Shown: in pieces, positions 1-64,000 of the stretch
Numbering within the stretch: position 1 is the first letter of the stretch
How the letters are laid out: every line of letters begins with the position of its first letter
Assembly: GCA_965644315.1 (NCBI GenBank)
Contig: CBFFRQ010000069.1
Span: 1,054,001-1,118,000 of the forward strand
Direction: 5' to 3'
Length of the DNA stretch: 64,000 nt
From: Caecitellus pseudoparvulus
Lineage: Eukaryota; Protista; Bigyra: Bicosoecida
Notes under the pieces: generated by a model
The model's input: only the letters and a program-made list of their open reading frames with translations
Databases searched by the model: none
What the model was told of the DNA's origin: nothing
Position numbers and translations under genes: made by a program

Positions 1-2103
1 ATCGCGCACTTGGTGTCTCGGGAGCTGGAGGACAAGTCCATCGTCGTGTTCGACGAAGCCCACAACATCGACAACATCTGCATTGAGACCATGTCCGTGA
101 CGCTGGACAGGCGCCTGCTGGAGGCGTCCAGCCGCAATCTGAACAGCCTGGCAGGGGAGATCAAGCGCATGAAGGCGGCAGACGCACGCCGGCTGCAGGA
201 GGAGTACCAGCGCCTGCTGTCAGGCTTGACAGAGGGCGGCGCTGCCGCACTAGCCCACCCCTCCAGGCCAGGGCAGCCTGCAGTGAGTGGCGGTGGCGCA
301 GGTGCTGCAGCGCCCCCTGACGCACCAGGCGCCGTGAGGGACCGGGGCACGGCCATGGTGGCAGGAGGTGAGGAGGTGCTGGGTGCACCGGCCCTGCCCG
401 AGGACATCCTGAAGGAAGCCATCCCAGGGAACATTCGCAACGCCGAGCACTTCATCCAGTTCATGAAGTACGTCGTGCGCTGGCTCATCAACCGCATCAA
501 GGTGGCAGCTGTGGAGACGGAGACGCCTGGCAGCTTCACGGGCGCCATGGCCAGCGCCCTGAGCGTGGACACGCGGCCCCTGCGCTTCGCCTACTCCCGC
601 CTGAACTCCCTCATGCGCACGTTGGAAATCACGAGCATGGACGAGTATGCGCCGCTGACCCTGGTGGCCGACTTCTGCACGCTCATCACGACGTACCCAG
701 TGGGGTACATGGTGGTGCTGGAGCCGTACAACTCCCTCACCCCTGACATCGTGGACCCCATCATGCAGCTGGCGTGCCTGGACGCCTCCCTCGCCATCAA
801 GCCTGTGTTCCAGAAGTTCCAGTCCGTCATCCTCATGAGCGGCACCCTCTCGCCGCTGGACATGTACCCCAAGATGCTGAACTTCCACCCCGTCGTGCGC
901 GCCAGCTTCGAGATGTCCATCACCCGCCCCTGCATTGCGCCCATGATGGTGACGAAGGGGGCGGACCAGACGCCCTTGTCCACGCGCTTTGAAAGCCGCG
1001 ACGACCCCAACGTCACGCGCAACTACGCGGAGCTCGTCATCACCATGGCGCAGACAGTGCCAGACGGCCTGGTGGTCTTCTTCCCCTCCTACTCGTACAT
1101 GGAGCGCACCATCCTGCAGTGGCACAGGGACGGCATGCTGACCAAGATTCGGCAGCACAAGCTGCTGTTCCTGGAAACCAAGGACGTGGTGGAGACCACC
1201 CTGGCTCTCAATCAGTTCAAGCGTGCCTGTGACTCCGGCCGGGGGGCTGTCTTCTTCTCCATCGCCCGCGGGAAGGTGGCAGAGGGCATCGACTTCGACA
1301 AGCACTATGGCCGCTGTGTCGTGCTCATCGGCATCCCCTTCCAGTACACCCTCTCCCACGTCTTGCGCGCACGCCTGGTGTACTTGCGCGACACATTCCA
1401 CATCCGGGAGCAGGACTTCCTCACTTTTGACGCCCTGCGGCAGTCCTCCCAGTGTGTCGGCCGTGTCATCCGTTCCAAGTCGGACTACGGCGTGATGATC
1501 TTCGCCGACGCCCGGTACGCCCGGCACGACAAACGCAGCAAGCTGCCGCCGTGGATCATGCAGTTCATGCCTGAGGCACACATGGCACTGTCCACTCGCA
1601 CGGCGGCGCAGCTCGCCCGTCGATTCTTCAAGGAGTTGGCCCAACCATCCTCTGCCATGGCTGCCCTCGGCACGTCCTTGCTGTCCACAGAGCACGTGCA
1701 GGACCTGCTGCACAGCAGTGCTGCAGAGCCGAGGGAAGACGTCGGGCGCATCGTGCCTACCCCTGGGACTGCTGCGGTGATGACCTCTGGCGGTGGCTTC
1801 GTGGACCAGAGCAAGGTTGGCGTGTACGGCGCAGAGGACGCCGGGCCCTTGCCCACAGACTCTCGGCAGCAGGAGCCTTCAGGCGGACAAGCCAAGCAGC
1901 AAAGCCTGGGCTCTATGGGCGGCACCCGCCGCAGCCGAGAGGACATGGAGGGCAGTGTGCCTGACCTCCAGGCGGCGGGCTCGGGGGCGCCGGGGGTGGG
2001 CGTGTCCCACCTCCAGGCTGCATCTCTGGGCTTCGTCGGGGACACAGATGTGGGGATGGATGAGGCGCTGGCCGCCTTTGTTGATGAAGACGATTTGTGG
2101 TGA
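1..2103 (+). CDS. ERCC2: TFIIH/NER DNA helicase XPD (RAD3 family), 5'-truncated by the window edge
   Basis: DEAH box (VVFDEAHNIDN), SGTLSP, GLVVFFPSY, ARGKVAEGIDF, QCVGRVIRSKSDYG and KLPPWI are XPD motifs. Low-complexity insertion in the arch domain and a C-terminal tail. Confidence 0.96.
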   Translation: MAHLVSRELEDKSIVVFDEAHNIDNICIETMSVTLDRRLLEASSRNLNSLAGEIKRMKAADARRLQEEYQRLLSGLTEGGAAALAHPSRPGQPAVSGGGAGAAAPPDAPGAVRDRGTAMVAGGEEVLGAPALPEDILKEAIPGNIRNAEHFIQFMKYVVRWLINRIKVAAVETETPGSFTGAMASALSVDTRPLRFAYSRLNSLMRTLEITSMDEYAPLTLVADFCTLITTYPVGYMVVLEPYNSLTPDIVDPIMQLACLDASLAIKPVFQKFQSVILMSGTLSPLDMYPKMLNFHPVVRASFEMSITRPCIAPMMVTKGADQTPLSTRFESRDDPNVTRNYAELVITMAQTVPDGLVVFFPSYSYMERTILQWHRDGMLTKIRQHKLLFLETKDVVETTLALNQFKRACDSGRGAVFFSIARGKVAEGIDFDKHYGRCVVLIGIPFQYTLSHVLRARLVYLRDTFHIREQDFLTFDALRQSSQCVGRVIRSKSDYGVMIFADARYARHDKRSKLPPWIMQFMPEAHMALSTRTAAQLARRFFKELAQPSSAMAALGTSLLSTEHVQDLLHSSAAEPREDVGRIVPTPGTAAVMTSGGGFVDQSKVGVYGAEDAGPLPTDSRQQEPSGGQAKQQSLGSMGGTRRSREDMEGSVPDLQAAGSGAPGVGVSHLQAASLGFVGDTDVGMDEALAAFVDEDDLW

Positions 2104-2429
2104 GGCAGGCCAGTCACTGCAGGTGGCGCCGCAGGGGGGTGGACTTGGCCACCGCTACTTCTGTTGGGCTTGCTCTGGAAGGGTACCGGCTGCCTCCGCC
2201 TGACGGCGTGCTCGGCCCTGCTCAGCCTCTCTGTGGGGCGAGGAGCGAGGAAAAAGAGAGTTTCTGGGCTGCAGGGTGTGCTGCAGAATGAGCAGCAACG
2301 CACGGCGCTTGGAACACTTTCTCCGCCAGCTCTTGCGTGCGTGCTTGCGACGCGGTGTCGGCTGGTGCGGTCGTTGGGAAGTTTGTGTATACATGTCCGT
2401 CACGAACGAACAGCGGCGTGTCCTGCGTT

Positions 2430-3604
2430 TCAAGGGTGTGGCGTGGGGAGCGACGTTGGTGAGCTGCGCCCTGCAGGCCTTTGTGGCGGGTGACGTACCT
2501 TGACTGCCTGTGCAGGAACAGGCCATGGCAGCCGCTGGCTGGCAGAGTGAGAGGGGTCCGCAAGGGCTGCTGGTCGGAAAGGCCCGAATCCCTCAATCTC
2601 AATGAGGCTTTCGTCTGCCGGGGGGGCGGGCTCTGGCCTGAAGAAGCGCTCATACAGGAAGGTTTTCAAGTACGAGTGGTCGTCCGTGCCCCAGCCTGGC
2701 ACGGGGAAGAGGTAGTACATGGCCGGGCCGCCGCCACGGGTGTCCACTGTCGTGAAGTTCTGCGAGACGGCGTTGTGTTTGGCACACTCGCAGTCATCGC
2801 GCAGGTACCGCCGGCGGCGCCTGCCGAAGAGCGTCATGAAGTCCACGTCGATCTGCTCGAGACCCTGCTCGTCGATGACTCGGGTCAGACCAACACACAC
2901 TCTGCGCAGACCTCGCACCGTGATGGCAAATAGAAATCCACTGAGTCCTAAGAGGGCGGCAGGCATCATGAAGTTCTGCAGCGGGGAAGGGCGCCCGGTG
3001 CGTGCCTGGCGCAGCTTGCGGAAATCGCTTTTCGCCACGCACAGGGGCAGGAACGTCGCCCGCGAGCAACACAGCAGACAGCTCCTGCCCAGTGGCTTCA
3101 GCGAGACCTATACAATCATACAGCTTGGTCAGCTCGCGCTGGCCGACGTAGAGTGCGCCCCCTGCTGCGCCGATGCCATTCAGAGCCATGAGGTTGGCGA
3201 GGCCCCGCACGAGCATGCTGTCTGGCGTGCGGTAAAACTCGCACGAGTAGCCCAAAGGCAGCTCCTCCACATCCTCCCCTTGCTCGAACTGAGGGGGTGC
3301 CTCGCGTCCACCATCCCCTCCCATGGAGTGCTCCTCTTCAGCTGCTGCGCCCATGTTTGTGTGCTTGGCGTGAGTGGAGTCCATGTTGGTGCGCCGCTTC
3401 CACCTTCAGGCAAGAGGGAGGGGGCCAGTGCAGGTGCGGTGAAGGTGAATGGCGTGCCTCGCCGTGCACACACCCATGAAGCTTAGTGGTGCTGCAGTGG
3501 CGAACCAGGCAAGGCGCCAGGAGGCGTGCGCTGCTGGGGCTTGGTGAAGCCCACTGTGCTGCGAAACGCAGCACTCGGCGAGAGTGCGCCAACGCACTCT
3601 GCAT
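2430..3604 (-). CDS. Mitochondrial inner-membrane protein, TMEM186/TMEM70-like; 3' end uncertain
   Basis: Spliced model: Arg/Ser/Leu-rich presequence from ATG 3604, then GT-AG introns joining ORFs 2794..3384 and 2430..3038. It has FYR, two hydrophobic segments, then LRRV...DFMTLFGRRR, resembling TMEM186 (FYRF...LRRLVG...HLNFWGWR). Confidence 0.5.
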
Positions 3605-3727
3605 GGCAACGCGTCGTAGCAAGCAGATGTCCCCGAGATGGGTACAATGAGGGCATGCTGTGCGCGGAGGGAGGTGCGGAATGTGTGAATTGTGTCGTGC
3701 ACAGTGCGGTGTGCGTGGCGCCGGCGC

Positions 3728-5249
3728 TCAGCTCTTTTGAGCCGCCTCCCATTCCGCAGTGCCCTTGACAGGCGCAGACGCCATGTCTGTCTTCAAGGAT
3801 TCGATGGGCTGCGCAAGGGGCTCTGGGAAGGCAGCCGTCTGCGTCACGAGCATGTCCTCTGCCACTTGCAGCATGACGCTGGCGCCGACGAGCAGGCAGT
3901 CCTCTGAGAACGTGAAAACCGACTTGTGGTGGGGGATGGAGCCCACCGGCACGCCTTCCGGCGCACTGCCCACAAAGAAGAAGCAGCCGGGAACTTTGTG
4001 CAGGAAGTAGGAGAAGTCCTCCCCCGCCATGGTCAGCGTCGGCTCACCAGCACCGTCAGGCCCCACCACCTTCTCAGCTGCAGCCAGCACGTTCCCAACT
4101 GCTGTTGCGTCCACGTTCACGGTGGCAGGGTACCCCAGCCAGTAGTCGTAGTCGATGCCGGCACCGTATGCCGCCGCGACCCCTGCTGCAACTGACTTGA
4201 TGCGGTCTGCCACCATGGCCTGCACCTTAGTGTCGTATGTTCGGCAGGTGCCGAGAATCTCCACTTCGTCAGCGATGATGTTGAAAGCGTAGCCGCCCTG
4301 CACGATGCCGCAGGAGATGACGGCGCTCTGCGTCGGGGAGACGTTCCTGCTCACGATGCTCTGCAGCGCCATGATGACGTTGGCAGCCACCAGCACGGCG
4401 TCCACTGTGCCATGTGGCGCCGCGCCGTGTCCGCCCGACCCCTTCACCCGGATGCGGAAGCGGTCCGAGTTGGCCATGACGCCACCCACACGCGTGGAGA
4501 CTCGCCCCACGGGGTCATAGTTCCACAGGTGCAGGCCCATGATGCAGTCCACAGAGGGGCCCGCCACGTCCCCCCCCAGCACACCCTCCTCCACCATCAA
4601 CTGGGCCCCAGCATAGCCCTCCTCTGCTGGCTGGAAGATGGCCATCAGGGTGCCCTTCATCTCGGCCCGCTTGGCCACCATGGCCTTTACGGCGGCCAGG
4701 AGGATGGACATGTGCCCGTCGTGGCCACAGGCATGCATGACACCCTTGTTTGTGGACTTGAACTCCAGGTCCCCCGTCTCCTCCAGCGGCAACGCGTCCA
4801 TGTCGGCTCGCAAGGCCAGGCACGGGTGGTCGCTCTGCCCACGCACCACCGCCACCACGCCAGTGCGTGCGATGCCGGTGTGGATCTCCTCCACCCCGTA
4901 TGATTTAAGCTGCTCCACAATCCAGGCAGCAGTCTTCACTTCATGGTAGGACAGCTCGGGGTGCCTGCGTCGAGAGGGGCACAGACGCCGTGCACAGGTT
5001 GGCCTGCGGAAATTGACACCCTGCCACTCACGCATGCAAATGCCGACGGTTGGCAATGATTTCGTCCTTCATGGCGAGAATCTCCTCCCGAATGTTCATT
5101 TCATCCAGGGGCGTGTTCTTGCGGTCATCCCCCACGATGGCGATGGGCTCGCCACATGTGCAGGCACTAATGGTGCCGGTCACAGGGGGCGGCGTGGCCA
5201 CCGGGTTAGCGGGTGGTGGCCCAGCGCCACTGCTTGTGGAAGCTGCCAT
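3728..5249 (-). CDS. M20D-family amidohydrolase (IAA-amino acid hydrolase/YxeP-like); one intron 4965-5031
   Basis: RRHLHA|HPELS after splicing, plus RADMDAL, MHACGHDGH, FQPAEEG, GGHGAAPH and GEDFS motifs. Confidence 0.92.
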
Positions 5250-5417
5250 GGTGAGGATCCCAGGGGGGTGTTCAGCTCGACATTTGGCGTGCGGGCTTGC
5301 CTCACGCGTGCTGTGGTTTTGTATTGTGAGATGCCAACCTGCCTGCACGCCGGGGTGCAGCCGCTCACGGATTCCCTCTGCCGAGCACACAGGAGCCATC
5401 CCCCCCCCGCCCCCCAC

Positions 5418-6564
5418 TCAGCCTCTGAAGGCATTCTTTGACTTGCGCAGTCTGTGCAGCACCTCCACTTGCGCCTGCACTTCGTCGCTGGGCAGCTGGG
5501 CACCCGCCTTGGCAGCAAACGCCACCACCTCTGGTGCCTGCAGACGCATGAAGACGTTGGTTGCCAGCTCTTGCGCCACCGTGCTGGGCACGGTCGGCAC
5601 ACCAGCACCCACTTGTTCCTTTGCCCAGGCAGCTTTTGCGACGATGTCGGCGTTGCCGGGCTCCACCGCTGCGCCGAAGGCAAAGTTGGCGACAGTGTAC
5701 TCATGCCCCACTGCTAGCAGCGTGTCTGGGGGCATGGCGCCGATGACCTCCACCAGGGCGGTGTACATCTGAGCAGGCGTGCCCTTGTTGAAGCGGCCAC
5801 AGCCGCCCACGAACAGTGTGTCGCCTGTGAACACGATGCCTCGAGCCGCCACCTGCTCCTCGTCCATCAGGAAAAACGGCACGTCGGAGCCACCCGCGCC
5901 AGGCGCCACATCCCGCGTGAGAGAGATGGAGAATGGGCTCCGTCCATCACTTGAGCCCTCGCTGCCTGCCCCGCCACCTGCTGCGGCTGCGGAGGTTGAC
6001 CCGGCTGATGCCTGCTGCGCTGCCCCTGCCACGGTGCAGTGGAAGAGCAGGTGGCCCGGGGTGTGGCAGGGCGTGTGCAGGGCTGTGACGGCTATGGAGC
6101 ATGAGTCCCCCAGGGTGAAGCTGTCCTTGTCTGCCAGCTCTTGTGTGACGCAGGGAATGCCATCCCCAACACCGCCAAACACTCTGCGCAAGTCGAGCAT
6201 CGAGGCTGCAGGGAAGCGGGAGCAACGGCGGCGACGCAGGCACGCACTGCACCCCTTCCACTCCCCTCTCTGTCAGAGTCTGCACGAGTTCCTTGTTTCC
6301 GCCAGCATGGTCCCAGTGCTGCAGGGGGGCGGCGGCAAGGAGGACTGCGGAAATCGCCAGATCACACCACGCCTTGCGGTGGCCACGTACCTGGTGCGTG
6401 GTAAGGATAGCATTGGGCGTGACCCCTAGGTGGCGACAGACTTGCAGAATCGGCTGAGGCTCTGCTGGGTCCACAAGTGCCACTGTCGCGCTGCCTTGTT
6501 CGCGCAGAATGTAAGCGAAGTTTCGCTCCTGGCTCTGCAGGATGGGGACGATGTACACCTGCAT
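5418..6564 (-). CDS. HAGH: Hydroxyacylglutathione hydrolase (glyoxalase II), metallo-beta-lactamase fold, with introns
   Basis: NFAY, VDPAE, ILTTHQ|HWDHAGGN, HTPCHTPGH, FTGDTLFVGGCGRF, GHEYT, PSTVAQELATNVFMR and LRKSKNAF. Confidence 0.92.
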
Positions 6565-6764
6565 CGCGTGAGGGACTCGTTCCGCAAACAGGACGAGGCG
6601 CAGCGGCCAAGAGAAGGGCGTGTGGGATGGAACACTTCCAGTGTCCCAGCTCGTACCTCTGCAGCTGGGCGGCACCGGGAGCGTCAAACTGTCAATTGTG
6701 GCGGCGGAGGGTGCAGTGCATTGCAGCGGCGCGAGGGTCACAGTGGGAGGGGATGCGTCGCCAC

Positions 6765-8114
<1,350 letters not shown>

Positions 8115-8221
8115 GGTGGCAGTGGTGGCAAGTGGCGGGGGTGCACGGCGCAGCTGCAGGGCAGAAGCGGCAGTTCTGACTGTAGATTGGGTGTGAAGGG
8201 CGGGAAATGTGTTGAACGTCG

Positions 8222-10431
8222 TCAGTAGTCCACTGGCAGGCTCCAAATGTCGCGTGGGGTGGCGCGTAGCTTGCCCTCTGACGTGGTAGGCCGCGCAGGG
8301 GCAGCCTGGGGCTGCACCCGGGCGGGCGGGGTGTACAACTCTGACAATGCACTCTCATCCACGAGGGACAGCGTGCCGTCCGCTCGCTGGTACGCTGCGG
8401 GGGCTGGGGCAGGCGCCCCCTCCTCACCCGGCACCTCCGCCAAATCGTCAAACTGCAGCACCTCGCCCTGCTCAACCGCACCTCCTGGTGACTCCACGAC
8501 AGCTTCTTTGGCTTCCCCTCCCTCCTCTTCGACAAGCATGCGAGTGGGGCTCGGTGCTGCTGCTGCAGACGAGGGTTGGACTTCCGTGGAGGTTGTGCCG
8601 GTTTCTGGAGAGGCTGCCGGCGAGGGTCGCTGGGGGGCACCTTGTTTCCGGGAGGCGTGCAGGGCCTTGACGTGAGCTGTGAAAGCCTCCACATCTGCGG
8701 CTGCCCCCGTGGCGTCGCTTTTGAACCTGCATGGGGGGTGGGGCGGGCGGTGGCGGTGAATCGGCAAGGCCTGGCTGCCGCTGCTGTAACGCACAAGTGT
8801 TTGTAGCCAGTGTACCATGATGACTCCTCCACCGTGGCTGGGTCCACGCCCAGCACCTTCGCAGCCTTCTCCCCCAGCCCAACGCTGGCTGACCCGACTT
8901 TGCCCCCTGAGCTGGTGCCTGCAGCCGTGCTGGCTGAGGCGGGCTGCGCCGGCGCAGCAGGCGCTTGCCCCCGCCACGCCAACACAGCGTCCCGGAACGC
9001 AGCATGCTCTGCCTCCTCGCTAGGCCCCGGTGCCAGCAAGGGGTTGCCTGTCGCAGGAGCAGGCGCCTGGCCCAGTGTCGCGGCAAATGCCCCGCCACTG
9101 CCCTGGTTCGTGGACGCGCCGAGGGATGCCGCGAAACGCCCTCCCCCCCCTCTGCCACGTGAGCCGTCAGCACTTGCCTTGCCTGCACCGGCTGGCGCCT
9201 CAGCGGGGTTGCTCCAAGCCGTGTCTGTGCCGGCGTTGGCCACGGCGACGCCTGCTGGTGCCTCGGGTGCCGCAGTGCCGCCACGCCGCCACGCCATGAC
9301 TGCCTCTTTGAAGGCACTGCGCTCAGCCTCCTCGTCATGCTCCGCGGCGGCGGCAGCAGCGAGGGGGTTGGCAGGGGCTGCCGTCCCCTCACCAGGGCCA
9401 GCTACCGGGGCCATGCCACTGGATGCCTGCGACCAGTGCACCATTGCCGGGGCAGGGGCTGGTGCAGCCTCAGCGGCCACACCACCACCACCTGCTCTGC
9501 TGCCGCCACCACGAGGGGTGGGCGCTGCCGCAGCCTCGTCCTGCCCCGTCTGCACAGCTGTCGCGAGGCGTGCGATGGCCTTCAGCAGCAGCTTGCGGTG
9601 GGCCAGCGCCTTCACCTCCAGGTAGTCCAGGTCCTCCTTCCCCACATCCAGCAGCACTGCTCCCGACACTTCGTTCTCCGCGAAGATGCTGACGTACTTG
9701 GCCAGGCCCAGGGACGCCAGCCAGTCCCCCACATCCCCCGTGGACCACAGGTGGGCCTTGGCCGGCTGCAGGCCACCCGCCACAGTGCCTCGTGCTGAGG
9801 GTGGCGCAGGTGCTGCTGCAACTTGTCCTGCAGCGCCCAGCTCCAGCGCTGGGATGTTTGAGGCGGGGGCTGGCGCCTGGGCAGGGGGAGCGCGGTGCTG
9901 TGCGTGCTGCGTTGCGGCAGCTCGCTCCGAGGCCGCCTTGCGCAGGTTGACTTGGCGCTGGGCCCGGCGCTCAGCGGCAGGTTCGGCTTGGGCCAGCAGG
10001 TCCTTGGCGTAGGTCGTGATGGGCCCTCGAGTGCGCGCGGCAGCCCCCCACCTGGGCCCGCCACTCTTGCTGGCTCTGCGAGTGCCGAGGGGGGCGAGCT
10101 GTGGGGCAGGTGCACCGCGGGTGCGGGAGGATGCCCATGACGTACGCCTGTGCAGCTGCTCGCTCCTCGTCAACTTTTGCTTGCAGCTCCCTGCGACCAG
10201 GCGTCTCAGACGTGTGCAACGGGTGGAGGGTTTCAGGAGCGTTTCTCCCGGCGCACCTGAGCTTGGCTTCCATCTCCCACGTTTCACGCTTCAAGGCATC
10301 GCTCTCCCGCAACTTCCGCCTGTGCAATGGGTGCCGTCAATGTGGACTGCGCCTGCACAAGGCACAGCGCGCCTTCGCCCGCCTTGCAAGACCCACCTGC
10401 TGCGGCCAGGCCTGCGTGGCCCGCCAGACAT
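8222..10431 (-). CDS. ZBBX-like ciliary protein carrying a SAM domain; multi-exon
   Basis: SAM domain WSTGDVGDWLASLGLAKYVSIFAENEVSGAVLL...HRKLLLKAI. N-terminal coiled coil ETWEMEAKLRELQ...GPRWGAA. Two copies of EEAExxAFxxAVxAWR, resembling the ZBBX EExSAxxFQEALxQWR motif. Confidence 0.6.
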
Positions 10432-10571
10432 GGCTGAGGCGTGCCGGGAGTGGATCCGCCCCCACAGTGCGGGCGTCAAGGCACGCTCGTACCAGCCGCT
10501 GCCTGTGCCCCTGCATCTTCAACGTCGCTGGGTCGAATGTCGGGTGTGAGTGTGAATTGCCCGGCGCCAAC

Positions 10572-13417
10572 TCAGTCGTACAGGTCCTCCTCGTCACCGT
10601 TGTCCCCGCCCACGGCGTTGCCCCCAGCACCCCCCAGCCCGGCACTGCGCATGGTGAAGCGGCCATCTGCCGCCGTCTTGGATGCCTCCTCATCCGTGGT
10701 GATGGTCTGCGTGGCGCCGCCCTGGCGATCTGCCAGGCGCTGCCGGGCCGCCTCGTAGCTGGCCAGGTCCGCTCCTGAGATGGAGGGGCCGCAGTTGGAC
10801 CTGGCGATCTCGAAGGCGCTGGGCTGCACCGCCCACAGGGACGTGTCCTCCCCGCGCTCCATGGCGCTCAGTCGCTGCCGCACAGAGATCTTCACCGCCA
10901 TCTGCACCAGGCCGGCGATGTCGGCGCCCGAGAAGCCATCCGTCGCCTCCGCCAACTTGTCGATGTCCAGGGACGGGTGCACGCGCGTCTTGCGCAGAAC
11001 AGCACGCAAGACGCTGACACGGGCTGGGAAGTCGGGCATGGGCACGTAGATGAGCTGGGACAGGCGGCCCGCTCGCAGGAAGGCGGAGTCCAGTTGGTCA
11101 GGGCGGTTGGTGGCGCCCATCACGAACAGGTTCTTGCGCCCGCCCACGCCGTCGATCTCCGTCAGCAGCTGGTTCACGATGCGGTCGCCGACGCCCCCTG
11201 CAGAGACGGCGCCGCTGCCGCCTCGCTGCTGGGCGATGGAGTCCACCTCGTCGAAGAACAGAATGCAGGGTGACGCCTGGCGGGCTTTGTCAAAGACGTT
11301 GCGGACGTTCTGCTCTGCCTCGCCGAACCACTTGGACAGCAGCTGTGGCCCCTTGATGGCAATGAAGTTGGAGCCGCACTCGCAAGCCATGGCCTTGGCC
11401 AGCAGCGTCTTGCCCGTGCCGGGGGGGCCGTACAGGAGTGCGCCGGAGGGCGGGTCCACCCCCATCTCCGCGTAGAACTCCGGGTTGTTCACGGGCAACT
11501 CCACCATGTCCCGCAGCTCTTGCTTGACGCCTTCCAGGCCGCCAATGTCGTCGAAGGACACCTGTGGCGTCTCCACCACGACGTCCCGCACGAGGGACGG
11601 CGTGACCTTGTCCATGGCAGCGAGGAAGTCCTCGTGCCGAATGGCCAGGGCGTTCATGAACTCCTGCGGCACCTCGTCCTCGTCCAGGTCCAGCAGCGTC
11701 GGCGTGTGCTTGTGGATGGCGTGGATGGCTGCCTTCATGCACAGCGCTTGCAGGTCAGCGCCGACGTAGCCGTGGGTAACGTCCGCCACATGCCCCAAGC
11801 GCACGTCCACCAGCTTGGTCTTCTTCGTCAGGATCTCCAGGATCTCCAGACGGCCGTCTCGGGAGGGCACGGGGATGACAATTTCCGTGTCGAAGCGGCC
11901 AGCGCGGCGCAGGGCCATGTCCAGGGAGTTGGGGCGGTTCGTCGCAGCGATGACCATGAGCCCAGCGTGGGCCTTCAGCCCGTCCATGGCCGTCAGCAGC
12001 GCCGTCACCACCCGGCGCATGTTCTCGTCGCGGGTCTTATCGCGGTCAGGTGCAATGGCGTCGATTTCGTCGATGAAGATGATGGAGGGCGCGTGGGCCT
12101 CCGCCTTGCTGAAGAGGTTCTTGATCTTGCTCTCCGCCTCACCGCGGCCGCCTGAGATGATCTCGGGGCCGTTGATGACGTAGAAGGTGGCCCCACACTC
12201 GTTCGCGATGGCGCGTGCAATGAGGGTCTTGCCACAGCCGGGTGGGCCGTGCATGAGCACTCCCTTGGGCGGCTTCACACCAATGGTGGAGAACAGCTTG
12301 GGGTGCTTGAAGGGCAGCTCCACAGTCTCGCGGATGCGGTGCAGCTGCTCCCGCAGCCCGCCCACGTCCGAGTACCCAACAGCGTTCAGGTCAGCCTCGG
12401 ACTCCTCCTGGGAAATGGGCTGAGGTGCCACCTGCACAGTGGTCTGCTCGGGACCCTCCGCCGTGATGACCTTGCCGAAGGTGTCCTTGCCACCGTTGGG
12501 GGTGACAGCGGTCACCTTCACCCACACGCCGCGGCCCATGAGCACCAGGTCGCCCTTCTTGATCACGCGGGGCTGGGCGGCCTCTGCAAAGTACGGCGCG
12601 ATGACCTCCGCCTCCACGCGGGCCATGGGGATGCCGCCCAGCGTGCCCTCCACCACAGCCAGTTCGGCACGCGTCAAGTTGCGAGGGTGCGCCTGCTTCA
12701 CGACGAGGAACTCGGGCTTCTCTGGTGCGGCCAGGTTGCCCTCCCCGTCACGGTTGCCGCCGGCGCGCACAGTGACTCCCAGGAACTTCTTCGCCTCCTT
12801 CACGCCCAGGTTCTTCAGCACTGCCTCCGGCACGCCAACTTCCGTGTCAGCCAACTCGTCGTCCTCTGCAACCATGGCGATGGTCGAGCGGCGCTTCTTG
12901 CCGATGATCTCCACGTAGTCCCTGTGCACAGCGAGCGAGGAGCGTGAAGCCGAGCACCAGCTGGGCGGCCTCCGCAGCCATCGCACCCTTCGAAGACCTC
13001 CAACTTCTCGTCCATGGCATCACTGTTCAAGAACACCTCAATGGTGTCTGCATCGGGTTTTCGCACGACAGCTGAGAAGGGAGGGCAGGGACGGCGACAT
13101 GTGCAGTAACTGGATCGGCTCGCTGAGTGGAGCCTGCGTTTCGTTCGCGGAGCGAGTCTCAACACGCCAACCGGCGCCGCCTGCGAGAGGCGCCGGCAGC
13201 CCCCCCCCCTACATGCTGGGGTGCCAAGGTACACTCCTCTTGCGCTGTGCCCGGTTCGGCGTGCACAGCCGGCAGGCGCTGGGACTGGCAGGCGGCAGTT
13301 GCCCGAGGCACCCTGTCAGCCCTCTGCACTTCCGCATGTCCACCACGCCAACAGCAGCAGGCACGTACTGAAGCGACCAGGGATCTCCACGCTGGGAGCA
13401 TCACCTGAGGCAGCCAT
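10572..13417 (-). CDS. CDC48: CDC48/p97 (VCP) family AAA+ ATPase, divergent paralogue; 2 introns near the 5' end
   Basis: N-domain (MDEKLEVFEG|DYVEIIGKKRR), D1 GPPGCGKT and IFIDEID, D2 GPPGTGKT and LFFDEVD, SRH ATNRP...LRAGRL, C-terminal HbYX-like EDLYD. Start MAASGDAPSVEIPGRF at 13417. Confidence 0.9.
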
Positions 13418-13853
13418 GACACTGGTTCAACTAGGCTTCTGCACACGCGTGGCAACTGGCCCGTGGAGAGCTTGATGGGGCGTCTTCTTGCCCGAGCACC
13501 TGCGCGATGCTCGAGGAGGCCGGCGACAGGCAGACGGCACGCTGCTCACGGGGAAATCCAGTGAGCGATGAGCAAAGGATTGGACGCTACAGTCGCGTGG
13601 TACTTGTTTGGCAGCGCTGCAACATTGTTCTGACAGCCATGCGCCAGAGGGGGTGGAGCGAGGCGCGGCCGGGCAAGGCCACCTCCAGCACTTGCTGCAG
13701 CTGTGAAGGGGGGGCGAGTGCCCTTCCTCTCAGCGCCAGCAGAGCCAGTACTGGTGCACTTCTACATGCTGCACCCCACCCCCACCACAGCACCCTCCGC
13801 ACCCTCCTCGCCGTGCACCCCCACTGTCGCTGCGCCGCAAGTGAAACGCAACC
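13418..13853. promoter_or_regulatory. Probable bidirectional promoter region, CDC48 / UAP56
   Basis: 436 bp between divergent start codons. No specific element identified. Confidence 0.45.
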
Positions 13854-15531
13854 ATGGCCGCTGAGCAGAGCACTAAGGTACGCCAGCCGCCCTCGCTGTG
13901 ACCGCCCTCCCCCCACTGCATGCATGGCCAAGTGTGCATTGTGTTCACAGGACCAGGAGGCTGCCCTCCTGGACTACGACGAGGATGAGGAGGCCGACAA
14001 GGGGCCTGAGGAGGCCAAGGACACGAAGTGCGTTTCCGGCCGGCGCAAGCTGGGGCAGTCTGCGCCGGCAGTCACGCGCAGACTGCCGGCGCCGTGCCAC
14101 CGCCACAGTGCCACTCCTTGACATGCCATGGTCCCCAACTTGACTGGTGGGCAGTGAACTGCAAGGATGTGTGCGAGGCGTGTGGAGGTCTGGGCTGCGG
14201 CTCGGCGACGCACGGCTGACACCCCCGCACACCACCGCGCTCGGCTCACAGGGGTGACTACATCGGCGTGAACAGCTCCAGCTTCCGGGACTTCCTGCTG
14301 AAGCCCGAGATCATGCGCTCCATCGTGGACTGCGGCTTCGAGCACCCCTCTCAGGGTGAGTTCTGCGCGCGGTCTGTGGCGTGGTGGCACACACCTCAAA
14401 TCCGCACTGCCGGGCACGCCTCTCCCCTGCGCAGTGCAGCACGAGGCCATCCCCCAGGCCCTCGTGGGCATGGACGTCCTGTGCCAAGCCAAGTCCGGCA
14501 TGGGCAAGACAGCAGTCTTCGTCCTGACCACGCTGAACGTCGTGGAGCCCCAGGACGACGCCGTGCAGGTGGTGGTGCTGTCCCACACCCGTGAGCTGGC
14601 GTACCAGATCGGCAAGGAGTACGAGCGCTTCTCCAAGTACCTGCCCGAAGTGAAGACTGTCGTGGTGTACGGCGGCGTGAAGCGCACGCAGCATGCTGCG
14701 GCGTTGAAGGAGACCAAGCCCTCCATCCTCGTCGGCACGCCTGGCCGTGTCATCGACCTCATCGAGCACAAGGAGCTGGACCTGTCCAAGGTCAAGTACT
14801 TCGTCGTGGACGAGTGCGACAAGATGCTGGAGTCCATGGACATGCGCCGCCAGGTGCAGAAGGTGTTCCTGGAGACGCCCGTGCAGAAGCAGGTGATGAT
14901 GTACAGCGCGACGCTGTCCACAGACGTCCGGGGTGTCTGCCGCAAGTTCATGAACGACCCCCTGGAGATCTTCATCGAGGACGAGCGCAAGCTGACCCTG
15001 CACGGCCTCGTGCAGTACTTCGCCAAGTTGAAGCCGGAGGAGAAGAACTTGAAGCTGACCAACCTGCTTGATGCACTCGACTTCAACCAGGTGGTCATCT
15101 TCGTCTCCACCGCCGCCCGCGCCCGGGAGCTGGACCGCCTGCTGAAGGACTGCAACTTCCCCTCCATCCACATCCACGGCGGCATGCGCCAGGAGGACCG
15201 CATCAAGCAGTACAACGCCTTCCGCACCAACCAGGCCCGCATCCTGGTGTCCACCAACCTCTTCGGCCGCGGCATTGACATCGAGCGTGTCAACATCGTC
15301 ATCAACTACGACTTCCCCTCCCAGGAGGACAAGTCTGGGGAGGCCGCCTCGGACCAGTACCTGCACCGCGTCGGGCGTGCAGGGCGCTTCGGCACCAAGG
15401 GCCTCGCCATCAGCTTCGTCTCCACCCCCGAGGACGAGAAGGCGCTGGAGGAGGTGCAGAGCCGCTTCGAGGTCAAGGTGCCTGAGCTGCCCGACAAGAT
15501 CGACACTGACGCCTACATGAAGCAGTACTGA
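13854..15531 (+). CDS. DDX39B: DECD-box RNA helicase UAP56/Sub2; 3 introns
   Basis: [51 protein letters not shown] and [13 protein letters not shown]. Confidence 0.96.
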
Positions 15532-15551
15532 GGTGGAGGGTGGCTGTCGCC

Positions 15552-15592
15552 GAATGCAGCAACTTGCGCCGTGCGCGGGAGAGTGTGCATTG
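15552..15592. terminator. Paired candidate 3'-end/polyadenylation signals between convergent UAP56 and Tctex genes
   Basis: GAATGCA (+, 15552-15558) and CAATGCA (-, 15586-15592), each about 20 nt after its own stop. Confidence 0.55.
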
Positions 15593-15611
15593 ACCACGGA
15601 CGCTGCCCCCC

Positions 15612-16201
15612 TCACTCAGTGTAGCACGCGAACAGCATGGCGCTGCACCACAGGGACTCCTGCGAGACAGCGCACGGAGCGGCAGGGTGTGTGCCTCGCG
15701 CATCAGCAAGCCCCTTCGCCGGCGCCTTACATTCTTGAAGCTGTAGGAGCTGTAGTTGTCATTGTCGGTGTCCCACAGGCACCTGCTGGCGACGCGCACT
15801 CCCTGCTTCTTCACTTCCCCCAGGGTAACCTGCACGACGTACTTGTACCGGCTCAGCGCCAAGTCTGGCGCAGAGAGGGGGGAGCGGGGTGCCAGCAGGA
15901 AACGCCAGCAGCACCAGGCGCACGCCCCGCCGCACCTTTGCAGGCTTCCTTGATGCGCTGCGTGATTTCCACCGTCCACCTCGTTTCATCTTCGTTGTTC
16001 CAAACCTTGTCTGTCAGCGACTCGTCCACGACAGCCTTGCAGATGGCGTCCCCGACACTTTTGCGAAACCTGCGCCGTTGAGAAATGTCGTGGACAGCGC
16101 TGCCACCCTGCACGCTGGGCCTCCACGCACTTCCCGTCAGGGGCTGGATCTGTGCGGTACGTTGGCTGCACCGTCACCATGCCCTCCTCCTCGTATGCCA
16201 T
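15612..16201 (-). CDS. Tctex1-domain dynein light chain (TCTEX1D2/DYNLT2B-like); multi-exon
   Basis: PTYRTDP, RYKYVVQVTLGE, QGVRVASRCLWDTDNDNY and C-terminal LWCSAMLFACYTE. Confidence 0.88.
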
Positions 16202-16423
16202 GGTGAAAGTCTGCCGCCTCGGACTGTGCGTCGGCCGGCCCCTGGCGCTGCAGTGCGCTGGCGCAGGCTGGCGTTCCCCCGGGCGCAGAGCCCCACTGCT
16301 GAGCACAGGCGGCGCACAAACACGTCCAAAGACAGCCTTGTGGCGTGTCTTGGCAGTGCGCTGTGCGGAAGTGATGAATTGGTGTGCTAGGATCGAAGTG
16401 CCGCGAGGGGCGGCTGGAGCTGC

Positions 16424-18793
16424 TCAAATGAGCTCAGCGTTCAGGTTGTCCAGGATGATGCCCTTCTTCAGCAGCGTGAGGTCATCCCCCCGCACCTGCA
16501 AGGCGGGCACGTCCCCTCGCTGCAGCTCCTCCAGCCACTTGCAGGCATAGCGCTGGCTCAGTCCCAGCACGCCGCCGTTGATGACGTAGGTGGAGATGGG
16601 GCCGGTGTCCTCGCCTGCCTCGCTGGCCTGCACTGCCTCCACCACCTCCTGGCGCCACTTGGAGCGCACGGCGCCCTCTGATTCAGCCAGCAGCGCCAGC
16701 GTCTTGTCGCACACCGTCTTTGCCTGCAGCTGCTGCTCCAGCACCCGCCCAGCAAGCCCCGCCTGCTGCACAGTCACCTCCTCCGTATCCGGCACCAACC
16801 TGCGAGCTGAATGGTCTTGCAGGTGCTGTGGCAGGGCCAACAGCTCTCGGGGGATGCGCCCGCGGACCATGAGGTTGAAGGGGACGTAGGGGGGGCAAAA
16901 GCGCTCCCTCACGTGGGCGTACAGGGCTGCCAGGGTCGTGCTCAAGTTCACGATGAGCGTCGCGGTGGGCGGCTGTGCGGGGTTGTGCAGGGGATTGAAC
17001 AAGTCCACGCGCACTTTCCCCGCGGGGGCTCCTTCATCAAAAGGCTGTACCCGCTCACCTGCAGCCGCCGACAGCGCCACGGCATCTGCCGCCCGGCGCT
17101 GCTCCGAACGCCACGCAGTGAAGGCGGCGCGGTCTGCCTCGTGTCGAGCTGCCGCCTTGGCTGCAGCACCGCGCAGATCGCTCGGATCGGCAGCAGCGCC
17201 AGGGGCAGCCGCGTCGTGTTTGCCAGCCTCGGGGCCCCAGCGCCCTGGCTGGCTGCTGTGCCTGGACAGGGCAGGGTTTGCTGAAGGCAAGCGAGAGAGG
17301 GGGACGCCGCCGGCATGGTCAACCGGGGAGCCCTGTGACGTCCCCGTGGAGGCCTGGTGTGTCAGGGGTGGCGCGGGGGGGAGAGCTGAGACATCTGCTG
17401 TGGAGATGAGGGCGGCGTCCACATCCAAGTCTGTGGCGATGGGCTTGTCGAACTTGATGCCCAGGTCCACCCAGTGCGAGCCGACCCAGGGACACACCGC
17501 CGCAGCCTCGGGTGTGACAGATGTGATGAGGAAGTGCTGTGTGTCACTGAACACCTGCACGGGGATGGTCAGCCCAGGTTGCAGAGTCGTGTAGTTTTGC
17601 AGGGCAGCCTGCAGCACCATGCTGTGGTCCACCTCCAGGGCTGCGAAAGACGACGACACCGCCTGCAGCTTCAGGGCAATGGCTCGAGGCAGCTCCACGG
17701 GCTTCAGCTGCACCTCCATGCACTGCGGCACGTGCAGCTGCGCCCACAGCCAGTCCGGGAGGATGGCCATGTTCTCTTCTGGCGCAGAGAAGGACGCGCC
17801 GCAGTACACGCGGACGCCAGACGGAGCAGTCACCTCAAATGTGAGTGCCTGGGTGCCTAGGATGGTGTCGTCGGTCAGGCGCTGCAGAATGCTGCTGTGC
17901 AGCTCGATCTTGTCCGAGTGCTCGAAGCGGTCCGGGAAGCTGTCCATCACGCCCGCCATCATGGCAAAGGTGCGGGACATGGCGATGAAGGACCGGTCGG
18001 TAGTCATGCTAGAAATCTTGGGCATGGCCACACGCCGAAGCAGGCGCGCCCTCGCCAGCTCGTGGGCGCTGGAGGGGTACTCGGAGCTGGTGCTCCAGCG
18101 CAGCTGTGGGCTGCACTGGGCGATGTGTGCGCGCAGCCAGGACAGGAGCTGCACCATGGTGAACCTTGATGACCAGCCTTCTGGGAACAGCACAGGCATG
18201 GCGGGAGCCCCCATGTCGAACCCGCCTGTGCAGGGTTGAAAGATCGGGCGCACCACTCGCAGCACCGGCGGGGCCGCAGGGTAGTCATCTGGGAAGGTCG
18301 CCTGCACCTCCACAAGCTCATGGGCTCCCTGCATGTGGCCAGCATGTCGTTTGAGCGCGTGGTCCATCTGCAACACGGTGCGAGGGGTCATGGTGTGGCA
18401 AGGGCAAGTCCCTGTGCGAAGGCGTGGTGGCGGCGAAACGCTGCTTGGCACACGCACCGACTGCCCTGCTTCGCAGTCCAGGGCAAAGTTCTGCAGGCCT
18501 ATCACCCACACAGAGGAGCTCCGACTAGATTCCCTCACTCGCACGCCGCCAATGCCCACCAGGCGGGACGCCTGCAGAAGGCTCAGCTCGGCCGCCACTC
18601 GTGGCGTGTGCTCTGTCGTTGCCCGCACTTGCTCAGCAGCAGCGGCCTCTGCATCGCCCTCGGAGTCCTCCCCTTCGTCCATGGCCTGGCTACCATACCC
18701 TACAGCCCCCGATTCATCTTTCCCGTCATCGGATGAGTCGGGAAGGTCGTACTCGTACCCGTCCTCACTCAGGAAATAGTCACTGCTGGCCAT
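16424..18793 (-). CDS. Fusion protein: UBE2Q-like pseudo-E2 domain + UFD1 (UT3) domain + UBX-like domain
   Basis: E2 fold TFPDDYPAAPPVLRVVRP...GAPAMPVLFPEGWSS. UFD1 DKIELHSSIL...YCG..F.A.E..AILPDWL...VLQAALQNYTTL...DLGIKFDKP. UBX-like TTLAALYAHV...FNL...IPR...TVQQAGL. Two short in-frame introns are likely near the 5' end. Confidence 0.8.
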   Translation of the reverse strand: MASSDYFLSEDGYEYDLPDSSDDGKDESGAVGYGSQAMDEGEDSEGDAEAAAAEQVRATTEHTPRVAAELSLLQASRLVGIGGVRVRESSRSSSVWVIGLQNFALDCEAGQSVRVPSSVSPPPRLRTGTCPCHTMTPRTVLQMDHALKRHAGHMQGAHELVEVQATFPDDYPAAPPVLRVVRPIFQPCTGGFDMGAPAMPVLFPEGWSSRFTMVQLLSWLRAHIAQCSPQLRWSTSSEYPSSAHELARARLLRRVAMPKISSMTTDRSFIAMSRTFAMMAGVMDSFPDRFEHSDKIELHSSILQRLTDDTILGTQALTFEVTAPSGVRVYCGASFSAPEENMAILPDWLWAQLHVPQCMEVQLKPVELPRAIALKLQAVSSSFAALEVDHSMVLQAALQNYTTLQPGLTIPVQVFSDTQHFLITSVTPEAAAVCPWVGSHWVDLGIKFDKPIATDLDVDAALISTADVSALPPAPPLTHQASTGTSQGSPVDHAGGVPLSRLPSANPALSRHSSQPGRWGPEAGKHDAAAPGAAADPSDLRGAAAKAAARHEADRAAFTAWRSEQRRAADAVALSAAAGERVQPFDEGAPAGKVRVDLFNPLHNPAQPPTATLIVNLSTTLAALYAHVRERFCPPYVPFNLMVRGRIPRELLALPQHLQDHSARRLVPDTEEVTVQQAGLAGRVLEQQLQAKTVCDKTLALLAESEGAVRSKWRQEVVEAVQASEAGEDTGPISTYVINGGVLGLSQRYACKWLEELQRGDVPALQVRGDDLTLLKKGIILDNLNAELI

Positions 18794-18918
18794 GCTGGAG
18801 TGCAGCGCTTGCCACGGAGCCCACGGCTGCGCTGGCGCCTCCCAGACACGACTGTGCGCAAGGGGAATGCTGCTGCCTCATGCAGTGTTGTTGACCTGGT
18901 GCGATGACATGCGTTGAA

Positions 18919-20079
18919 TTATGCTGGGAGGCCACAGTGTGCCTGAGCGTGGGGGCTGCAGTCGGCAGGGCCAGCGCTTGCTCCCTCTCCTGCCTCTGCC
19001 ACGCCACCGAAGGGGAAGCAAGGCAGGCCAAGCAAGGGCTCGCCCAGGACCAAGGCGAGCAGAAACAGCACCCACCCTGACAAGGCGCAGAGGACGACGT
19101 GCAGGTCTGCCCGCAGCAGCCCGCCACCCCGCCGCAGCACCCAAGCCTGCACGGAGGCAAGAGCAGGCTGGGGCGGCCGCTGCAGCGCCGCCTCTGCCGC
19201 AGCGCCGTGCGCACCCCACCTGTCAGCCTCATATCGATCGGCCACACGCTGTAGCACCTGCCTGAGCTGGGCCTTGAACCTGGGCCCCGCCTCCCCTGCC
19301 AGCTCGTCCACCAGGTGTGGCCCGAAAATGGAGTCAGGGTGCCGCAACGCATCCAGCGCTTCAGATGACATGTTGAGAATGGCGCCACGGGGATCCGTCG
19401 CTCCGGCTGGGAGACCCCCAGAAAGTCTGGGTGGTGGTGCCGAGGCAGGCACCCCGGCCGCTGCCTGGCGCCTGGACGCCACCTCAGCCAGTAGCCCGCC
19501 GTTGAATGGCAGGCTGGGCAGGGAGCTCCCTGAGCCGTCAAAGTCTGACAGGTCCAAGCCCAGGTGTGCATACTGAGCTTCATACTCTTGTGCTGTGAGG
19601 AACATCTCCAGCTTGTCCAGGTCCTTCACCAGGCGCCCTTCGGGGCTGCTCTTGTGCTCGTACTGCAGCCACAGTGCCTGCAGGCGCTTGCCAGCATCTG
19701 AGTGCCACCCGATCGCTGCTCGCAACGTGCGCATGGCACATGCTTCCACCACCCGTTTTGCATCCTTAGACAATCCATCTCTTGGTGTGATGTCACCCAC
19801 CAAGGCCTCCGCCATGTCGTGCACGATGGCAATTTGCACGGCCTCTGCCACGTCCAATTTCCGCTCGCAAGAGGGGCCAACAAGCACGGCAGCAATGGCC
19901 ATGCGCCAGCTGTGGTCTGCGATGGACTCTGGGTGGGGCACATGGTGCTGAAACCACCCCGTTCGCTTGTTGCTCTTCAGCAGGGACAGCAGCGTCAGGG
20001 CGTCAACGATGCCCGCAGCACTGGTGCCGGCGCTATGCCTCCAACTCCTGCCCTGGCCTGCCTTGCCAAGACCCTCCAT
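18919..20079 (-). CDS. HDDC2: HD-domain 5'-deoxynucleotidase (HDDC2/YGK1-like) with C-terminal extension and transmembrane segment
   Basis: LKSNKRTGW, ESIADHSWRM, AIVHDMAEALVGDITP and VKDLDKLEM, plus hydrophobic tail LHVVLCALSGWVLFLLALVLG. Confidence 0.85.
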   Translation of the reverse strand: MEGLGKAGQGRSWRHSAGTSAAGIVDALTLLSLLKSNKRTGWFQHHVPHPESIADHSWRMAIAAVLVGPSCERKLDVAEAVQIAIVHDMAEALVGDITPRDGLSKDAKRVVEACAMRTLRAAIGWHSDAGKRLQALWLQYEHKSSPEGRLVKDLDKLEMFLTAQEYEAQYAHLGLDLSDFDGSGSSLPSLPFNGGLLAEVASRRQAAAGVPASAPPPRLSGGLPAGATDPRGAILNMSSEALDALRHPDSIFGPHLVDELAGEAGPRFKAQLRQVLQRVADRYEADRWGAHGAAAEAALQRPPQPALASVQAWVLRRGGGLLRADLHVVLCALSGWVLFLLALVLGEPLLGLPCFPFGGVAEAGEGASAGPADCSPHAQAHCGLPA

Positions 20080-20414
20080 CCTACAGGCACCTGTCGCGCA
20101 CAGTGCCTGTAGCACCTCTCACAAACGTTGCCGTGAGTGCTGGGGTTGGAGTGGGGTGTGCTGAAGGCGCCCCAATGCTGTGCTGCAGTAGACTCCCACC
20201 CATAGCAAGCGCTTGGACTGCAGCCGAGTACGATGCAGGGGGGGAGTGTGTAAGTTAACGCAGCAGGTGCCCAGTGCAAGGCGCAGGTCGAGTGAATTCG
20301 CGGCTCAAACAGGAGGGGGCGGGGGGGTGCCAGGCTGGCGCAAGCACACGTGCTGGAAGCACCCGCCCGCTTTGCCCATGCTCAACACACGTGGGGGCGG
20401 GCCTGGATGGGGCA

Positions 20415-21050
20415 TCACTCCTCTGCGGTGGTGGCAGCCTCTGCCTCGGCCTCGACAGCCTCCGCCTCGGTCTTGGCGGCCTCCGCCTCGGTCGTGGCAG
20501 CCTCAATGTCCTCCTCCACGGCCTCCCCGACCTTCTTTGCGCCAGAGGAAGCCTCCTTCGCGGCAGCCTCACCCTCGGCGGCAGCGCCAGAGGCCTCAGC
20601 GGCGACGGCATCTGCGCCTTCAGCAGCAGCTGCTTCAGTTGTGGCGGCGGCCTCCGTGCCTTCGGTGGCGACAGCGTCGGCAGCGTCGGTGGCATCGGCC
20701 GCTGCGGAATCTGCAGCAGTGCTGGCGTCAGCTGCGGCTTCACTGGCGGCAGTCTCCCCGGCATCAGTCTTGTCCTGCACAGCAGCCTCGACGTCAGTCT
20801 TCACATCCTCGGCGGCAACTTCGCCCTGTGTGCGGCAGGAATGGGGCGGGTGGGGGCACTGTCTCGGACAAGATGCAAGTCGCTGTTGGCGTGTGTCACC
20901 ACGAGCAGCGCGCGGGAACAGCGTCGCAGCGACACGCACCTCGGCGAGTTTGGACACGACGTGAGACTCCGTAGTGTCAGCGGGGGGGGCATCCACAGGG
21001 TTGCTGCCTGCATCGCCTGCAGTTGCTGCCTTGGAGCCGCCGCAGCCCAT
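20415..21050 (-). CDS. Small N-myristoylated/palmitoylated, acidic Ala/Glu-rich disordered protein; one intron
   Basis: N-terminus MGCGGSK. Intron GTGCGT...CACAG at about 20826-20939. The body is almost entirely A/E/T/D/K with coding-like codon usage. Confidence 0.75.
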   Translation of the reverse strand: MGCGGSKAATAGDAGSNPVDAPPADTTESHVVSKLAEVRVAATLFPRAARGDTRQQRLASCPRQCPHPPHSCRTQGEVAAEDVKTDVEAAVQDKTDAGETAASEAAADASTAADSAAADATDAADAVATEGTEAAATTEAAAAEGADAVAAEASGAAAEGEAAAKEASSGAKKVGEAVEEDIEAATTEAEAAKTEAEAVEAEAEAATTAEE

Positions 21051-21536
21051 GGTGGTTCGGGTGGGAGGTGGGTGTCGCTTGCGTTGCGCCGGCCGTGTGT
21101 GGCTGGCAGAAAAGCACACGGGGTCGGGGGACGCGGAGCCTGGTGAGGGAGGTTTGACGGCGAACAGGACTGGGAAGTGGGTGTAGGTGGAGCGGTTAAT
21201 TTGGCAATTCACTTCAGCTTTGCGGAGTTCGCGCGCGGGGGGTGCGCAAGTGCGGGTGCGTTGAGGGGGGGTGAGCCAACTCTGCCGCGGTTAGCTGGCC
21301 GCGCTGGCACCGCCGAAACGAGCGTGCGCGCCGCGTCAAGGCCGCAAAGCACGCTGCTGCACACAAATAAGTCGCTGTGGCGAGCCCTCGCCGTCTGTCA
21401 GGGCCATGCCCGAATTTCAGTTCGACCCACCTTTCAAACACTGAGGAGCGGAAATTGGACCACGCGCACTTCCTCCTCTGCTGCCCTCCCAGCCACGCTG
21501 CGGGGCGCACTACGGGGCCATCCACCGCCCAGTAGC

Positions 21537-24050
21537 ATGTCCCTGCATGCATCACCGCAATTGCAGCTCCCACCCTCCCGCCTCGTTCCCTTGCCAAGAG
21601 ACAGACGCAGCATGAGCGGCTCAACTTCGGCCCTCTCAGCAGCTGGCAAGGCGGTCAGCGTCAGCGCCTCCACGTCAGCGCATGTGCGCCTGGAAGCTGC
21701 TGAACGGGCCTTGGAGGAAATGAAGGAGCAGTTGAAGGGTGCCAAGCGTGCCTTGTCTGCCGGCAAGCGAGTGCGGGCGCTGTCAACACTGCTGGCGACG
21801 GTGCGGGAGCAAATGGCTGGTGCTGGCAGCACAGCAGCCGCTGCATCCCTGCGTGAAGAGGCCTCTGAGTTGGAGGAGGAGCTTGCTGAGGCACAGCACA
21901 GAATGGCCCAGCAGCCTGCAACTCCGGCAGACCTGCAGGCCTTGCGTGCTCGCCACAAGCTGCAGCAGCAGAAGGTACATGCGTACCGCCAGCTGGCCAA
22001 GTGCTCCTCCTCAGAGTCAGAGTCAGAGTCAGAGTCGGCCACCGAGTCAGACTCGGACTCAGACCAGGGCTTACCGTCAGGCGAAAGGATAACCTTGAGT
22101 TTCTCCGGGTCGTCCAACTCTGGCTCCTCCACGGACTCAGACGGGCCCACGGCCAGGCGCCGCGCTGCTGCCCGACGCCGCCCTCGTGCCACGCCCAGGC
22201 AGCCACCCCCCCTGCCGACACCCACGTCCCCTGTCACCTTCCCCATTCGCCATCCTCCTCCCTCCAGCGCTCCCACAGCAGCTGCAGCTGCAGCAGCGAC
22301 GGGCTCGGGGACTGGCGCCGGCGAAGTGGGAGGTGGGCCACGGCAGCTGCACCGAGGCTCCAAGCGAGCGCTGCCCGCAGACAGTGCTGCCTCAGACCAG
22401 GCCTGGTGGAGTGGCACGCCCCTGTACCGCAAACACAGCCTGAGGGCGCAGGGAGAGGTGGAGGGCCACGACACACTGCGCAGTGTGCTGGCGGTGGGGC
22501 CACAGGCCAAGACGGGAGGGTCCCCCTCAGGCACGCGCCCCCACTTTGCACTTGCCCTGAGCAAGGCCGGGCACGTGCACTTGCTGCGGGCTCGGGCAAA
22601 GGAGGCGGGCGCAGCAGCCACAGCGACCCTGGACGTCGCGGCAACGGTGCCGCATGTAACGGCCTTCCGCCGGCAGGCTTCGGGGGGCTGCAGGGCCCGC
22701 CCGCTCACCACCTGTGCCGCGACGGTCCCGGCCTGGCACGCCACGTCGTGGCTGCGCTCAGGCAGCTTGGCAGTGTTTGCAGGGCTGGACCACGCCCATG
22801 CCCTGAAGCCAGGCGACATCCCACGCGTGACACAGCCGGCAGGGCTGGCTGGCGCGGATCCCGTGGTGCCTGGGCAAGGCGTGCTGGTGCACGTGGGTGA
22901 TGGGGCGGGGACTGTGGGGCAGGGTGTGGAGGGGCGCTGGTCCGTCGCCGGCTCCGGCCCTGCCCACATCCACCTGAGCCGAGTCACCAGCGCCGAGAGA
23001 CAGGCGGGTCTGGGCCTGCCTGCTTCAGCACGCGTCTCCGCCCTTGGCACGACGCTGCACACGAAAGACATCACGTGTGCTGCTTTTGCTGCAGGGGGCA
23101 GCAACCAGCCCCTCACCCTCGTCACGGGCTGTGCAGACAAGAGCATTGTGCTGTGGCCAGGCATCTCCCAGGCCTGGCAGGGCGGGCGGGGCGCACGCGA
23201 GCCCACGCTGCTGAACGGCAAGGGCAAAGTGACCCCCGGCAGCAACCACACAGCGGCCATTCGGAGCATGGCCTGCCTAGGTCCAGGCAGCCACTTGGCC
23301 ACCTCGGGCGCGGATGGCCGCCTCATCTTGTGGGACATCGCCGCACAGGGGCAGGTGTTCAACATGCCCCTGTGCAAGGGCAAGCATGCGCTGGCCCTGG
23401 CTGCGTACACCGTGCAGGGAAGCGGCCGGTCCAAGCGGCGCAGAGGGGAGGCCCACGTACGGGAGGCGCGGCCGTGGCCGGCACTGCCGACGCCGCCCCA
23501 CTTGGGCGCCACCACCGGCGCGCGGGCCAAGGCGGCAGCGGGGGAGGCCTCCGCCACCAGCCGCATCTCAGCCGTCGTGCCGCACCCTCGCCACCCGCAG
23601 TGGGTCCTGGCCACCATGACGCCTCAGAGCGTCGTGCGGCACTTCCTCGTGGACACACGGTGCATGCAGCCGGTGCTGGCCCTGCACGTACCACGCCTGC
23701 ACGACGGCACCAACTCGGAACGCACGAGTCCAGTGTGGCTGAGCGACCCAGCCACAGGGGGCAGCAGTGACTCCCTGGACACCCTCTTCCTCGCCGGCAG
23801 TGTGGACGGCCACATGCACATCTTTGACCTGCGCGCTCCCGCTCAGCTCTTCCACGGGGACACGGTGCGCTCCACACCCCCCGTGTACAGCCCCTCCGTT
23901 CGCCCCAAGGGCAACGCCTCTGGCTTGACCACGTGTGTGCCGCTGGCCACAGCGGTGCAGCCCGGACGAGGCACAGCCTCTGCATGGGTCCTGGCGGCCG
24001 GCACGGGAGGCCACACTGCCCTGCACTCCCTGCTGCTGACACAGTCGTAG
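21537..24050 (+). CDS. WD40-repeat protein with N-terminal coiled coil and Ser/acidic tract
   Basis: WD repeats HTKDITCAAF...LVTGCADKSIVLW, HTAAIRSM...LATSGADGRLILWD and LAGSVDGHMHIFDLR. Start codon uncertain. Confidence 0.7.
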   Translation: MSLHASPQLQLPPSRLVPLPRDRRSMSGSTSALSAAGKAVSVSASTSAHVRLEAAERALEEMKEQLKGAKRALSAGKRVRALSTLLATVREQMAGAGSTAAAASLREEASELEEELAEAQHRMAQQPATPADLQALRARHKLQQQKVHAYRQLAKCSSSESESESESATESDSDSDQGLPSGERITLSFSGSSNSGSSTDSDGPTARRRAAARRRPRATPRQPPPLPTPTSPVTFPIRHPPPSSAPTAAAAAAATGSGTGAGEVGGGPRQLHRGSKRALPADSAASDQAWWSGTPLYRKHSLRAQGEVEGHDTLRSVLAVGPQAKTGGSPSGTRPHFALALSKAGHVHLLRARAKEAGAAATATLDVAATVPHVTAFRRQASGGCRARPLTTCAATVPAWHATSWLRSGSLAVFAGLDHAHALKPGDIPRVTQPAGLAGADPVVPGQGVLVHVGDGAGTVGQGVEGRWSVAGSGPAHIHLSRVTSAERQAGLGLPASARVSALGTTLHTKDITCAAFAAGGSNQPLTLVTGCADKSIVLWPGISQAWQGGRGAREPTLLNGKGKVTPGSNHTAAIRSMACLGPGSHLATSGADGRLILWDIAAQGQVFNMPLCKGKHALALAAYTVQGSGRSKRRRGEAHVREARPWPALPTPPHLGATTGARAKAAAGEASATSRISAVVPHPRHPQWVLATMTPQSVVRHFLVDTRCMQPVLALHVPRLHDGTNSERTSPVWLSDPATGGSSDSLDTLFLAGSVDGHMHIFDLRAPAQLFHGDTVRSTPPVYSPSVRPKGNASGLTTCVPLATAVQPGRGTASAWVLAAGTGGHTALHSLLLTQS
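22011..22061 (+). repeat. Coding hexamer microsatellite (TCAGAG)n and degenerate copies encoding SESESES...SDSDSD
   Basis: tcagag x4, then tcggcc/accgag/tcagac/tcggac/tcagac. Confidence 0.8.
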
Positions 24051-24101
24051 CCCCCCCTCCCGGCCTGTGTCTGTGGGGTGACCTTGGCAGGGCAAACCCG
24101 G

Positions 24102-24111
24102 CAATGCATTG
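24102..24111. terminator. Palindromic CAATGCATTG serving both convergent genes (WD40 and GST2N)
   Basis: Perfect 10-bp palindrome containing CAATGCA on each strand, within a 61-bp convergent gap. Confidence 0.6.
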
Positions 24112-25205
24112 TCACTCCGCCTTGGACTTGCCATACAGCGTGCCGTGGGCGGAGCTGGCGCCCTTGGTGCTGTAGTCTGCCAGGGTCTCGGCGCAGACAG
24201 GCCCGGTCTGGTACCGCTCGCGCAAGTGCTGGGCAATTGCCTCTGCGCCATGCAGCGTCACCCCCGCATTGGGGTCCACCAGTGTCGGCACACTCCCCGG
24301 CCTGCCGTCGCCAGCAGGAGGCAGCTTTGCCAGCTGCGCCCCTGCCCCGGCTGGAGTGTTGTGGTACAGGTACGGCAGCTCCAGCGTGCAGAGCACCTCG
24401 TGCACTTGCCGGCACGACGGACTGCCTTCGTGGCCCCAGTACTCCAGACGGCGCGAGGGCAGGGAGCTGGGGGTGCGCAGCACGCCCATGTGCGGCAGGG
24501 CCCGGAACAGCGTGGCCAGGAACAGCCCGGTGGTGTTGGCAGCACCCGCTGTGGCCGCTGCGAACCAGGGGCGGGGGACGCCCCCCCTCGGACCGTACGT
24601 GTTCCACAGGTACTCCACGATGTCCCCCGACTCGTACATGACTGTGTCTGTGTTGGGGTCTTGCAGGCAGGGGAACATGACCTTGCCCCTGCGCGGAAAG
24701 GGGCGGGGGGCGGCGGTGCCTTGCAGGGAGGATGATGAGGCCGGCCAGCGTGCAGCACTCACCCCAGGTCCTTGACAAGGCCTCGGTACCGTGAGTCGCC
24801 CAGCTCCCCGTACGCCTTGAGGGTCACACGGGGAGTTGGAAAGACGATGACATCCAGCGCGAGCGCTGAGATGGTCTCTCGAACCCGCTTACAGAAAGGG
24901 CAGCCTGCACGCGCAGGGTGTGCGGGCAACAAATTCCGCAAGCGACCGAAGCCAGACCCACTCTACCACGCCCCTCACTCACCAGAGTACTCGTAGATTA
25001 TGAGAGGCTGGGCTGGTACGGGCGCACGCTCAAGGCCAGCGGCTGCAAAGCCTCCTGCACCCCCACGCACGCCAACATGCAGCAACGCGTACAGGTAGTC
25101 CACGCTGCCATCCAAACCGAACCACTTGCCGACCGCAAGGCCTGCAGACAGCGCCCATGAGATGCACACAAGCACGCCCTGCATGACCATGTTGTTAAGG
25201 GACAT
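24112..25205 (-). CDS. Tandem thioredoxin-fold GST-N protein (GST2N / 2GST_N family); 2 introns
   Basis: IYEYS|GCPFCKRVRE, GKVMFPCLQDPNT..MYESGDIVEYL, and a second domain WGHEGSPSCRQV.EVLCTLELPY...VPTLVDPN..VTLHGAEAIAQHL. Confidence 0.82.
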
Positions 25206-25678
25206 GGTGCTGCCTTTCGTGAGGTGATCAATGCCAGGGGGCGGAGAGGAATCGCTTCTTGCAATGGGTGACAGAATCTTGTGCCAAGTCCGTCGCTGGC
25301 GTGTAGACCCTCAACGCGAAACGAATGCCTGGTGTTGCGTTGAGAAGCATGAAGTTTGACCAAGTGCGGTGGTCATGCGTTGGCATGAAGGGGGCGCCCA
25401 CGCCCCTTGCCCGAGCGCACGTACACGAGAGGGCCCGCCAGGGTTGTCAGGGGGGCCTTGCCATTTGGCGGGGTCAGACGCTTGCGCGACACAAACCAAT
25501 CCCCTCCCCGACCGCTCACGACCGCGACACCGGCATGAAAGCAGCACTCAAGTCTGATCTGGCTTGACTTCCTACATCTGTCTCTTGCTGGCACTCTCAG
25601 CGCATCGGGAGCGCGAACGTGCTCGCCACGCCGAGCAGGAGTTTCCCTCAGAACGCAAGCGTAACGCAAGCACGAATC

Positions 25679-27125
25679 ATGGCTGCGGAGACTGCCACCG
25701 TGCGTCAGCTGCCTATACCCCGATTTCCTCAGCAACACACACACAAGCTTGCCCCTTTCCCCTCTTCAGGCTGGCCTGCGAGCCCTGCTGCCCAGCAGCT
25801 TCCCCGATGACCACCTGGATGTGCGCACTGCCAAGTTCGACGTGGACTCTCGAGGCCACGTGCGCCACCTCATCACCAGCGAGGTGTACTTGCATGCCCC
25901 TGCTACCCCCCGTGCCGTACTCATGGTGAACGCCGGCAGCAACGAGGTGGCCCAGACCCCCGACGACGCACTGCAGGCTCTGCTGCACCACATCACCACT
26001 GGCGCTGTCCCCGGCGGCAGCATCACTGGCTCCGCCCTCTCCGACTCCAAGTTCCCGCGCTTCATCGCACGCAGCCGCTTCGGCCAACTATGGCTGGTGC
26101 GCATGGCAGGTGGCCGCCGCCGCATCTTCCCCCTCACCTGCCTGCGCCAGCTGTACGACCCCGCAGTGACAGGCGTGTACCTGGCTCTGCCCGCCGCCTC
26201 CGCCTCTGTCGCCAAGGCAGCTGCCCACGACCGGGGTGAGAGCACTGCCGGTGTGCCGTCCCCTCTGGGCCCGAACCTGCCCGCCTTCACAGTGGACCTG
26301 AAGGTCCTCGTCGCGGATGTCGACGACTGGGGCCACGCCGTCGCCCACGCGCCTGCACCCTTCGCCCCCGCCCTCACAAACGTCCGCCGCGGCCGCATCG
26401 TGCCCAACCACGTGCCTGAGGACGACTCCGCTGTGGCCCTGGACACTGTCAAGGAGGCCGTCCTGGATCAGTACACCGCAGCCAACCCCCACGCGTTCGA
26501 CTTCCTCACCACCGAGCAGCGGGAGGGTGTCACGCTGGCCCTGGCCCTGAACTCCCCCGTGCCCGCCCTCAAGGCCATCTCCGCCACGGGTGCCATCTTC
26601 CCCTCCACCCAGCTCCCAGGTGGCGCCATCCCCTTCAACACAGTCAAGCAGCTGCTGGACCCCGCAGTCACCACGGTGTACCTGCTGGTACCTGGCGTTC
26701 TGCCTGAGGCGCCAGCCCTGCCTCAGCCACCTGCGCCTGTGGTGGTGCCCCCCCCCACAGCACCCCCCACTCTGCCCCAGGAGTCCCCTGAGCCTGAGCC
26801 GGAGCCTGAGCCCTCCACTCAGCCTGCCCCCACCCCGGCCCCCGCCGCGGTGGACGCCCCCGCACCCCCTGCAACAACCGGCGTGGCAGCAGAGTTCCCC
26901 CTCAGCAAGGGGGACATCGTGGACGCTGTGGCCATGGACGGCAGCTTCACGCGCCGGGCCACCGTCCTGGAGGTGCGCCCTTTCGGCGTGATGGGCGACA
27001 CCACCGTGTCTGTGAAGTTCGAGGGCGCACCCTTCCCCACCGCCGGCCTGCCCCGCCGCCACATCCTGCGCGTCATCACGCCTGTCTGGGCCGCACAGCT
27101 GGCCGAGCAGGAGCCAGCTCAGTAG
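25679..27125 (+). CDS. Uncharacterised protein: duplicated N-terminal domain, Pro-rich linker, C-terminal Tudor/SH3-like barrel; one intron
   Basis: ATG GCT GCG GAG ACT GCC ACC|GTGCGT...TTCAG joins the 458-aa ORF. Strong C-ending codon bias. Repeated motif (R/K)QLxDPAVTxVYL. Confidence 0.75.
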
Positions 27126-27148
27126 AGTGCCTGCCCACAGGAAAGTGT

Positions 27149-27162
27149 TGAATTGCAATGTA
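27149..27162. terminator. Back-to-back candidate 3'-end signals between the orphan and CHIP
   Basis: CAATTCA (-, 27149-27155) abuts CAATGTA (+, 27156-27162). Confidence 0.55.
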
Positions 27163-27192
27163 GTTTAGGCGTCCCACACACCCATGCCCCAG

Positions 27193-28215
27193 CTACTCTG
27201 ACGTCGGGTGTGCCCACGGGTGGTCCTCCAGGTATGCCTCAATGGCCCCCTTGAGTGCCACGTTGGGCCGCAGCCCTGCCAGGGTCAGGGGCTGCCGGGT
27301 TATGGGGTCCTCCATCTTGCCCTGTGTCAACCAGCGCTCCACAGCCGAACGCTCAAAAGAAAGACCCGATGCTGGCGACACGACGGGGTCCAGCATGGGC
27401 TCCATGGTGATGCCACACGTCACGAAGCTCGGCACGGCGCCATCACGCTCCGCAGCTTCCTCCGCCGCACGCGCAGCCTCCCGCGCTTCGAAGTGCGCCA
27501 GCATGCCCTTCACAAGCTCCGCCTGCTCTGGCGCCACCACGGGCGACGAGCCGGAGGGGGCCGCGGCCGGCTGTGCCACTGCCTCACTGGGCAATGCCGT
27601 AGCAGCAGAGACTCCACTGGCAGAGGGGGACGCGCAGCCACCTGCTGCATCGGTCAATGCGGGTGCTGGCAGGAGGGATGTGAGCAGGGACATGTACTGG
27701 GCTTCTCGAAGTCGCTCTGCGTGCAACGCCAGGCGCCACCGGCGCTTTGCGTGCAGGGCCTGGGCCCGCGCGAAGTCCTGCAGGAGAGCCTTGGAGCAGC
27801 CCTTCCTGTCTGCCAGTCGTCGAGCTTCGGCGAGAGCTTCCAGCCCGCGCTGCATCATGTCCAAGTCCTCCCCAGCCAGTGTGCAGCGTGCCACGCCCAG
27901 TAGGTAGTGTCCCCGCATGTTCTCGCTGTCCAGCCTGACTGCCTCCTTGGCATCAGACAGCACGGCTTCGAAGTTCTCCAGTTTCTTGTGTGCCATCCCT
28001 CTGTTCGAGTACAACACGGACATACTCCCATCCAGGGTCTGCCGCGATGCGGGAGGGGTGCTGGCGTGGTGGCGTGTCTGCACAGATTCCGCAGGCATCC
28101 CTGCACGCACAATGGCATCTGTGTACAGCCTCACAGCGGCGCCCCAATCTCCCTTGCGGAAGTGGTTGTTGCCTTCTTGCTTCAGGATGCTCGCACTGCT
28201 CGCAGTCCCTGCCAT
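27193..28215 (-). CDS. STUB1: TPR + U-box E3 ubiquitin ligase CHIP; one intron
   Basis: TPR LKQEGNNHF...LYSNRGMAHKKL...RGHYLLG. U-box VPSFVTCGITMEPMLDPV.SPASG.SFER...DPITRQPL...LRPNVALKGAIEAYL..HPWA. Confidence 0.9.
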   Translation of the reverse strand: MAGTASSASILKQEGNNHFRKGDWGAAVRLYTDAIVRAGMPAESVQTRHHASTPPASRQTLDGSMSVLYSNRGMAHKKLENFEAVLSDAKEAVRLDSENMRGHYLLGVARCTLAGEDLDMMQRGLEALAEARRLADRKGCSKALLQDFARAQALHAKRRWRLALHAERLREAQYMSLLTSLLPAPALTDAAGGCASPSASGVSAATALPSEAVAQPAAAPSGSSPVVAPEQAELVKGMLAHFEAREAARAAEEAAERDGAVPSFVTCGITMEPMLDPVVSPASGLSFERSAVERWLTQGKMEDPITRQPLTLAGLRPNVALKGAIEAYLEDHPWAHPTSE

Positions 28216-28574
28216 GCTGCTTCCTCCCTGCGGCAGCCGCGCTCCTTCTACCCGCAAGTGTATTCTTCTGGTCACGCTCGCCCAGCGGCCAGTGAGGCGC
28301 GTCGAGGAATGAAGGGGGCCGCGAAGGCGCACGTGTGCACAGTATCAATTCGATGCGCGGGCGAGGAACCATCGTTGCCTGTTCGCACAAGTTGTTTTGA
28401 TCGACACTCGTCTGCAGCGGCGAGACCAAGCCGCAGCAGGTCATCCACAGTGCTCCTGCCTGCCAAACTCCACAAATCACACAAACGCGCTCCACACGCT
28501 GGCGCTGTGCAAGAAGCACCTGTAAGAAAAAAACTGCAACTCGCACTCCCAGAGCAGGACACATCTTCCCCGCC

Positions 28575-31301
28575 ATGGCGTCTCACACGGCAGCGGGTGC
28601 CAGCCACGCAGGCACTGTTGTGGTCGTCGGCGCTGGCCTCGCTGGCATGACTGCAGCCATCACGGCGGCCGAGGCAGACCCTTCAGTGCATGTCATTGTG
28701 TACGATAAAGAGCCCCACTTGGGAGGCAACTCTGCGAAGGCCACCAGCGGCATGAACGCGGCAGGTGAGCTTGGCCTTGCGGAAGCACATGCGCTCATCA
28801 GCCGGACATCACACCAACTCCATTTTGCAGACACACCGACGCAGGCAGAGGCTGGCATTGACGATTCATTCGACGTCTTTGTCGATGACACCATGAAGAG
28901 TGGGCACGGTGAATGTGACTTTCCCCTCGTCGCCCAGCTCGTGAGCAGCAGCAAATCTGCGTGGCAGTTCATTGCGGAGCATGGTGAGCCGAGCTGAGCC
29001 ACCACGCCAACGCTGCACCCAGTCCTGGACCTCGTCCAAACGCACCCTCCTACAGGTGTACCATTGAAGGTTGTCTCACAGTGTGGGGGGCACACCAAGG
29101 CGAGGACTCACCGGTGCGCGCCGTCAGCTGACGGGAAGCCTGCACCTCCTGTGGGCTGGGCCATCACCTCAGCCCTGCGCAAGACCCTGGAAGGCATGCC
29201 CAATGTCACCATCCGAGCTGGGCACAAGGTCACGAACATTTTGACGTGTGGGGCCACCTCTGGCGCCCATGGCGGCGCTGTGGCAGGGCATGTGGCTGGC
29301 GTCCTGTCCAGCCCCGCTGCCAGCGTCGCGGAGGGAACGGAGGGTGCGCCAGACATGCAGCCTGCCCATGCAGTGGTACTTGCCACAGGCGGCTACGCGT
29401 ATGGCGAGGCTGCTGCCTCGCTCCTGCGCAGCCATGCGGCGCCAGGGGTGGCAGACCTCCCCACTACCAACGGGCACTGGGCGACAGGCGACGGCGTGTT
29501 GCTGGCACAGGGCGCAGGGGCGGCGGTGCGGGACATGCATGCAGTGCAGGTGCACCCGACGGGCCTGCTGTTGGCGACAGAGCCGCTGGCCCGCAACGTC
29601 ATTCTGGGGCCAGAGGCCCTGCGCGCCAGTGGCGCCATCCTGCTGTCCCCTGCCAGCTGCACCCGCTTCGCCAACGAGCTGGCCCGCCGGGATGACCTGT
29701 CCACAGCGCTGTATGCCGAGTGTGGCATGGACAGCACGGGCGCCGCCCTGGGGGATGCATCCGCACCCCAGCCCACTGAGGGCTGCCATGGTTCTTTCAC
29801 CGCCCGCCCAGCCCGTGCCATCATGCTGCTGAGCCAGGAGGCCGTGGACGCCTTCGGACCAAACTTCGGGTTCTATTGGAAAGCCAAGGGACTCTTCCAG
29901 CAGGTCCATGGTGTTGAGGGGCTGGTGGCATCCCTGAAGGAGGCAGGCGTCGCCTCCGCCTCTGTGGACGTGCTGACCTCGACTCTGCAGCAGTACGCCG
30001 ACGCAGCAGCCAGCGGGGAAGCGGATGCCACAGGCAAGGACCGGTTCCCGGCAGGCGCTTCCTTTGCGCCAGCTGGAGCGGATCAAGTGCTGTACTGGGG
30101 CTGGGCGGGCCCTGCCGTGCACTACACGATGGGCGGTGTGCTCGTCGACGCAGCTGCAAACGTGCTCACCACCAGCCACCCCAGCCGGTACTACGACCGC
30201 AAGGTGGCAGACTCGCCGCCCACATGGGCAGCTGATTCGCCTGCCTGGACACCCAGTGTGGGTGTTTCCGAGTCTGCCCGTGTGCACAGCGAGAGCAGCA
30301 CCGGTACGCCTGGCGCAACGCCCACCCCCCACATCGAGCTGCACCGCACGGCACTCCAGCGCCCCATTCCCGGGCTGCTGGCTGCAGGGGAGGTGACGGG
30401 CGGAGTGCATGGGCTGAACCGCCTTGCAGGGAACAGCCTGCTGGAATGCGTCGTGTTCGGCCGCCTGGCAGGGTCGGGCGCCGCCTCCATCATCACCCAG
30501 CGCGGGCAGCCTGCAGTGAGCAAGGAAACGTGGCAGCCCTTGCGCCTGCGGCAGAAGCAGCTGGTGGCGCCTCAGCAGTGGATCTTCCGCTTCGACCTGC
30601 CGTCACCGCTGCACACGCTGGCCAAGGACAGCGAGGGGCGGGAGGGGGGCGCCACTGGCAAGTACATCAAGGTGCGGGCGAACTTGGAAGGCAAGGATGT
30701 CGTGCGGTGCTACTCGCCAGCATCGCGCCTGGGCGCGCAGGGGTATGTGGACCTGCTGCTCAAGATCGATGACGACGCCCCCCCCGGCAGCATGACTGGG
30801 CACATGGCAGGCATGTCTCCCGGCAGCACCCTGGAGTTCTCAGGGCTGCACGGGGACCTGGCCCTGGACTTCCGACGCCTGCCTGGTGCAGACGGCTTGG
30901 CTGGCAAGCGCAAGCTGGCCCTCGTCGCCGGCGGCACCGGCATCAGCCCCATGCTGGGCATCATCCGCTCCGTGCTGTACCACGACCGGCGTGACTTGGA
31001 GGTCACCCTGGCCTACGGCTCCAACGCACCCAATGCCTTCGCCTTCATGCCCCAGCTGCAAGCGGCAGCAGAAGCCTTCCCCAGCCTGTCCATTGCGACG
31101 ACGGTGGACTCTGCGGGGGGGGATGCCGCCTACAAGGGCCGGGTGGGGTACATGGATGCGGCGTTCTTGAAGGATGCCCTGCCACCGCCAGCCTCGGACG
31201 TGCTGGTGGTGCTGTGTGGGCCTTGGAAAATGTGCCAGGTGCTCAAAGGCGTCCTGGCTGAGCTGGGGTACTTGGGGGACCAGCTGTACAGCTACATGTG
31301 A
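28575..31301 (+). CDS. Soluble NADH-dependent fumarate reductase: flavocytochrome c-type FAD domain fused to a cytochrome b5 reductase (FNR-like) domain; 2 introns
   Basis: VVVVGAGLAG, GGNSAKATSGMN, QVHPT, EALR, FANEL.RRD, VHYTMGG and HGLNRLAGNSL. C-terminal RCYSP, GSMT, LVAGGTGISPM and LCGP. Confidence 0.9.
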
Positions 31302-31303
31302 CG

Positions 31304-31320
31304 CAATGCAGGCTGCATTC
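31304..31320. terminator. Paired candidate 3'-end signals between fumarate reductase and GT8
   Basis: CAATGCA (+, 31304-31310) and GAATGCA (-, 31314-31320) in a 38-bp gap. Confidence 0.55.
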
Positions 31321-31339
31321 AACCACAACAGCCCCCGAC

Positions 31340-33277
31340 TCAGGACCTGGAGTGGTACACTGACGCTGGGAAGTCTGCACCCATGGCGGTGGCAAAGGCC
31401 ACGAGCCAACGACGGTACCAGGGCTGCAGGCACTCCGGCACGCCCGGCAGGTCGACCCAGTCAGAAAATCGCCACATGCTGCCAGGCTTCTCGACGCCAG
31501 GCGGCAGGCAGGTCAAGTGCACAGAGTAGTACCAGTCGTGCTGGGCGGGGCGGGAGCCGCGGCCCTTGCCGCTGACGCACGCACACTCCGTGGGCAGGTA
31601 GTCGTACGTGGCATTCAGCATGTGCCACACTCGTCCAGGGGGTGCGCCCACCTCCTCCGCCAGGGAATCCTGCAAGTTTGCATCGCCTGCCGCGGCGTGC
31701 CAGTACCCATCCACCATGGCGGCGGGGTCGAGCGGGAGGGTGGTGGTGTCCTCAGGGCCGCCTAGCGCGACACCGGAGGAGTATGGGAGCCAGGGTCGCC
31801 CGTCCCCTGCTTCGTCGTACAGGTGTTTGATTGCGCCTTGGCTCTGCCGCGGGCAGATGGCCTTGGGCATGCCCGGCCAGGGTGGCGCCTGGGGGGGGTT
31901 GGCGAAGACGGACAGCACCACGCTCATGTCGCCGTACTGCCAGGATTTCTCCTCGTACTTGAGCTTCACCAGGGGGCTCTCCCGGGAAATGGCTGCCTCC
32001 ATCTGGGCCATGCGCGCTGAAGAAGGCTGGATGACCCAGAAACCCCCTGAGATCTTTGGCGCCGAGTTGGCGTTGCAGCACTCCTGTGTGAAGGCCGCCG
32101 TGAGCTCGGGGTAGAACAGCAGGTGGTCCAGGTTCCGCATGACGAAGACGTCGGAGTCCAGCCACAGGATCTTGTCGTAGTGCGTCATGTTGAAGACTGA
32201 GAGCTTGTTGAGGGCCATGCCCCACCACAGCTGCGAGCCGCCTGGGATATTCACGGATTTTAAGCCATTCCCGTGGTGGGCCAGGGGTGGCATGAGGTGC
32301 AGCTTCACGCCCAGGCGGTGCATGGCCCGGAGGAAGACCTGGGAAATCACCAGGTCTGGTCGGTGAGGGTGCGTGGATGCGCACTTGCCTCCCGGGATGC
32401 GGCCCTCTCGGCAGTCGGCACTGCCGACGCCCCCCCCGAACATCATCACCACAATGTCAATGCCAGGGCAGGTGCCGACATCTCGCAGACTCTGCAGCAG
32501 CCCAAGGGCCATGCGGGCGGCGTTGTCGCCTGTGGCCATCGTGACGATGGCGTGCCGGGCGTGGAAGGCGCTGCACTTGTCCGCGTAGTCTGGCGAGGAA
32601 GGGTCAGGGCGCCCCTCAGGCATAGTGCGGTTGAGGTAGGCTTCGTCCTCGGCACGGGACGCAGGCATGGGTGGCTCGCGTCGGGCGCTGTCTGGCAGGC
32701 GGAAGGGGATGTGCGAGATGTTTGAGAGGGGCGCCATGGAGGGCGCTGGCGGCACAGACTTGGACGCTGAGCGGTCCACTTTGACCAGGGACCTTGCGGG
32801 TACGCCCTTTTCCACCAACCAAGCAGCTGCCTGTGCCTGTGTCCACTCGAAGGACCCCGCCTCGGGCACCTCACCAGGCTCCCACACTGCCATTGCTGGG
32901 CTGGGTGTCGAGCTCGGAGCAGCAGTTGAGGGGGATGGTGAGCCGGACACTGTAGGTTGTGGGCTCTGAGTCGTACTCGAAGATGGCTTCGCGACCTCCA
33001 CAGACGCAGGGGTGCTGTGTGGCTTGACTGAGGCTTGAACGGGTGCTTTGACGCGTTTCGCTGGCGTTCCATCACTCGGCAAGCCACGGATGGCACCGGC
33101 GCTGCCTGCGGCAGTGGAATCATTGCGCAGCCCCATCCTAGCCCTTACAACTGCTCCATCTTCAGCAAAGTGTGTCGCCAGCAGGGCTCCAGACAACCAG
33201 CTCACGTAGAAAGACAGGAGGATTGCGCCGGCACACTTGATGCCTGCTGCACCGCACGCGCTTGCCCTGGCAGGCAT
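31340..33277 (-). CDS. Glycosyltransferase family 8 (glycogenin/xylosyl/galactinol-type fold), type II membrane protein
   Basis: N-terminal TM (AILLSFYVSWLSGALL), Ser/Pro-rich stem, AIVTM, NKLSVFNMTHYDKILWLDSD..V.RNLDHL, SGGFWVIQPS and GDMSV. Confidence 0.82.
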   Translation of the reverse strand: MPARASACGAAGIKCAGAILLSFYVSWLSGALLATHFAEDGAVVRARMGLRNDSTAAGSAGAIRGLPSDGTPAKRVKAPVQASVKPHSTPASVEVAKPSSSTTQSPQPTVSGSPSPSTAAPSSTPSPAMAVWEPGEVPEAGSFEWTQAQAAAWLVEKGVPARSLVKVDRSASKSVPPAPSMAPLSNISHIPFRLPDSARREPPMPASRAEDEAYLNRTMPEGRPDPSSPDYADKCSAFHARHAIVTMATGDNAARMALGLLQSLRDVGTCPGIDIVVMMFGGGVGSADCREGRIPGGKCASTHPHRPDLVISQVFLRAMHRLGVKLHLMPPLAHHGNGLKSVNIPGGSQLWWGMALNKLSVFNMTHYDKILWLDSDVFVMRNLDHLLFYPELTAAFTQECCNANSAPKISGGFWVIQPSSARMAQMEAAISRESPLVKLKYEEKSWQYGDMSVVLSVFANPPQAPPWPGMPKAICPRQSQGAIKHLYDEAGDGRPWLPYSSGVALGGPEDTTTLPLDPAAMVDGYWHAAAGDANLQDSLAEEVGAPPGRVWHMLNATYDYLPTECACVSGKGRGSRPAQHDWYYSVHLTCLPPGVEKPGSMWRFSDWVDLPGVPECLQPWYRRWLVAFATAMGADFPASVYHSRS

Positions 33278-33412
33278 GCCACGTGTTCCTGTGGCGCCAC
33301 CTGCACTCCGCAGCAAAGCACCTGCCCTGCGTGCGAGGAGCAGGATCACATCAAACCCTGGTGGTGGCTGTGGCCTTGCCCATTGTGTACATTGCTTGGA
33401 AATGCGGGCTGC

Positions 33413-36400
33413 CTACTGCAGCACGCGCAACGCTTCCGGGTCAAGGCTGCGCAGCAGGCAATCCATGCCAGCCGAGCCCACGGAGCTCCTCACAGCTTGC
33501 AACTGGGACAGCAGCACTTCCCGCACGTCAGCAGCCACAGCCACATCTCGCTGCCACACCTCTTGCTGGCGCAGGCCGAAGGGGGTGGAGGGGGGCGCGT
33601 CCCCCACGCCTGCCGTTGCCGCTCGCAGGGCTGCTGGCATCTTGCCCCTCCCAGACGCACCCTTGAGGCCTGGTGAGCCAGAGACGCCCGGGAGGTACAG
33701 CTCTGCCGCGGGAGTCATGTGCAAGGCGTTGTAGAGGCCAGTCACGCACACCACCGTGCCTTCCAGCCGGGCTGCGAAGTCATCCCACGCTCCCAGTGAG
33801 CCAGGTCGAGGCGATGAGCCGGGGGCAGGGGGCGCCCACTGCTGTGGGAAGGAGCCGGCACTGGACACGCAGGCGCTGGCCAAGAGCGGCAGTGCAGAGG
33901 ACATGGCCAGAGCCCACAGCTTCCTGCGCCAGGGGCCAGTGGCCTGCGTCTGCGCATTGTCCCACGAGTCCAGCCACGCGTCCAGGAGGCAGTTGAGGGT
34001 GGCCACACCAGACCCGTCAGCTGCCAGAGGGATGGGCAGGTGGCAGGAGCCCCCCGGCAGGGAAAGCTTGACGATGAGGCAGGAGTCCTCTGAAGGCGAC
34101 GCGAAGCCTCTGCCGGGGGGTGTCTTGCCCGACTGCCGGCTGGAGCCTGGTGAGGACAGCACCTTGGAAGCCCCCGAGCGCACCGCAGCCACCTGCTCGC
34201 CCTCAAACTCCCGCACGAGGGCACATGTGGCATCCTGGTGCAGCACAAAGCACCGTGCCAGCACGGACAGGTATGCCACACGCGTGACGCCTGGCTCAGT
34301 GCTGTCCTGGGCGCCCAGCAGACACCGCCCGAGAGCTGGCTTGAGCGCGTCAAAGATGCCCAACGCGTCGCCGCCGCTGCTGCTGCTGGTAGCGCCCTGT
34401 GGCGTCAGCAGCGTCAGGCTCTGCTCCAGGGCCTTGCACAGGGCATGCGTCCCCCGCCGGTTGGTGGTGCCAACGAGGCTGGCGAAGAGGCGCTGCAGGG
34501 AGCCCATCGTGCCTGGTTGGCTGGCCCACGTGTCCCCGCCCAGCAGCAGGTACCCAGTGTACACCTGCATCATGGCCGGTGTGTCCTTGTTGTCGGCGGC
34601 TGCCAGAGGCGGCAAGAACTCCCACAGGGCGTGCAGCTGTGCCGTGTACTGTGGCGCCGACTCCAGCATGGCGCCCCACAAGGGCAGGGCATCCTCGCTG
34701 AGCGTGAGGGCGTGCCCGCCCTGTCCTGTGTGCAGCGCTTCTGCCAGCATGGGCACCGCAACGGGGTGCAGCTCCAGGCTGTCAGCGCCTGCCGCATGCA
34801 CGATCTGCTCCAGCACTGACAGCACCTCCTTCCGCACAGGCACTGTGTCAGCGAGGGCTTGCCACAGTGCCGGCAGAGGCGGCACCACCGTGCGTGCGAC
34901 AGCTCGCCGCTCCTCGGTGTTCAGCCGCTTTAGCAGCTCCGTCAAGGTCTCCATGCCCTCCAGCAGGCGCTGCAGCCCCCGCGACACAGTCACCTCCAGC
35001 AACAGGCTCTCGATGGTGCGCAGCATGTACGGGTGGAAGGCGGGGCAGACGAGGCGGTCGCCCTCCAGCAGGTTGCGCAGGGCAGCCCGTGACGCGCTGC
35101 GGAGGACCGAGTCCGGGCTGCGCAGGGTGGCAGCCAGGGCCGCGAAGATGTCGGGCTTGGCGGCGTCCGGCATCTCATAGCACGTGATGAGCCACAACAC
35201 CCGCCGCAGCACTGCCCGGTGCGCCAGGGGCAGGCTGCACTCGGTTTGGCTCAACTCAGCTGAGGGCAGGGCCAAGCTGGGCTCCGCGCCGGCTCCAGGT
35301 GGGGGAGGTGGCGACGAGGATCCCAGCGCCGCCCCACCCATGTGCACAGACACCGCACCTGCCTTGCCTGCTGCCTGCAAGATGCCCTGCAGGGATGCCG
35401 CGAACCAGGCGTGCACGTCCAGGGACCCCTGTAGGGCAAAGCTGAGGGTGCCAGCCGCCTGGTACGCGCCATCCAGCTGGAGGAAGGCGCCGTCCAGGGA
35501 CGTGCAGCCGTCTGCAGCAGAGCCCGCGCCCGACAGCTCCCGCACACGGCCTTCCGCGAGGCTGATCATGCCCACGATGCGGGGCGTGACGTGGCTGGCC
35601 ATGAGCGGTTCCATGACCAGCGCCTGCAGGACATCCAGCGCCGCTGCAGCGACGCTGCTGGCTGGCGTCTCGGCGGCAGACCTGTCCAGGAACTCCCTGG
35701 GGGAGTCGGACCACAAGTGCACTTCACCTACCCGTGGCGGCACACATGAGGACAGCAGAAACTCCACCAACAGCTGCGCACGGGAGGGGCAGTCACTGGC
35801 AGAGCCAGCCATGCCGCCAGCAGGCCCCGACCCAGGCGACAGCATAAAACGCACGAACGCGTGGCCTGCTTCTTGCGCCGCAGCCGGCACCACATGCACG
35901 GTGCCGGCAGACGTCGGGATGCGCGTCAAGCCGGCGCTGCCGCCCCCCGCCTCCATGGACGTCAGGCCGCCCACAGCCGACACGCTGGGGTCGATGTCTG
36001 GTGAGCTTGCCTGCGGCCCCGCCGCCAACTCTGCTTCAGTGGTTGGGTATGTGAACTGGGCGCAGGACGCTGCGTTGCTGAGCAGCTGCAGGGCTGGCAG
36101 CGCCAAAACCCGGTGGCGGTGCACGACGAAATGGGTACCCTGCTGCCGCTGCACGCTGCATGGCAGCACCTGCAACGCCCACTCCAGCATCGCCAGCATG
36201 CTGCCTCGCAGAGGCACTGGGTGGCGCTGCAGCGCCAGGTGCAGCGTGCGCGCCCAGCGCTGCATGAGATTCTGGCACAGCTGCACAGCTCCCTCGATGG
36301 GCGGCGTGTGGGCAGCGGGACCACCCAGAGCCAAACTCTCTTGTGCGTCGGCTTGGGTTGGGTCCGCGTCAGGCGCAGGCGTTGGCAGGAGGGGCTCCAA

Positions 36401-37299
36401 ATGCTGCGCAACGCTCTGGCTCCACCCCTGCACGACTGACAGGTACTCGCGCGCTGCCGCCGACGCAGCGAGCTCTGCGCTGCCGTTGCGCAGCAGGTGA
36501 CAGGCAATCTTGCTTGCCCAGCGCAAGATGATTGCCGTCGGCCGCAGTGCAGTGGCAGCGCCCTCTGCGGCCGACGAGTTGCCTGACCGGGCTGCGTCAG
36601 CAAGCGTTGCGAGGTGCCCCAGACACACCTCTGCGAACTTAGCCGCAAGCTGCGCAACGGTCAAGAAAAGCTTCGACGCAATGTCGAAAAAAGCCCTCTT
36701 CCGACTGGACACCTTGCCTGCGCCCAGGCGCTTTACAATGGCGTGCAGGGTGTGCAGCACTCGCGGAGCGGTAGCTTCCGAGGCAGCGTCCAGCTGCGCG
36801 AGCAAAGTGGGGAACAAGGCGCTCCACTTCGAAGGCCAGTCGGCCCAGGCAATGTCCGCTGCAATGGTGGCCACTTGACTCGCCATGCCATCCACAGGCT
36901 CGTGGATGTGGGCCAAGAGTGCCTCCTTCACAGCAGCACGGTCTGCATCGGGCACCGGCTGCACAGATGCCCCGCGCCCCGAGACCCAGTTGTGCTGCAC
37001 AGCGTTCTTGATGCACACAGCCGCGAACTGGCGGGTGCCTTTGTCGTACTGTTGGTGGAGTTGGACGATGCCCTGTCATGCGGGTGGAGAAGGGGGGTGG
37101 CGTTCATGCAGGTATGCGCAGCAGCGCCAGGCAGCTCCAGCCTCACCATGCACAAAGTCAGGAAGCCGGGCACGGGCAAACAGGAATTCACGGCCTTGGC
37201 CGCTTCGCGCTGGGTGGCAGCATTTTGTGACTGGGCAAACAGCGACAGCACGCCCTGCAGGTCTGCAGCTGTGAACTGAGACGGCACTGAGAAAGCCAT
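33413..37299 (-). CDS. IPO11: Importin-11/Kap120 family karyopherin; one intron
   Basis: IBN_N RQFAAVCIKNAVQHNW, ADIAWADWPSKWSALFPTL, IVKRL...KRAF, LWSDSPREF, LRRVLWLI, LSEDALPLW and RRKLWALA. Confidence 0.82.
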
Positions 37300-37698
37300 G
37301 CTGTGTGCTGGAAGACGAGGCTCTCGCGAAACGCTCGCTGAACAGGACAGCACAAGCCTGCAGAGCTGCAGGCAACGTCGACGCGCTGGTCGCTGTGAGT
37401 GGCAAAGTTGGGACTCGGTGCGCGACCCTCGCGAGCTCGCCCTGCATGTGGGAGAGTCGGATTGTGCCTGGCAGCTGGCAAAGTGCGTGAAGCCTCCCCC
37501 TCGCCCAACCCACCCCCCAACTCAAAAGTGGACACGCACACACTTACTTCACAGAGATCCCGCCCGTTCGATTGCATTAAGTGACCCCATTTTCTCTGTG
37601 CAGGGCTCCTTTGCTGCCCCGTTTCGCCCCACGGGCGCCAACTGCAGCCAAATCGGGGAACTGGGCTGTGCTTTCGATTTCCGCACCTCTCCGGCAGC

Positions 37699-39573
37699 AT
37701 GCTTCGGTACGCTGTGGGGCAGTACCCGAACCTGGTAGTGCGGGCCCCCTCGCGGCTGTATGAAGCTGTGATTGGCATGGAGATTCATGCTCAAATTCGA
37801 CAGGCGACCAAGCTCATGTCCCCAGCGCCTGCCGCCAGTGACATTGACGCAGCTCCCAACAGCGCAGTGCACCCCATCGATGCAGCGTTCCCAGGCACCA
37901 TGCCGCGTCTGTCCAGAGCTTCTGTCGAGCAAGCAGTGCGCACTGGCCTGGCGATGGGGGGAGATGTGCAGCGTGTCTCGGCCTTTGATCGCAAGCACTA
38001 CTTCTACTCAGACCTCCCAGCCGGCTACCAAATCACTCAGTGGCAGCACCCCATCGTGCGCAACGGCGCCGTGGCCACCCGGGTACCGCTGCGAGATGCA
38101 CACACCGGGGCCAAGTCTGCCCAGGGCAGGTACGATGCCCTCGTGCGCCTGGAGCGCATCCAGCTGGAGCAGGACAGCGGTCGATCCGTGCACACGCTCT
38201 CGGCCAGCCGCACACTGGTGGATTTGAACAGGGCAGGGGCAGCACTGATGGAGATTGTGAGCCTGCCTGACATGCGCTCGCCAGACGAAGCTGGCGCCTT
38301 TGTGCGGGCAGTGGCGGCTCTCCTGCGCCACATCGGCACGTGCGACGGGCAGATGGAGAACGGCTCGCTTCGCGCAGACGTGAATGTGAGCGTGCGAGAG
38401 CTGGGGGCCGCTGACTATGGGGAGCGTGTGGAGATGAAGAACTTGAACAGTGTGCGCTCCGTGGAACGCGCAGTGGCCTTCGAAGTGGACCGGCAGGTGG
38501 CGGAGTATGAGACGGTGCCCCTCATCGCGCCCGTGGCTCTGCAGCCCCACCTCCTGCCACCGCCACACACCACCCACGATCTATCAGCGCTGCCGCTCTC
38601 TCCAGAAGTCCGCTCCAGCTACACACCCAGTGCCCCTGACATGGGTTGGGGTGCCGGGCAGGTGCAGCGCGAAACTCGCTCGTTTGACGCAGTCTCCGGC
38701 TCCACGGCACGCCTGCGTGGGAAGGAGGACGCCGTGGACTATAGATTCTTGCCGGAGGCTGACATTCCCCCGCTCATCCTGCCGCTGTCCTTCATTCGCG
38801 CCTGTGCCGCGTCCCTGCCTGCTCTGCCGGCCCAGCTGCAAGCCAAGTACGTTCAGGAGCACAGCTTGCGCAGCCAAGACGCCGAGGTCATTGTGGGCGA
38901 GCCAGGGGGCCCTGAATTCTTCGAAGCCATGCTGCAGCATGCCAAAGCTGCAGTCGTGCAAGGAGGCGCAGCCGTCGCCGTTCCGGCAGAGGTCAACCTT
39001 GCCCAGGCCTGTGCCAATTGGCTCACGTCTGAGCTGCTGGGCTACCTTCACGCAGAAGGCAAGGCGCTGGAGGTGGTGGCCCCTGCTGACATTGCAGACA
39101 TCGTGCTGTTAGTGGTTTCGGGGCAAGTCTCTGGCAAGATCGGCAAGGCAGTGCTGGACGAACTGCTGGCAAACCCTCCCCAAGGGAGCGACGCCGCCAC
39201 CCCCCTCGCCATCGTGCAGGCCAGAGGCTGGCAGCAGATCACGGACACGGCCCTCATTGATGCCCTGGCCTCTGCTGTCATCGCTGAGGACGTTGCTGGG
39301 GAAGACGCCGAGGCTGCGCTGGCCGCCTGGCCGGAGGCATGGCGTGTCGCCATCGCTGGCGACGCGAGCGCAGCCCCCCGCCGACGACGAGGCGCGCCCC
39401 GCAAGCGCCCCAAGAAAAGCGCTGTGCAGCAGTGGCTGGAAGGCAACACGCGCTCAGAAGGCGCCTTGGTGGGCAGGGCACTGGCGCTGACCAGCGGCAA
39501 AGCAGCCCCAGAGCTGGTCACGCAGGCACTGCGACGACAGCTCAGCGCCATGCGGGAGCAGGGCAGCGCCTGA
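37699..39573 (+). CDS. GATB: Glu/Asp-tRNA amidotransferase subunit B (organellar GatB/Pet112)
   Basis: VIGMEIHAQ, FDRKHYFYSDLPAGYQITQ, IQLEQDSG, DLNRAG.ALMEIV, SLRADVNVS, EMKNLNS and KEDAVDYRFLPE, plus Yqey-like tail WQQITD. Confidence 0.94.
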   Translation: MLRYAVGQYPNLVVRAPSRLYEAVIGMEIHAQIRQATKLMSPAPAASDIDAAPNSAVHPIDAAFPGTMPRLSRASVEQAVRTGLAMGGDVQRVSAFDRKHYFYSDLPAGYQITQWQHPIVRNGAVATRVPLRDAHTGAKSAQGRYDALVRLERIQLEQDSGRSVHTLSASRTLVDLNRAGAALMEIVSLPDMRSPDEAGAFVRAVAALLRHIGTCDGQMENGSLRADVNVSVRELGAADYGERVEMKNLNSVRSVERAVAFEVDRQVAEYETVPLIAPVALQPHLLPPPHTTHDLSALPLSPEVRSSYTPSAPDMGWGAGQVQRETRSFDAVSGSTARLRGKEDAVDYRFLPEADIPPLILPLSFIRACAASLPALPAQLQAKYVQEHSLRSQDAEVIVGEPGGPEFFEAMLQHAKAAVVQGGAAVAVPAEVNLAQACANWLTSELLGYLHAEGKALEVVAPADIADIVLLVVSGQVSGKIGKAVLDELLANPPQGSDAATPLAIVQARGWQQITDTALIDALASAVIAEDVAGEDAEAALAAWPEAWRVAIAGDASAAPRRRRGAPRKRPKKSAVQQWLEGNTRSEGALVGRALALTSGKAAPELVTQALRRQLSAMREQGSA

Positions 39574-39590
39574 CACCTCTCGCGGCGGCA

Positions 39591-39621
39591 TGCATTGGCT
39601 GTGGACTGCGTTTAGAATGCA
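39591..39621. terminator. Paired candidate 3'-end signals between GatB and DDX56
   Basis: CAATGCA (-, 39591-39597). GAATGCA (+, 39615-39621) overlaps the last DDX56 codons. Confidence 0.5.
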
Positions 39622-41794
39622 CGCTTGCCCTTGCCCTTGCGGCCTTTGCCCTTCGCCCACGGCCCCTTCTTGTTGGCTTTCTTCCACTTGTTCCGGGAGC
39701 TAAGCAGCAGGTCGGACTGCTGCGTCACCTTCGGCAGGCCATAGATGCTTGTGGGCATGCGGACGTGGCCACCTGAAGCATGCCGCTTGGTATCTGACGG
39801 CAGCGCCGCTGTGACGGCTTGGTCCGATGCCCTGTGGTCAGCGTACGTCTTCAGCGCCCGGCTACCGGCGGCCTCCTCTGCCCCCCGCCTGCGCTTCTTC
39901 CCGCGGCGCTTGGTGCGTACGCCGCCGCCTGCTGCCTCCACAGCCGCCCGCAAGGAGGGTGGCACCAAGTACGTCGGGATGTCTGCCAGCTGCGGCTGCA
40001 CCGCGGCCGGTGCGAGGGCCTTGTCGTGCCGCAGCAAGTCCAGGTCAACTGGGTTGTCCTCAAAGTGGGCCTTCAGGGCGGTGGAGGCCAGGATCTCACT
40101 GCGCAACTCTGCAAGGCGTGCCTCCTTGATGCGTTTGCGGCTGATGCCGCGCAGCACGCCGTCCACACGGTACCGGAACGCGGCCACCTCTGTCCGGTCG
40201 AAGGGCAGCAACGCCGGCTGGGGGGCGCCGCTGTCCAGACGGGGCTGCGCAGCCTGCACTGCGCCCAGCACCAGGGCGTCTTCCGTGCCCACGCTGCGCA
40301 CAAAGGACAGGGCAGCACCAGAGGCGCCACCACGAGCAGTGCGCCCCACACGGTGCACGTAGGCAGTCATGGTGGGGGGGAAGTCCACGTTTACGACGGT
40401 GGTGACGCCTTGGAAGTCCACTCCGCGCGTGACGCCTGCTTCAGCGCCGTCGCTGTCCTCCTCGTCCTCGGCATCGCTGTCTGCTTCAGCTGGTGACTCG
40501 TCGCCTGCTGTGCCTGCATGGGACGCCTGCTGCCGCTTTGGCGGCAGTGCGCCGGACCCAGCGCCCCCCGAGGCCTGAGCAGGGGCTGCAGACCCCCCAG
40601 TGCCGCTGTGCCCACCGTCATCACTGCTTTCCCCCTCCTCTTCACCCGCATCCACGCCGACGCTGGTGTCCGTGGCAATGAGGAAGTCGAAGAGGCCCTT
40701 GTTGAACTGCGCCACGATGTGGGCTCGGCTGTTCGCCGGCAGCTCGCTGTTCAGAACAGCAGAGGGGATGGAGAAGCGCTCCAGGAAGAGTTTCAGGCGG
40801 TAGCACTGCTCCACGCTGTTCACAAAGAGCAGGGTCTTGCCTGTAATCAGCTGCAGCTTGATGAGGGCGAACAGCAGCAGCGGCTTGTCCTCTTCAGGCA
40901 CCATGACGTAGAACTGGGACAGGTGCCCCCCAGCCCCCGCTGCGTCGTTCAACGTGACAACAGCCGGCGCCCGCAGCACAAGGCGCTTCAAGTCATCCAT
41001 GCCCTCAGCCAGGGTGGCGCTGAGCAGGAAGGCTTGCACCGCCCGCGGCAAGGCCGCGATGATGGTTTCCATGTCTCCCCTGTAGCCGTACGACAGCACC
41101 AAGTCGGCTTCGTCCACCACCAGCATTTCCAACGCCTCAGTCAGGGCCAGGGAACGCTTGCGCAAGTGTGCCACGGCCCGCCCTGGCGTCGCAACGACGA
41201 TGTGCGGGAGATCAGCCACCTCGCGCAGCTGTGTAGCTTGCTCCGGCACAGTCCCAGTCCCCAACCCCACCAGCCCCAAGACACCGCCACAGTACATCAT
41301 CAAGGACTCAAACACCGTCACCGTCTGCACGACGAGCTCCTTCGTGGGCACAAGGATCAAAGCACGCAGACCGCCTGCTTCGCCGCTGGCAGCTGAGGCC
41401 AGCAACTTTTGCAGCACCCCCAACGCAAACGCCAAGGTCTTGCCGCTGCCGGTCTTGGCCCGCACGAGGCAGTCCTTGCCAGCCAGTACCAGCGGGATGC
41501 ACTTTGTCTGTGAAGTGCACGCGTTGGGCCGTGAGCACTGCCGAGTACCAGAGGGCACAGGGCCACTGCGGAAATCGGTCGTGTTCCGCACCTGCACCAG
41601 AGTCGGGTTGCTGAAGCCCAGCATGTACACGGCCTTCACCAGCCGATCATCCAAGCCTGTAAAGGGGAGTGTAAAGGCGTGCTCCTTGGCATGGCACAAA
41701 CACGGACTGTGCAGCGTGCCAAGCACACACCCAGCGCTGCATCGTCGAAGGTTGTGCTGCGATCCAGCAGACGCCCGGCCGTGCCTGCAGCCAT
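39612..41794 (-). CDS. DDX56: DEAD-box RNA helicase DDX56/Dbp9; 2 introns
   Basis: PTLVQ, AKTGSGKT, PTKEL, DEADL.LSYG, SAT, YRLKLFLE.F, LNSELP.NSR, RGVDF, HRVGRTAR, AFRYR, IKEARL and HFEDNP.DL..LRHD. Confidence 0.94.
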
Positions 41795-42090
41795 CCTGTA
41801 CCAAAAGTCAGTGGACGGCGCTTCCCGATGAAGGGGCATACTCGTGATGCATTTACGCGGTGTGGGGGGCGAGTTTTATCACAATCCCTCGATTGGTGCT
41901 GCCTTTGGCAGACTTCTTTGGAGCGTACTAAGTGCCATGATCTGCGTGGCTTGTACAAGATGCGTTCAGAGGTTAGACCCCTGCCGTCTTCCCGCAGTCT
42001 CGAACTCGGAATTGAATTGGCACTTCTTCCACTGGAACCCACCGCAGCTCAGACCCCGCTCTCCGATCCAGCCCAAGCTGATGGCAAGTG

Positions 42091-43533
42091 CTATGTGGTC
42101 CCGCCCCCCGCGCCATCCCCTGCAATGGAGCGCATTTGCAGCGTGGGGGAATGTTCGGTTGAACCATACGAGCCATGGCTGTGCCCCTGGCCATGGCTGT
42201 GTCCGTGGCCATGGCTGTGCCCGTGCGAGGCATCGATGTGACCGGGGTCTGAGGAGCGAATGATACCGCCGCACCCCTCCACGTGCACGTCAGCTACTCT
42301 GGGCGGCGCCACCGTGACGTGCACCTGCCCACAGTCAGCACAGGCGGGCGGGAGGCAAGAGTGGTGACCCTGTGCCCCCCCGCTGCCAGACCTGCCTGAC
42401 CGACAGCGCTCACGCAGCTTGGTTGCGTCAGCCTCCGACAGGTCCACCTTGAGCTCACAGGGAGTGCCTGAAGCGGCGCACAGCTGCACGTCTTCAGTAC
42501 CACACCGCTCAACCTGAACTGTGGGGTGGGCAATCTTGTGTTCCTTGGCCACCGCGAGGGCTTGCTTGAGGGCAGCGGTGGCGTCGTCAGCGACGATATG
42601 CACGGTCATGATGGAGACATTGGGAGACAAGCCCCAAACGTGCAAATCGTGGACGTTGGAGACGCCTGGGATGTGCTGCAAGTCTTGCAGGAGGCCGATG
42701 ACGTCCACGCCCGGGGGGGAGGCGTTCATGAGCACCCCCAGCGACGTCCTGACGACGGTGAAAGTGGAGAACAGCACCAGGATGGAGAAGACGAAGGTAG
42801 TGATGGGGTCAGCCAGGTGCCATGCCGGCTTCACCCAGATGATGATCGCCGCGATCATGACGCCAATGCTCTGAATCAAGTCCCCCACCACGTGGATGAA
42901 GGCGGCCGTGACGGCCAAGCTGCTGCCATTGTCACCATGAGAGTGCCCACCGTGGGAGTGCCCACCTCCACCACCATGGGAGTGTCCTCCATGGGAGTGG
43001 CCACTGTCACCACCGTGGGAGTGGCCACCATGGGAGTGGCCCTCTCCGCCACCGTGGGAGTGGCCCAGCGTCAAGAGCAGCGCGACGTTCATGACCAGCC
43101 CGAGCGTCGCGGTAATGAACATGACCAAGCCATCCACCTCCTCTGGGTGGAGCACGCGCTGCACAGCCTCAAAGACAAGCGCCGTGACCATGATGGCGAC
43201 GAGCGCCATGCTGGCCATTGCACCCAGCACCTCCATCCTTGCGTAGCCAAAGGTGTGCGACGCAGAGGGCGGGCGCTCAGACATGTAAATGGCAGCCAGA
43301 GAAATGGCAAGCGCAATCACATCAGCAAGCATGTGGGCGGCGTCAGTGAAGATGGCCAGGGAGCCACTCAAGGCTCCGCCGATGCCTTCGCCCAGCATCA
43401 ACAGCGTGCAGAGGATAAGGCTGATCCACAGCTTGCGCTTCGCCGCGGCATTTCGAGTGGGCGGAAGGGGTTTATGCAGGAGCGCGCTAGCCGCTTCACC
43501 CCCCCCGAGAAGCGTGGCGTCTTCAAGCGACAT
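42091..43533 (-). CDS. Cation diffusion facilitator zinc transporter (ZnT2/MTP1-like)
   Basis: SLAIFTDAAHMLAD, TFGYAR.EVLGA, His-rich loop, AAFIHVVGDLIQSIGV, ADPITT and VHDLHVW. Confidence 0.93.
   Translation of the reverse strand: MSLEDATLLGGGEAASALLHKPLPPTRNAAAKRKLWISLILCTLLMLGEGIGGALSGSLAIFTDAAHMLADVIALAISLAAIYMSERPPSASHTFGYARMEVLGAMASMALVAIMVTALVFEAVQRVLHPEEVDGLVMFITATLGLVMNVALLLTLGHSHGGGEGHSHGGHSHGGDSGHSHGGHSHGGGGGHSHGGHSHGDNGSSLAVTAAFIHVVGDLIQSIGVMIAAIIIWVKPAWHLADPITTFVFSILVLFSTFTVVRTSLGVLMNASPPGVDVIGLLQDLQHIPGVSNVHDLHVWGLSPNVSIMTVHIVADDATAALKQALAVAKEHKIAHPTVQVERCGTEDVQLCAASGTPCELKVDLSEADATKLRERCRSGRSGSGGAQGHHSCLPPACADCGQVHVTVAPPRVADVHVEGCGGIIRSSDPGHIDASHGHSHGHGHSHGQGHSHGSYGSTEHSPTLQMRSIAGDGAGGGTT
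42931..43065 (-). repeat. Coding tandem repeat (G)HSHGG in the CDF His-rich loop
   Basis: Seven HSHG units, seen as recurrent (a/g)tgggagtg on the + strand. Confidence 0.85.
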
Positions 43534-43990
43534 GGGCGTGGTGTGTGCGCTGGGTGTGGCAGACGAAACGCCGACAGTACCGCTTTGAATGCGGTGCTGG
43601 CACGTGTGGCTTTGTATCGTGCGAGGGCTCGAGGTTCCCTCACTGGAGCACATGAATTGCTCTTCTTGCGTTGGGTTTTGTCTTGGCCGTGTAGTGGTGC
43701 GGGGTTGCAAGTGCGGCTTGTGCCTGGTTCTCGGCTTCGAGACCAGAACCCTGGGGCAGTTGTGGGCGGCTTCCAGAAGAGCAAGCAACGCATGCAAGGC
43801 AACCCAGGAGTGTGCCGGGACATCACGACTGTACGTCTGGCAGCAGCTGCCATTGGGCGGGGTTTCTTGGGGAGGCAAGGCCCACTTTCTGGACTACGGG
43901 CCGTTTCCAACGTGCAACGGCAAGCTCCACAAGAGAATGGCGGCCACAAGAGTTGTGTCGCGGTGCATTGCGACTGTTCTAGCGCATGGA

Positions 43991-46464
43991 TCAAATGTCT
44001 GCATGGCCCGGGTACCTGGGGAAGGGAATGACGTCCCGGATGTTGAGGGTACCAGTGGCAAACATGACCAGGCGCTCGAAGCCAACGCCGAAGCCGGCAT
44101 GAGGCACAGTGCCGTACTTGCGCAGCTGGGTGTACCACTCCATGCTCTCTGGCTCCACGCCACTCTCACGCATGCGAGTCTTGAGCAGCTCCTCACGCTC
44201 CTCGCGCACAGATCCTCCCACCAGCTCGCCAATGCGAGGCACCAGCACGTCCAGAGCAGCCACTGTCTTGCCATCATCGTTCAGGCGCATGTAGAAAGCC
44301 TTGATGTCCTTGGGGTAGTTGTAGATGATAGTGGGCTTCTTAAACACAACCTCAGTCAGGTACCGCTCGTGTTCAGAGTCCAGGTCGATGCCCCAGAACG
44401 GCTTTGTCACGAACTTGGCCTTCTTGAGGACAGCCGGCTCTGTCAGCTTCGCCACGGCGTCGGTGTAGGAGATGCGGGCGAAGTTGGAGTTGGCGACGTT
44501 GGCCAGGCGCTCCTTGAGCCCCTTCTCCACGAACTTGTCGAAGAAGGCCATGTCCTCTGCACAGTGCGTGAGGACGTACTTGGCGCAGTAGCGCACGAAG
44601 TCCTCAGCCAAGTCCATGTCCTCCTGCAAGCCAGCGAAGGCGATCTCCGGCTCGATCATCCAGAACTCTGCCAAGTGCCGGGAGGTGTGGCTGTTCTCGG
44701 CGCGGAAGGTAGGCCCAAACGTGTACACATCCGACATGGAGCACGCGAAAGCTTCCACCTGCAGCTGCCCAGAGACGGTGAGGGAGGCTGGGCGCCCGAA
44801 GAAGTCCTTGCTGTAGTCAATGCTGCCGTCGGGCAGGCGGGGCAGCTGCTGCTTGGGGTCTTGCGGCAGCAGGGTCGTCACGGCAAACTGCTCGCCGGCG
44901 CCTTCACAATCCGAGGTGGAGATGAGGGGCGTGTGGATGTACTGGAACCCTCGCTCCTGGTAGAAACGGTGGGTGGCAATGGCAAGTGCGTTGCGCACGC
45001 GCGTCGTGGCTCCCATGATGTTGCTGCGTGGGCGCAGGTGCTGCATCTCGCGCAGGCGCTCAGGGTTGATGCGGCCCTTCGCCATGGGGTACTCAGCAGC
45101 CACGTTCCCGCCCAGCACCTTCACGGAGGTGGCGTCCAGGTCAATGAGCTGGCCCTTGCCGCCTGACTTGACCACTGTGCCGGTCACGAGGAAGCAGGAG
45201 CCAGTGCCGCCAGCAGACTTCACGGCAGCCATGTCAGGGCACTGGGCGCTCTTCACGACCACCTGCAGCGACCCGAAGCAGGAGCCGTCTGACAGGGCGA
45301 TGAAGGCGAGGTCCTTGGCTGCCTCGCGCACCGTGCGTGCCCAGCCACCCACAGTGACCGTGTTGCCCACGGCAGCGAGTCCCTGGTGCAGCACATCTGC
45401 GATGCGCTGGCGCTGGCGTGTGAACATGGGGTTGTCCAGAGCCACCGTGCCGGTGTGCACGTTGGCAAGGGCAGGCACGCCCGCGGGGGCAGCAGCGCCA
45501 GCACCAGCGGCAGCGGCCGCAGGCTTGACAGCAGGGACTGTCGCAGGCGCGGCCTTCTTGGCCAGCTTTTGGGCCGCCGCCGCGCCAGCCTCAGGGGCGG
45601 GCTCGCCCATCAGCTGTACCGGGCCGAGGGCAGCAGCGACGCCGGGCGCATGCATGACGGTGAGGAACCAACGCGTGGTGTTCACCAGGGCAGAGCCGCG
45701 CACCTCCGTGGTGATGAATGACTCGAAGAGCGGCGCCACCGATACAGCCAGCGCGATGTCAGCGAGGGTGAGAGAATGCCCGACCAAGTACGTGTGCCCG
45801 AGCAAGTGCCCCTCGACAACGTCCAGGATCTGAGTCAGCTGCCCTGCGATTTCAGGACTAGGCTTGCTGGCGGCCTTCTTCTTCCCGCTGCCACCCTGGG
45901 GCGCCATCAGCGCCGCGGTGCGCGGGTCCACCTCGTGCGCCGAGAACTCCAGCCAGTCGTCCACCTGTGCTTGGCTTTCCAGAGAGCTGCCCTGCAGCTC
46001 CAAGTGCCCCGCCAGCCCAGAGAGGAAGTGCATGATTGCGCGTGCTCGAGGCAAGTTGCCCTTGGTGGTCTTCAGCACTGGCAGCGTCTTCTGTGGCACG
46101 CGGCGGCGGGCAAGCGGTCGTGGTGAGAGTGGCCGTGGCACGCAAGCTCTTGCCAAGGACGTGTGCCCCCCCTCACCTTCCCAAACATGTCCGTGGGCAA
46201 GACTTTCAGGTTCTTCACTTCCTCAACTGCGATGGCCATGCCTGTCGTCTTGGCCACGGCAAGAGCCTGCGAAAACGGCACGAAACCTGGTTGTAGGCAG
46301 GGCGTCCAATTTCCGCTGATACACTGCAAGCACACACCTTCCGGCAGCGCACATCGCTTGAGTTGACGAAGAGAGTCTGCGCCAGAAAGGCAGTGCCGAT
46401 GTCAGTGCAAGGTGTGCCAAGCTGGGCACCCCCGCTTGGCGCTGAACCTCACCAGCTCAGACAT
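43991..46464 (-). CDS. NARS: Asparaginyl-tRNA synthetase with N-terminal GST-like (EF1-gamma-type) domain; 3 introns, 12-nt first coding exon
   Basis: Spliced start MSEL|TLFVNSSDVRCRK|ALAVAK. GST-C QVDDWLEF...HTYLVGHSLTLADI...NTTRWFLT. AsnRS GWARTVR, DGSC, HLRPR, SDCEGAGE, LTVSGQL, FRAENS, HLAEFWMIEPE, YPKDIKAFYM and GFERL. Confidence 0.95.
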
Positions 46465-46843
46465 GGCGTTGTGGTCTTGTTCTGCAGCCTTCGACGGGTA
46501 CTGTCTAAGCAGGGAGACAGCCAGCGGCACCGGGCAGGCCGTCAGCGCGCAATGCTCCTGAAGCCAGGCATGTGGTGGGCACTTAATGCACTCGCGTACG
46601 GATGTAAAGTAGACCTGGAAGGGGATTGAGCACTGTTGCTTCACTTGCGCGAGAGCGCACAAGTCCTGTCGCGCGCACTTTGCCTCCCAGCGCAAACACC
46701 CACAGCCTAGTACCACAGCGGGAGTTGCGTGGGATGAGTTCCTGCCCCAGACTCACATCCTACACCTTGGCACTGGTTTCTAGACTCCGGCACCGCCCTG
46801 CCTGTGCGTTGCCATACGTTGCCGCAAGAGACCCACGAGCACC

Positions 46844-47552
46844 ATGGTGTTTGCTGCGCCAGTGGCCTTACTGGCATACAGCCGGCGATTCCGGCAGATC
46901 GCGTACGAAAACAAGCAAGGATTTTTTAACTTGGCCATCGGATCGTTTGCCACTGTCCTTGCTTTGCGCAACATTCGCACTACTGTACGGGTGCTGCAAG
47001 CAATTTCCGCACACAGCTGCTGCCGCACCCTGCTGCCGCATGCTGTGACAGGCAAGCCTGAAAGAGTCGCAGCAAATGTATGAGAACAAGCAAGCGGAAC
47101 TTAATGCTATCCAGGAGGCTGTGTCGTCAGCGGAGTTTGGCCAGGCACTGCGGGTCGCAGCTCGTGAGTTCCTCCACGCGTGTTGCGACGAGCTCCGTGC
47201 CCTCATCCGCGAGGGTGCCCCTTCCTTGCGTGCAGAGAGCACCGATGCAGCCCAGCAGGGAGATGCCATGGTGGCAGTGGTGAAGGCCGTGCTGTTGGAT
47301 GCAAAGGAGCGGGCTGCAGCGCACCTCGAAATGCGCCCTGAGGCCCGTGGCCCGATCATGAGCATGGTGCACCGGGTGCAGCGCGTGTTTTCGTCAATGT
47401 TGCCGCAAACTGGCGAAGGGGGCGCAGAGGATGCAGACCACGGACCAGATGGATCTGGTGCCGTGCACACCGAGTTCAAGGTGCCCATCTCGGCGCCTGC
47501 AAAGCCGACGGATGTCGTGGCAGGGGACGGCTCCGTCAAGGGGTGGCGTTGA
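46844..47552 (+). CDS. Hypothetical single-TM coiled-coil protein; one intron
   Basis: MVFAAP...FFNLAIGSFATVLALR, then phase-0 intron GTACGG...GACAG in frame with ORF 47076..47552. Confidence 0.6.
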
Positions 47553-47823
47553 GGTAGCGCCCGTTCAAATGCGTGCGCGGCACTAGTAGCACGGGGCTGC
47601 ACCTGGGTTAAACCATGGACAGGTTTGCCAGCCCCTGCATGGCGCTCGCGGGGCTGCTGTCTCCAGTCCCCCCTCCCAAGCAATTCATGCACAGGCGCAG
47701 TCCGCCCGTGCGAACGCAAGCTTAAGGCGTCCATGCACCACGTGGACCTGGCATTTCCATTGCATTGTCATAGTTAAAACGCAAGCACGACTGCAATCCT
47801 CGGGCGCGGGCGGCTGAGGCTGG

Positions 47824-50800
47824 TCAGTACTTGAGAGAGGTGAAAGCTGCGACACCCGCCTTGATCCAGGCAGCACTGTCTGCCTTGCCGACATCGTTCA
47901 TGACGTCCCCACGGTCTGAAGGCAGCTCCACCCACATAATGAAGTTGGACGAGTGCCCAGTCGTAGCCAGCACCCCCCACCGCGAAAGGATCTTGTACAC
48001 AGGGCACCGGTACACGCCCTTGGCTGGTGGCTTGCGGAACTGAGCAGGCTCCAGGTGCATGGCGGGCAGCACTGTGAACAGCTGCTTGGGGATCGAATCG
48101 TCCAGAACATGCTTGTTGCTGTTCCACCGCGCGCCCTCGAGGTACAGCCCGCGGATGTAGCAGCCGTCCTCAGGCTTCTCAGTGAGCTCTTGCCACGGCG
48201 TGTCCACGACGTGGTAGTTGAACTCGATGGTGTCGATGGGGAACTGCTCCCGCCGGGCGTAGTTCTGCAGGGTGCCGGTCAGGAACGCCTGGGGGAAGTA
48301 GAAACCGCCAATCCAGAACACTGCGGGGGGGCCGTTGTCCACCCACTCCTGGATGAATGCCAGGCGAGCAAGGAGCTCCGTCACCCACGCCCCCAGCGGC
48401 TTCAAACAAGGGTACGCCTTTGCATCCCACATTGCTGGGATCTTCTGTGCAAGCATGGCGGTGCCCATTGCATCCAGCTCAGCAGACATGACCACTTCGC
48501 CCTTGAGCGCCCGGCGCAGCTCAGGCAGTGTGGAGCGCATGACCTCCAGCAAGCGGTTGTACCGGATGCACTCCTGCACCAGCACCGTGTTCATGCTCTC
48601 CTCGTACAGCACCGGGTACATCATGTTGATGGCCTCAACGTCGAAGGGGGTGGGCAGGCGCTCGAAGATGTCCGCAGCCAACTCATCAATGACTTCCTCC
48701 CGTGCCTTCCCTGCGCCAGCTGCCGCACGGGGTGCCATGGACACCAGCGTGTCGAACATGTCGAAGGTCTCGTTGCGGTCACACGTGATGTCAGCGTTCG
48801 GGTGCAAGCCAAACACTTCCGGGTCTGGGTTGCGGGGCAGGCTGTCCAGATACTCCATGATGCTGCGCTGGGGCGTTTCCTCGTCCATTGGCGGGGACAT
48901 GTACACCCCCGAGGGGGACAGGGGGTAGCCATCCTCCAGCATGTCTTCGCAGAAGTAGTCCCTCATGATGATGTCAATGAGGCGCAGGTCCACACTGTCA
49001 GTCACCCGCCCACCGTAGTTGATGTAGGAGGTGAGGAAGTGCAGCACCTGGTACGGGATCTCTTCGTACTCGTCGACGTACAGCTCCAGCTGGCGCTTGG
49101 AGATGTCCAGGTCGGACAAGTTGAACTCATACGGCTTGTTCCAGCCCAGTGGCCCGAACTTCTTGCGCTCCTGCACGATGGCATGGAAGAAGGACAAGCC
49201 GAAGAGCAGCTTGCGGTACGCATACGGGTTGTTTGTGGCCGAGAGCGACTCGTCTGTCTGCCCGTAGAAGAACCCAGCCATGTTCTTGCGCAGGCCTTTT
49301 GGAGGCTCCATGGTCATCTTCACGCCGTTTTGCAGCACAGACACGGGGAACGACTTGCTGGGCATGGACGTCAGCCACAGGCGGAAGTCAGAGGACACCT
49401 GGTCGGGGTCGATGGCCTCGCACAGCCGCTCCAAGTCAGTCATCCAGCTGGATGCCAAGTGGCAGTTCTGCAGCAGCACCCACCGCCCCTCAGTCTTGGC
49501 GCGCTCAATGAGGGCTGTGGCGGCCTCACCTTGTCCCTGCCCGAGAGAGATACTGTCAACCTTCTCCCGCATGCCAATTCCCTCCGCGTACTCGTAGAAG
49601 GAGGAGGTCGGGTCAGACCCCGTGCTGAGGACGAAGATGAGCGGGGACGCGACATGGGAGTCCTCAAAGCAGGCATTTAAGTCAAAGTTGGGCGGATCAA
49701 CGAACTCGGCCCCAAGGTTGGCCACGACGAAGTCCTGCACTGCCAGTGTAATCTTGTCTGGCCGCAAGCAGCGCAGCAGCACCAGGTGCTGCAACTTCGT
49801 GACTCCGGCCCACTTGGCTGGCAGGTCAACTTTGTGTGCCTGGGTGCCGTCGAAAATGGCACGGTAGGCGGCCATGTTGGCCACGACGTCCTCATGCAGC
49901 CCTGTGAAGGCCGGCAGAGTGCTTGCCAAGACCAGTTCCGACCACATCTGCGCCGTGATCCAACTCTCGTCGGGATTCGGCGGCATGTCCTCGGGGGCAA
50001 CCGGGCGGGAGCCCACCCCAGCAATGAGGAACCCCCACTCGCCGGCGTCGATTTTGCCGTCCCCTTGCATGATGCGTACAGACATGAGGAAGGAGAACAG
50101 CAGCTTGTGGCGCTCGAAGAGGGACCGGCAGACATTGCGGTACATCAGCGCGGTGAAGAAGTCATTCAAGTTTGTGATGCGGTCAGGGATGGCATCTGCA
50201 GGCTCCGAGTTGCGGATACCATTCACGAAGAGGTTCGTGAACCACTGCAAGGAGTACTGGTACATGGGGTCGACGCCAGAAAGGTCAGCAATGCAGAAAT
50301 ACAGCACAGAGGCGCGGAATGCGACAGGGCGGTACTGCTCTCGTGTCGCATCAATCTGCATGTTGGTTTCCTCCGCAGCGGCAACCTGCGTCTTGATGTC
50401 CTCGGACGTGACCTTGGACTTGGCCAGCGTGTCAATGAGCTCTTCATCATCCAGGATGTTATCGGAGGAGGAGGAGGACAGCAAGTACAGGATGCGGTTC
50501 TCGATGTCCTGCAGCTCCCGCTTCATGCGGGACATGTCCATGATCAAGGTGTTCTTGCGGTCCTCCAGCTCTGGCATCTCATTCACCACGAACACGCCCA
50601 GCATTTGATCCTCCAGGCCGGACGGCGTGATGGTGAAGTTCAGCAAGGACACCTTCACACACACCTCAGGTGGGTAGTGGGGGTTGGGCAACGTCGTCGT
50701 CATGAAGAAGCGGAAGCCATCGCCGTATGGGATCACCGTCTCCCCCAGCTTGATCATGGCTGCCCCACCCTGCAAGAACGTCTGTTGCAGCAGCACCGGC

Positions 50801-53800
50801 TCCAGGGAAGCGTCGATGCTTTCCCCAACATTCTCCAGCAGCACCCACCGCCCAAAACGCAGTGCACTCTCCAGGTTTTGTGTGAACCGCTTCTCGCTGG
50901 TGCGGAGCACCTCCAAACCACTAGGCGCGTTCTCCACGTCCTTGCCCATGTTCTTAATGTAGCGGTTTGCCTGTCCTTGCGGGTCAATGAGCAGTGGCCA
51001 GCGGCGAGCCTTCCACATGATGATGCCGTTCTCAACGGAGTGGGAGTCAGCAGGCAGACCCGCGATGTTCCAAGCGCGCACCTGCACCGGGTCTGCCAGC
51101 ACGCTGTGCACATTGGCACCGGGGGTGTGGGGCAGCTGCAGGCGCTGCAGCTCGCCCTGCCAGTGAGACACCAGGCGCTGGCGGAAATCAGACGTGAAAG
51201 CCCCCAGGTACGCAATGGTGCCCGAGGCGATGAGGGCGTCGCCCACAAGGTTGTCAAAGTCCACGCCCAGCTTGGCAACTGTGCTTTCCCAGCGGTCCTT
51301 TTCGCCTCCAAGGCCTCCAATGAGCTTACCAGCTCTGCCCAAACGAGCTTCGCACTGGTCCACTTCGTGGACCAGGTCATCCTTCTGCTTGTTCTTCGCC
51401 TCAAAGGCAGCCTGCAGGTCAGAGAGTTTGCCTTCGATTTCAGCAAGGCGCCCTTTCGCTTGCGCCAGCTTGGCCATGGTCTCGTCTAGCTTTGCCTGGG
51501 CCTCGCGCAGGCGCTGGCGCTTGGGCTCCACTTCCCGCGAAATGATGTGGTACGTGTACATGGCGCGGACCCACATGCAGATGCCGTGGCAAGCAGTGGA
51601 CGACCGCTTGACGTTGTCTGGGTCGAAGGTGGGGTCATCCATGAAGGGCTCGATCTGCGTGATGATTGACTCCTTGATGTCGTCTTTCTCGTACTCCAGC
51701 ATTTCCTTCAGCAAGGCGTTGCCATCAGCTAGCAAATTGGCGCGTGCTGCAGCCCAGTAGTCCGACTTCTTCTTGGAAGGGTTTTCAGGGTCTTGCACTC
51801 GGACAGGAGGAACCTGGAACATCACACAGGCAGCATGCATGGTCATGGCCACCGCCGGCACGACATTCTTAAAGCTGCGCACTTCGTCAATGTCCTTCTT
51901 CTTCAGCTTCTGCACGCATTCTGTGGCGGCAGCCAGAGCGGGCAGGGCACGGTCCAAGTCTGCTTGCGCATCGTCAGCGATGGCCTTCGTCTCTGCAGCC
52001 ATCTTGGAAGCCTCTGCCTCTTCAGCTTCGACTTGCACCTTGGTCTCCGCGGCAACCTCGCGGTCCTTGTCAATCTGCTCAATCATGGCCGCGACCTTCA
52101 CCTGCGTGTCGGCCAGCACCGGCTGCTTCTCCTGCAACTCAGCACGCAGAGTGGCGACGACCTCAGAAGTCGATGCAAGCTTGTCCAACCCTACTTGCAA
52201 GCGGCTGCGCAGCGTCCCAACCTCCTCACGCTTGTCCTTCAACACCCGCTTGAACGTGGAAAGCAGCTCCAGGTAGCTCGTGGGCGTGACATAGTTGTAC
52301 CGCCGCAAGGCCTCCTTGAAATCCACAGACGCGTCAGCGACTCCCTGGTGCACGCCTTGGAAGAACTGCACGCAGGCGCCCATGCTGTCACCAAGGTCCA
52401 GCCCAGCATCCGAGAGGGATGACGCAGCCACCGACTCCAAGGCTTCGTCTGGCCAGTCAGAGAACCAGTTGATGGTGCAGCAATTCACCAGCGCCGGGAA
52501 CATGCGCAGACGGTCACGGAATGCATCCCCCATGGGGGACATGCACATGACCACGTGAATGTTAGCTCGGACTCGCAGAAGGTACTGTGAGAACATGTTG
52601 ATCTTCGTCGCGTCAATGCGGCGAGACTGGCACTCCCGCCGGCACACTGAGTAAATGGCTTCGAAGTCTTCCTCCGCATAGAGATTGGGGACATCTCCCG
52701 AGTTCAGGACGTTGTTAATGTCCTCCACCATGCCTTCGAAGGTGATCTGCGTGTCGGTGAAGAGGAACACAATCTGTTTCTGCTCCACACCAGCCTGCAT
52801 CAGGCAAGTCTTGATGTCCTCGCGCCACTCATTGAGGCCATAGCCCTTGGACACCTCCACTTGGAAGAGGGAGTAGTCAGCCATGAAGGTGGCCAGGCGG
52901 GCCAGGGACTGGCGGCCTGAGCCGCCGACACCCAACAGCAGGCAGTTCCCTTGTGGCTGCCTGAGGACACGGGCAATACGGGAGACATTCTCCACGGCAT
53001 CCATGAAGAGCACCAAGTCCATGGGGGACTTGGAGTCCACATTGTGGTCATTCAGGTACTCCTGCACGATTGGAATGACTCGGTCAACATCACGCGCCTC
53101 CTCGTACACGCGCGGGTCAGCGCCGGGTCTGAGGTAGTCACCGAACAGGAGCCTCTTGCCAATGTCCAGCTCATCCCAGCTCTTGCCAACATGGGACACC
53201 AGTGCTTCCTTCAGGTGGTCATCAAACCAAGTCCGGTCCGCCTCTGACACCAGGCGGTCTGCAAACACCCGTCGTGACTCATGCACCCACAAGCGCAGGA
53301 ACCCCGCCCAGCTGTCAATGCGCCGTGCATCTGCCATGAGCAGGCCCTGGAAGACTTTGCCCAAGTCTCGCAAGTTGAATGTGTAGTGCGGCTTGGAAGG
53401 AGTGGGCTTCAGGCTAGTGATGGCAGTGTTGTACATGTTGATGGTTGCGTGTGAGATGCCGCCAGCCAGAGCTTGCGTGGCCTCGTCGAAGCCAGCCTTG
53501 GTCAAGAAGTTGGACAGAATGGTGGAGAAGATGGTGAACATGCTCTCATCGTCCATGGGCGTGTAGTTGATGACGTTGAAGTGCCTGATCATGCGGGCGG
53601 TGATGGGGTTGCGACCTCCACCAGGGGGCCCCATCGCGGCCAGCAGGATCGTGTCCACAATCTTGCGGAAGCTGCGCTCCTTGCGGTCATACCACCCGCC
53701 ATAGTCGCACCACTGGCGCAGCAACTCAATGGGAGGCTGGGCGAAATACTTCTCCCGCTGGGGCATGTTCAAGTCGTCCACGAACAAGACATAGTACGTT

Positions 53801-56800
53801 CCCACAGTTGGGCCGAAGGTCCCGCGCTGGCGCTTTTCCATCTTGCTGTCGATGATGTCTTGCGTCTGGTTTGCAGAGGTCTGCGCGGAGAAGGTCAGGT
53901 TGATGGGGATGTACTGCTTGGAGGGCATGTCCTTGGACAACATTTCCATCATGTTCACCGTCTTGCCTGTGCCGGTAGGGCCTGTCATCAGCACATACTT
54001 GCGGTTAGTGAGCAGCGTGCGCCCCAGGAACTTGTACCGCACAGAGTCCTTCGTGGGCACGATCAACTCGGCAAAGGTGAACTTGGACGGGAACACGTAC
54101 TCCGGCACCGTGGCCATCCACTTGGTCCACTCCGAAGTTTCCACATCCCACACATAGTCATACACAGAGCCACCGTCAGGGAAGGGGTTCGCGAAAGCAT
54201 GCGTGTCCATGCTGTTCCGCAGGTACGCGTTCAGCCTCGCACGCCCTTCAGAGTCCACTGTCGCTGCTACAGACCACACGAGAGCGAACATGAACAGGGC
54301 AGGGATGTTCGCCTCCAGTGCTTGCACAGCTTCCGGTGTCGGGGCGTCACGGCCCTCCTTTGGTGCATATGGCTCAAAGTAGCAGTCGAGAATGTTGAGT
54401 AGCCCCTTCACGAGGGAGTTGTCCATGGTCGGCACCGGCTCTGTCAAGTACTTGCGGAGGAAGAACAGAGCACCGTTCAAGTACGCGTCGCAGTGGAAGA
54501 GCAAGGCAGCCTTCATGCTCGGTGTAAAGCACGGCGGCAGTGCCTCCAGCCAAGACTGCACAAGGGGGTCAAAGCCCAAGGAGGTTGGCTCCATGTACAC
54601 CATACCACAGCGCGACACAGTCGCGGGGGACGCGACGAGGAGGTCTTCCACCTCAAACATGATCTCCATGGGGGGTGCCAGTCGGATGATCTCACCGCTG
54701 ACCAAGCACAGCTTCTTGTTGTCATCCAGCACCGTGTTCATGTTCTCAATCCAAATGGCGTCCACAGGGCCATCGAACACCATCCACTTGAGGTCCGGCG
54801 TGGTGCTGTCTGCGCACTTTCGCACCATGTCCGCAAGAATGCCGTCTTGCCACTCCTTCGTATTCGGGTCAAACATGCCGTACAGCTGCCCCATGGTGAT
54901 GGACTTGGGGTTCAAGTAGTGGGCCTGGACGCGCTCCACTTTCGGGCCAGCGCGGCCCTTGTTGGCCATCAGCGTCAGGGCGTCCTTCAGCACGGCGATG
55001 ATGGAGGACTTGCCCGCGCCGGTCGGGCCGACAACCATGAGTCCATGCCGCACCACAACGGTCTCATACAGCTGGATGGCCTTGGTGAGGAAGGATGGTA
55101 CGGGTTGCAAGCCATGGGCCTCAGTGCAGTAGGTCAAGGCCTTCATCAAGTCACCATAGTCGATCTTGGGGCGCTCCACCCCCGGGAACAGGTCTGACAG
55201 GATGCCGGCAAAGAGGGGCAGGTCGTGCGCCAAGAACTTGGGCAAGTTCACGTCTTGCAAGGCACGGTACAACAAGACCTCCTCATTCATGTCGGGATCT
55301 GCGCGCTTGAGGTTCCCTGCTGCGCGAATGACCGTCATCACTGCGCGCATTCCGTAGTCGTAGTGAGACTGAGACGAGAGCTGCTCGGAGCAGAGGCGGA
55401 ATGTGGCCACCATCTTGCGAGCACAAGACAAAGCGTTGGAGAAGCCGAAGGAGAACAGCTTGATCTCCGCGATGAGGGCATAGTCCGGCACCATCATGGC
55501 CACCGGTCGGAACAGCGCCTTCAAGTTGTCAGGCAGCTCCGTACGCCCAGCGTAGCCAGGGTTCATCGTGATGAACACTGCAAAGTTTCCGTCCAGCTTG
55601 ATTTCACTGCCAGAGAAGGGCATCTTGGAGAGACCCTTGCGCACGCCGGCCTGCAGGGTCATGATCTGCTGGGCAACCACAGACAGCACCTCAACATCGA
55701 TTCTGTTGAACTCGTCAAAACAAGCCCACGCACCGCACGAGACGAGGCCCTTGAAGAACTTGGCCATGGCCATGAAGTCCAATCCATCTGAGCAGTTGAA
55801 CACGACGACTTGCCGCGCGAGGGCCTTGGCGAGGTCTTTGACAGTCTCCGTCTTGCCGGTTCCGGCAGGGCCAGCGGGAGCACCTCCGAAGAACATCTGC
55901 ACGGCACCCATGAGCGTGAGGTAGCACTTGTCCGTGAGCGGAGTGATGACTAGCCTGTCCTGGTTGCCGAAATACTCGTACCCGTACGGGCGGTCGGAAC
56001 TCAGCATTTGAATGCGCATGTCGCCTTCCAACGCTTCGCCATTGCGCCAGTAGTAGCGCATCTGCGAGATCCAGTCAAAGTCATTGGTCGCCGACACCTT
56101 GGCCGCGATCATGCGCTGAATGACGTCTCGAGCATGCACATCAAGCACAGTCAGGGCGCCGATTTGCTTGCGGACCAAGGGTTTCAGCTCACCCCGCACC
56201 AGCTGCACGACTTGCTCAATTTGAGCGAGGGACTGCTCCAGGTACGCCGAGAGGCCCGCTGTTCCACCCTCGCGAATGGCAGCTTCGACCTCCTGTGTCC
56301 AGTGCAGCTGGGAGCCATTGAGGACTGCCTGGGAGGGCCACTCTTGAATCCAATCTGAGCGCTCCACTGCAGGGTACGCTGCGATGGCAGCCCACACGAC
56401 AGCCTTCACAGAGGTGCGCATCATGCTCTCCAAGTCCCCCATCCACAGCTCCACATTCTTCCCGCGAGGGTCCACAGGCGAGACACAGTCCACGAGCTCC
56501 CCTTCCTCTGACTGAAACTTCACGATGGTCATGTCCTCAGTGAAGGACACGTGCTGCACGCCTTCAAAGCACTTCTTCAAGTGCGGCTGCACAGCACGGG
56601 GGTCTTTCGTGGATGACAGAATGTCCAGAAGTTCATCATCGGAGAGGAAGTAGAACCGCGCGAAGGCGGCACGCTTGGTCTCCAAGTAGTCACTCAGTTG
56701 CTTCTGCACAAGCTCCAGGAACGTGTTACTCTCCTGAAACTTCTCCAGCAACTTAGGGTCGTCACAGAAACGGATGGCCTTGGCGTTTTGCAAAGCTTGG

Positions 56801-59800
56801 AGCATCGTCGTGCGCCAGTTCTTGTCGACGGTCGAGAAGCGCTTGTACTCCTTTGGCAGCTGCTTCTGAATGTCAGGGGAGTCGAAGATGGGCTGCAGGT
56901 ACAGCCATGACCTCTGCACCTTGATCCACTCGTCCAGTACGTCGGTGACTGTGTTCAGGCGAGCTTGCCACTTGTCAATGCGCTCTGCAAAGTGTTCCTT
57001 GAACGCTGAGAATGCCATGGCGGCAGTGCGCGTGATGTGATCGTCCAAAAGCGCCTGCAGCTCGTCAAAGCCCTTCAAAATGTACGACTTGGTGTTCCGG
57101 TACTCCTCGATGACGAGGGTGACGTCAGCCCACTGCGCCTCCATCTCATCCAACGAAACCTTGATCTGGTGCTCCTTGCCTGCGGTCTCACCGATCTTCG
57201 TGATGACGGCTGTGTGCTCGAGCAAGTTCAGCTCGTACACATTCTGCAGGGTGAAGCTGTCCTCCGGCTGCACATGGAAGCCCACTGCATCTGACAGCCC
57301 CACCCAATGTCGTGGCTCCATGCCAGGGTTGCGCAAGCCTTGGATGACGGGGATCATGGGCTTGAAGGCTTGCACCTGGGCCCGGATTTCCGTGGCAATC
57401 TCCAGGCAAGGCGCGACGCCAAGCTTTTCGAAGTTCTTCACACTCTTGGCCATGTTCTTCAAAGCGTCACTGTGCTGTTTCTCGATGGCGGCGGCGTCCA
57501 GGGAGAGGAAGGGCGCAGCGTGCCACTCCTCCTTGTTCTGCAGCCACGCGTGCACAGTCTCCCACAGCAGGCAGTACGGCTCGAAAGCCTTGGCGATATC
57601 GTTGATGCGGTCGTACTCTGTCAAGTCCTTGTCAAACAGTGCTTCCCGGGAGTTGAAGCGGCGTGCAGACTCCTTGGCCTCCTCCAGCGCCGCTTTGAGC
57701 TTCGCCACGTGGGCTGCCACGGCATTCACAGCATCCAGCTCCGTGAATGTGGACAGGTTCAGCACCTCACCGTGCAAGGTGTTCAGGCGCTCCTCAAATT
57801 CGATCTGATCCGACTCCATCTCTTCTTGGTACCGGGCTTGCTCGGTCTCAAGTGTCTCGGCAACTGCCGCGCACCGGGCAGCAATGTCCCCGGGGCCGCC
57901 CTGCGCCCGCCACTGCAAGTCGAACTGGTCCCTGGGCAACTGCACGTTGAAGCGGGCCAGCGCCTTGTACGCTTGCTCATTGTCAGAGATGCTGCCTTGC
58001 AACTCCTTGACTTTGTCCGGCACTGTGGCCATGAACTGCCGGATCTCATCCAGCTGCTCGATGTCCTTGGGGAAGATAGACAGCGCTGCGTCCATGCTTT
58101 TGAAAGCTTTGATAACGGCAAGGGACGCAGAGGACACGTGGTCTGCAATGACTCCCAGCACTCGGTCCGCGATCTCAGTGTGCTTGGCAGCCAACATGGC
58201 AGAGACGTCCCCCGCGGACACCTGGAACAGCCCCAGGTTGTTGGTGGGCAAGATGTCTCTGCGAATGGCCAGTGCAGCGGCTTGGTGTTGCTCCACGAGC
58301 TTCACGAGGCCGCTGAGGTTGAAGTTCTCCTTGGCTGCTGCAGCCAACTTGCTGATCAGGTTATCCACGTCCAAGTTCAAGAACGGCAAGTACGCCTCGA
58401 ACGTGGCCAAGTAGGCGCTCATGACTGGGGCAGCCTTGGCCAGGGCGGCGTTGATGGCAGCCAGGTGCTCCTGCACCCACTCCTCCGACTCATGCACGGT
58501 GGGCACCACCGGCACGTGTGACCAGGGAAGCTTGCTGGCCACGCGCTTCTCAATGTTTTCGACGCCTTTGAATGCACGCAGGCCTGACAGGAAGGCGGAG
58601 CCTGGCGCAGCCAAGAAGTCCCCGATCGGGGTGCCGTACTTGAACGACTTGGGCCAAGCCGGCTCGGCGTCAGACTCCACTCCTGACTTCTCCTCACTGC
58701 TGCCACCTTCCACTGCCTCCTTTGAGCCAGCACCGCCGGCACCCGCCGAGGGCGCCTTGGCAGAGTGCACGACAAGGTCGACAAGGAAGAGGGGAGGGCG
58801 CCGGGGGCGCGAGATGGGATCTTCAGCGGCAGAGTAGTCCACCTCCACATCTGCCGTGCCCCGCACCGTCACCACGCCCTCCACTGCAGAGACGATGTAG
58901 TCCCTGTACGCAGCCAGGACGCCTTGGCTGAGGGTGCGCAGGTCTGCCGCCATCATAAAGTTCACCATGGTGAGGAGGCGCTTGAGTTTGGAGAACTCGT
59001 AAATCTCGAGGCTGGTCTCGTTGGTGTTGTAGTCGCCCTTGCCCAGGCCGTCCAGGTGCAGCTTCAAGGCATTCTTGACCTTGTTGCACCAGGCACCGAC
59101 GGTGGCATTGAAGGTGCCAGCGGTACTGGCCTGCACGTTCATGAAGTCGTCCAGGCGAGAGGGCTTGGAGACGGTGTACGAGAGGAAGGTGTCACCCTCC
59201 AAGGCCAGGTTTTCGCCGCGCGCCTTGACCAGGGCCCGGATGACGTCGGGGATGGTGAGTTGGGAGTGGAAGGAAAAGTTGCTGAAGGTTTCGGCAAAGT
59301 TGTGGCGGGGGATGACCACTGTGCCCTGAGCAGGGGGCGGTTCACTGGCCCCTGCAGCCGGCGGCATGTCCACGAGAGCCAACAGGCCCTCACTGCCCTG
59401 TCGCGCCATGGTGACGTCGAAGATGATCTTGTTCATCGTGCGCTGGTACTCCACGTTGACCTCTGCAAGGATGGCCGTGGTGTCCACACTGGCCCTTGCC
59501 AGGGCGGGGGAAGCCGTCGCTGCAGTGAGCACCCGCGTCACCTGCTCCGCATCCAGGCCAGGCATGTCGTCTGTGGGCATGCACTCAACGTACAAGTTGT
59601 ACCTCAGGCGGCGCTCAGCTGTCCGGCGTGCGCGGAAGGCATTCCCGACGCGGGCTGCGAACCGGAAGGGGTCTTCCGACACGAAGCAAATGTGCAGGCG
59701 GGGCAAGTGGGCGGAGCCGGCATCCCCGCCCTTGCTCTCCACACCGGAACCCGTCGCGAACGAGCCCAGAATGTCAGAGTCACTGGCGGCCCACCGCACA

Positions 59801-60661
59801 GTGAAGAGGGATGTGGCGGGGTTCCACTGCGTCACTGTGCAGGGGTGCCAGCTCCCCACGCCGTCCTCCCCCAGCTGCAGTGCCCGAGCAGGCACGCCCA
59901 CTTGGGAGCCATCTTCCTCCCCCAGCTTCATCCACTCCTCTGGAGTGCGCTCTTCAAAATCCGTGTCATCAAAGGCAGCCAGAGGAAGGGACGAGTCGTA
60001 CGCACGCAGGGACACGGCCGAGATACCAGGTGCCACCGTATCAGGTTGGCCAGCCCCCGGCAGGGAGAAATCAACGCCCTGCTCGCGCAGGAGCTGTGCG
60101 ATATCTTGGCTAGCAAAGAATCGCTGCGTGAAGGGGGTGGCGAACGGTGTGCCGGGCACGTGTGGACTGGGTGCCGGCGCGAGGGAAGCGGCGAAACGCA
60201 AAGCACGCCGATGCGAGATCGCGCATTTCCGCATCGCCCATTCCTTACCTTCTTGCGCTCCACCTCGACCTTGCGCGGCGCGTGCCCACTTTGGCGAGCA
60301 TGCGGCACAAAAACCTTGGGCTCTAGCGACTTCTTCATCGTAGGTTGCTGGAAGATGGCCTGCAGGGAGCAGCGAACCGAGGCGTGCATCGCGGATGCCT
60401 TGCACCGCTGCTCGGCAGCCTCAGGATGCGTACCTGCGTGTCAGCCGCTTCATGCAGAGGACGTGAGATTTGACCAGTCGTTTCTGCACGCCTGGCTCTG
60501 AAGGTGTGCGCCATTGGGGTTCGCCTCTCCTTGCTAACGGTGGAGGCGGCTGGCCCGCCAGTGGCGGCAGCGGCGCCTCCGCTGGACAAGTCGCTGTACC
60601 ACCCGCGCTGCCTCACGCCAGGCGACCCCATGCCCCGAGTACTTGAGCCTGTACCAGACAT
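47824..60661 (-). CDS. DNAH1: Axonemal inner-arm dynein heavy chain, DNAH1-like; two 5' introns, last exon about 47824-60123
   Basis: P-loops GPAGTGKT, GPTGAGKS, GPTGTGKT and GVGGSGRQS, CFDEFNR, coiled-coil stalk, C-terminal TTGHSSNF...WIKAGVA. The N-terminal PKV.VP...PRKVEVER...F.SQDI motif is typical of DNAH1. Confidence 0.93.
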
Positions 60662-61202
60662 GCTCTTTGGCGCTTGGACGGTGCGGCTCCCCGAGTTCTG
60701 GGGAAATGGCCTTGTGTCCTCTCGCTGCAGGGGCAAACCCTTCAATTTCCGCAGGCACCAGCCCAAGCGCAAGTTGCCGAGGCGGTACAAGCTTGGGTTG
60801 GAATGGCCACGGGACAGACGCCCGTGAGTAGCTTGAATGCTTGGTGTCTGGCTTTATGGTTTGTGCTGCTGTACTGTTTGCTACGCGTGGGTGGAGCAGT
60901 TGGAGGGCCTCCTCGCACGGTCCAAGACTGAGCCATCTCACGGAGCACCAAAATCCCGCAGAATCTGAACGCTTGCCCGGCACAATGCCTCTGCTACAGT
61001 AATCAGTCCGCTGCATCTGCCAGCGTGCCTCGTGCCTCTTGAGGCCCCGAACGATAGCCCGCCACAGGGTTCCTTTGTGTCTCGCCGCTCAGCGCCGTTT
61101 CTTGGTGGACTGTGGGCCGCTGCTGTGCCACTCTGGGCGAGGAATCGGGACATCTGGTGCAGCCAATCGAGCGCTGAACTGACAAAAGCGACCCAACTTA
61201 GC

Positions 61203-64000
61203 ATGTCTCGCCTCATGGCGCCCCGGGCTCCTGCCACGATTGCGTAAGTGCAGCAGCGCCTGGACATCGCTGTGCGACGTTACACAGATTGTTCAGCCAG
61301 CAGGCCGAATGTTGGTGCAACAAGGCACGCAGCACCCTTTTCATTCCTCTCCCTGTTCACAGGGCTGCGCTGTGCTTCGCGGCATGCCTCTTGTCAGCCA
61401 CGGCAGACGAAGTGCCAGCTGCCGTCACAGCTCTTCGGGCAGGGCAGGAAGGGGATGGCCTGTCAGGAGCTGCTTCGCGGCGGCTGTCCAGTCCCTGTCC
61501 TGCAGGGCAGTGGCTAGACATCCCATCCAATCCTCCCAATGGTACCTGCACTCTGTGCGATGCGGGAACGTGCGTGCGCGCGTTCAGCCGAGGCCTCCTG
61601 GCGCTGGTGGCGTTTCACTGCACGAACCTTGCGCTACCTCGACCGCCGCCGTTGTGACACTCGCAGGTTCAAGCCCGGCATTGGGGACAACCAGACCGAC
61701 TGCCTGACATGCCCCGTGGACTCTGAGGATGAGCCCACGCGCACCACTTGCGTGTGTGTCCTGAGCACGGCTACCTTCGACTCCACCAACATTGTCTGCC
61801 GGAGAGCCGTCGGTGCGTTGCGCTGCCTGCTCACTGGGCCGTCAGCCCCGCTCCAGCCTCACCCTTACACGTCCTGTGGCCCTCGCAGTGTTCATTGATG
61901 AAACGTCCCCCAGCCTTAAGGAAGGCGCAAGCACTGGGCTCGACATTGTCCTGCTCGAAGCGCCCACAGCAGACGTGACTGTCACGCTGACCATCACCTC
62001 AGGCGCCACCGGCCTGACGTTCAACGGGAACGCGGCAGGTGCATTCAGCCTGACGTTCACGAGCGGAAACTGGAACACCCCCCAGACAGTCACCGTCGCC
62101 AGCGCCGACGACAACGTAGACTCGTCAGGCGGCACTGGCTCCTACACTGCCTCTCTCACTGTCAGTGCCAGCTCGGCAGATTCGTTCTACAACTCTGCCA
62201 CCATCTCCCCCGGCACTGGCATCACGGCCACCGTCTTTGAAGATGAGAGCACCACACCGTGTACCCGTGTGTGTGCTCCAGGCCAGTTCGCCCCCACAGG
62301 TGTGGCTGGTGACGAGCAGCTCTGCCTGCCCTGCCCCCAGGGCTCCTTCTGCCCCGGCGGCGACTGCAGCGTCACACCGTCAGCGTGTGCCGCAGGGCGC
62401 TATGCAGACACGTTCGGAGCGTCTGCGGCGGGGGACTGCCCGACGTGCAGTGCCGGGCGGTACACAGCCGCCACAGGTGCCACTGCTTGCACGGTTTGCA
62501 GTGCAGGCAACCAGTGCCCGTCCACCACCTCCGCGGGCACAGCGTGCCCGGCAGGAACCTTTTCCCTCGCCGGCGCAGATTCCTGCACGCCTTGCGCAGA
62601 TGGCTTCTACAACACAGGCACGGGGCAGACGACCTGCACCGAGTGCCCCTCGGCGTCATTTTGCCCCACCACCGCCAAGGACTCGGCACCCACCGCGTGC
62701 CCAGCAGGCCGCTTTTCCACCTCTGGCCAAACGGCGTGCTCCGAATGTGCTCCCGGCAAGTCATGCTTCGCCGGTGCGCCCACCACGGCCGTGTGTCCTG
62801 CAGGCACGTTTGCAGATGGCGGGGACACGCAGCACTGCATCGGCTGCCCCATTGGCATGGTCTGTGAAGCACCCGGCTCCGCGCCCACTCCCTGCCCGGC
62901 TGGGAAGTTCTCAGCAGGCACAGCTGCCACCTGCACCGCCTGCCCGAGTGGCAGGTATCAGACCAGCGCCGGACAAGGCTCGTGCGCGCTGTGTCCTGAC
63001 GGATCCTCGTGCTTGGACCCCGCCTCCGCGCCCACCACCTGCCCCGCTGGACGGTATGCGGAGGCTGGGGATGGATACTGCAGGGCGTGTGACTACCTGG
63101 GTGGGCAGTACCAGCCTGCTACGGGGCAGTCCACGTGCGCCTCATGCCCAGCAGGGGACGAGTGCGTGTCGTCTCAGGGCACTGCGGCAGTGGCGTGCCC
63201 CGCTGGATCCGTCTCAGGTTCGGGCGTCGGCGTGTGCACTCAGTGTGCAATCGGTCGTCGGGTGAACGGCGCGTCGACGAATTGCCCTTTGTGCCGCGAG
63301 GGGCGGAAATGCCCATCTCCCCAAGTGGGGGAAGTGGACTGCGAGGTGGGCACGTTTGCTAATGGGGATGGCGTGCGCACAGTGTGCACACCCTGCCCTG
63401 TAGGGGAGGAGTGTGGCTCTACGCGACTGAATATGGGCACGGCGTGCACAGCCGGGCGGTATGCCCCCGTGGCAGGCATGTCAGCTTGCTTGGACTGTCC
63501 AGAGGGGCACTCCTGCCCTAACGTCATGTCGGCAACACCCTGCCCAGAAGGCCGCTACTCGCCTGCAGGGGACAGCACGTGCACCAACTGCGCAGCTGGC
63601 AGCTACTGCCCGGACCCAGCTAGCGGGGCCATTGCTTGCCCTGCAGGCACGTACTCTGCAGCAGGCTCTGTGGCATGCAGCACCTGCCCTGCCGGTTCAT
63701 CTTGCTCTGGCACGGGCACGACAGCTTGCGCCACTGGCCGCTACTCCCTGGCTGGGGAGAGCACCTGCACCGCTTGCCCCGTCGGCTTCGAGTGCCCAAC
63801 CACCACAATGCCCCCGCGCCGGTGTTCTCAAGGGTACTATGCCGACTCGACGCTGTCGACGACCTGCACGATCTGCACGGCAGGCAGTTTTTGCTTGGAC
63901 CCCACCGTGGACCCTGCGTCATCGCTCTGCCCCGCTGGCACCTACTCTTTCCAAGGCCAAGTTGCTTGCACGCAGTGCCCCGCGGGGTACCAGTGCCCCA
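61203..64000 (+). CDS. Secreted/surface Cys-rich protein: signal peptide, Calx-beta-like Ig domain, many CPAG-type (GCC2/GCC3, ephrin-receptor-like) repeats; 3'-truncated
   Basis: MSRLMAPRAPATIA|ALCFAACLLSATA signal peptide, LTFTSGNWNTPQTVTV..ADD domain at about 61900-62250, then continuous CxxCPAGxxC repeats to the window end. Confidence 0.82.

Follow-up and report, generated by a model that had tools for sequence, protein, structure and literature searches.

A UBE2Q-type E2 fold, a UFD1 UT3 domain and a UBX-like beta-grasp in one chain: a divergent member of an undescribed protist protein family

We describe a protein of Caecitellus pseudoparvulus that belongs, as one of its divergent members, to a widespread but undescribed protist family, at the core of which a UBE2Q-type E2 fold is joined directly to a UFD1 UT3 domain. 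Its gene lies on the reverse strand of a 64,000-nt stretch of contig CBFFRQ010000069.1 (hereafter the window). In the subfamily of this protein (the query), the E2-UT3 core runs into a linker and a long helix, after which come a UBX-type beta-grasp and, last, a small C-terminal module. Cofactors of Cdc48/p97 are normally separate proteins, with Ufd1-Npl4 recognizing ubiquitin, UBX proteins docking on the ATPase and E2, E3 and E4 enzymes building the chains. That one polypeptide combines E2, UFD1 and UBX suggests a direct functional tie of UBE2Q-type enzymes to Cdc48, one seen in animals only indirectly, through UBE2QL1 working with VCP in lysophagy (PMC11172259). From sequence and structure models, a role as Cdc48 adaptor is likely for the query, and we consider, with somewhat better than even confidence, that the observations as a whole are best explained by a single-chain ubiquitin-linked Cdc48 cofactor.

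The 789-codon frame found in the ORF list is real, and it is interrupted within the E2 module by a 90-nt GT..AG intron that is itself in-frame and stop-free and is absent from spliced RNA (Table 1). This intron being removed, the mature protein is 759 aa long. More specifically, one RNA contig of run X1 covers positions 16364-18855 with a single 90-nt skip, the entire gene thus lying on a 2.4-kb spliced contig, and the joint 18367/18458 is present in contigs of three marine runs (X4, X7 (RNA) and X1). An earlier reading of the DNA, made from the sequence alone, had placed three modules on one uninterrupted frame and called for RNA to confirm a single transcript; the single transcript was borne out by the contig that spans the gene end to end, with the amendment that 90 nt of the frame are intron. 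The orthologue P0162, the sole orthologue whose DNA was read, carries a 60-nt GTGAGT..CAG intron at the identical position. The full-length structure model was made from the unspliced ORF, and the 30 residues that the intron would encode are still present in it, forming a loop of low confidence (pLDDT under 50). In the part coded by exon 1, pLDDT is likewise under 50 at residues 1-43, followed by a helix at 46-75 and strands at 81-88 and 94-100. Two RNA contigs stop at 16364 and 16365, 10-16 nt downstream of the hexamer AATTCA (16375-16380); such contig ends are no more than a hint of a poly(A) site. The gene is single-copy in the 30.6-Mb genome. A gene-fusion artefact was rejected on account of the full-length spliced RNA, the same architecture in orthologues and the intron position kept in P0162.

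Table 1. Features of the E2-UFD1 gene and of the neighbouring CDC48 paralogue (positions in the window).
Feature	Position	Strand	Evidence or remark
Whole coding region with one intron and stop codon	16424..18793	(-)	ORF list; RNA contig of run X1
Coding exon 1, aa 1-112: acidic disordered N-terminus (1-45), helix 1, first E2 strands	18458..18793	(-)	Splice joint, model
Intron GTGCGT...TTGCAG, ORF codons 113-142	18368..18457	(-)	RNA joint 18367/18458
Coding exon 2, aa 143-789 and stop	16424..18367	(-)	ORF list and RNA contigs
Probable 3' UTR	16364..16423	(-)	Two RNA contig ends
UBE2Q-type E2 (UBC) fold, aa 46-254, split by the intron, predicted inactive	18032..18658	(-)	phmmer, Pfam, fold match
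Codon of Ala198, at the catalytic Cys position of UBE2Q1/Q2	18200..18202	(-)	Residue-level alignment, family column
UFD1 UT3 domain (Nn double-psi barrel and Nc), aa 261-450	17444..18013	(-)	Pfam, phmmer, fold match
Disordered Pro/Ala/Ser-rich linker, aa 451-536	17186..17443	(-)	pLDDT under 50 at 466-534
Long helix leading into the UBX-like domain, aa 537-578, family consensus NAxFAxWRxEQ	17060..17185	(-)	Model
UBX-like beta-grasp, aa 585-692	16718..17041	(-)	Profile and fold searches
Conserved C-terminal module, aa 694-789: hairpin and helices, WLEEL, conserved C-terminal helix	16427..16714	(-)	Alignment, model
Divergent CDC48 paralogue	10572-12986	(-)	3.4 kb from the E2-UFD1 gene

The E2 module is closest to UBE2Q1, UBE2Q2 and UBE2QL1 in both sequence and structure. 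A phmmer search gave UBE2Q1 (2qgx, E 2.9e-5) and UBE2Q2 (1zuo, E 6e-5), aligned over residues 156-239. VIA-align superposed model residues 58-254 on human UBE2Q2 (1zuo) with a Z of 20.1 and an rmsd of 2.1 Å over 156 of 162 residues, whereas other E2s reached a Z of 12.6 or less. Conservation of the fold is very high, and the model of it is confident (pLDDT above 90). All motifs named in the sequence-only reading are found, namely FPDDYP (167-172), RVVRP (179-183), QPCTGG (186-191), GAPAMPVL (195-202) and GWSS (206-209). The Pfam profile UQ_con scored below its gathering threshold in the query (19.1 vs 27 bits, E 1e-3) and above it in orthologue P0006 (29.3 bits); matches at E below 1e-3 were obtained for 16 of 40 family members. 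UBE2Q1, UBE2Q2, UBE2QL1 and the query have in common the motifs FPxxYPxxPP...R..RP and GW as well as the absence of HPN, a motif for which a scan of the protein found none and whose triad is missing from UBE2Q-family E2s (PMC10971424). The query differs from these enzymes in its UFD1 fusion, in having no RWD-type N-terminal extension and in carrying Ala for the catalytic Cys. Ala198 of GAPAMPVL aligns with the catalytic Cys of GAICMELL in UBE2Q1/Q2, in agreement with what had been read from the DNA, and the column holds Ala or Met in the clade and orthologues of the query. Because this Cys is replaced by Ala, the fold is not expected to form a thioester, and the E2 module is, judged by its sequence, catalytically dead. 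Cys188 of QPCTGG, considered as a substitute catalytic residue, was rejected: where relatives were compared, they carry an H, F, D or Y at its position, and not even the orthologues conserve it.

The UFD1 part is a complete UT3 domain, as first proposed. Pfam UFD1_N1 passes its cut-off (31.7 bits, cut-off 29), UFD1_N2 stays under it (25.7 bits, cut-off 37), and the fold matches human UFD1 (2yuj) with a Z of 20.1 and an rmsd of 2.6 Å over 177 residues. In human UFD1, residues L53, E84, K139, E143 and D186 are needed for K48-ubiquitin binding (bioRxiv 10.64898/2026.03.13.711538). The query keeps L53 and D186 as L303 and D443, whereas E84, K139 and E143 are replaced by S334, S391 and Q395. The expectation of polyubiquitin binding, which the sequence-only reading took over from Ufd1, is weakened for this protein by these three changes. 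Across the family, the same three columns hold E/D in 26, K/R in 26 and E in 25 of 50 representatives. No UFD1 similarity was found past residue 452; the F.G.G..L motif is absent, as is the UT6 region with its SHP boxes and Npl4 site. Canonical Ufd1-style binding of Npl4 is therefore not expected, since the query has no recognizable Npl4-binding part. Unlike the UT3 domain of UFD1, that of the query has an E2 fold fused N-terminally and a UBX-like domain C-terminally.

The long helix following the linker (residues 8-49 of a separate C-terminal model, pLDDT 85-91) leads into a beta-grasp that the sequence-only reading had called UBX-like, and profile and fold comparisons agree. A profile-profile comparison by hhalign against genuine UBX domains gave a probability of 91.5% (E 8.5e-7), and the first PDB matches of the family profile are the UBX domains of p47, Shp1 and p37 (E 0.016-0.06, with p47 at 0.016). 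In the fold search, the UBX domain of plant PUX5 came out on top (Z 11.7, rmsd 2.0 Å over 82 residues), followed by those of FAF1, UBXN4, Shp1, UBXD7, p47 and p37 (Z 8.8-9.6). Foldseek gave an E of 1.5e-4, UBX proteins account for eight of the ten nearest cluster types in the ESM Atlas, and the UBX-type N-terminal extension is present. Together, sequence profiles and models support remote homology to UBX domains, although Pfam UBX (PF00789) returned nothing for the query up to E 10 and was likewise blank for it in the genome scan up to E 0.1, the domain being missed by every Pfam model.

The p97-contact signature of UBX domains, a beta1 Arg and an FPR loop between beta3 and beta4, is missing from the query. 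Its beta1 reads KVRVDLF, with Asp in the clade where relatives carry Arg. The tripeptide IPR (647-649) and TVQQAGL (674-680) are found where they had been placed. As a stand-in for FPR, IPR is not conserved: the closest orthologues read APV, AST or LPA there, and the sister clade lacks the loop. It falls within an insertion, specific to the clade, of about 17 residues (roughly 645-661). Scans of the protein for SHP, VIM, VBM and UIM motifs found none. With SHP, VIM and VBM motifs and the UT6 region absent, any contact with Cdc48 would therefore have to run via the UBX-like domain. Known UBA-UBX cofactors of the FAF1-FAF2 kind resemble the query in having a long helix that runs into a C-terminal-side UBX-type beta-grasp, with a ubiquitin-recognition module N-terminal to it. 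In the query, UT3 in cis takes this place instead of UBA/UAS, no HUE or LPPEP motif was recognized, the beta1 Arg and FPR are lost, and a C-terminal module is added.

Word-based homologue searches were swamped by low-complexity words and returned close orthologues only, and it was an exhaustive HMMER search that revealed the family: at least 50 cluster representatives with E2-like and UFD1 parts in one alignment stretch, from Heterolobosea, Euglenida, stramenopiles and marine metagenomes. Three orthologues (P0006, P0162 and P0163) share about 50% identity and the full architecture with the query. Relatives from Heterolobosea, Euglenida and stramenopiles are 20-33% identical to it, and the same E2-like and UT3 core is found, for example, in Willaertia magna KAL9654342.1, Naegleria lovaniensis C9374_002358, Percolomonas A0A7S1KQC0, Platysulcus EP00753_P007971 and Entosiphon EP01012_P005153. 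Several of these relatives also have UBX, which scores above the Pfam cut-off in the Willaertia protein, a Naegleria lovaniensis protein, an Entosiphon transcript and an MMETSP transcript, and some keep the catalytic Cys. Other members of the family carry UBA (including UBA_4), PUB or NZF/RanBP2 fingers, which are typical accessory modules of Cdc48 and ubiquitin proteins, and the tails of the relatives differ further in XAF1/TRAFD1-type zinc fingers, ankyrin, WWE and GYF. Cys occupies the catalytic column in 13 of the 50 representatives, on both sides of the midpoint-rooted tree; P0018, P0020 and P0063 are among those with Cys there, whereas the Willaertia protein P0033 has Ala. The ancestral protein probably had an active E2 from which Cys was lost repeatedly, leaving natural active/inactive pairs. 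The named members that could be looked up bear only 'hypothetical' or generic names, and we found no paper describing the family. The sequence-only reading knew of no characterized protein with such an architecture; this stands as far as characterization goes, but the architecture is no one-off.

As a Cdc48 cofactor, the product would be a cytosolic protein whose UBX-like domain, held by the preceding helix, docks on the N-domain of the Cdc48/p97 hexamer. Docking would set UT3 above the ring, where it could engage substrate ubiquitin, one chain thereby doing what FAF1/FAF2 (helix and UBX) and UFD1 (UT3) do separately. The E2 fold, packed beside UT3, would offer a non-catalytic surface for ubiquitin or a partner. 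In the clade, hallmark contact residues are altered at several places in both UT3 and UBX. Partner specificity may therefore have changed, possibly in favour of the divergent CDC48 paralogue that lies at a distance of 3.4 kb. For UT3, binding to both the proximal ubiquitin and the unfolded initiator ubiquitin has been described, and the long helix and UBX of FAF1/FAF2 position it on p97 (bioRxiv 10.64898/2026.03.13.711538). The same study reports that none of the UBX adaptors supported p97 unfolding on its own and that Npl4 is the usual partner of UT3, so a stand-alone loader is not a given. The idea of a self-contained, possibly Npl4-independent cofactor gains from the missing UT6 and loses from the missing UBX signature and the three changed K48 residues: a self-contained, substrate-recruiting Cdc48 cofactor is, on the sequences, a reasonable model for the family and unproven for the query. 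The family offers a natural single-chain system for asking if UT3 works without Npl4. A more far-reaching version, which we hold to be rather improbable, would see here an old Npl4-independent way of substrate loading, with UT3 brought over the Cdc48 ring by a FAF1-like helix and UBX in cis, the UBE2Q-type domain extending the chain where it has Cys or holding it where it has none, and the query adapted to the nearby CDC48 paralogue.

The protein could instead serve the ubiquitin system as a scaffold without docking on Cdc48, its E2-like and UT3 parts binding ubiquitylated cargo or an E3 and its degenerate UBX-like domain acting as a generic ubiquitin-like fold, for example a ligand of the proteasome or another receptor, as in Rad23/Dsk2-type shuttles, or as an intramolecular module. 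The missing or unconserved signature residues and the blank Pfam UBX search are in keeping with this, as are generic Ubl domains that score only 2-3 Z units under UBX domains (Ddi2 UBL, 9.0). We nevertheless regard it as unlikely, given that UBX domains known to bind p97 consistently head both the fold and the profile comparisons, down to the UBX-typical N-terminal extension, and that bona fide UBX, PUB and UBA_4 domains occur in other family members.

The genome also holds canonical UFD1 genes, a canonical CDC48, four UBX genes and an NPL4 with a weaker match (33 bits, cut-off 24). The nearby CDC48 paralogue shares 45% identity with this canonical CDC48 and has both Walker A motifs intact and a divergent N-domain, and altered UBX contact residues could match such an altered N-domain. 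In two related metagenomic genomes, the block of E2-UFD1, Tctex, DEAD and CDC48-like genes is retained, with a U-box gene adjoining the CDC48-like gene. The query might on this basis be the dedicated adaptor of the paralogue, the two forming a private segregase pair. However, two unrelated genes separate them, and eukaryotic gene order means little functionally. In the relatives with the block, collinearity reaches further and takes in SAM and fumarate-reductase genes, so the block looks like plain synteny, and no CDC48 gene was found near more distant family members. A private pair is consequently rather doubtful.

Inactive E2 variants that serve as chain-positioning modules are established biology, and a UEV-like role can be drawn for the query: its Cys-less E2 would pair with an active E2/E3, as Mms2/Uev1 does with Ubc13, and would shape or lengthen the chains of substrates that UT3 holds, making it an E4-like editor rather than a loader. 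Like UEV proteins (Mms2/Uev1, Tsg101; Tsg101 UEV, Z 10.2), the query has an E2 fold without catalytic Cys, presumably for binding. The Cys survives in about a quarter of the representatives of the family, which suggests that the lineage started as an enzyme, and the strong conservation and confident model of the E2 fold would also suit such a role. Yet the E2 of the query comes from the UBE2Q branch and not the UEV branch, its Cys loss being independent and repeated within the family, and UBE2Q-type E2s are not known to work with UEV-type partners. The UEV-like role, which we think quite improbable, leaves the UBX-like domain and the C-terminal module unexplained, and it is compatible with, not exclusive of, a Cdc48 cofactor. 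Lastly, an artefact of annotation or assembly, in which separate genes are read through, or else a functionless, decaying relic could be imagined from the hallmark residues lost in every module and from a genome of 65% GC, where stop-free frames are common, but this is close to refuted by the spliced contig spanning the frame, the joint in three runs, the full architecture in three orthologues with the intron position conserved in P0162, and the confidently folded domains.

At the ends of the protein, the N-terminus is acidic and disordered and shows on inspection no hydrophobic stretch resembling a signal peptide. A plastid SELMA-type Ufd1/Cdc48 pair, considered given the extra CDC48, was rejected for this protein on these grounds. 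An ESM Atlas feature search with the whole protein was blank, and the C-terminal module had no consistent match in Pfam, in PDB by sequence or in ESM Atlas. In relatives, such as P0007 (716-805), the C-terminal module carries a CDxC...LCxxHxC pattern that looks zinc-binding, and its ligands are degenerate in the query (CDK..., LSQRYAC). With hallmark contact residues lost in UT3, in UBX and at this C-terminal zinc site, the query stands at the degenerate end of its family.

The query, a protein joining a UBE2Q-type E2 fold, a UFD1 UT3 (ubiquitin-recognition) domain and a UBX-like beta-grasp, is encoded by an intact frame with surroundings of 64-66% GC in a eukaryotic genome of 30.6 Mb. An in-frame intron was first suspected from reading the DNA. 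When contigs of marine metatranscriptome runs were aligned to 16300-18900, the intron was skipped exactly in contigs of three runs, of which two are listed as RNA-Seq. A single 2,402-nt contig corresponds to 16364-18855 with the 90-nt intron as its sole gap; all modules therefore lie on one mRNA and the mature protein has 759 amino acids. The 30 residues coded by the intron coincide with a low-confidence loop (residues 110-134) of the full-length AlphaFold model. The orthologue P0162 has a 60-nt intron (GTGAGT..CAG; 10310-10369 of the orthologous metagenomic contig L013) at the same position. Both introns are in frame and stop-free and are therefore read through by prokaryote-style gene callers, such that the database proteins P0001 and P0162 include intron-coded residues. 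Within 16364-16423, RNA contigs from two runs stop at 16364 and 16365, and AATTCA is found at 16375-16380, 10-16 nt before these ends.

Features of the window and of one named family member
Feature	Position	Strand	Remarks
E2-UFD1 ORF (query)	16424-18793	-	Intact, 789 codons
Intron	18368-18457	-	90 nt, GTGCGT...TTGCAG, in frame, stop-free
CDC48 paralogue	10572-12986	-	ORF; E 1e-208 to p97 from residue 112
UAP56/Sub2-like DEAD-box helicase	14356-15531	+	ORF; N-terminal ~70 residues missing
Tctex-1 dynein light chain	15853-16113	-	Partial ORF
Willaertia protein	E2 264-389, UFD1 449-609, UBX 667-753 (residues)		Pfam; UBX over cut-off

Pfam annotation of the query returned UFD1_N1 above its cut-off (31.7 bits, cut-off 29), UFD1_N2 under cut-off and a weak UQ_con match (E 1e-3), and the top phmmer matches among PDB sequences were UBE2Q1 (2qgx, E 2.9e-5), human UFD1 (2yuj, E 4.7e-5) and UBE2Q2 (1zuo, E 6e-5). 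An alignment of 150 relatives underlies the full-length model, in which pLDDT exceeds 90 for residues 140-450. An exhaustive structure comparison pairs residues 58-254 with UBE2Q2 (Z 20.1; 156 of 162 residues at rmsd 2.1 A), other E2s reaching Z 12.6 at most, and residues 261-450 with human UFD1 UT3 (Z 20.1; 177 residues at rmsd 2.6 A; Foldseek was also run). In the residue alignment GAPAMPVL stands opposite GAICMELL, so the catalytic Cys is replaced by Ala198, as the sequence-only reading had proposed. We also mapped onto the query and its family five residues of human UFD1 (L53, E84, K139, E143 and D186) that are needed for K48-ubiquitin recognition (bioRxiv 10.64898/2026.03.13.711538). The equivalents of L53 and D186 are kept in the query, E84, K139 and E143 being replaced by Ser, Ser and Gln; acidic or basic residues are retained in these three columns in half of the family. 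A motif scan of the query protein found no SHP, VIM, VBM, UIM or HPN motif. In P0162, an LxxAxxxS pattern follows an acidic run at residues ~12-32 (…DDESAELQAQLIQAVAASS…) and looks like a UIM in sequence; the scan found no such UIM-like motif in the query.

The third module has no Pfam UBX match in the query, even at E 10. Iterative searches delimit two C-terminal blocks conserved among relatives (~540-700 and 700-789). Among PDB sequences, a profile of the first matches the UBX domains of p47, Shp1 and p37 best (E 0.016-0.06), and it aligns with a genuine-UBX profile, compiled from family members and the genome's own UBX proteins, at 91.5% probability (E 8.5e-7). Modelled separately (pLDDT 83.9, pTM 0.73), residues 530-789 form a 42-residue helix, a beta-grasp and a small hairpin-plus-helices domain, in that order. 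The best structural match of the beta-grasp is the PUX5 UBX domain (Z 11.7; 82 residues at rmsd 2.0 A), followed by the UBX domains of FAF1, UBXN4, Shp1, UBXD7, p47 and p37, all above generic ubiquitin-like domains; Foldseek supports a UBX-type fold too (E 1.5e-4), and in the ESM Atlas, UBX proteins make up eight of its ten nearest cluster types. On this evidence the earlier UBX call is right as regards fold and remote homology, but the p97-contact signature is lost. The beta1 Arg is Asp in the query clade, and the IPR once taken for the FPR loop sits inside a clade-specific insertion where three orthologues have APV, AST or LPA. Family alignments contain no equivalent of the FP motif in the sister clade.

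The C-terminal module of relatives contains CDxC...LCxxHxC, which resembles a zinc knuckle; most of these ligands are gone in the query clade. RanBP2/NZF fingers are inserted in this module in several relatives. Five sister-clade proteins (P0008, P0010, P0049, P0011 and P0012) have one or two of them (W/Y-x-C-x2-C-T-x-x-N...C-x2-C) between the CDxC knuckle and the remainder of the module, and they are similar to the Npl4 finger that binds ubiquitin.

An exhaustive HMMER search gave 309 matches, many of them proteins of 500-1,000 amino acids with E2 core and UFD1 in a single alignment stretch, and at least 50 distinct representatives span both. Named sources include Platysulcus tardus, Percolomonas cosmopolitus, Willaertia magna, Naegleria lovaniensis, Acrasis kona, Entosiphon sulcatum and MMETSP transcripts, and named members are without exception 'hypothetical' or generically titled. 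The stramenopile Platysulcus is the second-best match overall and the best with an organism name. Among 40 members, Pfam finds UFD1 in 37, UQ_con in 16, XAF1-type zinc fingers in six, UBA_4 in five and UBX in four; PUB, WWE, GYF and ankyrin domains each occur in one or two members. Three orthologues, at ~50% identity, share the query's full architecture. The catalytic column holds Cys in 13 of 50 representatives; since these occur on both sides of the midpoint-rooted FastTree tree, the sequences suggest an active ancestor and repeated loss of the Cys. The genome has one copy of this gene and also encodes canonical UFD1, CDC48, four ordinary UBX proteins and, by a weaker match (33 bits, above the 24-bit cut-off), NPL4. 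A 274-aa partial protein deposited as 'Symbiodinium sp. KB8' (P0002, CAE7303604.1) is identical to the query C-terminus; GC content and relatives point to contamination of that assembly by a protist as its probable source.

The query is most economically read as a putative Cdc48 cofactor, linked to ubiquitin but without catalytic activity, that represents a new composite type. Its closest functional analogy is FAF1/FAF2, whose helix and UBX place UFD1-UT3 on p97 (bioRxiv 10.64898/2026.03.13.711538); in the query, such an arrangement of helix, UBX and UT3 would sit in one chain. The E2 domain is a plausible partner in this chain because UBE2QL1 is known to cooperate with VCP (PMC11172259). Given the hallmark residues lost in the query clade, we hold the cofactor reading with lower confidence there. 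The searchable literature offers no description of UFD1 fused to UBE2Q, UQ_con, an E2-like or a UBX/ubiquitin-conjugating architecture, an absence that is not proof.

The nearby CDC48 paralogue shares 45% identity with the genome's canonical CDC48 and retains both Walker A motifs. An intron divides its divergent N-domain, with part encoded in an upstream exon near 13050-13140 and its start (…IEVFLNSDAMDEKLEVFEG) upstream in a different frame. The DEAD-box helicase and Tctex-1 genes presumably have additional small exons. The block E2-UFD1 / Tctex-1 / DEAD-box / CDC48-like is retained on two orthologous metagenomic contigs and is not preserved at the compared loci of more distant family members. 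We read it as ordinary synteny among near relatives; as a sign that E2-UFD1 and CDC48 are paired, it is a weak hint at best. Immediately downstream of the CDC48 paralogue, the orthologous contigs L013 (19952-21061) and L015 (15508-16812) carry a U-box protein gene, and in the window its place is occupied by a SAM-domain gene (7675-10287).
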